Part shown: piece by piece, positions 1-64,000 of the stretch
How positions within the stretch are numbered: position 1 is the stretch's first letter
Layout: every line of letters starts with the position of its first letter
Assembly (NCBI RefSeq): GCF_036365525.1
Contig: NC_090404.1
Location: forward strand, 11,374,550 to 11,438,549
DNA from: Heterodontus francisci
Taxonomy: Eukaryota
Length of the DNA: 64,000 bases
Direction of reading: 5' to 3'
Position numbers and translations under genes: made by a program
The notes under the pieces: generated by a model
What the model saw: only the letters and a program-made list of their open reading frames with translations
Databases searched by the model: none
What the model was told of the DNA's origin: nothing

Positions 1-540
1 TATTGCGTGCAATTCTGGTCACCACACTACCAGAAGGACGTGGAGGCTTTGGAGAGGGTACAGAAGAGGTTTACCAGGATGTTGCCTGGTCTGGAGGGCA
101 TTCGCTATGAGGAGAGTTTGGATAAACTCGGATTGATTTCACTGGAACGACGGAGGTGGAGGGCGACATGATTGAGGTTTACAAAGTTATGAGCGGCATG
201 GACAGAGTGGATAGTCAGAAGCCTTTTCCCAGGGTGGAATCGTCGGTTACGAGGGGACATAGGTTTAAGGTGAAAGGGGCAAAGTTTAGAGGGGATGTGC
301 GAGGCAAGTTCTTTATGCAGAAATTGTTGAGTGCCTGGAACTTGCTGCGGGGGGAGGTAGTGGAAGCAGGTACAATAGCGACGTTTAAGAGGCATCTTGA
401 CAAATACATGAATAGGATGGGAATAGAGGGATATGGGTCCCCGGAAGAGCAGAAGGTTTTTGTTTGGGCAGGCATCACGATCAGCGCAGGCTTGGAGGGT
501 CGAATGGCCTGTTTCTGTGCTGTACTTTTCTTTGTTCTAA
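1..540 (+). mobile_element. CR1 LINE 3' fragment (RT C-terminus and 3' UTR)
   Basis: YCVQFWSPHYQKD...RGHRFKV CR1 ORF2 tail, then a CR1 3' UTR ending in ttctttgttc. Confidence 0.9.
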
Positions 541-622
541 CACTCTCCTGTAATAAATACTGACACTCCTCTTTTCTCCCCACTCTGCCCGCTGTTCCGT
601 TCACCTTGTCACATTGAGGCAG

Positions 623-661
623 TGTTTTTGTACGAGGCTCCCTCTGGGTCCTGTCACTGTG
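623..661 (-). other. 23-spacer recombination signal sequence of V copy A
   Basis: Minus strand: CACAGTG (661-655), 23 nt spacer, ACAAAAACA (631-623). Confidence 0.95.
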
Positions 662-1162
662 TCTCTCAGCCCGCAGTAATACATCGTGCTGTCAGACAGC
701 CGCAGGTCGCGGATGGTGAAATTCCCCTCACTTTTCGAAGTGTCGACAGATGCAGAAAATCGATCCTCCACACTCTCTGCTCTGTAGTTGGGGATGCAGA
801 TGAGGAATGTGGGGCCTTTATCCCGGTCCTGACGGTACAGTTGTAAGGAATAGGAAGTAGCAGTGGTCGAATAGCTGTAATTAATGGTCAGCGAGTCTCC
901 TTCAAACTGCATCACTGTAACCGGCCCCTGTGAGACCGAGACTGCACCACTAACACCTGCAGAAATTTAGAAATACAGAACTTTAAGGTTCTGTTATCAT
1001 TTAAATTCTAACTAAAATCATCAGGCAACTGAATACATTTTAAATCGAAATCACAATTAAAAGGCGAATGATGCCTGAAAGAGGAAGATTGTGTAACTTG
1101 TAAACTTTACCCGTTAAGAGAGCTGCAGCTGTGAGGAACGAATACAAAGCAACAAGCAACAT
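662..1162 (-). CDS. TCR alpha/delta-type V segment, copy A (leader exon 1162-1111, V exon 956-662); open frame but lacks Cys23 and Trp41
   Basis: Leader MLLVALYSFLTAAALLT, phase-1 GT donor at 1110, tttctgcag acceptor. V exon reads GVSGAVSVSQGPVTVMQFEGDSLTINYSYS...LQLYRQ...DLRLSDSTMYYCGLRD and is followed by an RSS. Confidence 0.9.
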
Positions 1163-1259
1163 GTTTGCAGAGAGTTGATGGCGGATTTGAACAGAACTGG
1201 TGGAATCTGAAATTGTTTCAGTCAAGAGTTGGGAAGACGTTCATTCACTTCCGGTCTCT

Positions 1260-1400
1260 CTACCGATTGGTTCATTCCTGAAACAGTCAATAGATGACGG
1301 CCAATCAGTTCAAGATCTTTTGTTCTCAAAGTTATCCAATCAGCTCACGGGTTCTTTGCTCTCCAATTTCATGACGTCAGAGCGGGAAGCGGAAAATGAG
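1260..1400 (-). promoter_or_regulatory. Putative V-segment promoter (CRE, CCAAT boxes, ETS-like sites)
   Basis: Perfect TGACGTCA at 1372-1379, several CCAAT/ATTGG boxes and GGAA motifs, 100-230 bp upstream of the leader ATG. CRE elements are typical of TCR V promoters. Confidence 0.6.
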
Positions 1401-1607
1401 TGAAATTGTTCCCCTGACAATAGGGAACTGGACGAGAATTAAACTCAGTGTTGGCCTTTAACAGTTTTGGTCAGTCTGTGACTGACACAGCATCTGCAAT
1501 ACACAAATGTGTCATTCGGCCAAACTGGTCTTTCATTTGGTTCCCGTCCAACTATCTGTTAACAATGCAGGTCCCAGATATGATTCAGTGTGAGTAGGTC
1601 CTTTTAT

Positions 1608-2080
1608 GGTTTTAGTATGGACTGATTGCCCCTCTGGAACAGTGTGGGGTTCAGTGCAAAGTGCTGCACGGCAGAGTCAGAAACAAGTGCCTGGCAACTT
1701 TTAACGGAACATTTTTCTTTCCTTTTACCAAAACTGCAGAGAATCGATCCGGGAAATCGTGCGACATCTTCCTGCCCCATGCTGTATTTCCTCAGTAAAT
1801 ATCTCGGAGCTTCAGCGGGATACTAGATGTACCAGAAGAGGTAGGGAGTGTTCCTTGATGTGGAGTAACTGCAGTTCACTATTGTAGTCGGTCCTTCTTG
1901 AACGGTTAATTCAGGTGCAGTCTGGGACACGAAGTCTCTTCCATTCGTTCCTGTAGCATAAACACACAAGGTGTCAAAGTTTTATGAGTAATTATAACCC
2001 ATGGAACACACACTGACCAGTTAATGACAGACTCACCGGGCAGCAAGACTATTATTATCACTAAGGAACATGGAGAGCAT
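1608..2080 (-). pseudogene. TCR alpha/delta-type V pseudogene (second family), copy A, with 23-RSS
   Basis: Leader ...SLVIIIVLLP with gtgagt donor at 2036 (ATG out of frame). V exon 1950-1647 reads GTNGRDFVSQTAPEL...VNCSYS...LFWYI* with an in-frame TAG and lost Cys104. RSS is CACACTG (1646-1640), 23 nt, ACTAAAACC. Confidence 0.88.
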
Positions 2081-2304
2081 CCGGTGTCTGGTTTAGAGTC
2101 CAACGGAAAATAACATTATACTATAATTGTGTTGAACTTTCGAGTCTGATATTGGAGAATAAACTCAGATAATGGGGAGAGTTCATTTGACAGGATTGGC
2201 TGCTCTCTCAGAACTGACAATAGATGTGCGCCAAACAGTGTGAGCTGTGGTCCAGTTACTCATGTCTCCCAACAAAACAAACCCTATCATTGCCAAGCTG
2301 TGTG

Positions 2305-2325
2305 AGTGAGTCTTTCCCTCTTTCT

Positions 2326-2356
<31 letters not shown>

Positions 2357-2680
2357 GTTCTTTTTCTCTCTCTCTCTCTCTGGTTCGATGGCTCGGCATC
2401 ACTCAATATGTTTAACTCGGCCTCTGTTGCTCTTTGCCTCTCGATGTGCGTGTCCCTCTGACTATCTGTGTGTTTGTGTGTGAGTGTGTATTTGTGTGTG
2501 TGTCCAGTTCTCACTCACTTTGTTTAACTCGGCGTCTTTCTGTCTCCATCTCTCTCTCCGTGTCTCACTTTATATGTCTCTCTTTTCAACTCGGCCTCAC
2601 TCTGTCTGTTCAGCTCGCTGCCTCTCTCAATCCCCCTTTCTCTCTCACACGCTCTCTGTATCTCCCCTCTCTCCCTCAGT
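2305..2680. repeat. (CT)n/(GT)n low-complexity region
   Basis: Runs of tctctc and gtgtgt, with a repeated tttaactcggc motif. Confidence 0.8.
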
Positions 2681-2900
2681 AACATGTGAAGCGGAAACTA
2701 ATAGAAATCAGTCCCAATCCTTGTCATCACTGTCACAGCCATTACTAGTCACAGTCTAAGTACCCTGAGGGACATGATTAAGTGGATGTAACTCTGCACT
2801 GAAGTGCACTTAAAATGTCACCTGACAGATCTACACAACAACAGGACATGTACTTGCAGAAATTGATTCTATTAATCATCCCTGAAATTTGAAGGTCATT

Positions 2901-3088
2901 CACTGTGGGTCTCAGGAACCAGTAATACACGGCGCTGTCTGTGGCCTTGCAGTTTTCATGGACAAGGGAAATGTCCCTTGTGTTCGATTGACATTCCCAT
3001 GAATGTGTTCAAAGCCAGGAGCCATATCGTTATAGCCAGAACTCTCGATTCCGAGCAGATAGTGAGGGGCTTGGTGTGGATAGTGCGT
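2901..3088 (-). pseudogene. 5'-truncated TCR V relic
   Basis: Minus strand reads YPHQAPHYLLGIESSG...TFPLSM, frameshift, ATDSAVYYWFLR, then CACAGTG at 2907-2901. The nonamer is degenerate and the 5' part is replaced by a LINE tail. Confidence 0.75.
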
Positions 3089-3215
3089 GTCACGGGCAAG
3101 GTTAGCATTTATTGCCCATTCCTAATTGCCCTTGACCAGGTACTGGTGAGCTGCCTTCTTTAAGCACTGTAGTTCGTGTGCTCTAGTTGTACCCATAGTG
3201 CTAGGATTTTCCGTC
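3085..3215 (-). mobile_element. L2/Crack-like LINE 3' tail fragment
   Basis: agcatttattgcccat..ctaattgcccttga matches the 3' end of the LINE at 49963-50925. Confidence 0.65.
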
Positions 3216-3449
3216 CCAGTTCTCTCTGTTATCCTGTTTCGAGTCAAGAAATGAGAAATAGCGCCAGCAGAGGGCGTGCCAGTGACTGTAACACATATGC
3301 ATTGGATTGTTCCCTGGCCCTCAATGAAAGTATAAGAGATACTGACCTTCATATCCAGCGAAAAAATATCACCAGTTGCATGTGAGGATCATCCCAAAGT
3401 AAATCAGTTTTCCAGTAATATTCCTGATCCACCGAGTGCAGAAACGAAG

Positions 3450-3885
3450 AAAATGCATTGAATGAAATTGCAACTTTCACTTTGTTGATATTAGGTGAGT
3501 GTTTTGTGCAGAAAAGTGTTCGGCGTTGGAACATTTTTATCGTTTCTCTTGTATATCGGTAGCTATCGGCGGAGAGAATGTGATCCACCAACCACAGCAG
3601 ATGTTTACATAAGAGGGAGGAGAATCGATTGAAATCCAGTGCAGTGCAACCACCAGCGGCACCGACAGCATCCACTCGTACAGAGAGCTACAGAACCGTG
3701 GTCCCAGATTCAGGATATCTGCTATTATCGGCAACGCCATTGATGGGCGGTTCAGACTCTTCATTGAGCCAACAAGATATTATAACATTCTCGGTACTGA
3801 CAACACCGCGGTATCTGACACTGGAGTCTTTTACTGTGCAGTGAGGCACTGTGAGACAAAGACTGAGCACTCCAATACAATATCT
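3450..3885 (+). pseudogene. TCR alpha/delta-type V pseudogene (plus strand) with 23-RSS
   Basis: Leader remnant IATFTLLIL with gtgagt at 3495. V frame is ENVIHQPQQMFT*EGGESIEIQCSA...IHSYRE...GRFRL...VSDTGVFYCAVR, with TAA at 3610. RSS is CACTGTG (3847-3853), 23 nt, ACAATATCT (3877-3885). Confidence 0.88.
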
Positions 3886-4309
3886 GCTGCAGGTCCCGCT
3901 CAGACCATCTCCACACATCTACTTTTCTGTGTTGTCTGCTTTATGGGTGGATTTCCACAGGCTTCATCCATCCGATAAAGAAGGGGTTATTCAGACTGTC
4001 CTGAATGTGTTGTTTCCTTTGTGAGATACAGTTCCACAGACTCCATTCATTCGGTTAGAAAAGGATTTTCCTGGATTCGAACACTCAGCGCCAGGTCTGA
4101 CCCTTTAGAGAGTCACTATCACAAAGGAACAGGATACTCCTGAATTCTCCCCATAAGAATGATGGGCACTTGCTGATATTCAAACAACTGACATGTCCAG
4201 ATTTGAACCGCTGGCAAAGGGAGCAGCGGATCAACAAGTTACCTCCTGACATCGGATGAGCAATATCCAGTTCCAGCCAATAGAAGAGCAGCAAACACAT
4301 GTGACTGAG

Positions 4310-4560
4310 GCTTTAACTGGACGTCACTGAGTTGAAGATGCCGACAGTTCAATGTCTTCGCTCAGTTCGTGATCTTCTGCTGTGAACTGTGTGCCATTTT
4401 CTTATTGACATTTCAATTACAAGTATGTATTACTCGGTACCAGCGAATCTACTGCCCATCATTCTGGCGCTGCTCACATGTGGTCTGTAGTCTGGAAAAT
4501 GCTCTGTTGGAGCAGGACAACAGATCCTCGCCCCACTGTACTGCCGATCTAATAACAAAC
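4310..4560 (-). pseudogene. Possible highly degenerate V relic
   Basis: Minus strand TTCEQRQNDGQ*IRWYR (V-like Cys-to-WYR spacing), then GTQFTAED and LNCRHLQLSD in shifted frames. No YYC and no clear RSS. Confidence 0.35.
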
Positions 4561-4829
4561 AGGGAACAGCGGCAGCAATCTCTAAACCAGGGCAGGCAAG
4601 GAAGGTCAGAGAGACAGAGGGAAAACTGAAGCTATTGACGGGTTTGACCCAGTTTGAGCTACCTCAAGATTCTGTGCGACCCCAGAAATTGCGCAGTGAC
4701 GCTCACATGAACTCAGTGTTGATTGAGTGGAAAGGGAGTTGGTTGGATGCCAGAATTCTGTTGCCAGGCAGCTCCTGCTCACTGTTCAAGTGATTGGGAA
4801 CAAATAACTTGTGAGGGAAATGAAAAGAT

Positions 4830-5310
4830 GGAAATATAGGATCATACAGCATCGAATGATGCCATTCGGCCCATCATACTGCACAGGCTCTTTGAAAGAG
4901 CTATCACCTTAGTCTTACTCTCCATGCTCTTCCTACACACTGCACAGCCCTGCATTTTTCTCCGTTTGATAACACATACACTTCCTCCCTTGAAAATTAC
5001 TGCTGACTCTCCTTCCTCCATCCATTCAGGCAGTGCATCCCAAATCATGAAAATCGCACTGTCAAAAATAAATCTCCTCTCCTCGGTCATTTTGTCAATT
5101 CCCGTAAATCTGGATCATTGTGAGGTCAAACTTCCTGTCATTGGAAACTGTTACACGCAATCTACTCTATCAAAACCCCATATTTTAAACTCACAATTAA
5201 ATCTTCCTTAGCCTTTGATATAAGGAGAACAATTGCAGCGTCCTGAACTTCTCACAAGTCCCTCATCCCTGGTACAAGTCTATTACATCTCCCCTGCATC
5301 TTGGCAAGGC
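4830..5310 (-). mobile_element. Old CR1 3' fragment
   Basis: Degenerate WDALPE / GRMA CR1 tail motifs. Confidence 0.55.
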
Positions 5311-6009
5311 TATGAAACCCTCGAAGTAGCAGGGATTGAAATAACTTCTATCATTCGTTATTTCTCCTTAAAATTGGTTACAAGGATTCACGGATTCTTA
5401 AAATTGGCTTTGTAATAATGTGAGTATGATTCATATTCTTAAAAATAATAGTCCTTGATCTGAAAGTTTAAGTTAAGTGGATATTAGGACCCTGCGGCAG
5501 CCCACTCAGTGGTGCTGAAAGGTCGATGAAACCATTAGCCATGTTTGCGTGTGCGGCTCTGCTCCCAAGGTCCCCCTTTGCACTGAGTAGACCTTTCCCG
5601 TCTCCCTGCCAGTTTTCCTTTGACAGGTTTTATTTGATCAGAGTGTGTTCCTGGCTCAGAGACAGTTTATACACATTGAACAGATTTCACAAGGCAGTAG
5701 CTGTGATCTTTAAAACAAGTCCCAAGCACAGAGTTCCTCCAATGTCCATTGTCCTTCCGAGTGTCTCTTCATTCACTGTCACTGCAACTGGAAACTGAAT
5801 ATTACAGACCTGGAAATCAATCATTAGTGAATTCAAACAGAATTTTAACTACAAACCACAGAAGGAAAGGGTGCAGGAAGCATTTGTTTAAATGACAGGG
5901 AGAGTTTATTCTTTATGTCTATTGTGTATCTCTGCCTGGATATTGACAATGCCTGGATATTGACAACTGTCTCATATTGGACTGAGGGAAGCTGCCATAT
6001 CTGAGGCTC

Positions 6010-6160
6010 CGTCCTTGAGATCAGACGTTTGACCGAGGCTCCGCCAGCCCGGTCAGGGAGATGTTAAAGAATCCCCGGCACTATTGGAATAGGAGCGGGG
6101 AGGAGGGATTCCCCCAGTGGCCTGGGCCCACATTCCACCCTCAACAAACACCACCCAATA
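6010..6160 (+). mobile_element. DeuSINE-core-like fragment
   Basis: gacgtttgaccgaggc...gatgttaaagaatccc.ggcactatt...cctgg..ca.att..ccctcaac resembles the Deu domain of AmnSINE/SacSINE-type elements (recognised from memory, not aligned). Confidence 0.5.
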
Positions 6161-6540
6161 AAAACACATGGAGCGACCTCCCAGCTCATTACTGTGGGGG
6201 AAAGGAGGGCGGCAGCTTCTACTGACAGAACAACTTGCCCAGTCCCACCCCGTGTACATCAGACTAATGTGGGAGGGAATTTCACATCAGGCTCACAGAC
6301 CCAATGAAGCGACAGAAAACTGCAGGTTCCCTCTTTAAACCTGTCGCTTATTCACACAACACACAGCCAGAGACCCGGGAACCGTGCGGCCCATCAATGA
6401 TCTCCAGGACACTGCCCTCTGCAAATCAACCCGACCCCCTGAAGTATTTCAGTCCAGCTCTGAGGTCCAGTCTCCCAGAGCAGTCCAGGGCTGCAGTCTC
6501 CAGCTCCCCGTCATATAAACCATCAGCTCCAGGCAGCAGA

Positions 6541-7043
6541 ATGATGGGAATCCTCCTTGTTTTCACCCCGTGAGTACCGATCAAACAAACCGACATTGTG
6601 TGGATTTAACATAAAGCTGCTCGAGTCCATCCGAATTACAGACACTGTCGCGGGTTTGAACCTCGTTGTGTGGTTCGGCTCTGATGGCCCATTAAACTCG
6701 CTCTGATTAATTTCCAGACTCTTTCAGTCAGTCAGTGACACAGACCCCGGCAGCGGTGACCAGGAAGGAGTGTCAGTCTCTCACCATCACCTGTGTTCAT
6801 AATGGTGGTTATTGGGATTATACTTCCCGAAATGGCCATTTCTTCAGACAAACCCAGACCGGGACAGAGTGGGAGCGGATCTCTGGTGGAGGCTGATTTG
6901 ATGTGTCGGTGAATAAGGGAGAAAAAACATTTTCACTGGAAATTCAGGATGCAAGAGTTGAAGACACCGCCACCTATTACTGTAAAGCTGAATACTGGTA
7001 CAACACACAGTGATGGGCCTCGGCTTCCCGCGGTACAAGATCT
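6541..7043 (+). pseudogene. NAR-TCR / IgNAR-type V segment pseudogene (leader 6541-6569, V exon 6718-7005) with 22-spacer RSS
   Basis: V exon reads SFSQSVTQTPAAVTRKECQSLTITCVHNGGYWDYTSRNGHFFRQTQTGTEWERISGGG*FDVSVNKGEKTFSLEIQDARVEDTATYYCKAEYWYN. It shows the VNAR-type CDR2 deletion, an extra FR1 Cys and an in-frame TGA. RSS is CACAGTG (7006-7012), 22 nt, ACAAGATCT. Confidence 0.88.
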
Positions 7044-7367
7044 CTCACTGCAGATTATCACAGAAACAAATGAAAAAGCGGAGTTAATCTGCCATTAAAC
7101 CCCATAGTTCCACCCCGCACTGTCTCCCTCACAGTCCAGTTTATAATGAAACTGGATTATTGCCATTAACATCTTGAGTCTTCTAAATGCCGAGTGTGTG
7201 CGGATGGTGATGTCATTCCCGGGATTGGTGTCAGTGAATGGAGGTTTGGAATGACTGATCCCAGTTACAAATCCCTAACACCAGATGGGATCCTGTTCTA
7301 ACAACTGGAACCGGGAAGCACATTCCCCGCCGTTAAACTAATGTCCCCACATCTCACCAAGTACTGG

Positions 7368-7438
7368 GGGATTTGTGTTAACTTGAAACATTTTGTTTAG
7401 TTGGGGAGGCCACAGTGGGAGAGACCAGAGAAAACACC
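7368..7438 (+). other. Putative D segment (7396-7410, TTTAGTTGGGGAGGC) flanked by two 12-spacer RSSs
   Basis: 5' side: GGGATTTGT, 12 nt, CATTTTG (degenerate heptamer). 3' side: perfect CACAGTG (7411-7417), 12 nt, GAAAACACC. G-rich core, located between V and J. Confidence 0.65.
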
Positions 7439-7761
7439 TCAGTATATTTCTGAAAAATTCCCCGGGCCCTGATCCTGAATTGAAGGGTTGATGTTATTCT
7501 CGCTCGAATCTGGTTTAATGTAATTGTAATTTCCTCCTTTCTGTTATCTTTTTCTGTCTTTTTTCTCTCTTTATATGAAGCGCCGATCTCCTACCCATGT
7601 TCCTTGGCCATTTCACTAAGAGCTCAGAGTCTCACAAAGAACAGTTTGATCCCAACGAAGAATATGAAACATGGAATATTGTTTATTGAAATAAAATCAC
7701 TGGAATGATTGGGCCGTGCTGACAGTCTGGTGATGTGTGACCGACAGAATGAGGTGCCGGT

Positions 7762-7855
7762 TGTTCTTGTTCTGGGGTGACTGAGAGCGGTGTCACTGTG
7801 TTATGAGACTAGATATGTGGATGGATCCGGGACGGTGGTGACTGTCACAGACGGT
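7762..7855 (+). other. NAR-type J segment (7801-7853) with 23-RSS and splice donor
   Basis: TGTTCTTGT, 23 nt, CACTGTG (7794-7800), then YETRYVDGSGTVVTVTD and G|gtaagt. It has xGxG-T-V-T-V without F/W, as in IgNAR-type J segments. Confidence 0.88.
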
Positions 7856-7902
7856 AAGTGACTCAAAACCGCGATGCGTTACAGACTTTTCTAACCTTTT
7901 TG

Positions 7903-8045
7903 CAAGTTCTGATGAAAGGTCACAGACCTGAAACGTTAACTTTGCTTCTCTCTCCACAGATGCTGCCTGACCTGCTGAATACTACCAGCATTCTTTTGCT
8001 TTTACTTCAGATTTCCAGCATCTGCATAATTTTGCTTTTAATTAA
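7903..8045 (+). mobile_element. Penelope-like pLTR fragment with minimal type I hammerhead ribozyme motif
   Basis: caagtt CTGATGA aaggtc-aca-gacct GAAA cgtt aactt. The downstream sequence matches the 3' end of the GIY-YIG element at 25154-26060. Confidence 0.8.
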
Positions 8046-8319
8046 CATTTCAGGTAGTGTGATCTGTATAATCCTGGCAGAGATCAACTTTTCCAGACAG
8101 ACCCTGCGGGATAATTCCTGGGGTTTTACTCACTAAAGCAATAGATACAATATAAGTGACATGGACACAGAGTGTGATACAGGATCTTCACTCAGCCTCC
8201 GCACTGAACAATTTCTCTGTAATTTCAACCTCCATTTTCTCTCCTCTCTCTCTCCTCAAAGCTCACTGCCCTCCGTTCCTCCCCAAATCTCTCTCCTGAC
8301 ATGTAAACTCTCCAGGCCA

Positions 8320-11240
8320 TATTTTTTGTTTCGGCAGTTTCTTTTTGCAGCGGCGACAGGGAGAGCGAGGTGGCAGCTGGGTAAGTGAGTTTACAAGTTA
8401 TATAAACTTACCTTTTTGTTTCGGCAGTTTCTTTTTGCAGCGGTAACAAGGAGAGCGAGGTGGCAGCTGGGTAAGTAAGTCCTATATATTTGGGCAGCGG
8501 GAGTATGATGTCATTGCTATTACTAAGACTTGGTTGAGGGAAGGGTATGATTGGCAACTAAATATCCCAGGATATCGATGCTTCAGGCGGGATAGAGAGG
8601 GAGTTAAAAGGGGTGGAGGAGTTGCATTACTGGTCAAAGAGGATATCACAGCTGTGCTGAAGGAGGGCACTATGGAGGACTCGAGCAGTGAGGCAATATG
8701 GACAGAACTCAGAAATAGGAGGGGTGCGGTAACAATGTTGGGGCTGTACTACAGGCCTCCCAACAGCGAGCGTGAGATAGAGGTACAAATATGTAAACAG
8801 ATTCTGGGAAGATGTAGGAGCAACAGGGTGGTGGTGATAGGAGATTCTAATTTTCCCAACATTGACTGGGATTCACTTGGTGTTAGAGGTCTAGATGGAG
8901 CAGAATTTGTAAGGAGCATCCAGGAGGGTTTTCTAGAGCAGTATGTAAATAGTCCAACTCGGGAAGGGGCCATACTGGACCTGGTGTTGGGGAATGAGCC
9001 CGGCCAGGTGGTTGAAGTTTCAGTAGGGGACTACTTTGGGAATAGTGATCACAATTCCGTAAGTTTTAGAATACTCATGGACAAAGACGAGAGTGGTCCT
9101 AAAGGAAGAGTGCTAAATTGGGGGAAGGCCAACTACACCAAAATTCGGCAGGAGCTGGGGAATGTAGATTGGGAGCAGCTGTTTGAAGGTAAATCCACAT
9201 TTGATATGTGGGAGGCTTTTAAAGAGAGGTTGCTTAGCGTGCAGGAGAGACATGTTCCTGTGAAAATGAGGGATAGAAATGGCAAGATTAGGGAACCATG
9301 GATGACAGGTGAAATTGTGAGACTAGCTAAGAGGAAAAAGGAAGCATACATAAGGTCTAGGAGGCTGAAGAAAGACGAAGCTTTGAAAGAATATCGGGAA
9401 TGTAGGACCAATCTGAAATGAGGAATTCAGAGGGCTAAAAGGGGTCATGAAATATCTTTAGCAAACAGGGTTAAGGAAAATCCCAAAGCCTTTTATTCAT
9501 ATATAAGGAGCAAGAGGGTAATTAGAGAAAGGATTGGCCCACTCAAGGACAAAGGAGGAAAGTTATGCGTGGAGTCAGAGAAAATGGGTGAGATTCTAAA
9601 CAAGTACTTTGCATCGATATTCACCGAGGAGAGGGACATGACGGATGTTGAGGTTAGGGACAGATGTTTGATTACTCTAGGTCAAGTCGGCATAAGGAGG
9701 GAGGAAGTGTTGGGTATTCTAAATGGTATTAAGGTGGACAAGTCCCCAGGTCCGGATGGGATCTATCCCAGGTTACTGAGGGAAGCGAGAGAGGAAATAG
9801 CTGGGGCCTTAACAGATATCTTTGCAGCATCCTTAAACACGGGTGAGGTCCCGGAGGACTGGAGAATTGCTAATGTTGTCCCCTTGTTTAAGAAGGGTAG
9901 CAGGGATAATCCAGGTAATTATCGACCGGTGAGCCTGACGTCAGTGGTAGGGAAGCTGCTGGAGAAGATACTGAGGGATAGGATCTATTCCCATATGGAA
10001 GAAAATGGAAGCGACAAGGTTGATTGATGAGGGAAGGTCTGTAGATGTCATATACATGGACTTCAGTAAGGCGTTTGATAAGGTTCCCCATGGTAGGCTG
10101 ATGGAGAAAGTGAAGTCGCATGGGGTCCAGGGTGTACTAGCTAGATGGATAAAGAACTGGCTGGGCAACAGGAGACAGAGAGTAGAAGTGGAAGGGAGTT
10201 TCTCAAAATGGAGACGTGTGACCAGTGGTGTTCCACAGGGATCCGTGCTGGGACCACTGTTGTTTGTGATATACATAAATGATTTGGAGGAAAGTATAGG
10301 TGGTCTGATTAGCAAGTTTGCAGATGACACTAAGATTGGTGGAGTAGCAGATAGTGAAGGGGACTGTCAGAGAATACAACAGAATATAGAAAGATTGGAG
10401 AGTTGGGCAGAGAAATGGCAGATGGAGTTCAATCAGGGCAAATGCGAGGTGATGCATTTTGGAAGATCCAATTCAAGAGTGAACTATACAGTAAATGGAA
10501 AAGTCCTGGGGAAAATTGATGTACAGAGAGATTTGGGTGTTCAGGTCCATTGTTCCCTGAAGGTGGCAATGCAGGTCAACAGAGTGGTCAAGAAGGCATA
10601 CGGCATGCTTTCCTTCATCGGACGGGGTATTGAGTACAAGAGTTGGCAGGTCATGTTACAGTTGTATAAGACTTTGGTTCGGCCACATTTGGAATACTGC
10701 GTGCAGTTCTGGTCGCCACATTACCAAAAGGATGTAGATGCTTTGGAGATGGTGCAGAGGAGGTTCACCAGGATGTTGCCTGGTATGGAGGGTGCTAGCT
10801 ATGAAGAGAGGTTGAGCAGATTAGGATTATTTTCATTAGAAAGACGGAGGTTGAGGGGAGACCTGATTGAGGTGTACAAAATCATGAGAGGTATAGACAG
10901 GGTGGATAGCAAGACGCTTTTTCCCAGAGTGGGGGATTCAATTACTAGGGGTCACGAGTTCAAAGTGAGTGGGGAAAAATTTAGGGGGATATGCGTGGAA
11001 AGTTCTTTACGCAGAGGGTGGTGGGTGCATGGAATGCGTTGCCAGTGGAGGTGGTAGACGCGGGCACGATAGCATCTTTTAAGATGTATCTAGACAGATA
11101 CATGAATGGGCAGGAAGCAAAGAGATACAGACCCTTAGAAAATAGGCGACATGTTTAGATAGAGGATCAGTATCGGTGCAGGCTTGGAGGGCTGAAGGGC
11201 CTGTTCCTGTGCTGTAATTTTCTTTGTTCTTTGTTCCACC
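8320..11240 (+). mobile_element. CR1 LINE, ORF1 deleted, ORF2 (APE endonuclease + RT) broken by a stop and a deletion
   Basis: ORFs 8534-9421, 9569-10027 and 10005-11057 with GDSNFPNIDW, YRPVSLTS and FADDTK. 5' tandem ~90 bp repeats; 3' tail ttctttgttc. Confidence 0.93.
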
Positions 11241-11318
11241 CAATCCCAGAACTTCCCCGCTCCCCTTCCTCCCTGACTCTGGACTCGCTTTAAACCTGTT
11301 ACATCTCTGACCTTTATC

Positions 11319-11445
11319 CAGTTCTGAAGAAAGGCCACTCACTTGAAATGTTAACTCTCTTTCTCTCTCCAGATTTGCTGCCAGACCTGCTGAGGATTTC
11401 GAGCATTTTCTGTTTTCATTTCAGATTTCCAGCATCTGCAGTGAA
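11319..11445 (+). mobile_element. Penelope-like pLTR fragment with degenerate hammerhead motif
   Basis: agtt CTGAAGA aaggccactcactt GAAA tgttaact, followed by the same tail as 7903-8045. Confidence 0.7.
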
Positions 11446-11784
11446 TTCAATTGCTTGAAGGATCATCTCCGGGTCGATGCCATTTGACCCGGCTCCCCAG
11501 GGAAAGAGGCTTCACTCAGGAGACTGCCACATGGCAGAGGGTCCATTGCAGACTGATTCAGTTTGGACTCTCCCATAACTGGGGGACAGGTTCTGAGACA
11601 CAGAAAACTGCTACCTGAAAGATGACTCACTCTGGGCTGGGTGGAGAGTGGTTTGAGTGACACTCCTCATGCTATATCAGGACTGGTCTGAGCAATTGCT
11701 CACTCTTTTGCTCCTGGAATAGACAGATACAGTCAGGTTGGTGAAGGTCTCTGGTTTTAAACTTTATCTCGCTCAACAGTGTTG

Positions 11785-12300
11785 AGGGACTGTAGGAGTT
11801 TGAGTGTGTCTCTGAACTGTGTTGTGAAACTGAAGGCCTGTGTGTCTCTGAGTTGTGTTGTGGGACTGTGTAAGTTTGTGTCTCTGAACTATGTTGTGAA
11901 ACTGTGTGAGTTTGTGTGTCTCTGAATTGTGTTGTGGGACTGTGTAAGTTTGTGTCTCTAAACTGTGTTCTGAAACTGTGTGAGTTTGTGTGGCTCTGAG
12001 CTGTGTTGTGAAACTGTGTGAGTTTCTGTCTCTGGACCGTGTTGTGGGTCTGTGTAAATTTGTGTGTGTCTGAACCGTGTTTTGGGACTGTGTGAGTTTG
12101 TGTCTCTGGACCGTGTTGTGGGTCTGTGTAAATTTGTGTGTGTCTGAACCGTGTTTTGGGACTGTGTGAGTTTGTGTCTCTGGACCGTGTTGTGGGTCTG
12201 TGTAAATTTGTGTGTGTCTGAACCGTGTTTTGGGACTGTGTGAGTTGGTGTGTCTGAACCGTGTTGTGGAACTGTGTGAGTTTGTGTGTCTGGACCCTGT
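11785..12300. repeat. Minisatellite of 36-38 bp units, partly a 74-bp dimer
   Basis: Repeated ctgtgtgagtttgtgtctctggaccgtgttgtgggt / ctgtgtaaatttgtgtgtgtctgaaccgtgttttggga. It explains the repetitive ORFs at 11672-12352 and 11773-12315. Confidence 0.92.
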
Positions 12301-14059
12301 TGCCCACTCCCCCAAGGCTGGACGTGGATGGATCCCCTCGCAATCCTTCCACCCGCAGTTTTTCGCCAGTCTTGTTACCCTCTATGAACAGACACCCCCT
12401 CCCCCCGACCCCGCCGTATAATTACCCTCCTCAAGTGACTTGGTGCAATCGTGCAGACCGGGTAGTTGTGAACTGGCCGTGCGTTTCACATCTCTCCCCT
12501 GTTTTTATATCACGCGAGTAAAACCCGGGAGAGATGGCAAGCAGGATCCCGGTTCATTATCCCTTGTACAACACCATGGCACTGAGTCCAAATCTCCCCC
12601 AGTGAGAGGTACCGAGACACAGAAACCAGAGATCCAGGGAGAAGGACAGAACTGAGTGAGAGAAATAAACGGAGAGGGAGGAACCAGTGATCGCAACTGA
12701 GGGCAGAGATAGCGAGAAATTGACAGAGAGAGGGAATGTCTGCAAGAGATGGGGGGAGAGAGAGAGAAAAGATTAAGAACTTTTAGAAATATAGAGATAC
12801 AGAGATATAAAGAAAGAAAGTGGAGAGGTTGAGATATGACCAGCCAGGGACCTGCAGAGATAAAGCTGCAGGAAGAGATGGAGAGGGTGAAATATAGACG
12901 TTTTATTGGGTGCTCTGGAGCAGCGGTTCTCAACCTTTGTGTCTCAGAGGGCCCCCCTCCCCCTCGTTGTTATAACTCCAAACCTTTCCTGTAGGTAAGA
13001 TGAGAACACAGAGAAACAGATATTTTAATTAATATTTCCCTTTGGAAGAAGCTCTTATCCAAGGATTCCTCTTGCCAAACTCTCTCTCTCTCTCTCTGCA
13101 TCGATATGTTGCAGCTTCTATAAAATTTCCTCAGAGAAAAGAAAAATGAAACTTTGGTGCAAAGAAAAGACTTAAAATTAAAAAAACACAGCGAGAGCCC
13201 AGAATTCCTTTTCTCTCTGTCACTCACTAACATGGGCATTCTCAGCAACACCATTTACACATCCCCCTCTAGAAAGAGGGAACAGATTTAAAATGCAAGA
13301 GGTGTTATTAGGTGCTGAGATCTTTCCCATTGTCATGTTAATCCAGGTACCATGTCTGCTTTGACCAGAGACATTCCAAGGAGCTGCTTTTTGATGATCT
13401 GTGAACTTATTTCTATAAGACCATTGTTGAGAATATTTCAGCAAATCAACAGGAGGAGAGTCACATGACCAGGCCCCAGTCAGTCCAGAAGCTGCTAAAC
13501 TCTCTTTAAAACTGGCATTAAAGTGATCATTCCTTATCATTGTCCCAGGATTTATCATTACAAATCAGACCTCTGGGAAAGGTGTGAGAAGTGGAGGCTT
13601 CCCTACAGGCTGATATCTGGGCAGTCCCAAAACACTGGAGACCCCCAGAGCCTGTCTCTCTCTTTCTGTTTAACCTGTTATTTCAATCAGTTTCTCTCCC
13701 TCTATTTCTGTGTCTCACCATCTGTTTATGCCTCATTGTAAAAACACAAACACTGGTGATTCCCCATGCCTGTCCTGTTTACTGCCCCTGTCCGCACTCA
13801 GCCCATGTTTGGTGTTCTGTACATTCAATGTTACAGTGGGTAGAAGCTGCTGATTCCTTTTTAAATCACCGTCCCAGGATTTATTTTTGCAAATCAGTCC
13901 GTCTGGAAGGTGGGAGCTGGGCAATGATGATAGTGTAACTCCCCACATCCTGCGTCTCTTCATCCCCCTGCCCCTCTGTTTTGCTGTCTCACCTAATTTT
14001 CCACTCTTTCTCTCCTTCCTCTTTCACTCTCTCCCATTTCTCTCATTCAGAGAGAAGTA

Positions 14060-14760
14060 TAGGGAGAGAGACAGAGGGAGAAATTCACAATCTGAAACTC
14101 AGTAACATGAGTTAAACTGGCTGCTGCAGATTGCATTTAAACCTCAAAATTCATCGCACTGCCTAAAACATGAGTATTAGTCAGGAATTATAACTGACCT
14201 TGTGAAAGCAGTCCTGACCTGGTGAAATTAGACAATGAATTAATTTTTGAAACATGATCATGGTTGCACAGTCTGAAATGCTGAACACAGCTGTACACAG
14301 CAAGATCCCACAAGCAGCAATATTCAGATAAATGGGAGCCACTCCTTCCCCATCCTCTCCCTCTTATATTAGCAACAAGTCACTTCCCTGTCTGACATTT
14401 TCATTATTAATTAAAAGTTCAAGTAGCGAAAAGGCTGAGGAGAAATAAAGAGGGTAAGAGAGAGACATAGAGAAATCCGCAATCAAAGCCTCAGTGACAT
14501 GAATGGTTCATTTAACCCTCAGATTTCATTGCACTGTCTGAAGCACAAGCATTAATCTGGAATTAATAACAAACCTTTACACTATTCCATAACTTATTTC
14601 ACATCCTCCCAATTGCTTTACAGTCAATAATTTAATTTTGACAGTGTGGTCTCTATTGCAGGAAACACTGCAGACAGTTTGTGCACAGCAAGCAGCAATG
14701 TGATTATATCCAGATGGGACATTGGCCCCATTCCTTCCCCATCCTCACACTTGCTGTAAA
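14060..14760. repeat. Diverged local tandem duplication (~14060-14360 vs ~14455-14750)
   Basis: Shared blocks gagaaat.c.caatc..a.ctcagt.acatga, catttaa.cctca.a.ttcat.gcactg.ct.aa and ccttccccatcctc. Confidence 0.6.
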
Positions 14761-15856
14761 CACATCGCAACCCCCACCCCCACCCCCCATGTGTATTCCA
14801 AGTGTAGGGACATCCCATCAGCCCCCAGAAAGTGCTAAATTCCTCATTCAACTGGGAGGAAGCTGCTGACCCCTTTGGGAGACTTTGTAAAATCACTGCA
14901 CCTGGATTTATTTTGGAAAATCAGACCATGTGGAAGGATGTGACTGAGGAGCCAATCTGTAGATGCTGGGAGCTCACACTGGAGACCCCCAGGTCCATCC
15001 CCTGCCACTCTGTATTGATGTCTCTCCCACTGTTTCCCTCATTCTCTTCCCTCTCTCCAGTAGTCGTGGTCCACATCGGAATCAATGACCAAATGCTGGA
15101 AGCTGGGATGAGGCTAGGTGGATTGTTTTTCTGGCCGGCGCAGACACGATGGGCCAAATGGCCTCTTCCTCAAATTCTATATTTCTATGACGTTGTGAAG
15201 TTGTTTCCACTTGTTAATGAATGGAAATCCATGGGCCATGAATACAGTTACTGATAAATCCAACAGGGAAATAAGGAGAGATTTTTTTTCTCAGAGAGTG
15301 GGTAGAACATGAAAGTGGTTGAGGCAAATAGTTGAGATGCTTTCAAAAGGAAACAAGGTTAAACATGAGAAAAAAGAGAACAGAAAGGACTGCTGAAAGG
15401 CTGGAATGAGGGAGATGGAATGGGAGCAGAGGCGTGAGGTGTGTAAGGACCTGTACAGACTAGTTGGACTGAATGGCCTGTTTGTGTACTGTGTATTCTT
15501 TGTCATTCAATGCAATCTCCTTTTACAGAGGATTAGATGGGGAGGATCTGCAAATGGCAAACTCAAACCAAACATATCGTTAAGATCTGACAGAGTTACT
15601 CGATTCATCAGGACCTGAATATCATCGTCCTTTGAATGTGGAAGGAGAAACGTTTGTTCTGTCTTTGGGAAAAGATTTCAAACATCAATGTGACTGGAAA
15701 AGCACCGAGACACACACACCCGAGTGAGTGCCCCAATGCACTGACTGTGAAAGAGTTTTGACCAGTTACAGAGCCTGAAAAATATCACCCCATTCACAGT
15801 GGGGAGAAACTGTACACGGGTCTGTGTGTGGCCGAGACTTCAACAGATCATCCACC

Positions 15857-17035
15857 ATGGAGAAACCGTGGAAATGTGGAGACTGTGGGAAGGGATTCAA
15901 ATACCCCTGCCGGCTGGAAGCTCATCGACGTAGTCACACTGGAGAGAGGCCGTTCACCTGCTCTGTGTGTGGGAGGGGGTTCAATAATATTTCCAACCTG
16001 CTGAGACACCAGGAAGTTCATCCCGGGGAAAGACCGTTCATCTGCCTTAAATGTGGGAAGGGGTTTAAAACTTTATCAGCACTCCAAACACACCAGCCAG
16101 TTCACTCTGATAAGAGACCCTTTAAATGTTCTGATTGCGAAAAGAGATTTAAAAGTAAAAACATGCTACTGCTACACCAACGTACTCATGCTGGGCAGAG
16201 GCCATTCACCTGCTCAAAGTGTGGGAAAGGATTTACTCGCTCATCCCACTTTCTGAAACATCAGCGAATACACACAGGGGAGAGGCCTTTCACCTGCTCA
16301 GTGTGTGCAAAAGGATTTCCTCACTCATCCTGTGTTCTGAGACACCAGCGAATACACACAGGGGAGAGGCCATTCACCTGCTCCGTGTGTGCAAAAGGAT
16401 TTACTCGCTCATCCTGCGTTCTGAGACATGAGCGAGTTCACACTGGGGAGAAACCATTCACCTGCTCCAAGTGTGGGAAGGGATTCACTCAGTCATCTCA
16501 CCTTCTGACACACCAACTTGTTCACACAGAAAGGAGACCTTTTAAATGTTGTGACTGTGAGAAGAGATATAAAAGTAAAAATTACCTACTGCTACATCAA
16601 CGCACTCACACTGGGGAGAGGCCATTCACCTGCTCCGTGTGTGCAAAAGGATTTACTCGCTCATCCTGCGTTCTGAGACATGAGCGAGTTCACACTGGGG
16701 AGAAACCATTCACCTGCTCCAAGTGTGGGAAGCGATTCATTGGGTCATCCCACCTTCTGAGACACCAACTTGTTCACACAGAAAGGAGACCTTATAAATG
16801 TTCTGAATGTGAGAAGAGATTTAAAAGTCCAAATGAGCTGCTGCAACATCAACCTACTCACACTGGGGAGAGGCCATTCACCTGCTCTGTGTGTGGGAAA
16901 AGATTTTCTCGTTCATCCTGTGTTCTGAGACACCAGCGAGTTCACACTGGGGAGAGGCCTTTCACCTGCTCTGTGCGTGGGATGGGGTTAGCGACTTCAA
17001 AAAAACTACTGAGACACCAGCGAGTTCACAAGTGA
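15857..17035 (+). CDS. C2H2 zinc-finger protein, 13 intact fingers plus 1 degenerate
   Basis: Starts at ccacc[18 protein letters not shown]..., with TGERPF linkers. Upstream acceptor tccttttacag near 15528 is shared with the other ZNF paralogs. Confidence 0.9.
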
Positions 17036-17094
17036 CTGCAGGGATTGGATTCCGTTATTGCTGCTGTGTATCACATCCAGAACTGAATCCTGAC

Positions 17095-17870
17095 TGGAAA
17101 CCTGTTTCTAGTTAGGTTTCCACAGGGCTCGACAAGTGGTCGCTTGATTTTCCTAGTATATATCAATAATTAGACTTAAATGATTAAAAAGTTTGCAGAT
17201 GATACAAAAATTGGTCGTGTGGTTGATAATGGAGAAGAAAGCTGTAGACTGCAGGAAGATAGCAATGGACTGGTCAGGTGGGCAGTGGTCAGCTTCGCAT
17301 CCTCACAGCTCCAGGGACCCAGGTTCGATTCTGGGTACTGCCTGTGCAGAGTTTGCAAGTTCTCCCTGAGTCTGCGTGGGTTTTCGCTGGGTGCTCCGGT
17401 TTCCTCCCACATCCAAAAGACTTGCGGGTGATAGGTAAATTGGCCATTATAAGCTTATAGTGTAGGGAGGTGATAGGGAATATGGGATTACTGTAGGGTT
17501 AGTATAAATGGGTGGTTGTTGGTCAGCACAGACTCGGTGGGCCGAAGGGCCTGTTTCAATGCTGTATCGCAGAATAAAAGTTTTTTTAAACTAAATAAAA
17601 TTGGCAAATGGAATTCACCAGAGAAGTGTGAGATAATGCGTTTGGGGAGGGTAAACAAGGCAAGGGAGACACAGTGAAAGGTAGGATTCTGCCAAATGTA
17701 GAGGAACAGAAGGACCTTGGAGTACACACCCACAGATACCTGAATGTAGCAGGACAGGTAGATAAGGTGGTCAAGAAGGCATATGGGATACTTTTGTTTA
17801 TTAGCCAAGGCCTGGAGTATAAGAGCAGGGAGATTATACTGGAACTGTATAACACACTAGTTAGATACTT
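17095..17870 (+). mobile_element. CR1 RT fragment interrupted by an HE1-like SINE (~17280-17600)
   Basis: KFADDTKIG and DKVVKKAYG motifs. The SINE has tRNA-like A/B boxes and a CR1-like tail. Confidence 0.8.
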
Positions 17871-17977
17871 TATCAAGTAATTGCAGTCAGTGTTCAGTTA
17901 ATCAGATCTAGGGGATAATGTTAACTAACAAGTGATAGTGACAGTAAAAGATTCTGAATTATTTAGTAAATTAAAAT

Positions 17978-19440
17978 CTAATATATATAGATGACAAGAG
18001 TTAAGTAAAACATTTAAGCTAACTCCATACAAAATAGAGTGACATTAACGTTATGGAAGCAGCTGACAAATGACTATCAGATTAATCTTTATTGATTTAC
18101 ATCTTCAGTTTATTCCAGCGAAGTTAATTAATACTCTAATAAATAAAAGCATGGCAGAGCATCTCAGTCCAGTGGAGGGACATCACTGAGTTCCAGGACA
18201 TCACTGCAGGAGTTCCTCAGGGTAGTGTCCTCGGCCCAACCATCTTCAGCTGCTTCATGAATAACCTTCCTTCAATCATAAGGTCAGGAGTGGGGATGTG
18301 CACTGATGATTGCACAATATTCAGCACCATTTGCAATTCCTCCGATACTGAAGAAGTCCATGTAGAAATGGACAATGTCCAGGCTTGGGCTGATAAGTGG
18401 CAAGTAACATTCGTGCCACACAAGTGCCAAGCAATAACCATTTCCAACAAGGGAGAATCTAATCATCTCCCCTTGACATTCAATGACATTCCTATCACTG
18501 CATCCCCCACTGTCACAATCTGGCAGATCACCATTGTCCAGAACTGAACTTACCACCACCTTCTCAAGGGCAATTAGGGATGGGAAAGAAATGCAGGACT
18601 AGCCAGTGACGCCCACTTCCCATGAACAAATAAAAAAAATATGTTGAATGTGTTGTCAGCTGGAGTAGCAGGAAGGAAAGGAGAATAGTTGAGAGGTGTT
18701 TTTGGACTGAAAGGCTGTTTCCAGTGCGTCCCATGTGGCTCAGTACTATATCAAGATCAAGAAGGGAAGGGGGGAGAATAGGAGAGCGATAGTGATAGGA
18801 GATTCAATGGTTAGAGGAACAGACAGGAGATTCTGTGATCGCGAACGAGACACCCGGATGGTATGTTGCCTCCCGGGTGCCAGGGTCAGGGATGTCTCGG
18901 ATTGAGTCTACGGGATTCTTAAGGGGGAGGGGGAGCAGCCAGAAATCGTGGTGCACATAGCAATGACATAGCTAGGAAAAGGGATGAGGACCTGAAAAGC
19001 GAATATAGGGAGCTAGGTTGGAAGCTAAAAGGCAGGACGAGCAGAATAGTAATCTCAGGATTGATACTGGTGCCACATGCTAGTGAGGCTAGAAATGGAG
19101 CGAGTGCAGCTGAACACTTGGCTACAGAGCTGGTGTAGGAGGGAGGGCTTCAGATATGTGGATCATTGGGATACCTTCTGGGGAAGGTGGAACTTGTACA
19201 AGAAGGATGGGTTGCATCTAATATATATAGATAACAAGAGTTAAGTAAAACATTTAAGTTAACACCATATAAAATAGAGTGACATTAACATGAAGGAAGC
19301 ACCTGACCAGTGACTAGCAGATTAATCTTTATTTGTTTATATCTTCAGTTTACTCCAACGAAGTTAATTAATACTCTAATAAATAAAAGCATGGCAGAGC
19401 ATCTCAGTCCAGTGGAGGGAACATCCTGTTCCATGTGGCA
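17978..19440 (+). mobile_element. Mosaic of LINE fragments: duplicated CR1 5'UTR/ORF1 start (17978-18185 and 19218-19425), L2/Crack-like RT piece, CR1 ORF1 esterase piece
   Basis: ~210 bp near-identical direct repeat ending in MAEHLSPVEGTSCSMW; CTDDCTIF RT motif; VIGDSMVRG and WDTFWGRW SGNH-type ORF1 motifs. Confidence 0.7.
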
Positions 19441-19449
19441 ATACAATGT

Positions 19450-20076
19450 GAGGTGGTGCGATTGTGTTAATGTCATTAGCCAAATAACCCAGGCTAATAA
19501 TCTGGGGGCATGGGTTCAAATCCCATGGCAGATGATAGAATTTGATTCACTTAATGAATTTGGAATTTTAAAAAGCCAATCTAGTCGTGACCTTGAAACC
19601 ACAGTCAATTATTGTTGATTGAACCCATTTGGTTCACTAATGCCATTTAGGAAAGGAAATCTGCCAGCCTTATCTGGTCTGGCCTACATATGACTCCTAA
19701 ACCCACAGCAATGTGGTTGACTCTTAAATTACCTAGCAAGCCACACAGTTAGAGTCATCCAGCACTGAAACAGGCCCGTCAGCCCACTAAGTCTGTGCCG
19801 ACCATCAACCACCCATTTACACTAATCCTACATTAAACCCATGTCCCCTAACACATCCCACCTTCCCTCAATTCCCCTACCACCTACGTACACTAGGGGC
19901 AATTTACAATGGCCAATTTCCCTATCAACCTGTAAGTCTTTGGCTCTGGGAGAACACCGGAGCACCCACCTGGTGACAGGGAGAACTTGCAAACTCCGCA
20001 CGGGCAGTATCCCAGAACCAAATCCACGTCGCTGGTGCTGTGAAGCTGTGGTGCTAACCACTGTGCCGCCCCAAGG
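19450..20076. mobile_element. Two SINEs: second-family SINE (+, 19450-19750) and HE1-like SINE (-, 19755-20076)
   Basis: Similar to 38305-38700 and 48650-49003 respectively. Confidence 0.75.
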
Positions 20077-20089
20077 CAACTAAGTTGAA

Positions 20090-23000
20090 GAAAAGGGATG
20101 AAACCAGACTGACCTTCTGGCATCGACCGAGACATCAGAAATGACAACAGCAAAACCAGCCCTGTTGACCTTGCAAAGGCCTCCTTACTAACAGCTGGAC
20201 GCATGTACCAAAATTTGGGAGAGCTGTCCCACAGAGCAATGGCCTGACAGAGTCATACTCATGGAATCAAAACTTACAGGCAATGTCCTTGATGCCATTA
20301 TCGCCATCCCTGGACATGTCCTCTCCCAGCGGCAGGACAGACCCAGCAGAAGTGGCAGCACAGTGGTATACAGTTCAGAGGGAATTGCCCTGGAAGTTTT
20401 CAATTCCAGACACCATGATTCTCATGGCATCAAGTCAAAGGAAACCTCCTGCTGATTACTGCCTACCTCCCCTCAAACCCCCACCCTCCTCAGCAGATTA
20501 ATCAGTACTCCTCCATGTTGAATACCAATTGGAAGAAGCAATGAGGGTGGCAAGCGTATAAAATACTCTGGGGCTTCAATGTCTATTGCCAACAGTGGCT
20601 CGGTAGCACCACTTCTGACCGAGCTGGCTAAAAAACATAGCTGCTAGACTGGGTATGCGGCCGGTGGTGAAGGAACCAACAAGAGGGAAAATCATTGTTG
20701 ACCTCGTCCTCACCAATCTGCCTGCCGCAGATTTTTTTTTTTATTTCCAAAATATACTTTATTCATAAAAATCTGTAAAAATTACATTGCCAAACAGTTT
20801 CCAAACCGCACCAAAAAATACAAACATTGCAAGGGAGATCAGTTTCCTTCAATACTGTCATGAGTTTCTTCCCAACCCTTCCGTTTCACAATTGTCATGT
20901 CAATTACAGTTTTACATTTACAGCAATTGAGAATATTAACGATACAGTTCGAGGGGTTTCCCATGGATCCAGCCCCTCAGTCCAGCTTGGTGGGGGAACC
21001 TTACACTGTGGTCTTTCCCCATTGAGCCTTTGCTGTGGCTGCCCCAAGCTTTAGTGCGTCCCTCAGCACATAGTCCTGGACCTTGGAATGTGCCAGTCTG
21101 CAACATTCGGTGGTGGACAACTCTTTGCGCTGGAAGACCAGCAAGTTTCGGGCAGACCAAAGGGCGTCTTTCACCGAATTGATAGTCCTCCAGCAGCAGT
21201 TGATGTTTGTCTCGGTGTGCGTCCCTGGGAACAGCCCGTAGAGCACAGACTCCTGTGTTACAGAGCTGCTTGGGATGAACCTTGACAAAAACCACTGCAT
21301 CTCTTTCCACACCTGCTTTGCAAAGGCACATTCCAGGAGGAGGTGGGTGACCGTCTCTTCCCCACCACAGCCAACGCGGGGGCACTGGGCGGAGGGGGCG
21401 AGACTTCGGGTGTGCATGAAGGATCTGACGGGGAGGGCCCTTCTCACCACCAGCCAAGCTACGTCTTGGTGCTTGTTTGAAAGTTCTGGTGATGAGGCAT
21501 TCCGCCAAATGACTTTGACGGTCTGCTCGGGGAACCATCCGACAGGATCCACCATTTCCTTTTCCCGTAGGGCCTTGAGGACATTCCGTGCAGACCACTG
21601 CCTGATGGACCGGTGGTCAAAGGTGTTTTCCCGCAGAAACTGTTCCACGAAGGACAGGTGGTACGGCACGTCCCAACTGCACGGAGCGTTCCGCGGCAAT
21701 GTGACCAGGCCCATCCTTCGCAACACCGGGGACAGATAGAACCTCAGCACGTAGTGACACTTGGAGTTTGCGTACTGGGGATCTACACACAGCTTGATGC
21801 AGCCGCACACGAAGGTGGTCATCAGGATGAGGGCCGCGTTGGGTACATTTTTCCCGCCCTTGTCCAGAGATTTGAACATCGTGTCCCTCCGGACCCGGTC
21901 CATTTTAGATCCCCAGACGAAGCGGAAAATGGCTCGGGTGACTGCCACGGCGCAGGAGTGGGGTATGGGCCAGACCTGCGCCATGTACAGCAACAACGTG
22001 AGCGCCTCGCACCTGATGACCAGGTTCTTACCCACAATGGAGAGAGATCGCTGCCCCCACATGCCCAACTTTTGTCGTACCTTGGCTACTCGCTCCTCCC
22101 ATGTTTTGGTGCACGCCCCGGCCCTTCCGAACCATATCCCCAGCACCTTCAGGTAGTCTGACCTGACAGTGAAGGGGACAAAGGATCGGTCAGCCCAGTT
22201 GCCAAAGAACATGGCCTCGCTCTTGCCGTGGTTAACTTTGGCTCCCGAGGCCAGTTCGAACTGGTCGCAGATGCTCATCAGTCTGCGCACGGACAGCGGA
22301 TCCGAGCAGAAAACGGCGACGTCATCCATGTACAGGGAGGTTTTGACCTGAGTGCCTCCACTGCCTGGGATTGTCACCCCTCTTATGCTCGCATCCTTCC
22401 TAATAGACTCAGCAAAGGGTTCAATACAGCAAACAAACAAGACCGAGGAGAGAGGACAGCCCTGTCTGACTCCAGATTTGATCGGGAAACTTTCCGATTC
22501 CCACCCATTGATTGAGACTGCGCTACTGATGTTTGTGTAGAGCAGTTGGATCCAATTGCAGATTCCCTCCCCAAACCCCATTTTAGAAAGCACGTCCATC
22601 ATGTAGGTGTGCGATATCCTGTCAAAAGCCTTCTCCTGGTCCAGGCTGATGAGACAGGTGTCCACCCTCCTGTCCCGTACGTAGGCGATCGTATCCCTGA
22701 GTAGCGCGAGACTATCAGAGATCTTCCTGCCGGGTACAGTACAGGTCTGATCGGGGTGAATCACCAACTCCAGAGCAGACTTGACTCGACTGGCTATGAC
22801 TTTGGACAGAATCTTGTAATCAGCATTAAGCAGTGAGATGGGCCGCCAATTTCTGATTTCTGCCCTCTCCCCCTTCTGCTTGTAAATGAGGGTGATGATG
22901 CCTTTTCTCATGGATTCTGACATGCTGCTGGCCAGGAGCATACTCTCGTATACTTCCAGCAGGTCCGGGCCGACCCAGTCCCACAGGGCCGAGTACAACT

Positions 23001-24112
23001 CGACCGGTAAGCCGTCGCTCCCGGGAGTTTTACTCATCTCGAAAGACTCGACGGCATTTGTCAGCTCGTCCAGAGTTAGCGGCTTGTCCAGTCCCTCCCT
23101 CCTGCTGTCATCTAAGACCTCTGTGATAGATGACAGGAAGGACTGGGAGGCTCTGCTGTCTGTGGGCTTCGCGTCATACAGCCCAGCATAAAAGGATTTG
23201 CTGATCCTGAGTATGTCGGGCTGCGAAGACGTTACCGAGCCATCTTCTTCCTTCAGGCTGCTGATAACAGAGCTCTCTCTGTGTACCTTTTGGAAGAAGT
23301 AACGCGAGCACGTCTCATCCTGCTCGATGGAGTGGACTCTGGACCGGAAGATGATCTTGGAGGCCTCCTTGGCAAAGAGTGAGGCCTGCTGGCTCTTCAC
23401 CTCTTGGAGGTCCTCCTTGACCTCGACCCCCATTGACTGCAACCGGAGTAGATTTTGCATAATTTTCTGGAGTCGGGACAGTTCCCTCTGTCTCTCTCTC
23501 GCCTTCTGAACACCTTTGTGGATGAAGAACCTCTTGATGTTCTCCTTAATCGCTTCCCACCAGTGAACTGGAGACTCAAAGAGGGGTTTCACGGTCCTCC
23601 AACCTTTGTAATCCCTTTTGAGTTCCTCAACGTTCTCTGGGGTCAGCAGTGTCGCATTGAGCTTCCACGTCCCTCTGCCAACCCGCTGGTCGTCCTGTAA
23701 GTGACAGTCGGCCAGTAAGAGGCAGTGGTCGGAGAAGAACACCGGCTTGACGTCGGTGGATCCGACCGTGACAGCACGGGACACAAACAGGAAGTCAATC
23801 CTGGAACGGGCAGACCCGTCCGATCTTGACCATGTGTATCTGCGCTGCGCTCCGTCTGCAGGTTTGCTGAAGACGTCGTGCAGTTTGGCATCCTTAATTG
23901 TTTCTATTAGGAATCTGGACGTAGCGTCCAGTTTGCTGTCGTCACTGCCGGATCGTCCAGCCGCATCGATGATGCAGTTGAAGTCACCGCCTAGGATGAC
24001 CGCAGATGCATCTGTCTTTGACAGTATTGGTAGGAGTGACTATCACACAGTCCTTGTGGAGACAAATTTACATCTTCACATTGAGGATACACTTCATCGT
24101 GTTGTGTGGCGC
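20090..24112 (+). mobile_element. Host L2/Crack-like LINE endonuclease fragment, split by the Tx1 insertion
   Basis: IPGHVLSQRQDR...PTRGKIIVDLVLTNLP before the insertion and SIGRSDYHTVLVE after it; continuous once the insertion is removed. Confidence 0.65.
20733..24000 (-). mobile_element. Tx1/L1-clade LINE, 5'-truncated, ORF2 frame intact (open 24000-21001)
   Basis: GGDFNC and SDH endonuclease motifs, RT motifs QGCPLS/YMDD, C-terminal CxxxxC..H..C knuckle, AATAAA plus poly(A). TSD CGCAGAT at 20726-20732 and 24001-24007. Confidence 0.95.
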
Positions 24113-24475
24113 TAAAGGGTGGCGCAGTGGTTAGCACTGTGTGAGGGGATGTGCGAGGCAAGTTCTTTGCACAGAAGTTGGTGAGTGCCTGGAACTTGCT
24201 GCTGGGGGAGGCAGTGGAAGCAGGTACAATGGCGACGTTTAAGAGGCATCTTGACAAATACATGAATAGGATGGGAATCGAGGGATATGGGTCCCAGAAG
24301 AGCAGAAGGTTTTTGTTTGGGCAGGCATCAAGATCGGCGCAGGCTTGGAGGGTCGAATGGCCTGTTCCTGTGCTGTATTGTTCTTTGTTCTAACACTCTC
24401 CTGTAATAAATACTGACACTCCTCTTTTCTCCCCACTCTGCCCACTGCTCCATTCACCTTGTCACATTGAGGCAG

Positions 24476-25015
24476 TGTTTTTGTACGAGGCTCCCTCTGG
24501 TTCCTGTCACTGTGTCTCTCAGCCCGCAGTAATACATTGCGCTGTCAGACAGCCGCAGGTCGCGGATGGTGAAATTCTGCTCACTTTTCAAAGTGTCGAG
24601 AGATGCAGAAAATCGATCCTCCACACTCTCTGCTCTGTAGTTGGGGATGTAAATGAGGAATGTGGGGCCTTTATCCCGGTCCTGATAGTACAGTTGTAAG
24701 GAATAGGAAGTAGCAGTGGTCGAATAGCTGTAATTAATGGTCAGCGAGTCTCCTTCAAACTGCATCGCTGTAACCGGCCCCTGTGAGATCGAGTCTGCAC
24801 CACTAACACCTGCAGAAATTTAGAAATACAGAACTTTAAGGTTCTGTTATCATTTAAATTCTAACTAAAATCATCAGGCAACTGAATACATTTTAAATCG
24901 AAATCACAATTAAAAGGCGAATGATGCCTGAAAGAGGAAGATTGTGTAACTTGTAAACTTTACCCGTTAAGAGAGCTGCAGCTGTGAGGAACGAATACAA
25001 AGTAACAAGCAACAT
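24476..25015 (-). CDS. TCR alpha/delta-type V segment, copy B (leader 25015-24964, V exon 24809-24515, 23-RSS 24514-24476); lacks Cys23/Trp41
   Basis: MLLVTLYSFLTAAALLT / ...TINYSYS...LQLYYQ...SDSAMYYCGLRD, then CACAGTG-23-ACAAAAACA. Confidence 0.9.
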
Positions 25016-25153
25016 GTTTGCAGAGAGTTGATGGCGGGTTTGAACAGAACTGGTGGAATCTGAAATTGTTTCAGTCAAGAGGTGGGAAGATTCACTTCCG
25101 GTCTCTCTACCGATTGGTTCATTCCTGAAACAGTCAATAGATGATGGCCAATC

Positions 25154-26060
25154 GCAGGAGGTGTAATACCTGCCCATTTACCTCCTCTCTCCTCACTATC
25201 CCAGGCCCCAAACACTCCTTTGAGGTGAAGCAGCGATTTACTTGTACTTCTTTCAATTTAGTATACTGTATTCGCTGCTCACAGTGTGGTCTCCTCTACA
25301 TTGGGGAGACCAAGCGCAGACTGGGTGACCGCTTTGCGGAACATCTCCGCTCAGTCCGCAAGCAGGACCCTAAGCTTCTGGTTGCTTGCCATTTCAACAC
25401 TCCCCCCTGCTCTCATGCTCACATCTCTGTCCTGGGATTGCTGCAGTGTTCCAGTGAACATCAACGCAAGCTCGAGGAACAGCATCTCATCTACCGATTT
25501 GGCACACTACAGCCTGCCGGACTGCACATTGAGTTCAATAATTTCAGAGCATGACAGCCCCCCATTTTACTTTCATTTTTAGTTATTTTTTCTTCCTTTT
25601 TTTTTACATTCCTTTTTACATATTTTACAATCTTTTTTTGCATTTATTTCATTTCATCTTAGTTTGTTCAGTTTGCTTACCCGCTGTTTTTTTCAGGTTG
25701 TTTTTCTTCAGGTTTGCACTTGCTGCTGTTCAATATTCAGTGTATTCACACCTAATCTGTACTAATGCTTTGTCATTCAACACACATTAACATATTGTTT
25801 GCCTTTGCTCCGTGACCTTTTGGTCAGCTATTTGGCCAGGTCCAATCTGCACCTTCTCCTTTTTTATCTCTTGCCCAACCCCCACCTCACTTGTTTATAA
25901 TCTGTGACTTTTCTAATATTTATCAGTTCCGAAGAAGGGTCACTGACCCGAAACGTTAACTCTGCTTCTCTTTTCACAGATGCTGCCAGACCTGCTGAGT
26001 GATTCCAGCATTTCTTGTTTCTGTTTCAGATTTCCAGCATCCGCAGTATTTTGCTTTTAT
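25154..26060 (+). mobile_element. Penelope-like retroelement 3' part (GIY-YIG endonuclease + pLTR with hammerhead motif)
   Basis: NLVYCIRCSQCGLLYIGETKRRL. 18-bp TSD AATAGATGATGGCCAATC at 25136-25153 and 26061-26078; absent from copy A. Confidence 0.93.
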
Positions 26061-26337
26061 AATAGATGATGGCCAATCAGTTCAAGATCTTTTGTTCTCA
26101 AATTTATCCAATCAGCTCACGGTTTCTTTGCTCTCCGATTTCATGACGTCAGAGCGGGAAGCGGGAAATGAGTGAAATTGTTCCCCTGACAATAGGGAAC
26201 TGGACGAGAATTAAACTAAATGTTGGCCTTTAACAGTTTTGGTCAGTCTGTGACTGACATAGCGTCTGCAATACACAAATGTGTCATTCGGCCTAACTGG
26301 TCTTTCATTTGGTTCCCGTCCAACTATCTGTTAACAA

Positions 26338-26461
26338 CAAAAACAAGAAATGCTGGAATCACTCAGCAGGTCTGGCAGCATCTGTGGAAAGAGAAGCAGA
26401 GTTAACGTTTCGGGTCAGTGACCCTTCTTCGGAACTGCATCCGCAGTATTTTGCTTTTATT
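26338..26461 (-). mobile_element. Short inverted Penelope pLTR insertion
   Basis: Reverse complement of ~25924-26025 plus a short forward tail. 13-bp TSD TATCTGTTAACAA at 26325-26337 and 26462-26474. Confidence 0.88.
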
Positions 26462-26512
26462 TATCTGTTAACAATGCAAGTCCCAGATATGATTCAGTGA
26501 GAGTCCTTTTAT

Positions 26513-26984
26513 GGTTTTAATATGGACTGATTGCCCCTCTGGAACAGTGTGGGGTTCAGTGCAAAGTGATACACGGCAGAGTCAGAGACAAGTGCCTGGC
26601 AACTTTTAAAGGAACAGTTTTCTTTCCTTTTTCCAAAACTGCAGAGAATCGATCGGGAAATCTTGAGACATCTTCCTGCCCCATGCTGTATTTCCTCAGT
26701 AAATATCTCGGAGCTTCAGCGGGATACTGGATGTACCAGAAGAGGTAGGGAATGTTACTTGATGTGGAGTTACTGCAGTTCACTATTATAGTCTGTCCTT
26801 CTTGAATGGTTAATTCAGGTGCAGTCTGGGACACGAAGTCTCTTCCATTCGTTCCTGCAGCATAAACACACAAGGTGTCAAAATTTTGGGAGTAATTATA
26901 ACCCATGGAACACACACTGACCAGTTAATGACAGACTCACTGGGCAGCAGGACTACTATTATCACTAAGGAACATGGAGAGCAT
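26513..26984 (-). pseudogene. TCR alpha/delta-type V pseudogene (second family), copy B, with 23-RSS
   Basis: GTNGRDFVSQTAPELTIQEGQTIIVNCSNST...LFWYIQYP...; FR3 frameshift; YHF in place of YYC. RSS is CACACTG (26551-26545), 23 nt, ATTAAAACC. Confidence 0.88.
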
Positions 26985-27216
26985 CCGGTGTCTGGTTTAG
27001 AGTCCAACGGAAAATAATATTATGTTTTAATTGTGTTGAACTTTCCAGTCTGATATTGGAGAATAAACTCAGATAATGGGGAGAGTTCATTTGACAGGAT
27101 TGGCTGCTCTCAGAACTGACAACAGATGTGCGCCAAACAGTGTGAGCTGTGGTCCAGTTACTCATGTCTCCCAACAAAACAAACCCTATCCTTGCCAAGC
27201 TGTGTGAGTGAATCTT

Positions 27217-27321
27217 TAATAAAAAAATAAGAAATTCTGGAATCACTCAGCAGGTCTGGCAGCATCTTGTGAAAAGAGAAGCAGAGTTAACGTTTCGGGT
27301 CAGTGACCCTTCTTCGGAACT
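27217..27321 (-). mobile_element. Third Penelope pLTR fragment insertion
   Basis: Same sequence as 26338-26436; absent at the matching position (~2310) in copy A. Confidence 0.85.
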
Positions 27322-27478
27322 CTTCCCTCTTTGTTTCTCTTTCTCTCCCTCTGGCTCGAAGTGTTGGCGTAACACGATATGTTTAAATTGGCCTCTGTTG
27401 CTCTTTGCCTCTCTACGTGCGTGTCCCTCTGACTATCTGTGTGTGTATGTCCAGGTCTCACTCACTTTGTTTAACTCA

Positions 27479-29480
27479 ATTAGGTCATGGCTGATCATCT
27501 ACCTCAATACTACTTTCCCGCACTATCCCCATACCCCTGATATCATTAGTATCCAGATATCTCTTGATTTCTGTCTTGAGCATGCTCAATGATTGAGCTT
27601 CCACAGCCCTCTCGGGTACAGAATCCCGAAGATTCACCACTCTCTGAGTTAAAGAATTTCTCCTCATCTCAGTCTTAAATGGCCAGCCCTTCTGAGACAA
27701 TGTCCCCTGCTTCTATAATTACCAGCCAGGGGAAACATCCCATCTACATCCACCCTGTCACGCCCAGTAAGAATTTTGTAAGTTTCAATGAGATTACCTC
27801 TCATTCTTTGAAACTCTAGCGAATACAGGCCATTTCCTCAATCTCTCCTCATCAGACAACCTCGTTATCCCAGGGATTAGTCTGGTGAACCTCCACTGCA
27901 CTCCCTCTGTGGCAAATATATACTTACTTCCTTCTATAAGGAGACCAAAACTGTACACAATACCCCAGGCACGGTCTCATCGAGGCTCCATAGAATTGCA
28001 GCAAGACTTCTTTACTCCAGTTTTCAAATCCCCTTGCAATGAAGGCTAACATACAATTTCCTTCCTAATTGCTTGTTGCACCTGCATGCTAGCTTTTAGT
28101 GACTCGAACAAGGACACCAGGTCCCTTTGGATATCAACAATTCCCACCTCACCATTTAAGAAATACTCCGTCTTTCTGTTTTTTTTCTCTACCAAAGTGG
28201 ATAACTTCACACTTATTTACATTATATTCTATCTGCCATGTTCTTGGTCATTCACTTAACCTGTCCAAGTCCCCTTGAAGCCTCCTTGCATCCTCCTCAC
28301 AGCCTACATTCCCACCTAGTTTAGTGTCATCAGCAAATTTGGAAATATTATATTTGGTCCCCACATCCAAGTCATTTATCTAGATTGCGAAGAGCTGCGG
28401 TCCCAGCACTGATCCTTGCGGTAGCCCATTAGCAACAGCCCACCGTCCTTAGAACGACCTATTTATTCCTGCTCTCTGTTTCTGTCTGTTAACCAATTCT
28501 CAATTCATAGCAGTATCTTACCCCCAATCCCATGTGCTTTAATTTTGTTAACTAACCTCCTGTGTGAGACCTTATCAAAAGACTTCTGAAAATCCAAATG
28601 CACCACATCCATTGGTTCTCCTTTATCTCTGCTACAAGTAAGATCCACAAATAAACTCCAACAGGTTTGTCAAATATGATTTCCCTTTCATAATTCCATG
28701 TTGGCTCTACCCAATCATATCATTATTTCCTAAGTGTCTAGTTATCACATCCTTTAGAAAAGATTATAATATTTTCCCTATTACTGATGTCAAACTAACA
28801 ATTCCCCGTTTTCTCTTTCTCTCCTTTCTTAAATAGTGGGGTTACATTTGCTACTTTCCAGTCTGCAGGAACCTTTGCAGAATCTATAGAATTTTGAAAG
28901 ATAATCACCAATGCATCCACTATCTCTATAGCCACATCCTTCAACACTCTGGGCTGTAGCTTCATCTGATCCAGGGGATTTATCAACCTTCAATCCAACT
29001 AATTTTTCAAATACTACCTTTTATTAATACTAATTTCGTTCAGTTCCTTATTTTCACAAGTCCCTTAGTTCCCTAGTATTTCTGGGAGATTTTCTGTACC
29101 TTACTCTGTGAAAACAGACACAAAGTAATTGGTTAGTTTCTCCGCCATTTCCCTATTCTCCATTATAAATTCTCCTGTCTCTGTCTGTAATGGACCCACA
29201 TTTTGTTCTTGCTAATCTTTCCCTTTTCACATACCGAACGAAGCTTTTACAGTCTGCCTTTATGTTTCTCGCTAGCTTGCATTTATATTCTCTTTTCCCT
29301 TTATCAGTTTCTTGGTCATTCTTTGCTGGATTCTAAATTGCTCCCAATCCTCAGGCTTACCACTTTTTCTGGCAACCTTATAAGCCCCTTCCTTTGATCT
29401 CATGCAATCTTTAACTTGTTTTGTTAGACACCGTTGATTCATATTTCCGGTTAGGTTTTTGTGTCTTAGAGAAATGTATA
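27479..29480 (-). mobile_element. Degraded CR1 LINE ORF2
   Basis: PRVLKDVA...DWKVANVTPLFKKG and 3' tail motifs on the minus strand. Confidence 0.85.
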
Positions 29481-29489
29481 TTTATAATG

Positions 29490-30160
29490 TTGGCACCGTC
29501 AGAAAGTCTCAATGACCTAAAGGCTCCTGTTAAATACATTTCCTGAGTGGATTTAAATTTAAACGGGGTTTACAGGCATGATATTCTATTCACATATTGA
29601 AGATGAGAGACCTGTGGTGACACATGCTAAGTCCAGTAGGTGAAAGTGATTAACAGATTGGATCTTGTGTTTAGTGATCCTGGGCATGTTACCGACACCT
29701 TTCCTGGATAGCAAAGCGAGAACAGGCATTCTGGAAGGGATAGGGAATTAGGACCTGTCTGTGAGAAAAGGCCCAAAAATGGAGCAGTCAGTAACAGGAC
29801 TGCTATCTTGGAGAAATTAAAGAGCTGACAAACTGTGTTTGAATCAACATTAATTCATTTGAGAATTATTTGAATATTAAACTCCAGCCCAGTTATAGGG
29901 GTTATTAACATCAGAAATAAATCCCAGCTATCAGAATGAACATGACTCAGTCCTGGATGTGATTCACAACAGCAATTACAGCAGAATCCCCAATCCCTGC
30001 TGTGACTTGTGAACTCGCTGGTATTTCAGCAGGTGGGATGAATGAGTGAATCCCTTCCCACACATGGAGCAGATGAATGGTCTCTCCCTAGAGTGGGTGT
30101 TTCAGCAGATCCTTTTTTAAAGCCCTTCTCACAGTCATAACATGTAAAAGGTGAATCCCT
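29490..30160 (-). pseudogene. ZNF gene remnant (last finger and 3' flank)
   Basis: Minus strand [25 protein letters not shown]; the flank is homologous to 38905-39420. Confidence 0.75.
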
Positions 30161-30162
30161 TC

Positions 30163-30656
30163 TGTAAGAGTTCTGGGTCTTATTAACTCGAACTATGAGT
30201 ATTTACCCAATTAATATTTATTTGTCCTTTTGAGACAATAACAATACAGGCAATAAGATAATCTGGTGTTGTAATATCAGGAAATATTAAGTAACAAAAG
30301 TAATACTTATCAAAAGTTAGGTAGCAACTTTATTGGCTCAATGTGGGTCTTGCCACCTGTTTCAGCCTTGGGCACAAGTCGACACATGGTCCCCTCTCTC
30401 TCTCTCTCTCTCTCTCACGTTGGGTATGCAGCGTCCAACTTCACAATCTGCGCCGTGTTGCTGGCAGCGAATCTTTTTAACCTTTTCTGGTGCACTGGCT
30501 ATGCTCATGATCAGTGGCGTTCCCAGCCTCTGATTGGTTCAGGCAGTGCGTGATCAGCCTCTGATTGGTTCTTTAGAGTGGCAGTCACTTGCGGATGTCA
30601 CTTTTTGATTGACACCCGAGGGAACCAATCACCTGCAGAAGAGTACCCTCATTACA
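30163..30656 (-). mobile_element. Possible LTR
   Basis: TGTAA...TTACA termini. On the minus strand the order is CCAAT boxes, TA-rich box, AATAAA (30334-30329). No TSD found. Confidence 0.3.
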
Positions 30657-31539
30657 GCTGTTTTTGGTCCTTTCATTAAATTTAATGGTTTACTAATAAG
30701 ATTCTATGGTGCCTTGTGATATGCAGTACCCATCATTATACAATGGCACATTACACAGCCTCAAGATTAATACAGAAATTACAAAACTACTTCATGCATA
30801 AAACCTACATAACATGTAAGAAAGCAGCATATAAAGACAATCAGCGTGTAAAGATGTTGTAACAAGATACACTTATGAAATACAGCAGGATACACTCAAT
30901 GAATCCAGGCTCATAAGCAACAAGAGTAAAAGGAAAAAAAACCAAAATAACTACAAAACTAATTACAGAACTTAATTTTTAAGCTGACAGAATCAAAGTT
31001 CTATAATCCAAAGGAAAGTGGTTGACTCTTTTTAAGGCATTACTATGCAATTAACAAGTCTTACACAAAGAACTGGCTAATTTAAAACACAGAATTCAAG
31101 GCTGAAGGCTCTGACAGTTGTTTTATGTATCAGGTATACCTTACAAGTTTTAATGGTTAGGGAGTTTGTGTCCGGACACTGGACTATTCAACCTTGACTG
31201 TCTTCACAGCAATAACTCTGATTAAACCACAAACTGTAGTTTTACATGTAGGCCTAGGCCATGTGGTATGTTTCACCTGTCAGATAAGAATGCAGCTACA
31301 TCTTCACAGATAAAGATGCAGTCACATGGGAACAGTGTCTGACATTGATTACTATTATGTAGAATATAACACATAGTTAATTGATGAATATAATTCGATT
31401 ACTGCAGTATGGCAAATAACTGGACAAGCTAGTTATTAAACAAGATTTTGACTACAAACTGAGAGGGACTGACTTCTCGGCTCCACTCAAACCTATCCAA
31501 TCATAACCAAAGAATCTCCAGCAATGGCTTCTCTTTTCA

Positions 31540-32250
31540 CCCAGTTACCTTTGGAGTTTCCCAAGGATCTATCAATGGCCCCTTCTATCCCTCATCTATC
31601 TGCTGCACCTTGGTACCATCATCCAAAGACATGACATCAGGTTCGACATGTACACTGATGACACCCATCTCCACCTCACCACCACCTCTCTCGACCCCTC
31701 TATTCTAATGCTCTCTGACTAACCTCCATCCTGCTTAAACTGAGCTCATCCAAATTCTGCTGCATTTTACCCCAACCATTATAAAGTCCCACTCATCCAT
31801 CACTACTGTGCTCACTGACCTACAATGGCTCCAGGTCCACTAATGCCTCCAGTTTAAAATTCTCATCTCGGGTTCAAATCCCTTCAAGGCCTCACCCCTC
31901 CCTATATCTGTAACCTCCTCCAGCCGTATCAGCTCTCAGAGAACTCTGCATTCCTCCAACTCTGGCCTCTTACACATCCCTCACTCTCTCTGTCCCATTG
32001 GCTATGCCTTCAGTCATTGGACCTAAGCTCTGGAATTCCCTCCCGATACCTCTCTGACAGTCCACATCTCTCCTCCTTTAAGACCCTCCTAAAGACCTAC
32101 GTCTTTGACCAGGCTTTTAGTCAGCCCTCCTAATATCCCCTTCTTTAGCTCCATGTCAATTTTTGTCTGACTTGTCAGTTTAAGCTTCTGAGATGCACCT
32201 TGGGACACTTTTACCTTAAAGGTGCAATGTAGAGGACAGTTGTTTTTAAA
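31540..32250 (+). mobile_element. Old L2 LINE fragment
   Basis: YTDDTHLHL RT motif, ITTVLTDLQWL, and an L2-type 3' end. Confidence 0.65.
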
Positions 32251-32654
32251 ATTACATTACAACAGACTGGGGAAGCTGGTATTTAAATAATATCTGGGTA
32301 CACGGAGTTAGGTTGCAGATCAGCCATGATCTCATTGAATGGCAGAACAGGCTCGAGGGGCTAAATGGCCAACTCCTGTTCCAATGTCCCGAATAAACTT
32401 GGACTCAAACACAGCTGATGAATGGAAAGTCATGGGAGAACTGGGGAGAAGGCAGTGCAACAGGAAACCAGCTCTTGAGCAGAGTTAGAGAGTGCGGGAC
32501 GTCTAGGGAGAAATTTCAGAGGAACTGGAATCGGCCATTAAACCCATCGAGCCTGCTGCACCATTCAATTAGATCCTGAATGATGAATTAATTATCAACA
32601 GAAACAAACCCCAACTATCAGAATAAACAGGTTCAGTCCTGTATGTGATTTTTA

Positions 32655-33307
32655 AAAAAAAATTATTTTATTTAGAGATACAGCACTGAAACAGGCCCTT
32701 CGGCCCACCGAGTCTGTGCCGACCAACAACCACCCATTTATACTAATCCTACATTAACCCCATATTCCCTACCACATCCCCACCATTCTCCTACCACCTA
32801 TCTACACTAGGGGCAATTTACAATGGCCAATTTACCTCTCAACCTGTAAGTCTTTGGCTGTGGGAGGAAACCGGAGTACCCGGCAGAAACCCACGCGGTC
32901 ACAGGGAGAACTTGCAAACTCTGCACAGGCAGTACGCAGAACTGAACCCAGGTCGCTGGAGCTGTGAGGCTGCGGTGCTAACCACTGCGCCACCCCGTTT
33001 TAATTTTTGGAGAAACAGCACTGAAACAGGCCCTTCGGCCCACCAAGTCTGTGCCGACCAACAATCACCCATTTATACTAACCCTACAGTAATCCCATAT
33101 TCCCTACCACCTACCTACACTGGGGGCAATTTACAACAGCCAATTTACCTATCACCTGCAAGTCTTTGGCTGTGGGAGGAAACTGGAGCACCCGGCGAAA
33201 ACCCACGTGGTCACAGGGAGAACTTGCAAATTCCGCACAGGCAGTACACAGAATCGAACCCGGGTCTCTGGAGCTGTGAGGCTGCGGTGCTAACCACTGT
33301 GCTGCCC
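32655..33307 (-). mobile_element. Two tandem HE1-like tRNA SINEs in the 3' UTR of a ZNF gene
   Basis: Two ~300-340 bp copies, each with a gcagtggttagcaccgcagcctcacagctccag head and a gggccgaagggcctgtttcagtgctgt tail. Confidence 0.88.
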
Positions 33308-33350
33308 TTGAATTGACAGAAACAATAACAGCAGAATCCAATGCCTGCAG

Positions 33351-34445
33351 TCACTTGTGAACTTGCTGGTGTCTCTGTAGGTGGGATAACTGAGTGAATC
33401 CCTTTCCACACACGGAGCAGGTGAATGGCCTCTCTCCAGTGTGAACTCGCTGGTGTTTCAGAAGGTTGGACGAATGATTAAATCCCTTCCCACACACAGA
33501 GCAGGTGAAGGGTCTCTCCCCAGTGTGAACTCGCTGGTGTGCCAGAAGGTTGGACGATTGCTTAAATCCCTGCCCACAAATGGAGCAGGAGAATGGCCTC
33601 TCCCCAGTGTGAACTTGCTGGTGTGTCAGCAGGTTAGATGATCGCTTAAATCCCTGCCCACAAATAGAACAGGTGAATGGCCTCTCCCCGGTGTGAATGC
33701 GCTGGTGTCTCAGCAGGAGGGTTGAATTTATGAATCCCTTCTCACACACGGAGCAGGTGAACGGCCTCTCCCCAGTGTGAACTCGCTGGTGTGCCAGAAG
33801 GTTGGACGATCGCTTAAATCCCTGCCCACACACAGAGCAGGTGAACGGTCTCTCCCCACTGTGAACTCGCTGGTGTGACCGCAGGTTGGATGAATCCATG
33901 AATCTCTTCTCACACACGGAGCAGGAGAATGGCCTCTCCCCCGTGTGAACTCGCTGGTGTGTCAGAAGGTTGGACAATCGCTTAAATTCCTGCCCACACA
34001 TGGAGCAGATGAACGGCCTCTCCCCAGTGTGAACTTGCTGGTGTGTCAGAAGGTCGGACAATTGACGAAATCCCTTCCCACACACAGAGCAGGTGAATGG
34101 CCTCTCCGCGGTGTGAACTCGCTGGTGTGCTCGGAGGTGGGATGAATCAATGAATCCCTTCTCACACACAGAGCAGGTGAACGGCCTCTCTCCTGTATGA
34201 ACCAGCTGGTGTTTCAACAGGTCGGATGACTGAGTGAATCCCTTCCCACAGATGGAGCAGGTGAAAGGTCTCTCCCCAGTGTGAACTCGCTGGTGTGTCA
34301 GAAGGTTGGACGATCGCTTAAATCCCTGCCCACAAATGGAGCAGGTGAACGGCCTTTCCCTAGTGTGACTCGGTCGATGTGTTTCCAGCTCAGATGGGTA
34401 ATTGAATCCCTTCCCACATTCCCCACATTTCCACGGTTTCTCCGT
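33351..34445 (-). CDS. C2H2 zinc-finger protein frame, 13 fingers; expected start ATG mutated to ACG
   Basis: Uninterrupted frame (T)[13 protein letters not shown]...HQQVHK* of 365 codons. Paralog-type acceptor near 34797. Confidence 0.82.
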
Positions 34446-35089
34446 GGTGTGGGTGTACTTGTGTTTCTCCAGATTGGATGATCAGTTGAAGCCTCGGCCA
34501 TACACAGAACTCACCACTGTGAATGGGGTGATGATTTTTCAGGCTGTGTAACTGGTTAAAGCTCTTTCCACAGTCAGTTCACTGGAACACTCTCACTCGG
34601 GTGTGTGTGTCTCGGTGCTGTTCCAGTTACACTGATGTTTGAATTCTTTTCCCACAGACAGAACAGACAAATATTTCTCCTTCCACATTCAAAGGCCAAT
34701 GATATTCCGATCTGATAAATAGAGTGACTCTGTAAGACCTTGAGGTGATCTTTGGTTTGAGTTTCCTGTTTGCAAATCCTCCTCTTCCAATCCCCTGTAA
34801 AAGCATTTCAAGAAAGCCATCACTGTCAATACAGGATAGAAATTCTGAACAGACAATTCTAGTTTCTACGCAACATTTCTTCCTCTCTTGTTCCCCCAAA
34901 GCTGTAAATCCCCATCCCACACACTCTGCCTCCTCCCTGTGCTGAAATCCAAACCTATTACACCATTTCTTTCCTCCACTGCCAGTTTTCTCCCTCCCTC
35001 TACTCTGACTGGGTTCAGTTCTCCAGCCCCTGTGTGCAGAGTGAGAATCAAATCAATGAGTCAATGATTTTTTCTCGGAGTCACTGAGA

Positions 35090-35420
35090 CCCTGAAGCCC
35101 CGCCCACTCCGTGGTCGTCATCAAGATAGCTGCGCATGCGCTCCGCTCCTCGCTCAAACAAGATGGCCGCCATTTAACTGGGCCTGTTCGGGAAAAAGCC
35201 CCGGAGCTGCAAAAGTGCGACCTGGAGGTACTGATTCGGGGCTTGCGGCCTACACCAGGTGTTTATGAAGCCTCCCCACCCATCCGCCGACTCCATTCCT
35301 CCCCTGCGCCCCGCCGACACTCACCTACCACAAAAGCGCCTCCAGTGCTCGCACAGTTCTGATCAAAGTGATACTGCGCATGCTCCAGATACTGTCCAAC
35401 ACTGCGCCTGCGCACTGGGC
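35090..35420 (-). promoter_or_regulatory. CpG-rich promoter of the minus-strand ZNF gene
   Basis: NRF1-type TGCGCATGCGC at 35131-35141, further GCGCATGC-like sites, overlapping YY1-type CAAGATGGCCGCCATTT near 35159-35175, and a GC box. Confidence 0.65.
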
Positions 35421-35774
35421 TCCTCTGGTGTGAATTTCACAGAATGGTTCAGCCCAGGAAATGACTGTGATGGATATTCTACAAAGACAGTCCTGAGTCT
35501 TTCAGTGCCGTCAACTATCTATCTATGATTCTACCAATTTAAGATAGGCGCTAACTCCCTAACAGTAAACCCACTTAAAATAAGTTGGTGAAAATCTGCA
35601 TTAAAATATCAGATGAAGGAGTTTACATGATCTTATTAACTGCTGGTACAATTATGCAACAGACATTTGATCTCCAGGTAAAGGAGGACCTGCAGCGTGT
35701 TTCCAGGAATTCCCTGTTTTATTGAAGTGAGTTAGACACCAGAATAACTAAAGATACATGACCCTGAATCACAG

Positions 35775-36230
35775 AATTGTTACAGCATTCGGCCCGTTCT
35801 GTCTGCACTGGCTCTCTCAAGGAGCAATTTCCCTACTGCCACTCCCCTGCCTTTTCCCATTATCACATTTTCAGAAACAATCAAATTCCCTCCTGAATCC
35901 CTGAATCCAATTACTTTAAATCTGTGCCCTCTTGTCCTCGAATCTTCCACCAATGGGAACAATTTTTCCTGATCTGTTCTGTCCCGATTCCTCAGAATTT
36001 TGAATACCTCTAGCAAATCTCCTCTCAACTTTCTCTTCAAAAAAAACAGTCCCAACTTCTCCAATCTATCTACCTAACTGATATACCTCATTCCTGGAAT
36101 CATTCTCATGAAACTTTTCTACACTCTCTCTAATGTCTTCACATATTCCTGAAGTGTGGTGTGAAGTACTGGACGCAATACACCAGTTGAGGCTGAACCA
36201 GTGTTTTATACAAGTTTAACGTAACTCCCT
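35775..36230 (-). mobile_element. Old CR1 3' fragment
   Basis: LRGDLLEVFKIL...TRGHRFKV. Confidence 0.75.
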
Positions 36231-36689
36231 TCGGGCACATTTACTTCCACGGGGAATGCTGGGGAATGCTTTGTAATTGGAATACCCAGTCAGTGGTTGG
36301 AAATTCATTTTCTGTGATCCTACTGAGATGAAATTCATGGAGAATTCACACAGGAACACAAGTTCAAGGGCCCTCTGCTCTGCTGCAGTCTAGTGGGACG
36401 GGAATTTACAGCTTTGGGGGAACAAGAGAGGAGAAAATGTTCCATAGAACCTAGAATTGTCTGTTCTGAAATTCTATCCTGGACTGACAGTGATGACTTT
36501 TCTGAACTCCTTTTACAGGGTATTAGAAGGGGAGAATTTGCAGACATTGATTTTATTCTCACTCTGCACACAGGGTGTTTCACACCATCTTTCCCGAAAG
36601 TGCTGGTAAGTGCCGGGGTTACTGTTTACATCCCGTTGAATTGTAACTGAATGATCTGAAATTCTTGAACTCAGTCTTGAGTCTGGGAG

Positions 36690-37290
36690 ATTTATGAGCT
36701 GCTGTCCATTGAATTTCTGTTTAGCATCATTAGACCAGTGTCGGAGGTTGAGTACAGAGAGGGGAGAGTGGGAGTGGAACAGAGAATTAAGATGACACGC
36801 GACCAGAAGCTCAGGGTCATGCTGGCGAACTGAACAAAGCAGTCACCTAATTTGCTTTTGGTCTCACCAGCATAGAGAAACCACATCATGGGCAGTGAAT
36901 ACAGTATATAAAATTGAAAGACGTACAGGTAAAGAACTATTTCACCATTTGGTGCCTTGGACAATGAGAAGGGAGGAGTTGAAAGGGCAGATGTTACATC
37001 TCCTGTGCTTGCATGGGAAGGGAAGTAGGTGTTGGATGTGATAGAGGTTTGGAGCAGGGTGTTGCGAATGGAATGGTCCCTTTGGAATGCCGAAAGGAGA
37101 GGGGAAGATGTGTTTGGTGGTAACATCGTGCTGGAGGTAGGGGGAAATGACAGACGATGATGTGTTGAATGTGGAGGCCTGGGGGTTGGAAGGTGAAGAC
37201 AAGGAGAACCCTATCGTGCTTCTGGGGGATGGGGTGGGAGCAAAAGTGTGGGAAATGGAATAGAACAGGAGGGCAAAGGCTGGAGGGAAT
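36690..37290 (-). mobile_element. Degraded Penelope-like GIY-YIG fragment
   Basis: SAFQRDHSIRNTL and LYAGETKSKLGDCF, homologous to 25154-25554. Confidence 0.75.
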
Positions 37291-37624
37291 GTGTTAATAA
37301 ACCCTGGGGCAATGTGGGCTTTACACACACTGAGTGCAGCGCCAGGCCCCAATATTAAACAGGGAACATTATCCAATTTACAAACACCAGGTGTAGGCCT
37401 CAAACCCAGAATAAGAAGCTGCCAGTGCCGCGTTTGCACCAAGCAGGACGGCAGCTGTGGAGTTTCTCCAAGTGACAGGCATGGGTTAATGGCTGCCATC
37501 TTTCTAGGGGGCAATGTGCAGCAGGAAGCATGCACGGCCATCCTGGGCCAGGAAGCAGGAGGAGAGAATGTTGTGAATTTCTATCCTGGACTGACAGTGA
37601 TGGCTTTTGTAAACTCCTTTTACA

Positions 37625-38905
37625 GGGGATTAGAGGGGGAGGATTTAAAGACAGGGAAACACAAACTGAACATCACATCAAGATCTGAAAAAGGCACTCG
37701 ATTCATCAGGACCTGAATAACATTGTCTTTTGAATGTGGAAGGAGAAATGTTTGTCTGTTCTGTCTGTGGTAAAAGATTTCAAACATCAGTATGACTGGA
37801 AAAGCGCCGAGACACACACACCTGAGAGAGAGTTTTCCAGTGCACTGACTGTGGAAAGAACTTTAACCAGTTACACAGCCTGAAAAAATATCACCCCATT
37901 CACAGTGGGGAGAAGATGTACACATGTTCTGTGTGTGAGCAAGGCTTCAAGTGAGCATCCAACCTGGAGAGACACAAGGATACCCGCACCACAGAGAAAC
38001 TGTGGAAATGTAGGGAATGTGGGAAGGGATTCAATTCCCCTTCCCAGTTGGAAGTTCATTGGTGCAGCCATAAGGGGGAAAGGCCTCTCACTTGCTCCGT
38101 GTGTGGGAAAGGATTCGCTCACATCTGATTTGCTGACACACCAGAAAAGTCACACTGATCATCGACCTTGTAAATGTTCTGACTGTGAGAAGAGCTTTCA
38201 AAGCAGAAATGTGCTGCTGAAACACCCACGTACTCACACTGGGGAGAGGCCATTCACTTGTTCTTTGTGTGAGAAGGGATTCACTTGGTCATATCAGCTT
38301 CTGAGGAGGCGGTGGCGTACTGGTATTGTCACTGGACTAGTAACCCAGAGACCCAGGGTATTGCTCTGGGGACATGGGTTCGAATCCCACCACAGCAGAA
38401 GGTGGAATTTGAATTCAATTAAAAAATCTGGAATTTAAAGCTAATCTAATGATGGCCATGAAATCATTGTCGATTGTTGTAAAAACCCATCTGGTTCACT
38501 AATGTCCTTTAGGGAAGGAAATCTGCTGTCCTCACCTGGTCTGGCCTACATGTGACTCCAGATCCACAGCAATGTGGTTGAATCTTACATGCCCTCGAAA
38601 TGGCCTAGCAAGCTACTCAGTTCAGGGGCAATTAGGGATGGGCAATAAATGCTGGCCTGGCCTGCGACGCCCACATCCCATGAATGAATTTTAAAAAAAA
38701 ATTCACGAGGTCATCTGACCTTCTGACACACCAATGGGTTCACAATGGGGAGAAGCCATTCACCTGCTCAGTGTATGGGAAGGGAGTCACAAGGTCATCA
38801 CACCAGCGAGTTCACACCAGGGAGAGACTGTTCACCTGCTCCGTGTGTGGGAAGACATTCAACAATTCATCAAAACTGCTGACACACCAGCAAGTTCACA
38901 AGTAA
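37625..38905 (+). pseudogene. C2H2 ZNF pseudogene, frameshifted and split by a SINE
   Basis: tccttttacag acceptor; finger fragments [24 protein letters not shown]...HQQVHK; SINE at 38305-38700. Confidence 0.85.
38305..38700 (+). mobile_element. tRNA-derived SINE (second family) with L2/Crack-like 3' tail
   Basis: tggcgtactgg A box and ggttcgaatccc B box. The tail gggcaattagggatgggcaataaatgctggcc matches the LINE tail at ~49963-50040. Confidence 0.85.
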
Positions 38906-39593
38906 CTACAGGGCTTGGATTCTGTTGTTATTGCTGCTGTTAATCACATCCAGGACTGAACCATGTTCATTCTGACAGTTTGGGATTATTGCTGCTGATG
39001 TTAATATCCCTATAACTGGGCTGGAGTATAATATTTTGATACCTGTTAAGTAAATCAGTTTTGCATCAAACACAGTGTCAGATATTTAATTTCTCCAAGA
39101 TAAGAGGAGACTAATTGATATTTTGTTACCAAATGCTCCATTTTTGGGCTGTTTCTCCTTTCTTACCTCCAGATTATATCAGTTCTCATGGACAAGTCCC
39201 AACTCCCCATACCTTCCAGAGTGCATCTCTGAGCCTTGGGATCCAGGGAAAGTGTTGGTAACACACCCGGGATCACTAAACACAAAGCCCAGTCTGTTAA
39301 TCACTTTCAGCTACTGGACTTAGTGTGTGTCCCACAGCATCTCTCTCACCTTCGATGTGTGAATACAGCATCACACCTGAAAACTTGGTTGAAAGTTAAA
39401 TTCACTCAGCAAATGTGTTGAACAAATGAATAAGAAAACACATCACAGCCCAATTCTCCATCTCGATATTTACAGGGGAACAATCTGTTATCTAACACCT
39501 CGAGCAGACAGAATAAACAAAGATCCAAACTGTACAAACCTCTAGAATCCATTGCAAATGCTTTTCAAATCCTGACTGGCACAAGCTGGCACA

Positions 39594-41410
39594 GGCTTTT
39601 TATACATATATAAAGAACAAGAGGGTAACCAGGGAAAGGGTTGGCCCACTCAAGGACAGAGATGGGAATCTATGCGTGGAGCCAGAGGAAATGGGTGAGG
39701 TGCTAAATGAGTACTTTGCATCAGTATTCACCAAGGAGAAGGACTTGGTGGATGATGAGCCTAGGGAAGGGAGTGCAGATAGTCTCAGTCATCTCATTAT
39801 CAAAAAGGAGGAGGTGTTGGGTGTCTTGCAGAGCATTAAGGTAGATAAGTCCCCAGGGCCTGATGGGATCTACCCTAGAATACTGAGGGAGGCAAGGGAA
39901 GAAATTGCTGGGGCCTTGACAGAAATCTTTGCATCCTCATTGGCTACAGGTGAGGTCCCAGAGGACTGGAGAATAGCCAATGTTGTTCCTTTGTTTAAGA
40001 AGGGTGGTAAGGATAATCCAGGAAATTATAGGCCGGTGAGCCTTACGTCAGTGGTAGGGAAACTATTAGAGAGGATTCTTCGGGACAGGATTTACTCCCA
40101 TTTGGAAACATACGAACTTATTAGCGAGAGACAGCATGGTTTTGTGAAGGGGAGGTCGTGTCTTACTAATTTGATTGAGTTTTTTGAGGAAGTGACGAAG
40201 ATGATTGATGAGGGAAGAGCGGTGGATGTTGTCTATATGGACTTTAATAAAGTCTTTGACAAGGTCCCGCATGGCAGACTGGTACAAAAGGTGAAGTCAC
40301 ACGGGATCAGAGGTGAGCTGGCAAGATGGATACAGAACTGGCTCGGTCACAGAAGACAGAGGGTAACAGTGGATGGGTGTTTTTCTGAATGGAGGGATGT
40401 GACTAGTGGTGTTCCGCAGGGATCAGTGCTGTTTGTAGTACATATAAATGATTTGGAGGAAAATGTAGCTGGTCTGATTAGTAAGTTTGCGGATGACACA
40501 AAGGTTGGTGGAGTTGAGGATAATGATGAGGATTGTCAGAGGATACAGCAGGATATAGATCGGTTGGAGACTTGGGCGGAGAAATGGCAGATGGAGTTTA
40601 ATCCGGACAAATGTGAGGTTATGCATTTTGGAAGGTCTAATGCAGGTGGGAGGTATACAGTAAATGGCAGAACCCTTAGGAGTATTGACAGGCAGAGAGA
40701 TCCGGGTGCACAGGTCCACAGGTCATTGAAAGTGGCAACACAGGTGGATAAGGTAGTCAAGAAGGCATACGGCATGCTTGCCTTCATCGGTCGGGGCATA
40801 GAGTATAAAAATTGGCAAGTCATGTTGCAGCTGTACAGAACCTTAGTTAGGACACACTTAGAATATTGCGTGGAATTCTGGTTGCCACACTACCAGAAGG
40901 ACGTGGAGGCTTTGGAGAGGGTACAGAGGAGGTTTACCAGGATGTTGCCTGGTCTGGAGGGCATTAGCTATGAGGAGAGGTTGGAAAAACTTGGATTGTT
41001 TTCACTGGAACGATGGAGGTGGAGGGGCGACATGATAGAGGTTTACAAAGTTATGAGTGGCATGGACAGAGTGGATAGTCAGAAGCTTTTTCCCAGGGTG
41101 GAAGAGTCAGTTACTAGGGGACATAGTTTTAAGGTGCGAGGGGCAAAGTTTAGAGGGAATGTGCGAGGCAAGTTTTTTACACAGAGGGTGGTGAGTGCCT
41201 GAAACTTGCTGCCTGGGGAGGTGGTGGAAGCAGATACAATAGAGACGTTTAAGAGACATCTTGACAAATATACGAATAGGAAGGGAATAGAGGGATATGG
41301 GCCCTGGAAGTGCAGAAGGTGTTAGTTTAGGCAGGCATCAAGATTGGCGCAGGCTTGGAGGGCCAAATGGCCTGTTCCTGTGCTGTACTGTTCTTTGTTC
41401 TTTTGTTCTT
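39594..41410 (+). mobile_element. 5'-truncated CR1 LINE (RT)
   Basis: ORF 39676-41202 with QHGFVKGRSCLTNL and FADDTK; ttctttgttc tail. Confidence 0.93.
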
Positions 41411-41599
41411 TATTTCCTTTCAATGAAGTCAATTCACATCTCCCTCTAGTTTCTCTCATCATTCCCTCTCCCAGCTCATCGTGTCCATGTGACCCACATC
41501 TTGCCCCCTTGACCCTATCCCCATTGAACTTCTGACCAATCAGCTTTCCTCTCTGGCTCCTACATTAGTAGGACAGTACCCGAGGAGGTGGATACATTA

Positions 41600-41785
41600 A
41601 CAAGTTCCAGGCACTCACCACCCTCTGTGTAAAAATACTTGCCTCGCACATCCCCTCTAAACCTTGCCCCTCGCACCTTAAACCTATGTCCCCTAGTAAC
41701 TGACTCTTCCACCCTGGGAAAAAGCTTCTGACTATCCACTCTGTCCATGCCGCTCATAACTTTGTAAACCTCTATCATGTCGCTT
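41600..41785 (-). mobile_element. CR1 fragment
   Basis: MIEVYKVMSGMDRVDSQKLFP. Confidence 0.8.
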
Positions 41786-41794
41786 ATTAGAAAT

Positions 41795-42160
41795 TCTTCT
41801 TCTTCTTCTTTGGCCTCCTTATCTCAAGAGACAATGGGTAAGCGCCTGGAGGTGGTCAGTGGTTTGTGGAGCAGCGCCTGGAGTGACTATAAAGGCCAAT
41901 TCTAGAGTGGCAGGCTCTTCCACAGGTGCTGCAGAAAAATGTGATTGTCGGGGCTGTTACACAGTTGGCTCTCCCCTTGCGCTTTTGTCTTTTTTCCTGC
42001 CAACTGCTAAGTCTCTTCGACTCGCCACACTTTAGCCCCGCCTTTATGACTGCCGCCAGCTCTGGCGAACGCTGGCAACTGACTCCCACGACTTGTGATC
42101 AATGTCACAGGATTTCATGTCGCGTTTGCAGACGTCTTTGAAGCAGAGACATGGACGGCC
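41795..42160 (-). mobile_element. RTE-clade LINE 3' end
   Basis: C-terminal CSTCGRACHSRIGLYSH finger and a (GAA)n tail. Confidence 0.8.
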
Positions 42161-42461
42161 ATAGAAGTTTACATATTCCTAAGAGGGATCTGCTGTTTCT
42201 TCAGATGAGATCTGGAAATAAATGGCAATACCTGGCACAACCCATCATGGTTAACATAGAGTCAGGATGAGGATGGGATTAATCACCAGGAGATAAAGAG
42301 AGCAATGCCTCCATTTTAATTCCCTCCATAGCCTTGTCCCTCCCTATCTCTGGTATCTCCTTCATTCTCAAAACCTTCTGAGATCTCTGCATTCCTCTGA
42401 TTCTGGCCTCATCAGCAATCCCAAATTTAATCACTCTACCACTAGTGGCCATGTTTTTTTT

Positions 42462-45400
42462 TTTAGAATTAGAATTAGAATATTACAGCGCAGTACAGGC
42501 CCTTCGGCCCTCGATGTTGCGCCGATCATCTGACCTACACTATTCCATTTACATCCATATGTCTATCCAATGACCACTTAAATGCCCTTAAAGTTGGCGA
42601 GTCTACTACTGTTGCAGGCAGGGCGTTCCACGCCCCTACTACTCTCTGCGTAAAGAAACTACCTCTGACATCTGTCCTATATCTTTCACCCCTCAACTTA
42701 AAGCTATGTCCCCTCGTGTTTGCCATCCTCATCCGAGGAAAAAGACTCTCACTATCCACCCTATCTAACCCTCTGATTATCTTGTATGTCTCTATTAAGT
42801 CACCTCTCCTCCTCCTTCTCTCTAACGAAAACAACCCCAAGTCCCTCAGCCTTTCCTCGTAAGACCTTCCTTCCATACCAGGCAACATCCTAGTAAATCT
42901 CCTCTGCACCCTTTCCAAAGCTTCGACATCCTTCCTATAATGCGGTGACCAGAACTGCACGCAATACTCCAGGTGCGGCCTCACCAGAGTTTTGTACAGC
43001 TGCATCATGACCCCGTGGCTCTGAAACTCGATCCCCCTACTAATAAAGGCTAACACACCATATGCCTTCTTAACAGCCCTATTAACCTGGGTAGCAACTT
43101 TCAGGGATTTATGTACCTGGATACCAAGATCTCTCTGCTCATCTACACTACCAAGAATCTTCCCATTAGCCCAGTACTCTGCATTGCTGTTACTCCTTCC
43201 AAAGTGAATCACCTCACACTTCTCCGCATTAAACTCCATTTGCCATCTCTCAGCCCAGCTCTGCAGCCTATCTATGTCCCTCTGTACCCTACAACACCCT
43301 TCGACACTATCCACAACTCCACCGACCTTCGTGTCATCCGCAAATTTACTAACCCACCCTTCTACACCCTCATCCAGGTCGTTTATAAAAATGACAAACA
43401 GCAGTGGCCCCAAAACAGAACCTTGCGGTACACCACTAGTAACTAAACTCCAGGATGAACATTTGCCATCAACCACCACCCTCTGTCTTCTTTCAGCTAG
43501 CCAATTTCTGATCCAAAGCTCTAAATCACCTTCAACCCCATACTTGCGTATTTTCTGCAATAGCCTACCGTGGGGAACCTTATCAAACGCCTTACTGAAA
43601 TCCATATACACCACATCCACGGCTTTACCCTCATCCACCTGTTTGGTCACCTTCTCGAAAAACTCAATAAGGTTTGTGAGGCACGACCTACCTTTCACAA
43701 AACCGTGCTGACTATCGCAAATGAACTTATTCTTTTCAAGATGATTATAAATCCTGTCTCTTATAACCTTTTCCAACATTTTACCCACAACCGAAGTAAG
43801 GCTCACAGGTCTATAATTACCAGGGCTGTCTCTACTCCCCTTCTTGAACAAGGGGACAACATTTGCTATCCTCCAGTCCTCCGGCACTACTCCTGTCGAC
43901 AATGACGACTTAAAGATCAACAACAACGGCTCTGCAATCTCCTCCCTGGCTTCCCAGAGAATCCTAGGATAAATCCCATCTGGCCCAGGGGACTTATCTA
44001 TTTTCACTCTTTCCAAAATTGCTAACACCTCCTCCTTGTGAATCTCAATCCCATCTAGCCTAGTAGGCTGTATCTCAGTAATCTCCTCGGCAACATTTTC
44101 TTTCTCTACTGTAAATACTGACGAAAAATATTCATTTAACGCTTCCCCTATCTCCTCTGATTCCGCACACAACTTCCCACTACTATCCTTGATTGGCCCT
44201 GTTCTAACTCTTATCATTCGTTTATTCCTGATATACCTATAGAAAGCCTTAGGGTTTTCTTTGATCCTATCCGCCAATGACTTCTCGTGTCCTCTCCTTG
44301 CTCTTCTTAGCCCTCCCTTTAGATCCTTCCTGGCTAGCTTGTAACTCTCAAGCGCCCTAACTGAGCCTTCACGTCTCATCCTAACATAAGCCGCCCTCTT
44401 CCTCTTGACAAGCGCTTCAACTTCTTGAGTAAACCACGGCTCCCTTGCTCGACAACTTCCTCCCTGCCTGACAGGTACATACTTATCAAGGACACGCATT
44501 AGCTGCTCCTTGAATAAGCTCCACATTTCGTTTGTGCCCATCCCCTGCAGTTTCCTTCCCCATCCTACACATCCTAAATCTTGCCTAATCGCGTCATAAT
44601 TTCCTTTCCCCCAGCTATAATTCTTGCCCTGCGGTATATACCTGTCCCTGCCCATCGCTAAGGTAAACCTAACCGAATTGTGATCACTATCGCCAAAGTG
44701 CTCACCTACATCTAAATCAAACACCTGGCCGGGTTCATTACCCAGTACCAAATCCAATGTGGCATCGCCCCTGGTTGGCCTGTCCACATACTGTGTCAGA
44801 AAACCCTCCTGCACACACTGGACAAAAACAGACCCATCTAAAGTACTCGAACTATAGTATTTCCAGTCAATATTTGGAAAGTTAAAGTCCCCCATAACCA
44901 CTACCCTGTTACTCTCGCTCCTGTCGAGAATCATCTTCGCTATCCTTTCCTCTACATCTCTGGAACTATTCGGAGGTCTATAGAAAACTCCCAACAGGGT
45001 GACCTCTCCTCTCCTGTTTCTAACCTCGGCCCATACTACCTCAGTAGACGAGTCCTCAAACGTCCTTTCTGCCGCTGGAATACTTTCCTTGATTAACAAT
45101 GCCACACCCCCCCCCTCTTTTACCCTCTTCTCTGTTCTTTCTGAAACATCTAAATCCCGGAACCTGCAACATCCATTCCTGCCCCTGCTCTACCCATGTC
45201 TCCGAAATGGCCACAACATCAGGATCCCAGGTACCAACCCATGCTGCAAGCTCACCCACCTTATTCCGGATGCTCCTGGCGTTGAAGTAGACACACTTTA
45301 AACCAAGTTCTTGCTTGCCAGTGCCCTCTTGCGTCCCTGTAACCTTATCCCCTACCTCACTACTCTCAACAGCCTGTACACTGGAACTACAATTTAGGTT

Positions 45401-45570
45401 CCCATTCCCCTGCTGATTTAGTTTAAACCCCCCCGAAGAGCACTAACAAATCTCCCCCCCAGGATATTGGTACCCCTCTGGTTCAGGTGAAGACCATCCT
45501 GTTTGTAGAGGTCCCACCTACCCCAGAAAGAGCCCCAATTATCCAGGAAACCAAAACCCTCCCTCCTACT
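42462..45570 (-). mobile_element. CR1 LINE, near-complete ORF2 plus ORF1 C-terminus
   Basis: 856-aa frame 42535-45105 with a frameshift at a poly-G run; DGLHLN ORF1 motif; (TTCTAA)n tail. Confidence 0.95.
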
Positions 45571-45649
45571 TTCAGCTGCTTCAGACCAAAGCACTGGAAT
45601 TCCCTCCCTAAAGCTCTCACTTCTCATTGAAGATGTTCCTCAAAAGCTA

Positions 45650-45790
45650 CAGACACCAAATCTAGGGAGTACTTACACTGAGGCACCAAATACAGGAAAC
45701 ACTTATACTGAGGCACCAAATCCAGGGAGTACTTACACTGTGGCACCAAATACAGGGAGTACTTACACTGTGGCACCAAATACAGGGAGT
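45650..45790. repeat. 30-bp minisatellite, left part
   Basis: (cagggagtacttacactgtggcaccaaata)n. Confidence 0.9.
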
Positions 45791-48700
45791 AGAACAAAGA
45801 ACAAAGAAAATTACAGCACAGAAACAGGCCCTTCGGCCCTCCAAGCCTGCGCCAATCCAGATCCTCTATCTAAACATGTTGCCTATTTTCTAAGGGTCTG
45901 TATCTCTTTGCTTTCTGCCCATTCATGTGTCTGTCTAGATACATCTTAAAAGACGCTATCATGCCCGCGTCTACCACCTCCGCTGGCAACGCGTTCCAGG
46001 CACCCACCACCCTCTGCGTAAAGAACTTTCCACGCATATCCCCCCTAAACTTTTCCCCTCTCACTTTGAACTCATGACCCCTAGTAATTGAATCGCCCAC
46101 TCTGGGAAAAAGCTTCTTGCTATCCACCCTGTCTATACCTCTCATGATTTTGTACACCTCAATCAGGTCCCCCTTCAACCTCCGTCTTTCTAATGAAAAT
46201 AATCCTAATCTACTCAACCTCTCTTCATAGCTAGCGCCCTCCATACCAGGCAACATCCTGGTGAACCTCCTCTGCACCCTCTCCAAAGCATCTACATCCT
46301 TTTGGTAATGTGGCGACCAGAACTGCACGCAGTATTCCAAATGTGGCCGAACCAAAGTCTTATACAACTGTAACATGACCTGCCAACTCTTGTACTCAAT
46401 ACCCCGTCCGATGAAGGAAAGCATGCCGTATGCCTTCTTGACCACTCTATTGACCTGCATTGCCACCTTCAGGGAACAATGGACCTGAACACCCAAATCT
46501 CTCTGGACATCAATTTTCCCCAGGACTTTTCCATTTACTGTATAGTTCACTCTTGAATTGGATCTTCCAAAATGCATCACCTCGCATTTGCCCTGATTGA
46601 ACTCCATCTGCCATTTCTCTGCCCAACTCTCCAATCTTTCTATATTCTGCTGTATTCTCTGACAGTCCCTTTCACTATCTGCTACTCCACCAATCTTAGT
46701 GTCGTCTGCAAACTTGCTAATCAGACCACCTATACTTTCCTCCAAATCATTTATGTATATCACAAACAACAGTGGTCCCAGCATGGATCCCTGTGGAACA
46801 CCACTGGTCACACGTCTCCATTTTGAGAAACTCCCTTCCAGTGCTATTCTCTGTCTCCTGTTGCCCAGCCAGTTCTTTATCCATCTAGCTAGTACACCCT
46901 GGACCCCATGCGACTTCACTTTCTCCATCAGCCTACCATGGGGAACCTTATCAAACGCCTTACTGAAGTCCATGTATATGACATCTACAGCCCTTCCCTC
47001 ATCAATCAACTTTGTCACTTCCTCAAAGAATTCTATTAAGTTGGTAAGACATGACCTTCCCTGCACAAAACCATGTTGCCTATCACTGATAAGCCCATTT
47101 TCTTCCAAATGGGAATAGATCCTATCCCTCAGTATCTTCTCCAGCAGCTTCCCTACCACTGAAGTCAGGCTCACCGGTCTATAATTACCTGGATTTTCCC
47201 TGCTACCCTTCTTAAACAAGGGGACAACATTCGCAATTCTCCAGTCCTCCGGGACCTCACCCGTGTTTAAGGATGCTGCAAAGATATCTGTTAAGGCCCC
47301 AGCTATTTCCTCTCTCGCTTCCCTCAGTAACCTGGGATAGATCCCATCCGGACCTGGGGACTTGTCCACCTTAATGCCTTTTAGAATACCCAACACTTCC
47401 TCCCTCCTTATGCCGACTTGACCTAGAGTAATCAAACATCTGTCCCTAACCTCAACATCCGTCATGTCCCTCTCCTCGGTGAATACCGATGCAAAGTAGT
47501 CGTTTAGAATTTCACCCATTTTCTCTGACTCCACGCATAACTTTCCTCCTTTGTCCTTAAGTGGGCCAATCCTTTCTCTAGTTACCCTCTTGCTCCTTAT
47601 ATATAAATAAAAGGCTTTGGGATTTTCCTTAACCCTGTTTGCTAAAGATATTTCATGACCCCTTTTAGCCCTCTGAATTCCTCGTTTCAGATTGGTCCTA
47701 CATTCCTGATATTCTTTCAAAGCTTCGTCTTTCTTCAGCCTCCTAGACCTTATGTATGCTTCCTTTTTCCTCTTAGCTAGTCTCACAATTTCACCTGTCA
47801 TCCATGGTTCCCTAATCTTGCCATTTCTATCCCTCATTTTCACAGGAACATGTCTCTCCTGCACGCTAATCAACCTCTCTTTAAAAGCCTCCCACATATC
47901 AAATGTGGATTTACCTTCAAACAGCTGCTCCCAATCTACATTCCCCAGCTCCTGCCAAATTTTGGTATAGTTGGCCTTCCCCCAATTTAGCACTCTTCCT
48001 TTCGGACCACTCTCGTCTTTGTCCATGAGTATTCGAAAACTTACGGAATTGTGATCACTATTCCCAAAGTAGTCCCCTACTGAAACTTCAACCACCTGGC
48101 CGGGCTCATTCCCCAACACCAGGTCCAGTATGGCCCCTTCCCGGGTTGGACTATTTACATACTGCTCTAGAAAACCCTCCTGGATGCTCCTTACAAATTC
48201 TGCTCCATCTAGACTTCTAACACTAAGTGAATCCCAGTCAATGTTGGGAAAATTAGAATCTCCTATCACCACCACCCTGTTGCTCCTACATCTTTCCATA
48301 ATCTGTTTACATCTTTGTACCTCTATCTCACGCTCGCTGTTGGGAGGCCTGTAGTACAGCCCCAACATTGTTACCCCACCCTTCCTATTTCTGAGTTCTG
48401 CCCATATTGCCTCACTGCTCGAGTCCTCCATAGTGCCCTCCTTCAGCACAGCTGTGATATCCTCTTTGACCAGTAATGCAACTCCTCCACCCCTTTTACC
48501 TCCCTCTCTATCCCGCCTGAAGCATCGATATCCTCGGATATTTAGTTGCCAATCAGACCCTTCCCTCAACCAAGTCTCAGTAATAGCAATAACATCATAC
48601 TCCCAGGTACTAATCCAAGCCCTAAGTTCATCTGCCTTACCTACTACACTTTTAGTTTAGTTTAGTTTAGAGATACAGCACTGAAACAGGCCCTTTGGCC

Positions 48701-49535
48701 CACCGAGTCTGTGCCGACCATCAACCACCCATTTATACTAACCCTACACTAATTCCATATTCCTACCACATCCCCACCTGTCCCTATATTTCCCTACGAC
48801 CGACCTATACTCGGGGCAATTTATAATGGCCAATTAACCTATCAACCTGCAAAAGACATGTGGGAGGAAACCGGAGCACCCGGAGGAAACCCACGCAGAC
48901 ACAGGGAGAACTTGCAACCTCCACACATGCAGTACCCAGAATTGAACCCGGGTCGCTGGAGCTGTGAGGCTGCGGTGCTAACCACTGCGCCACTGTGCCG
49001 CCCTACTTGCACTTCTTGCATTAAAACAAATGCACCTCAGACCACCAGTCCCTTTGCGTACATCATCTGCTCCCTGCCTACTCTTTCCCTTAGTCACGCT
49101 GACTTCATTATCTAGTTCCTTATCGGCTTTAGTTACTACCTCCTTGCTGTCCACTGACCTCCTCATTTGGTTCCCATCCCCCTGCCACATTAGTTTAAAC
49201 CCTCCCCAACAGCGTTAGCAAAAGCACCCCCAAGGACACTGGTTCCAGTCCGGCCCAGGTGTAGACCGTCCAATTTGTAATAGTCCCACCTCCCCCAGAA
49301 CCGGTCCCAATGTCCCAAAAATCTGAACCCCTCCCTCCTGCACCATCTCTCAAGCCACGCATTCATCCTGACTATTGTTTCATTTCTACTCTGAGTATCA
49401 TGTGGCACTGGTAGCAATCCTGAGATTACTACCTCTGAGGTCCTACTTTTTAACTTGGCTCCTAACTCCCTAAATTCTGCTTGTAGGACCTCATCCCGTT
49501 TTTTACCTATATCATTGGTGCCTATGTGCACAACG
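45791..49535 (-). mobile_element. CR1 LINE (ORF1 C-half + ORF2, 899-aa open stretch) inserted into the minisatellite
   Basis: ORF 45870-48569; ORF1 motifs HIGTND...DGLHL; nearly identical to the 8500-11240 copy. Confidence 0.95.
48650..49003 (-). mobile_element. HE1-like tRNA SINE inserted in the 5' end of CR1 ORF2
   Basis: gggcggcacagtggcgcagtggttagc head, ggttcaattc B box, (ctaaa)n tail. Confidence 0.9.
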
Positions 49536-49950
49536 ACACTGTGGCACCAAATACAGGGAGTACTTACACTGTGGCACCAAATCCAGGGACCACTCACACT
49601 GAGGCACCAATTTCAGGAACCACCTAGACTGAGACACTGAATCCAGGGAGCACTTAAACTGTGACAAAAAACCGAGGGCCCATTCACACTGAGGTACCAA
49701 ATTCAGGAACCACTTACACTGACACTGGCTCAACACCACCTGCTCAAGGCCAATTAGGGGTGGGAAATAAATGCTGGGCTAGCCAGAGAAGCCCACATCT
49801 CGTGAAAGAATAAAAAAAAATCCAGGAACCACTTACACTGTGACACCAAATCCAGGGAGCGCTTACTCCAGGGACCACTTACATTGTGACACCAAATCCA
49901 GGGGCCATTTACACTGTAACACCAAATCCTGGGAGCACTAACACATCGGG
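49536..49950. repeat. 30-bp minisatellite, right part (more diverged)
   Basis: Same unit as 45650-45790. Confidence 0.85.
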
Positions 49951-49962
49951 AATTAGAGAGCA

Positions 49963-50925
49963 TTTTTTTTATTCATTCATGGGATGTGGGCATCGCTGGC
50001 CAGGCCAGCATTTATTGCCCATCCCTAATTGCCCTTGAGAAGGTGGTGGTGAGCTTCCTTCTTGAACTGTTGCAGTCCATATGGGGTAGGTACACCCACA
50101 GTGCTATCAGGAAGGGAGTTCCAGGATTTTGACCCAGCGGCAGTGAAGGAACGGCGATATAGTTCCAAGTCAGGATGGTGTGTGACTTGGAGGAGAAGTT
50201 GCAGGTGGTGGTGTTCCCTGCATTTGCTGCTCTTGTCCTTTGAGGTGGTACAGGTCGCGGGTTTGGAAGTTGCTGTCCAAGGAGTCTTGGTGCGCTGCTG
50301 CATTGCATCTTGTAGATGGTACACACTGCTGCTACTGTGCATCGGTGGTGGAGGGAGCGAATGTTTGTAGATGGGGTGACAATCAAGCGGGCTGCTTTGT
50401 CCTGGATGGTGTCGAGCTTCTTAAGTGTTGTTGGAGCTGCACCCATCCAGGCAAGTGGAGAGTATTCCATCACACTCCTCACTTGTGCCTTGCAGATAGT
50501 GGACAGGCTTTGGGGAGTCAGGAGGTGATTTACTCGCCGCAGGATTCCTAGCCTCTGACCTGCTCTTGTATCCATGGTATTTATATGGCTACTCCAGTTC
50601 AGTTTCTGGTCAATGGGAACCCACAGGATGTTGATATTGGGGGATTCAGCAATCGTAATGCCATTGAATGTCAAGGGGAGATGGTTAGATTCTCTCTTGT
50701 TGGAGATGGTCATTGCCTGGCACTTGTGTGGCACGAATGTTCCTGGCCACTTATCAGCCCAAGCCTGGATATTTTCCAGGTCTTGCTGCATTTCTACACA
50801 GGCTGCTTCAGTATCTGAAGAGTCGCGCATGGTGCTGAACATTGTGCAATCATCAGTGAACATCCTCACTTCTGACCTTATTATTGAAGGAAGGTCATTG
50901 ATGAAGCAGCTGAAGATGGTTGGAT
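49963..50925 (-). mobile_element. L2/Crack-like (CR1-group) LINE 3' part
   Basis: ORF 50012-50869, FTDDCTMF...QAWADKW...RSVMEYSPLAW; poly(A) tail. Confidence 0.85.
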
Positions 50926-51239
50926 TGATATGATATGATTGGATGTAACCAGTGCAACATCTAGTCTAATGTTGCTGATGTCTTTTCCTGTAGGAAATGT
51001 AGAAATTTGAAACAAGGGAGTAAATCAAGCTTGGGCCACAAAGAAGGTTCCCCGAACAAACAATTCATGATACTATTTTGTGAGTCATCTGTGTGAGGTT
51101 ATAGAACAAGAAATGAAAACGAACATGACAAGTAACACTGGTGTTGTTACTAGTGGTTTCAAACCCTAATCACTAACTCCTAAACTTAACACCCTAGCAG
51201 GGAGAAGAAAATCCCAAAAAGTGTGGGTGCGAGAACACA

Positions 51240-51890
51240 GCCCTGTTTCACGCCACTCAGGATAGGAAAGGGCTCTGATGAGGAGCCACCATGTTAAATT
51301 GTGCCTTTCATATTGTCATGGAATGAGGTGATGATACTTAGTAGCTTTGGTGGGCATCCAATCTTTTCTAGTAGTCTGAAGAGACCACGTCTGCTGATGA
51401 GGTCAAAGGCTTTGGTGAGATCAATGAAAGCAATGTAGAGGGGCATCTGTTGTTCACGGCATTTCTCCTGTATCTGACGAAGGGAGAACAGCATGTCAAC
51501 AGTTGATCTCTCTGCACGAAAGTCACACTGTGCCTCAGGGTAGACGCGCTCGGCCAGCTTCTGGAGCCTGTTTAGAGGGACTCGAGCAAAGACTTTCCCC
51601 ACTATGCTGAGCAGGGAGATTCCACGGTAGTTGTTGCAGTCACCGCGGTCACCTTTGTTTTTATAGAGGGTGATGATATTGGCATCGTGCATGTCCTGGG
51701 GTACTGCTCCCTCGTCCCAGCACAGGCATAGCAGTTCATGTAGTGCTGAGAGTATAGCAGGCTTGGCACTCTTGATTATTTCAGGGGTAATGCTGTCCTT
51801 CCCAGGGGCCTTTCCGCTGGCTAGAGATTCAATGGCATCACTGAGTTCCGATTTGGTTGGCTGTATGTCCAGCTCATCCATGACTGGTAC
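51240..51890 (-). mobile_element. RTE-clade LINE RT fragment
   Basis: KAPGKDSI...NYRGISLLSIVGK...FIDLTKAFD. Confidence 0.85.
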
Positions 51891-53479
51891 CCAACAAATA
51901 ACCATTGGTCCCTAACACTAACCCTGACCCTACACCTTCACCCCAGCTGCAAACCCAAACCATCACCCCAGTCCCAAACCCTAACCAAGGATTATTGACA
52001 GGGATCAATGAAGGAGCTAAAGAGCTGATAAAGGAGGAGTTTGAAGCAATTCTCTTGATTAAAGAAATATTTGATGGTATGTTAGTAGCAAGAGATCAAA
52101 TCAACAAGACCATCAAAATCAGCAATGACAATTATAAAGATCAGAACATTTCAAAGGCTCTCACACGCAGTATCTGTGGAGGAGTTTTACTAAATCAGAT
52201 CCAAAAAGGGTGAGATGATGCAGAAAATATTCTACACAGGGGCGGTTCAAAGGAAATCCAGATGTGTGTAAAGTTCAGTCTATGACACCCACAAGCCGTG
52301 CACTCAAACTGAACAAGCTTGGGGTTTCTTCTTATTCTTTTTGCAGTAGAAGCAAAAAAACACATTAAATATCAATATCTGAGTCAGAAATCCAGGCCAA
52401 AGCTTCCAGTGTAACAGTATGGATATGGTGTAGGCTGCCTGTGAATTTCCTCTGAGGACAGTGTTTGACCATGTTCTCCAGGGTCTGTTTCGGAGCTCCG
52501 CAGTCCCATGATGGAGATGCTTTATCTTCCTGCTATGGAGAAGGTGGCAGCAGTCACCATGAACGGGTCTGAGGCTGTTCTCGGATGGATGATGACAGCC
52601 TTCTCGTGGCTCACCCTGTTCATCATCTTAGATCACAACTAATATCATCTCGAAGGACACCAAACTTGTTAAATCAACCTCCTGGTGAGAGCAGCAAATG
52701 AAACAGTCCTCTTCAGGACCAGAGAAAACCACATGTCTGGCCAACCACCCGAATATGTCAACTTAACATCGAAGGCATCTCTCACACAAAATTCCAACAT
52801 CTCCAAAGCTTACCCTCCCAACACCTCTCCGCCTCTGTACCTCGCTTTCCTCCTTTATACACTTATTAAAACCTATCTTTCTGACCAAGCTTTTGGTCAT
52901 CTGACCTAATATCTCCTTATGTGGATCCTTGTCAGTGTATTTTTTATAATACCCCTCTGAATCACTTTGGGATGTTTTATTATGTTAAAGGTGCTATATA
53001 AATATAAGTTGTTGTTGTTTACTCAGGGTTGATGTCCTGGTTCTTCAAGAAACACACATTGAGCACATCCACTAGTTCGACACTAGATGACATATTACAG
53101 GATTTGACCTAATTGTTTTCAATGACCATCCCAATAAGCCAGGCCTGTTATATAAAACAGAGCAGCGCAGGCCCAATATTGCTGGAGCTCTCAATAATAC
53201 ATGTAGGAGAGTGAACAATCTTCAGTGTCTCCAAACCACCACTCATACAGTGACCTGACCCACTGCTCCCTCTTCATCACCATCCATCAATCCATCTCGG
53301 AGACTTTAATATCCATCACATAATGTGGGGCAACATGGACATCAGCTCTAATGGAGAAGCACTTGTACAGTGGGCTTCACTGGAGAATAATTTCTCCTTT
53401 TAGATGCCAAGGGTTGAGGTACATTCCATTCCTCAAGTTGACAGAGAGAATATAACCCAGATCTGTTTCCTCTCCAAAG

Positions 53480-53616
53480 AATAAAACAAAAGCAAAATAT
53501 TGCAGATGTTAGAAATCCGAAGTAAAAAGAGAAATGCTGGAAATACGCAGCAGGGCAGGCAGCATCTGTGGAGGGAAACATAGAGTTAACGTTTCAGGTC
53601 GCTGACCTTTCGTCAG
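53480..53616 (-). mobile_element. Penelope pLTR fragment with canonical hammerhead core
   Basis: Minus strand CTGACGA aaggtc-agc-gacct GAAA cgtt aactct. Confidence 0.78.
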
Positions 53617-53639
53617 CCTGCAATAAACACTTACAGCCA

Positions 53640-54120
53640 GTTGCTGACTAATGGCGACCTCAGATCCCACAATTCCCTGCGTCCCGAAAGCGCTCTATCC
53701 AAAGCGCTGATTTCCCCAGGTGTTAAGAGTGCGCATGCCCAGGCGCGGGGCATTCTGGGCGGACTGGATCCTGTCTTTTGTTACGAGTCGGACCCGGGAG
53801 AAACCGGGAAGAGGCGGGTCGGTTGGGGGACGCGCTGCACCATCGGGTTAACGGTGATTCTCCCGCTCGGGGACCTCGCTACACATCAATTGAATCCTGT
53901 TTCTCTCATTGTATTTCCCAATTTAGATTCATGGCCTCATTTGTTTTCTTCCTCTGAGCCCCTGAACTCCCTCTGACAGGGTCATGTTACCCAGAGCTGA
54001 TTGATTGTCCTGGGAAGCAACAGGAAGAAGCTCAGAGGCCGGAGGGCCAAGGGAGCAGCGGCTTCTGGAAGCAATCGCGGCCTTTGAGAGTTGCAACCTG
54101 AGGCTGCTAGTCAGGTGAGT
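53640..54120 (+). promoter_or_regulatory. CpG-rich promoter / first exon, probably of the downstream ZNF
   Basis: GCGCATGC motif, ZNF143-like acaattccc / gcattctggg, high CpG density, and a cag|gtgagt donor near 54115. Confidence 0.5.
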
Positions 54121-55099
54121 CAGTGTGAACTCCTGGTAAACTATTTATCATTTCAAAGTGAAACCAATGTTTCTTTTATCAACAAAACACTTCAACATTT
54201 GTCAGTATTTTGTTTTCCCGGAGTTCCTGTTTTGAATTTCAGACACTTCAGTGCCAAGTGGACCAGGTGTTCAACATAAACATAGAAATAGTGACATCCG
54301 TTCATATCTCACTGTTAGTTAATGATACAGAGATTGACTTTTCCTCATTATGTATCTATTTGTGATATTTAGAGGGACAGTGTCTTACCTTTCTGCACTT
54401 TTATTAGTTAAAGTAACATCCTTCCTCTCGCAATGAGTCACATTCTGTATTGAGGAATATGGCTGGTGATTTCAACCTTTAGAAATCTCCCCCGCTTGTT
54501 TAATTCCCTCCTTGACCTTGTCCCTTCCTCTCCCTGTAATCTCCTCCAGGCCTAGAACCCGCCAATGTTTCTGTATCTCCATCTCTGGTCACTCTCCACT
54601 TCCTTCATCCCACCATTGGTAGCCAAACCTTCAGTTAGCTCAGCCTTGAGATAATTGACCAAGTTTTTGGTCACCTGTCCTAATGTCTCCTTCTTTGGCT
54701 CGGTGACATTTTTAACTGTTTACATTTTTGCGAAGCACCTTGGAACGTTTCACGACATTGAAGGTGCAATAGAATTACAAGTTGTTGGTGTGCTACCATT
54801 GGCCTCAGCTTTGCCAAACAGAATCGGCCAAGGACAGCGGCTGTGCTGTTCCCCGTGGTTCAAACGCTGACGGCGAGTTGTATAGGCTCACGGGCTCAGA
54901 ATTACCACTTAGCAAGGGGCTGGATGGTAAACAGTGACTGGGACTGAAACCCACCATCACACAGCACCTTCAGGAGAGAAAGGAAGAAAAATCCAAGCCT
55001 GTGTGTTGTGTCCCTGCTGAAGGATATAGGCTGTATTCTACTGTGTGGAGCATTCTGGGTAGGATCAGCCGCCATTATCCTCATTTGGTGCAGCAGCTA

Positions 55100-57110
55100 A
55101 GGAAATGTTTGGCCCATCGTATGGATGCCAGCTCTTTAGTAGAGCTATCAAATTAGTCCCACTCCCCTGCTGTTTACTCAGCATTGGACATTTCTTCCAT
55201 TCAACTATTTATTCAACTCTCCCTTGAATGTTACTATTGAATCTGCTTCCTCCACCCTTTCAGGCAGTGCTTTCAGATCACAACTCACTGCATAGAAACT
55301 GATTCCACATGTCTCATCAGGTTCTCTGTTAATCGCCTTAAATCTGTGTCCTCTGGTTACCAATCCTTCTGTCACTAGAAAAATGTTCTCCTTATTTAGC
55401 CTATCAAAACTGTTCATGATTTTGAATACCTCTATCACATCTCCTCTTAACCCTTTTTGCTCTAAGGAGCACACAAGAAATAGGAGCAGAAGTAGACCAT
55501 ATGGCCCATCGAGCTGCTCCACCATTCAATACGATCATGGCTGATCATGGGCTTCAATTCCACTTTCCTGCCCACTCCCCATAGCCCTTGATTCCCTGCG
55601 AGACCAAAAGTCTATCTATCCCAGCCTGTAATGTATTCAATGATGGAGCATCCACAACCCTCTGGGGTAGAGAATTGCAAAGATTCAGAACCTTTTGAGT
55701 GAAGTAATTTCTCCACATAGAAACATAGGAGAAGGAGTAGGCCATTCAGCCCATCAAGCCTGCTCCGCCATTCAATACGATCATGGCTGATCATCCACTT
55801 AAATGTCTCTATCCCACACTATCCTCATACCCCCTTATGTCATTTGTATTTAGAAATCTGTCAATTTCTGCTTTAAACACACTCAATGACTGAACTTCCA
55901 CAGCCCACTGGGGTAGAGAATTCCAAAGATTCACAACCCTCTGAGTAAAGAAGTTTCTCCTCATCTCTGTCCTAAGTGGCTTCTCCCTTATTTTGAAATT
56001 GTATCCCCTGGTTCCAGACACCCCAACCAGGGGAAACATCTTGCCTGTATCTACCCTGTCTATCCCTTTCAGTATTTTGTAGGTTTTAATGAGATCACCT
56101 CTCATTCTTCAAAACTTTAGAGAATACAGGCCCATTTTCCCAAAACTCTCTTCATTGGACAGTTCTGCCATTCTGGGAACAAGTCTGGTAAACCTTCATT
56201 GCACTCCCTCTCCTTCCTAATGTAAAAGGACCAAAACTGCACACAGTCCTCATCTCAGTCCTGAATGATTGACTCCTTATTCTGAGACTGTATCCCCGTG
56301 TTCTAGATTCCCTGACCAGTGGGAACAATCTCTCAGCTTCTACCCTATTGAGCCCTTTCAGAATCTTGTATGTCTCAATTAGATCGCTTCTCATTCTTCT
56401 AAACTCCAGAGAATATAAACCCAATTTACTCAACCTCTCATCATAGGACAAAGCCCTCATCCCAGGGACCAATTTAGTAAATCTTCGCTGCACTGCCTCC
56501 AGTGCAAGTATATCCTTTCTTAAATGTGGAGACCAAAATTGCACACAGTATTCCAGGTGCGATCTCACCAAAGCCCTGTACAATTTTAGTAAGACTTCTT
56601 TATTCCTGTACTCCAATCCCATTGCAATAAAGGCCAACATGCCATTTGCCTTCCTAATAGCCTGCTGCACCTGCATGTTAACCTTGTGCATTCCTTGTAC
56701 GAGTATCCCCAAGTCTGTCTGAACATCAACACTTACCAGTTTCACACCTTTAAAAAAATATTCTGCTTTTCTATTTTTACAACCCAAGTGAACAACTTCA
56801 CACTTCCCTACATTACACTCCATTTGCCATCTTGTTGCCCACTCACTTAACCTGTCTATATCTCTTTGCAGCCTCTCTACATCCTCTCTGCAGCTTACCT
56901 TTCCACCGAGCTTTGTATCATCAGCAAATTTAGATACATTACTCTGTCTCTTCATCCAAGTCATTAATATAGAATGTAAATAGTTGAGGCCCCGGCACTG
57001 ATCCTTGCGGCACTCCACTATTCACTGCCTGAGAACTTGAAAATGCCCCGTTTATGCTCACTCTCTGCTTCCTGTCTGTTAACCAATCCTCCATCCACTC
57101 TATCGAACCC
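55100..57110 (-). mobile_element. Stack of nested CR1 3' fragments
   Basis: ORFs 56152-57018, 55809-56105, 55554-55745 and 55205-55525 all encode CR1 RT tails. Confidence 0.85.
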
Positions 57111-57127
57111 TAATATATTACCCCAAT

Positions 57128-57260
57128 AAAGGCCTGCTACCAGACCCGAACCCGAAAGGACCCGACGACATGGGTCGGGTCGCTCTTCCAGGTCCGGCTT
57201 TCGGGCTCGGGTTGGTCCGGGTCATGCAGGGTCCAGGTCAGACACACGCTGTATTAATTG
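57128..57260. mobile_element. Possible hAT-type DNA transposon end / MITE fragment
   Basis: Clustered CCCGA / TCGGG subterminal repeats forming an imperfect palindrome. Confidence 0.4.
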
Positions 57261-57619
57261 GACTTGAAAGGTTGTTTAAAAAGATGAAGATTGGAGCCAC
57301 GAAGTCAGTGATTGTTTGGTCACGAGTTAAACAGAAACCCATGGAGTTGTGCCCAGAAAGGTTGTGCCACACTGTACATCTGTATTGCTTAAAAAAAACA
57401 CAGCAATTGCCCAAAGCCTCAGAAAATATCATTGTACATTACCTAGACTCCTGTTGTACAAGTTGAAATACTTGCTGCAAGTTTATCCAGTGAGCAGCTG
57501 AGATGCAGAGACCAGGAAGGTCCAGTGATTAATTATTATAAAATATACAATATATTAAATATATAAAATGATCACTGTCAGGACTCTAGTCTACGCACAT
57601 ACAGTACACAGAGCTATCC

Positions 57620-58500
57620 TTCCTCTTGAAGTCTTTGATTATCTCCGCTTCCACCACCCTTGTGGACAGTGAGTTCCAGGTCATTACCACCTGCTGCGGT
57701 AGAAAGTTCTTCCCCATATTCCCCGGCATCTCTTGCCCAAAACCTTCAATCTGTGTCTCCCAGTCCTTGTACTGCTAGTTAATGGGAACAATTTTTCCTT
57801 ATCTAACTTAATTAAACTTGTCATAATCTTGTACAATTGTATTAAATCTTCCCTCAATCTCTTTTGTTCTAAGGAGAACAACCCCAGCTTTTCCAACCTA
57901 ACCTTGTAACTAAAATCATCCCTGGAACCATTCTGGTAAATCTCCTGTGCACCCTCTCAAGGACCTCACATCCTTCCTGAAGTGTGGTGACCAGAACTGC
58001 ATGTAATACTCCATTTGGGGCCGAACCAGAGAATTTTAAAGGTATTAGTGATGGGCCGTCTTCATCAACTTTTGTAGTCCATGTGCTGAAGGTACTCACT
58101 CACAATGCTGTTCGGTAAAGAGTTATGGGAGTTGCGCCCAGTGACGGTGAAGGAATGGTGATATAGTTCCAAGTCAGGATGGTGTGTGATTTGGGGGGAG
58201 CTTGCAGGTGGTGGTGATCTCCTGCAACTTCTGCCCTTGTTCTTCTCGGTGATAGAGGTTGTGGATTTGGAAGGTACTGTTGAAGGAGACTTGGTGAATT
58301 GCTGCAGTGCATCTTGTAGATGATGCACACTGTTGTTGGGTAAGGAGTTATATGATTTTTACTCAGTGATGATGAAGGAATGGTGATTATATGTCTGTGA
58401 TTTGGAGGTGGTGGTTTTCCCATGCACCTGATATCCAGGTGCTCCTTGGTGGTGGAGGCTGTGGTTTTGGGAGATTCTGTCAAAGCTCTGGTCGAGTTTC
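57620..58500 (-). mobile_element. Old CR1 and L2/Crack-like 3' fragments
   Basis: LERVHRRFTRMVPG; KSHTILTWNY as in 50012-50869. Confidence 0.7.
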
Positions 58501-58799
58501 AGGGCTATAAAGTTCCTTCTCTTCTCCCCTAACCCCCACCTTCCACCCCCACCCCCCGCCCACTACTCCTGTAGATACCAGAGTCTTACGTACGCCCAGA
58601 CCAGGTGGCAGATTTCCTGCCCTGAAAGACATTAACAAACTAGTTGGGTTTTTAACGATAATCCGACAGGTTTCATGGTAACTTTTTTCTGGTGTTGGCT
58701 CAACAAATTACCCAATTCATTCATCACAATTTCACAACCTGCCTTTGTGTTTTTGTGGGTTCTCTCGTGCTCCCTTTTTCCTATTTTAAATTTGTAGAC

Positions 58800-59735
58800 A
58801 GGAAACCCGTTTACATCAAGATCTGACAGTCACTAAATTCATCAGGACCTGAATATCATCAGATTTTGAACATGGAAGGGAAAAGCACCGATCACAGCGG
58901 AGAGAAACTGTACACATGTTCTTTGTGTGGTCGAGATTTCAGCCGATCATCTGGCCTGTCGTGGCACAAGTGCAGTGACACTGGGGTGAAACCATGTGAA
59001 TGTGGGACTGTGGGAAGCAATTCGATTACCCGACCCAGCTTGAAGCTCATCGGCGCAGTCACACCGGGGAGAGGCCATTCACCTGCTCCGTCTGCGGGAA
59101 GGGATTCACTCGGTCATCCAGCCTCCATACACACCAGCGAGTTCATACTGGAGAGAGAGAGTTTAAATGCCCAGACTGTGATAAGAGCTTTAAAAGCCCA
59201 CGTTCACTGAGGGAGCACCAGCGCATTCACACTGGTTCCACACCGTTCAGCTGCTCTCACTGCGGGAAGAGGTTCAGGCGATTGTCCAACCTGCTGACAC
59301 ACCAGCGGGTTCACACTGGGGAGAGGCCATTCACCTGTTGAGTGTGGGAAGGGATTCACTCAATCATCCAACCTGCTAACACACCAGCGAGTTCACACTC
59401 ACGAGAGAATTTTTAAATGCCCAGACTGCGGGAAGTGTTATAAAAGTTCTGTGGAACTGACATGTCATCAACATGTTCACACTGATGAGAGACCATTCAG
59501 GTGCGCTCACTGTGGGACTGGGTTCAGACAATTATCTGAACTGACTGTACACCAATGCACTCACACTGGGGAGAGGCCATTCACCTGCTCCGTTTGCGGG
59601 AAGGGATTTACTCACTCCTCCGACATGCTGAGACACCAGCGCACTCTCACTGGGGAGAGGCCGTTCACCTGCTCCGTGTGTGGGAAGGGATTCACTGTCA
59701 TCCAACCTGTTCAGACATCAGTGAGTTCACAAGTG
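58800..59735 (+). pseudogene. C2H2 ZNF pseudogene (frameshifts)
   Basis: Finger arrays split over ORFs 58866-59210, 59000-59341 and 59451-59789; ends in the paralog-typical gttcacaagtga. Confidence 0.85.
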
Positions 59736-60359
59736 ACGGCATGGGTTGATTCTGCTGTTAATGCTGCTGATAATCACATCCAGAAGTGATTCATGTTCTT
59801 TTTGAAATCTGAAGTCTTTTTTCTGAAGTTCATAACCCGTAAAACTGGACTGGAGTTTAATATTCAGGATGTTTGTCAAATAAATCAGCTTTGGTTTAAA
59901 CACATTGTTGTAGATTTTTGTCTTTCCCACCTGAGTGTTTAACATCACCTGGCTGGAGCTCAGAAAGGACAATCTGGGGGGAGGATCATGTGGCAGGAAC
60001 AGAACTTCAGCCTGGACACAGTCCTTCAGGATCACACTGAGAGGGACAAACAGCACTTTGGTCTTTCTCGTCTCTCTTCACTGACAGCAAAGTCCCCGTG
60101 TGGGTTAATCCTGAGGCCTGTAAGAAATGTGTCCCAGCTACTCTCTCCCATGGTTCAGAGCTCCTGGACACGGAACAGAAGGCTCCTTTACAACTGTGTT
60201 TAGAGTCAGGAAGAACAACGGTGAATGCTGGAAACGTGCTGTCAAATCAGAGATTGATGTAAAATTGTGAGCTGTTCCTGACTGAAAGTGAAACGGCAGG
60301 TTTAAGTTTCCAGCCTGCAAATGACTGTGGTAATTAATCTACGAAGATTTAACATGCAA

Positions 60360-61105
60360 AATACTGGGTTAACGGTAGGGTTCTTGGGCATGTGGAGGAG
60401 CAGAGAGACCTTGGGGTCTATGTGCATAGATCATTGAAAGTTGCAACTCAAGTGGATAGGGCTGTGAAGAAGGCATATGGGGTGTTAGCGTTCATTAGCA
60501 GAGGGATTGAATTTAAGAGCCGTGAGGTGATGATGCAGCTGTACAGGACCTTGGTAAGGCCTCATTTGGAGTACTGTGTGCAGTTCTGGTCGCCTCATTT
60601 TAGGAAGGATGTGGAAGCCTTGGAGAGGGTGCAGAGGAGATTTACCAGGATGTTGCCTGGAATGGAGAATAAGTCTTACGAGGAAAGGCTGAACATTCTA
60701 GGCCTCTTCTCATTAGAACGGAGAAGGATGAGGGGTGACATGATAGAGGTTTATAAGATGATCAGGGGAATAGATAGGGTAGACAGTCAGAAACTTTTTC
60801 CCCGGGTGGAGCAAAGCGTTACAAGGGGTCATAAATTTAAGGTGAAGGGTGGGAGATATAAGGGGGATGTCAGGGGAAGGTTCTTTACCCAGAGAGTGGT
60901 CGAGGCATGGAATGCCTTGCCCGGGGAAGTTGTTGAGTCAGAAACTTTAGGGACTTTCAAAAGGCTTTTGGATAGGTATATGGATAAAGGAGAATGATGG
61001 GGTATAGATTAAATTGTCCTTGACAGAGGACAAAGGATCGGCACAACATTGTGGGCCGAAGGGCCTGTTCTGTGCTGTATGTTCTATGTTCTATGTTCTA
61101 TGTTT
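60360..61105 (+). mobile_element. 5'-truncated CR1 LINE
   Basis: ORF 60392-60997; (ttctatg)n tail. Confidence 0.92.
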
Positions 61106-62329
61106 TGTGATAGTCCTTAATCTACCATTTTAAGGCAGGTGTTAGCCCAATAAAATAAATCTGTTTAAAATAAATTGGTTAAAGTCTGCATTAAAATAGC
61201 AGATGGAGGAGTTCACAGGAGCCTGTTAACTGCTCGTACAATTATACAACAGACATTTGATCTCCAGGTAAAGAAGGATCTGCAGCCATTAGAGAAACCA
61301 AGAGATCTTTGGAAAAGAAGATGGTGCACATTATGCTGGTAATCACAAATGATTTTCCAGCTACGTCAGGAGCGAGAAGACTTTTAAAGATGGTTTTGGG
61401 TCACTGAGAGACGGTTTAGGCCAGATTGAAAAAATTGCCAGGCGATGACGATGCTGTGGACAGAGTTAGAAATTGTTCACTGGGATTGAAAAGTAACTCA
61501 TGAAGTGTAACCTGAAGAAGATGCTTGAAGGGATCCTGAGTGATGCTGTGTTTGATCACTGGGGAAGGGAAGGAGTCATTAGAGATACTTAACATGGTCT
61601 GGAAAGGAAGGTCACATCTTACAAACCTGTTTGAGTTTTGTTAAGAAATGTAACCTTTTTGGGCCTGATATAATTCTGGTGAATCTGTGCTGCCTCCCCC
61701 TCCCAAGGCCAGTCTCTCCTTCCTGAGGTGTGGTGCCCAGATCTGAATGCAGTATTCCAGATGGGGTCCAACCACTTCTTTACAGCTGTCACATCACCTC
61801 CACCCCTCACTGGTTACTAAGTGCTGCTTGCTAAGACTGTTGCTGACTCTGTGCTGATGATTCAGAGGAGGCCGATCAGTTGATCATTGACCGGGTTGAA
61901 TGTTCTATACCTCTCATTGACCGGGGTTAGTTGTCTGATTGAAGGTAATGGAGGAGGGCCATTTTGCTGGAATACAATTCAGCTGTTGCTGATGACTCAC
62001 AGCACCAGTTTTGAACGCTTGTTCTGTTCTTAATCTATCCCACTGAACATGGCGGTAGTGTCCTCTAATACGATGGTAGGTTTCCTCAGGGTGTAGACAG
62101 TATCTGATCTCGAGGGCTGCGCAGTGGTCACTATTGTCATAAACAGACACACATGTGACAGCTGCTTTACTGAGGATAAGGTTGAGTAGGTTATTCTCTC
62201 ACAACCTGCCTGCACTGTGATGGTTTAATGGCGGTCTCCATTACCGAGCATGCACTGGGCTCCTACATTTAGGCATATTTTATTTGTTTCCACTGCTGCC
62301 CTCTGATCCAAAACAGCTTATTGACCATA

Positions 62330-64000
62330 ACTTGGAAGCATTTTGAACTGAGGAGGATAGTGTAGAACTTCAAAAGGACATCGATAAGTTGTTGGATTGG
62401 GCAGACAGGTGCCAGATGAAGTTCAATGCAGAGAAATGTGAGGTGATTAATTTTGGTAGGAAGAACAAAAGAAAAAAGGGTACAATTCTAAAGGAGGTGC
62501 AGGAGCAGAGGGACCTGGGTGTTTATGTGCATAAGACATTAAAGGTGGCAGGACCGGTTGAGAGAGCAGTTAATAAAGCATACAGTATCCTGGGCTTTAT
62601 TAATAGAGGCATAGAGTTATGCAGCACATAAGCAGGCCCTTCGGCCCATCGTGTCTATGCCGGCCATCAAGCACCTATCTATTCTAATCTTACTTTCCAG
62701 CAGTTAGCCTGTAGCCTTGTATGCTATGGCGTTTCAAGTGCTCATCTAAATACTTCTTAAATGTTGTAAAGGTTTCTACCTCTGCCATCTATTCAGGCAG
62801 TGTGTTCCAGATTCCAACCACCCTCTCAGTGAAATTTTTTTTCCCTCAAATCCCCTCTAAACCTCCTGCCCCTTTCCTTAAATCTATGCCCCCTGGTTAT
62901 TGACCCCTCTGCTAAGGGAAAAGGTTTCTTCCTATCCATCCTATCAATGCCCCTCATAATTTTGTATACCTCAATCATATCTCCCCTCGGCCTTCTCTGT
63001 GCGAAGGAAAACAATGCTAGCCTTTTTAGTCTCTCTTCATAGTTGAAATGCTCCAACCCAGGCAACATCCTGGTGAATCCCCTCTACACCCTCTCCAGTG
63101 CAATCACATCCTTCCTATAGTGTGGTGCCCAGAACTGTACACAGTACTCCAGCTGTGGCCTAACTAGCATTTTATACAGCTCCATCATAACCTCCCTGCT
63201 CTTATATTCTATGCCTCAGCTAATAAAGGCAAGTATCCCATATGCCTTCCTAACCACCTTATCTACCTAAGCTGCTGCCTTCAGTGATCTATGGACAAGT
63301 ACACCAAGGTTCCTCTGACCCTCTGTACTTCCTAGGGTCCTACCATCCATTGTATATTCCCTTACCTTGTTAGTCCTCCCAAAATGCATCACCTCACACT
63401 TCTCAGGACTACATTCAATTTGCCACAGTTCTGCCCATCTTACCAGCCCATCTATATCTTCCTGTAATCGAAGGTTTGCCTCCTCACTATTTAAGACACC
63501 ACCAATTATTTTGTCATCTGCGAACTCACTAATCATACCTCCTATATTCATGTCTAAATTATTAATGTACACTACAAACAGCAAGGGTCCCAGCACCAAT
63601 CCCTGCAGGACACCACTGGTCACAGGCTTCCAATCGCAAAAACAACCCTCGACCATCCCCCTCTGCCTCCTGCCACTAAGCCAATTTTGGATCCAAATTG
63701 CCCTGGATCCCATGGGCTCTTACCTTAACCAGTCTCCCATGCGGGACCTTATCAAAAGCCTTACTGAAGTCCACGTTGACTACATCAACTGCTTTACCCT
63801 CATCTACACATCTCGTCACCTCCTCAAAAAATTCAATCAAGTTAGTTAGACACGATCTCCCCCTGACAAAGCCCCCTTGACTATCCCTGATTAATCCCTG
63901 CCTCTCCAAATTGAGATTAATCCTGTCCATAGTTTCCCTACCACTGATATTAGACCTGGTTTATCCCTGCTGCCCTTCTTGAATAATGATACCACATTAA
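62330..64000. mobile_element. CR1 fragments (+ 62330-62615; - 62615-64000)
   Basis: KCEVINFG, GRSCLTNLIEFFEEV and FADD motifs. Confidence 0.85.

Follow-up and report, generated by a model that had tools for sequence, protein, structure and literature searches.

A probable orphan NAR-TCR V-D-J pseudogene in a putative TCR alpha/delta V region of Heterodontus francisci

The window, a stretch of 64,000 nucleotides from the shark Heterodontus francisci, contains a leader exon, a NAR-type V exon, a V RSS, one D and one J, in this order on the plus strand (sequence reading of 6300–8100 and RSS scans). With high probability, these features are best explained as a decayed, orphan NAR-TCR V-D-J cassette within the V region of a probable shark TCR alpha/delta locus. 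NAR-TCR is a doubly rearranging TCR delta chain of cartilaginous fish (Criscitiello, Saltis & Flajnik 2006, via PMC1845163, PMC3457774, PMC5931798 and PMC12227049), and recent work has placed it on the maps of several genomes (PMC12227049). The cassette is best described as an orphan NAR-TCR V-D-J pseudogene and not as a complete NAR-TCR gene unit, because the linked, leaderless supporting V-delta with a Cys in CDR1, a defining requirement of such a unit, is absent. A first-pass annotation had identified a NAR-TCR cassette, and the closest proteins, the phylogenetic tree, the hallmark residues, the single D and the lack of a downstream constant exon are congruent with that identification. The annotation included neither the orphan state (no supporting V-delta after the J) nor the abundance of the NAR-TCR family, which is already modelled in shark genomes.

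The leader, V, D and J that the first-pass annotation had described, in order on the plus strand and with RSSs, are all found where it had placed them. The features of the cassette and of the repeats directly behind it are as follows.

6541–6569, plus strand: truncated leader exon of 29 nt, with ATG at 6541 and 6544, ending in phase 2; donor GTGAGT at 6570
6570–6717, plus strand: leader intron (gt...ag), with acceptor ag at 6716–6717; the paralogue splice joint is at the same place in RNA runs X12 and X5
6718–7005, plus strand: NAR-TCR-type V exon, which needs phase 1; Cys in RKECQSL, HFFRQ in place of WYRK, no CDR2, ends in YYCKA
6894–6896, plus strand: in-frame TGA, where every homologue has Arg (GGR-F)
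7006–7043, plus strand: V RSS, with heptamer CACAGTG at 7006–7012, a 22-nt spacer and nonamer ACAAGATCT at 7035–7043 (6/9)
7368–7395, plus strand: 5' D RSS, with nonamer GGGATTTGT (7/9), a 12-nt spacer and the degenerate heptamer CATTTTG
7396–7410, plus strand: single D of 15 nt with a TGGGG core
7411–7438, plus strand: 3' D RSS, with a perfect heptamer CACAGTG, a 12-nt spacer and nonamer GAAAACACC (6/9)
7762–7800, plus strand: J RSS, with a nonamer at 7762–7770 (reverse complement ACAAGAACA, 7/9), a 23-nt spacer and heptamer CACTGTG at 7794–7800
7801–7853, plus strand: J exon, reading YETRYVDGSGTVVTVTD plus 1 nt (phase 1); donor gtaagt at 7854
7884–8040, no strand assigned: SINE-like dispersed repeat whose start is 30 nt past the J donor; the window has five more copies at 80–85% identity
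8499–11239, plus strand: young LINE/reverse-transcriptase insertion, 97–98% identical to 45789–48604, with long reverse-transcriptase-type open frames

The RSS scheme of the cassette is V22 - 12D12 - 23J with a single D. Within 7013–7793 there is one candidate D, and no further RSS-flanked D is found. In the 64 kb window, the heptamer-22-ACAA pattern occurs once (0.09 expected) and the heptamer-23-ACAA pattern occurs three times (0.08 expected). All three of the latter adjoin a V or the cassette J. The RSSs of the cassette are more than chance matches, because these counts are far above expectation and the RSSs abut coding ends. The annotated presence of RSS motifs on each segment is correct overall, with two corrections: the V spacer has 22 nt rather than 23 nt, and the heptamer on the 5' side of the D is degenerate. 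The D core letters ACTGGGG and ACTGG appear in the junctions of paralogue V-D-J joints in the contigs. The region upstream of the leader is conserved with the H. francisci paralogues and translates like parts of two of their gene models, P0004 and P0079. This region contains an octamer-like CTGCAAAT (6419–6426) and a TATAAA (6514–6519). These two motifs were considered as a promoter of the cassette; as paralogue RNA contigs reach upstream of both, no start site is claimed.

The V exon reads QSVTQTPAAVTRKECQSLTITC...HFFRQTQTGTEWERISGGG, then TGA at 6894–6896, then FDVSVNKGEKTFSLEIQDARVEDTATYYCKA. Owing to the in-frame stop, the V was searched as two separate pieces, the first of which is 55 aa long. 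Among solved structures (PDB), the first piece is most similar to shark VNAR domains, to which it aligns end to end through WERISGGG with an E of 2e-5. V residues 2–55 pair with residues 2–53 of the solved VNARs, in agreement with the annotated absence of CDR2. TCR beta chains match in FR1 only. Against 1.84 billion representative proteins, the first piece has 22 matches, and the best 13 hold a NAR-type V. These 13 include proteins of Cetorhinus, Heterodontus francisci (78% identity), Hemiscyllium, Scyliorhinus, Mustelus, Chiloscyllium, Rhincodon, Pristis and Callorhinchus.

In the two-domain models, the NAR-type V is followed by the J DGSGTVVTV and then directly by a second, highly conserved V (PPLQTSAAGDTV...SGFCQYTVHWY...SDSAVYYCAL). 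Judged by their sequences, the two-V models match the published NAR-TCR architecture up to the second V. P0001 and P0006 continue into a C-terminal C-type region, which is aligned at its start only. A profile search adds more than 50 models with two Vs, from sharks, skates, sawfish and a devil ray. With protein P0009 and with the profile as queries, the matches are NAR-TCR-type models and distant VH only. The J that had been annotated as DGSGTVVTV in the window is the same J that is joined to the supporting V in gene models P0001–P0008 and in an RNA contig.

A maximum-likelihood tree was built from 55 V domains, namely NAR-TCR Vs, supporting Vs and window Vs, with no IgNAR V row and with the stop read as X. 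It places the window V inside a clade of 27 N-terminal NAR-TCR V domains (97/97 support), separate from both the 17 supporting Vs and the TCR-type Vs of the window. A tree had been proposed as a check of the family assignment. The supporting Vs of different species form one clade (92/95). By descent, the V and J very probably belong to the NAR-TCR gene family. There is next to no probability that the V is an ordinary TRAV/TRDV, or a V exon of a non-rearranging IgSF family, whose likeness to NAR is due to chance. Pfam does give a generic V-set match in the second V piece and no match in the first. The 97/97 separation from the window TCR Vs and the supporting Vs, the presence of its own D and J with RSSs, and the lack of CDR2 all argue against a chance likeness. 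This reading is refuted by the homologue search, the tree and the RSS, D and J evidence.

The likeness to IgNAR V domains is closer. The window V and the VNARs are alike in their single-domain layout, which lacks CDR2, in the ...GGR-F/Y...SFSL...YYCKA framework and in a J of the GxGTxxTV type. The cassette could in principle be the remnant of a true IgNAR cluster, which encodes a secreted heavy-chain-only antibody, with its constant exons lost. Such an origin is highly improbable and is largely refuted by the sequence comparisons. It would fit the NAR type of the V, the solved VNARs as best PDB matches, and the mapping of IgH isotypes, including IgNAR, near TCR alpha/delta (PMC12227049). The NAR-TcR V differs from the IgNAR V in its leader, in a Cys in the a-b loop and in the loss of the Trp of WYRK (PMC1845163). 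The window V has the a-b loop Cys (RKECQSL) and lacks the WYRK Trp (HFFRQ), which is the reverse of an IgNAR V. This Cys had been annotated as a non-canonical FR1 cysteine, and the same EC(Q/E)(S/T) is present in 27/27 homologues, nearly all of which also have FF(R/K)Q. VNARs keep W(F/Y)RK and ETGESL, whereas the window V reads FFRQ and KECQSL. The bit scores of the window V are 52–80 against NAR-TCR V and at most 28 against solved VNARs. IgNAR has three D segments, and the cassette has one. A J of the DGSGTVVTV type is spliced to the supporting V-delta in gene models and in RNA. IgNAR is followed by its constant exons, whereas no C-type open segment and no Pfam C1-set match is found after the window J, in 7855–64000. 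The distinction from IgNAR is drawn from the hallmark residues, the bit scores, the single D and the lack of constant exons, as the tree has no IgNAR row.

The orphan NAR-TCR cassette resembles NAR-TCR in several respects. It has a NAR-type V with its own leader exon, with the a-b loop Cys and without the WYRK Trp. A separate D and J, each with RSSs, belong to the cassette, and the J donor is of the type that is joined to a supporting V-delta. It sits among TCR alpha/delta-type V segments, and its nearest relatives are models of other sharks that consist of a NAR V and a supporting V, with or without a C-type region. Unlike NAR-TCR, the window copy lacks a leaderless supporting V-delta within 56 kb. 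Its leader is truncated, its V contains an in-frame stop, the heptamer 5' of its D is crippled, and the RNA contigs do not show this copy. The TCR mu chain of marsupials and monotremes is also a three-domain TCR chain, in which an antibody-like outer V sits on a supporting V (PMC3457774). In contrast to NAR-TCR, TCR mu has a VH-like V and is found only in mammals. The likeness between the two is convergent, and they are unrelated.

Four H. francisci paralogues are modelled (XP_067869961, XP_067870253, XP_067870000 and XP_067869946). P0002 (XP_067869961) is 78% identical to the window V over its first 55 V residues. The paralogues share with the cassette the translation of the D-J spacer (FTKSSESHKEQ in P0079), the same J and the upstream region (P0004). 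They differ from it in that three of the four models (P0002, P0053 and P0079) run into a supporting V, while P0004 does not. None of the four contains the in-frame stop, and the VDJ of P0002 is already joined in the germline.

In working copies, V is rearranged to D and then to J by RAG under the 12/23 rule, with a 22/23-RSS on the V, 12-RSSs on both sides of the D and a 23-RSS on the J. Splicing then links the J exon to the V(D)J exon of the leaderless supporting TCR-delta V, and this in turn to C-delta. Four defects bar the window copy from this pathway: a leader exon put out of phase by the loss of 17 nt, a V Arg codon turned into TGA, a crippled heptamer 5' of the D, and an absent supporting V-delta with repeats inserted just behind the J. 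The cassette is expected to be nonfunctional because of the leader loss, the TGA, the 5' D heptamer and the absent supporting V-delta. We infer that the lesions arose secondarily in a unit that had been complete.

The window leader exon encodes MMGILLVFTP only. In spliced RNA contigs of paralogues (X12, from the same animal, and X5, from a second species), 6572 is joined to 6719 with 15 extra letters between them. With these letters the leader reads MGILLVFTPCVCLPRSFS in full, a form also present in P0053 and P0006. A normal leader exon is calculated at 46 nt and ends in phase 1, as opposed to 29 nt and phase 2 in the window. The phase argument is likewise one of arithmetic and compares a 29-nt exon with a V exon that needs phase 1. 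The deficit of 17 nt relative to the expressed paralogue puts the leader out of phase, which both confirms and explains the annotated phase defect. The missing 17 nt lie between two ACCCCGTG repeats, and the CVCLP part of the signal peptide is gone with them. An alternative ag at 6726–6727 restores the phase but gives a leader of 10 residues, and the stop in the V is still present.

At 6894–6896, the window has TGA where all aligned homologues have Arg. The paralogue RNA contig reads GGG CGA TTT at this position (loose end at 6911), and the CGA>TGA change proposed in the first-pass annotation holds. The 5' D heptamer, CATTTTG, lacks GTG beside the coding end. From the known function of RSSs, this crippled heptamer should block V-to-D joining.

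The NAR-TCR family is expressed in X12, an RNA-type run from the same animal, in which both leader-to-V splice joints and V-D-J joints are present. The paralogue J is spliced to a supporting V, and a loose end at 7850 reads ...ADSSSLVSQS. A search of RNA for V-D-J joins had been suggested with the cassette J, and it recovers paralogue joints; at the seven diagnostic places, only paralogue letters are found. At these places (6826, 6829, 6919, 6935, 6946, 6992 and 7816), all of the RNA contig depth has the paralogue letter (7/7). None of the window copy's own letters appears at these V and J places in the X12 contigs, which drop rare variants. In the DNA run X1, the window's own letter keeps depth at only two of the seven places (approximately 10/307 for its T at 7816 and 68/287 for its A at 6992). 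Judged by the ratio at 7816, the genome may hold some tens of similar copies. We infer that the cassette copy is silent; low expression is possible, since the contigs drop rare variants.

It is very unlikely that the cassette works, or works as one of two alleles, with the stop and short leader being assembly errors or haplotype defects and a supporting V-delta lying beyond the window. An RNA contig with a full leader is 98.5% identical to 6437–6572 and could represent the other allele rather than a paralogue. The DNA contigs leave 6512–6564 uncovered, and the TGA and the leader deletion are read from the assembly. The 98.5% contig differs from the window at 6431 and 6542 as the second-species contigs do, which suggests the paralogue state. 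A working cassette would also have to be reconciled with four independent defects, with RNA contigs that lack the window's own letters at the seven V and J places, and with repeats directly behind the J.

Two further observations were made in the contigs. A V-D-J joint of 18 letters, which encodes DGTGVD and joins 6995 to 7808, is present in both the DNA run and the RNA of the source animal. The same joint is the junction of gene model P0002. Its presence in DNA suggests that another place in the genome holds a NAR-TCR VDJ paralogue already joined in the germline. In the second species (X5/X6), a 1235-nt contig runs from V through D to J without rearrangement, with approximately 92% identity over 6719–7880. 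Its first 84 letters are off the stretch, and it has a 1-nt gap near 6906–6909. A 280-nt contig of the same run contains a spliced leader-to-V joint. Together, the two contigs suggest that a cassette is transcribed in its unrearranged, germline state (a sterile transcript).

With nine supporting Vs as tblastn queries, no supporting V-delta is found in the 56 kb downstream of the J or elsewhere in the window. The best match is 36% identical and falls on ordinary V segments. Across species, the supporting Vs are approximately 55–80% alike, estimated by eye from printed sequences. The TCR C-type parts of P0001 and P0006 have no tblastn match in the window, and no D-delta, J-delta or C-delta is found there. 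The LINE at 8499–11239 occupies a position where a supporting V-delta might be expected if the distances between J and supporting V are short. The rest of the downstream 56 kb consists of retroelements, C2H2 zinc-finger arrays and more V pseudogenes. Rather than being lost, the supporting V may be located beyond 56 kb, or an assembly error may have parted it from the cassette.

The V pseudogene at 3613–3846 on the plus strand was considered as a displaced supporting V and rejected. It lies upstream of the cassette, has a candidate leader exon ahead of it (identified by eye), and is approximately 21–23% identical to the supporting Vs. As a whole, this pseudogene spans 3455–3975 on the strand of the cassette and consists of a candidate leader exon, a V whose FR1 contains a TAA, and a degenerate RSS, in which CACTGTG has the wrong sense.

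A NAR V(D)J has been proposed to have been carried between TCR delta and an IgW-type cluster, giving rise to IgNAR (PMC12227049). Similarly, the NAR V-D-J unit in the window may have moved as a block and so become detached from its supporting V-delta, rather than being left behind by a deletion; this is improbable. The one observation in favour of movement is the absence of the supporting V. The cassette lies in the opposite orientation to four of the five flanking V segments.

The flanking V segments are TRAV/TRDV-like and have 23-RSSs. They read as TCR alpha/delta-like, in line with their earlier description as TCR-type. Two of them, at 664–966 and 24517–24819 (both minus strand), are open and 96% identical to one another, with perfect 23-RSSs and the sequence ...SLTINYSYS...YSLQLYRQ. 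Both have Tyr in place of the canonical Cys23 and Leu in place of Trp41, and both keep YYC. The same two replacements are present in P0147, an apparently rearranged V-J-C chain, and in P0148 of Chiloscyllium punctatum (with Phe for Cys23). In P0147, the V is followed by a J and then by a C, which at its start (PKLSAFYPP) matches the beginning of the P0006 C-type region. V segments of this type may form a TCR V family that is conserved and expressed although it lacks the canonical disulfide and Trp.

Two other TRAV-like Vs, at 1649–1978 and 26595–26924 (both minus strand), read NCSYS...PYLFWYIQYP and are damaged. One has an in-frame stop and has lost Cys104, and the other is frameshifted before YYC. 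The regions 289–2530 and 24143–27477 form a segmental duplication of approximately 95% identity with two V segments in each copy. Their similarity stops before the block that contains the V pseudogene at 3613–3846 and the NAR cassette.

The window also contains mobile elements and zinc-finger sequences. The LINE copies at 8499–11239 (plus strand) and 45789–48656 (minus strand) are 97–98% identical, and one has an open frame of 928 codons; the pair is a recently active retroelement. A reverse-transcriptase frame of 1012 codons is located at 21004–24039 (minus strand). C2H2 zinc-finger arrays are found inside the V region at 15779–17032 (plus strand), 33354–34481 (minus strand) and 58827–59786 (plus strand). 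These arrays have an internal periodicity of 84 nt and are approximately 70–75% alike. An open segment at 25141–25551 (plus strand) has a weak match to the GIY-YIG nuclease (E 1.6e-4) and possibly derives from a Penelope-like element.

The cassette adds one pseudogene to a multigene family that is already described in nurse shark, elephant shark and others, and that is modelled in several shark annotations. Alone it is of little weight, and it is useful as an annotation, since the ORF track misses the cassette. If it did move as a unit, it would be a present-day case of the mobility through which IgNAR is proposed to have arisen. It is also a record of how such a unit decays, through a CpG-type stop, a small leader deletion, the loss of an RSS heptamer, and the loss of the supporting V beside retroelement insertions. 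For the NAR-TCR family in this genome, the cassette provides a germline reference for the RSS layout V22 - 12D12 - 23J with a single D.
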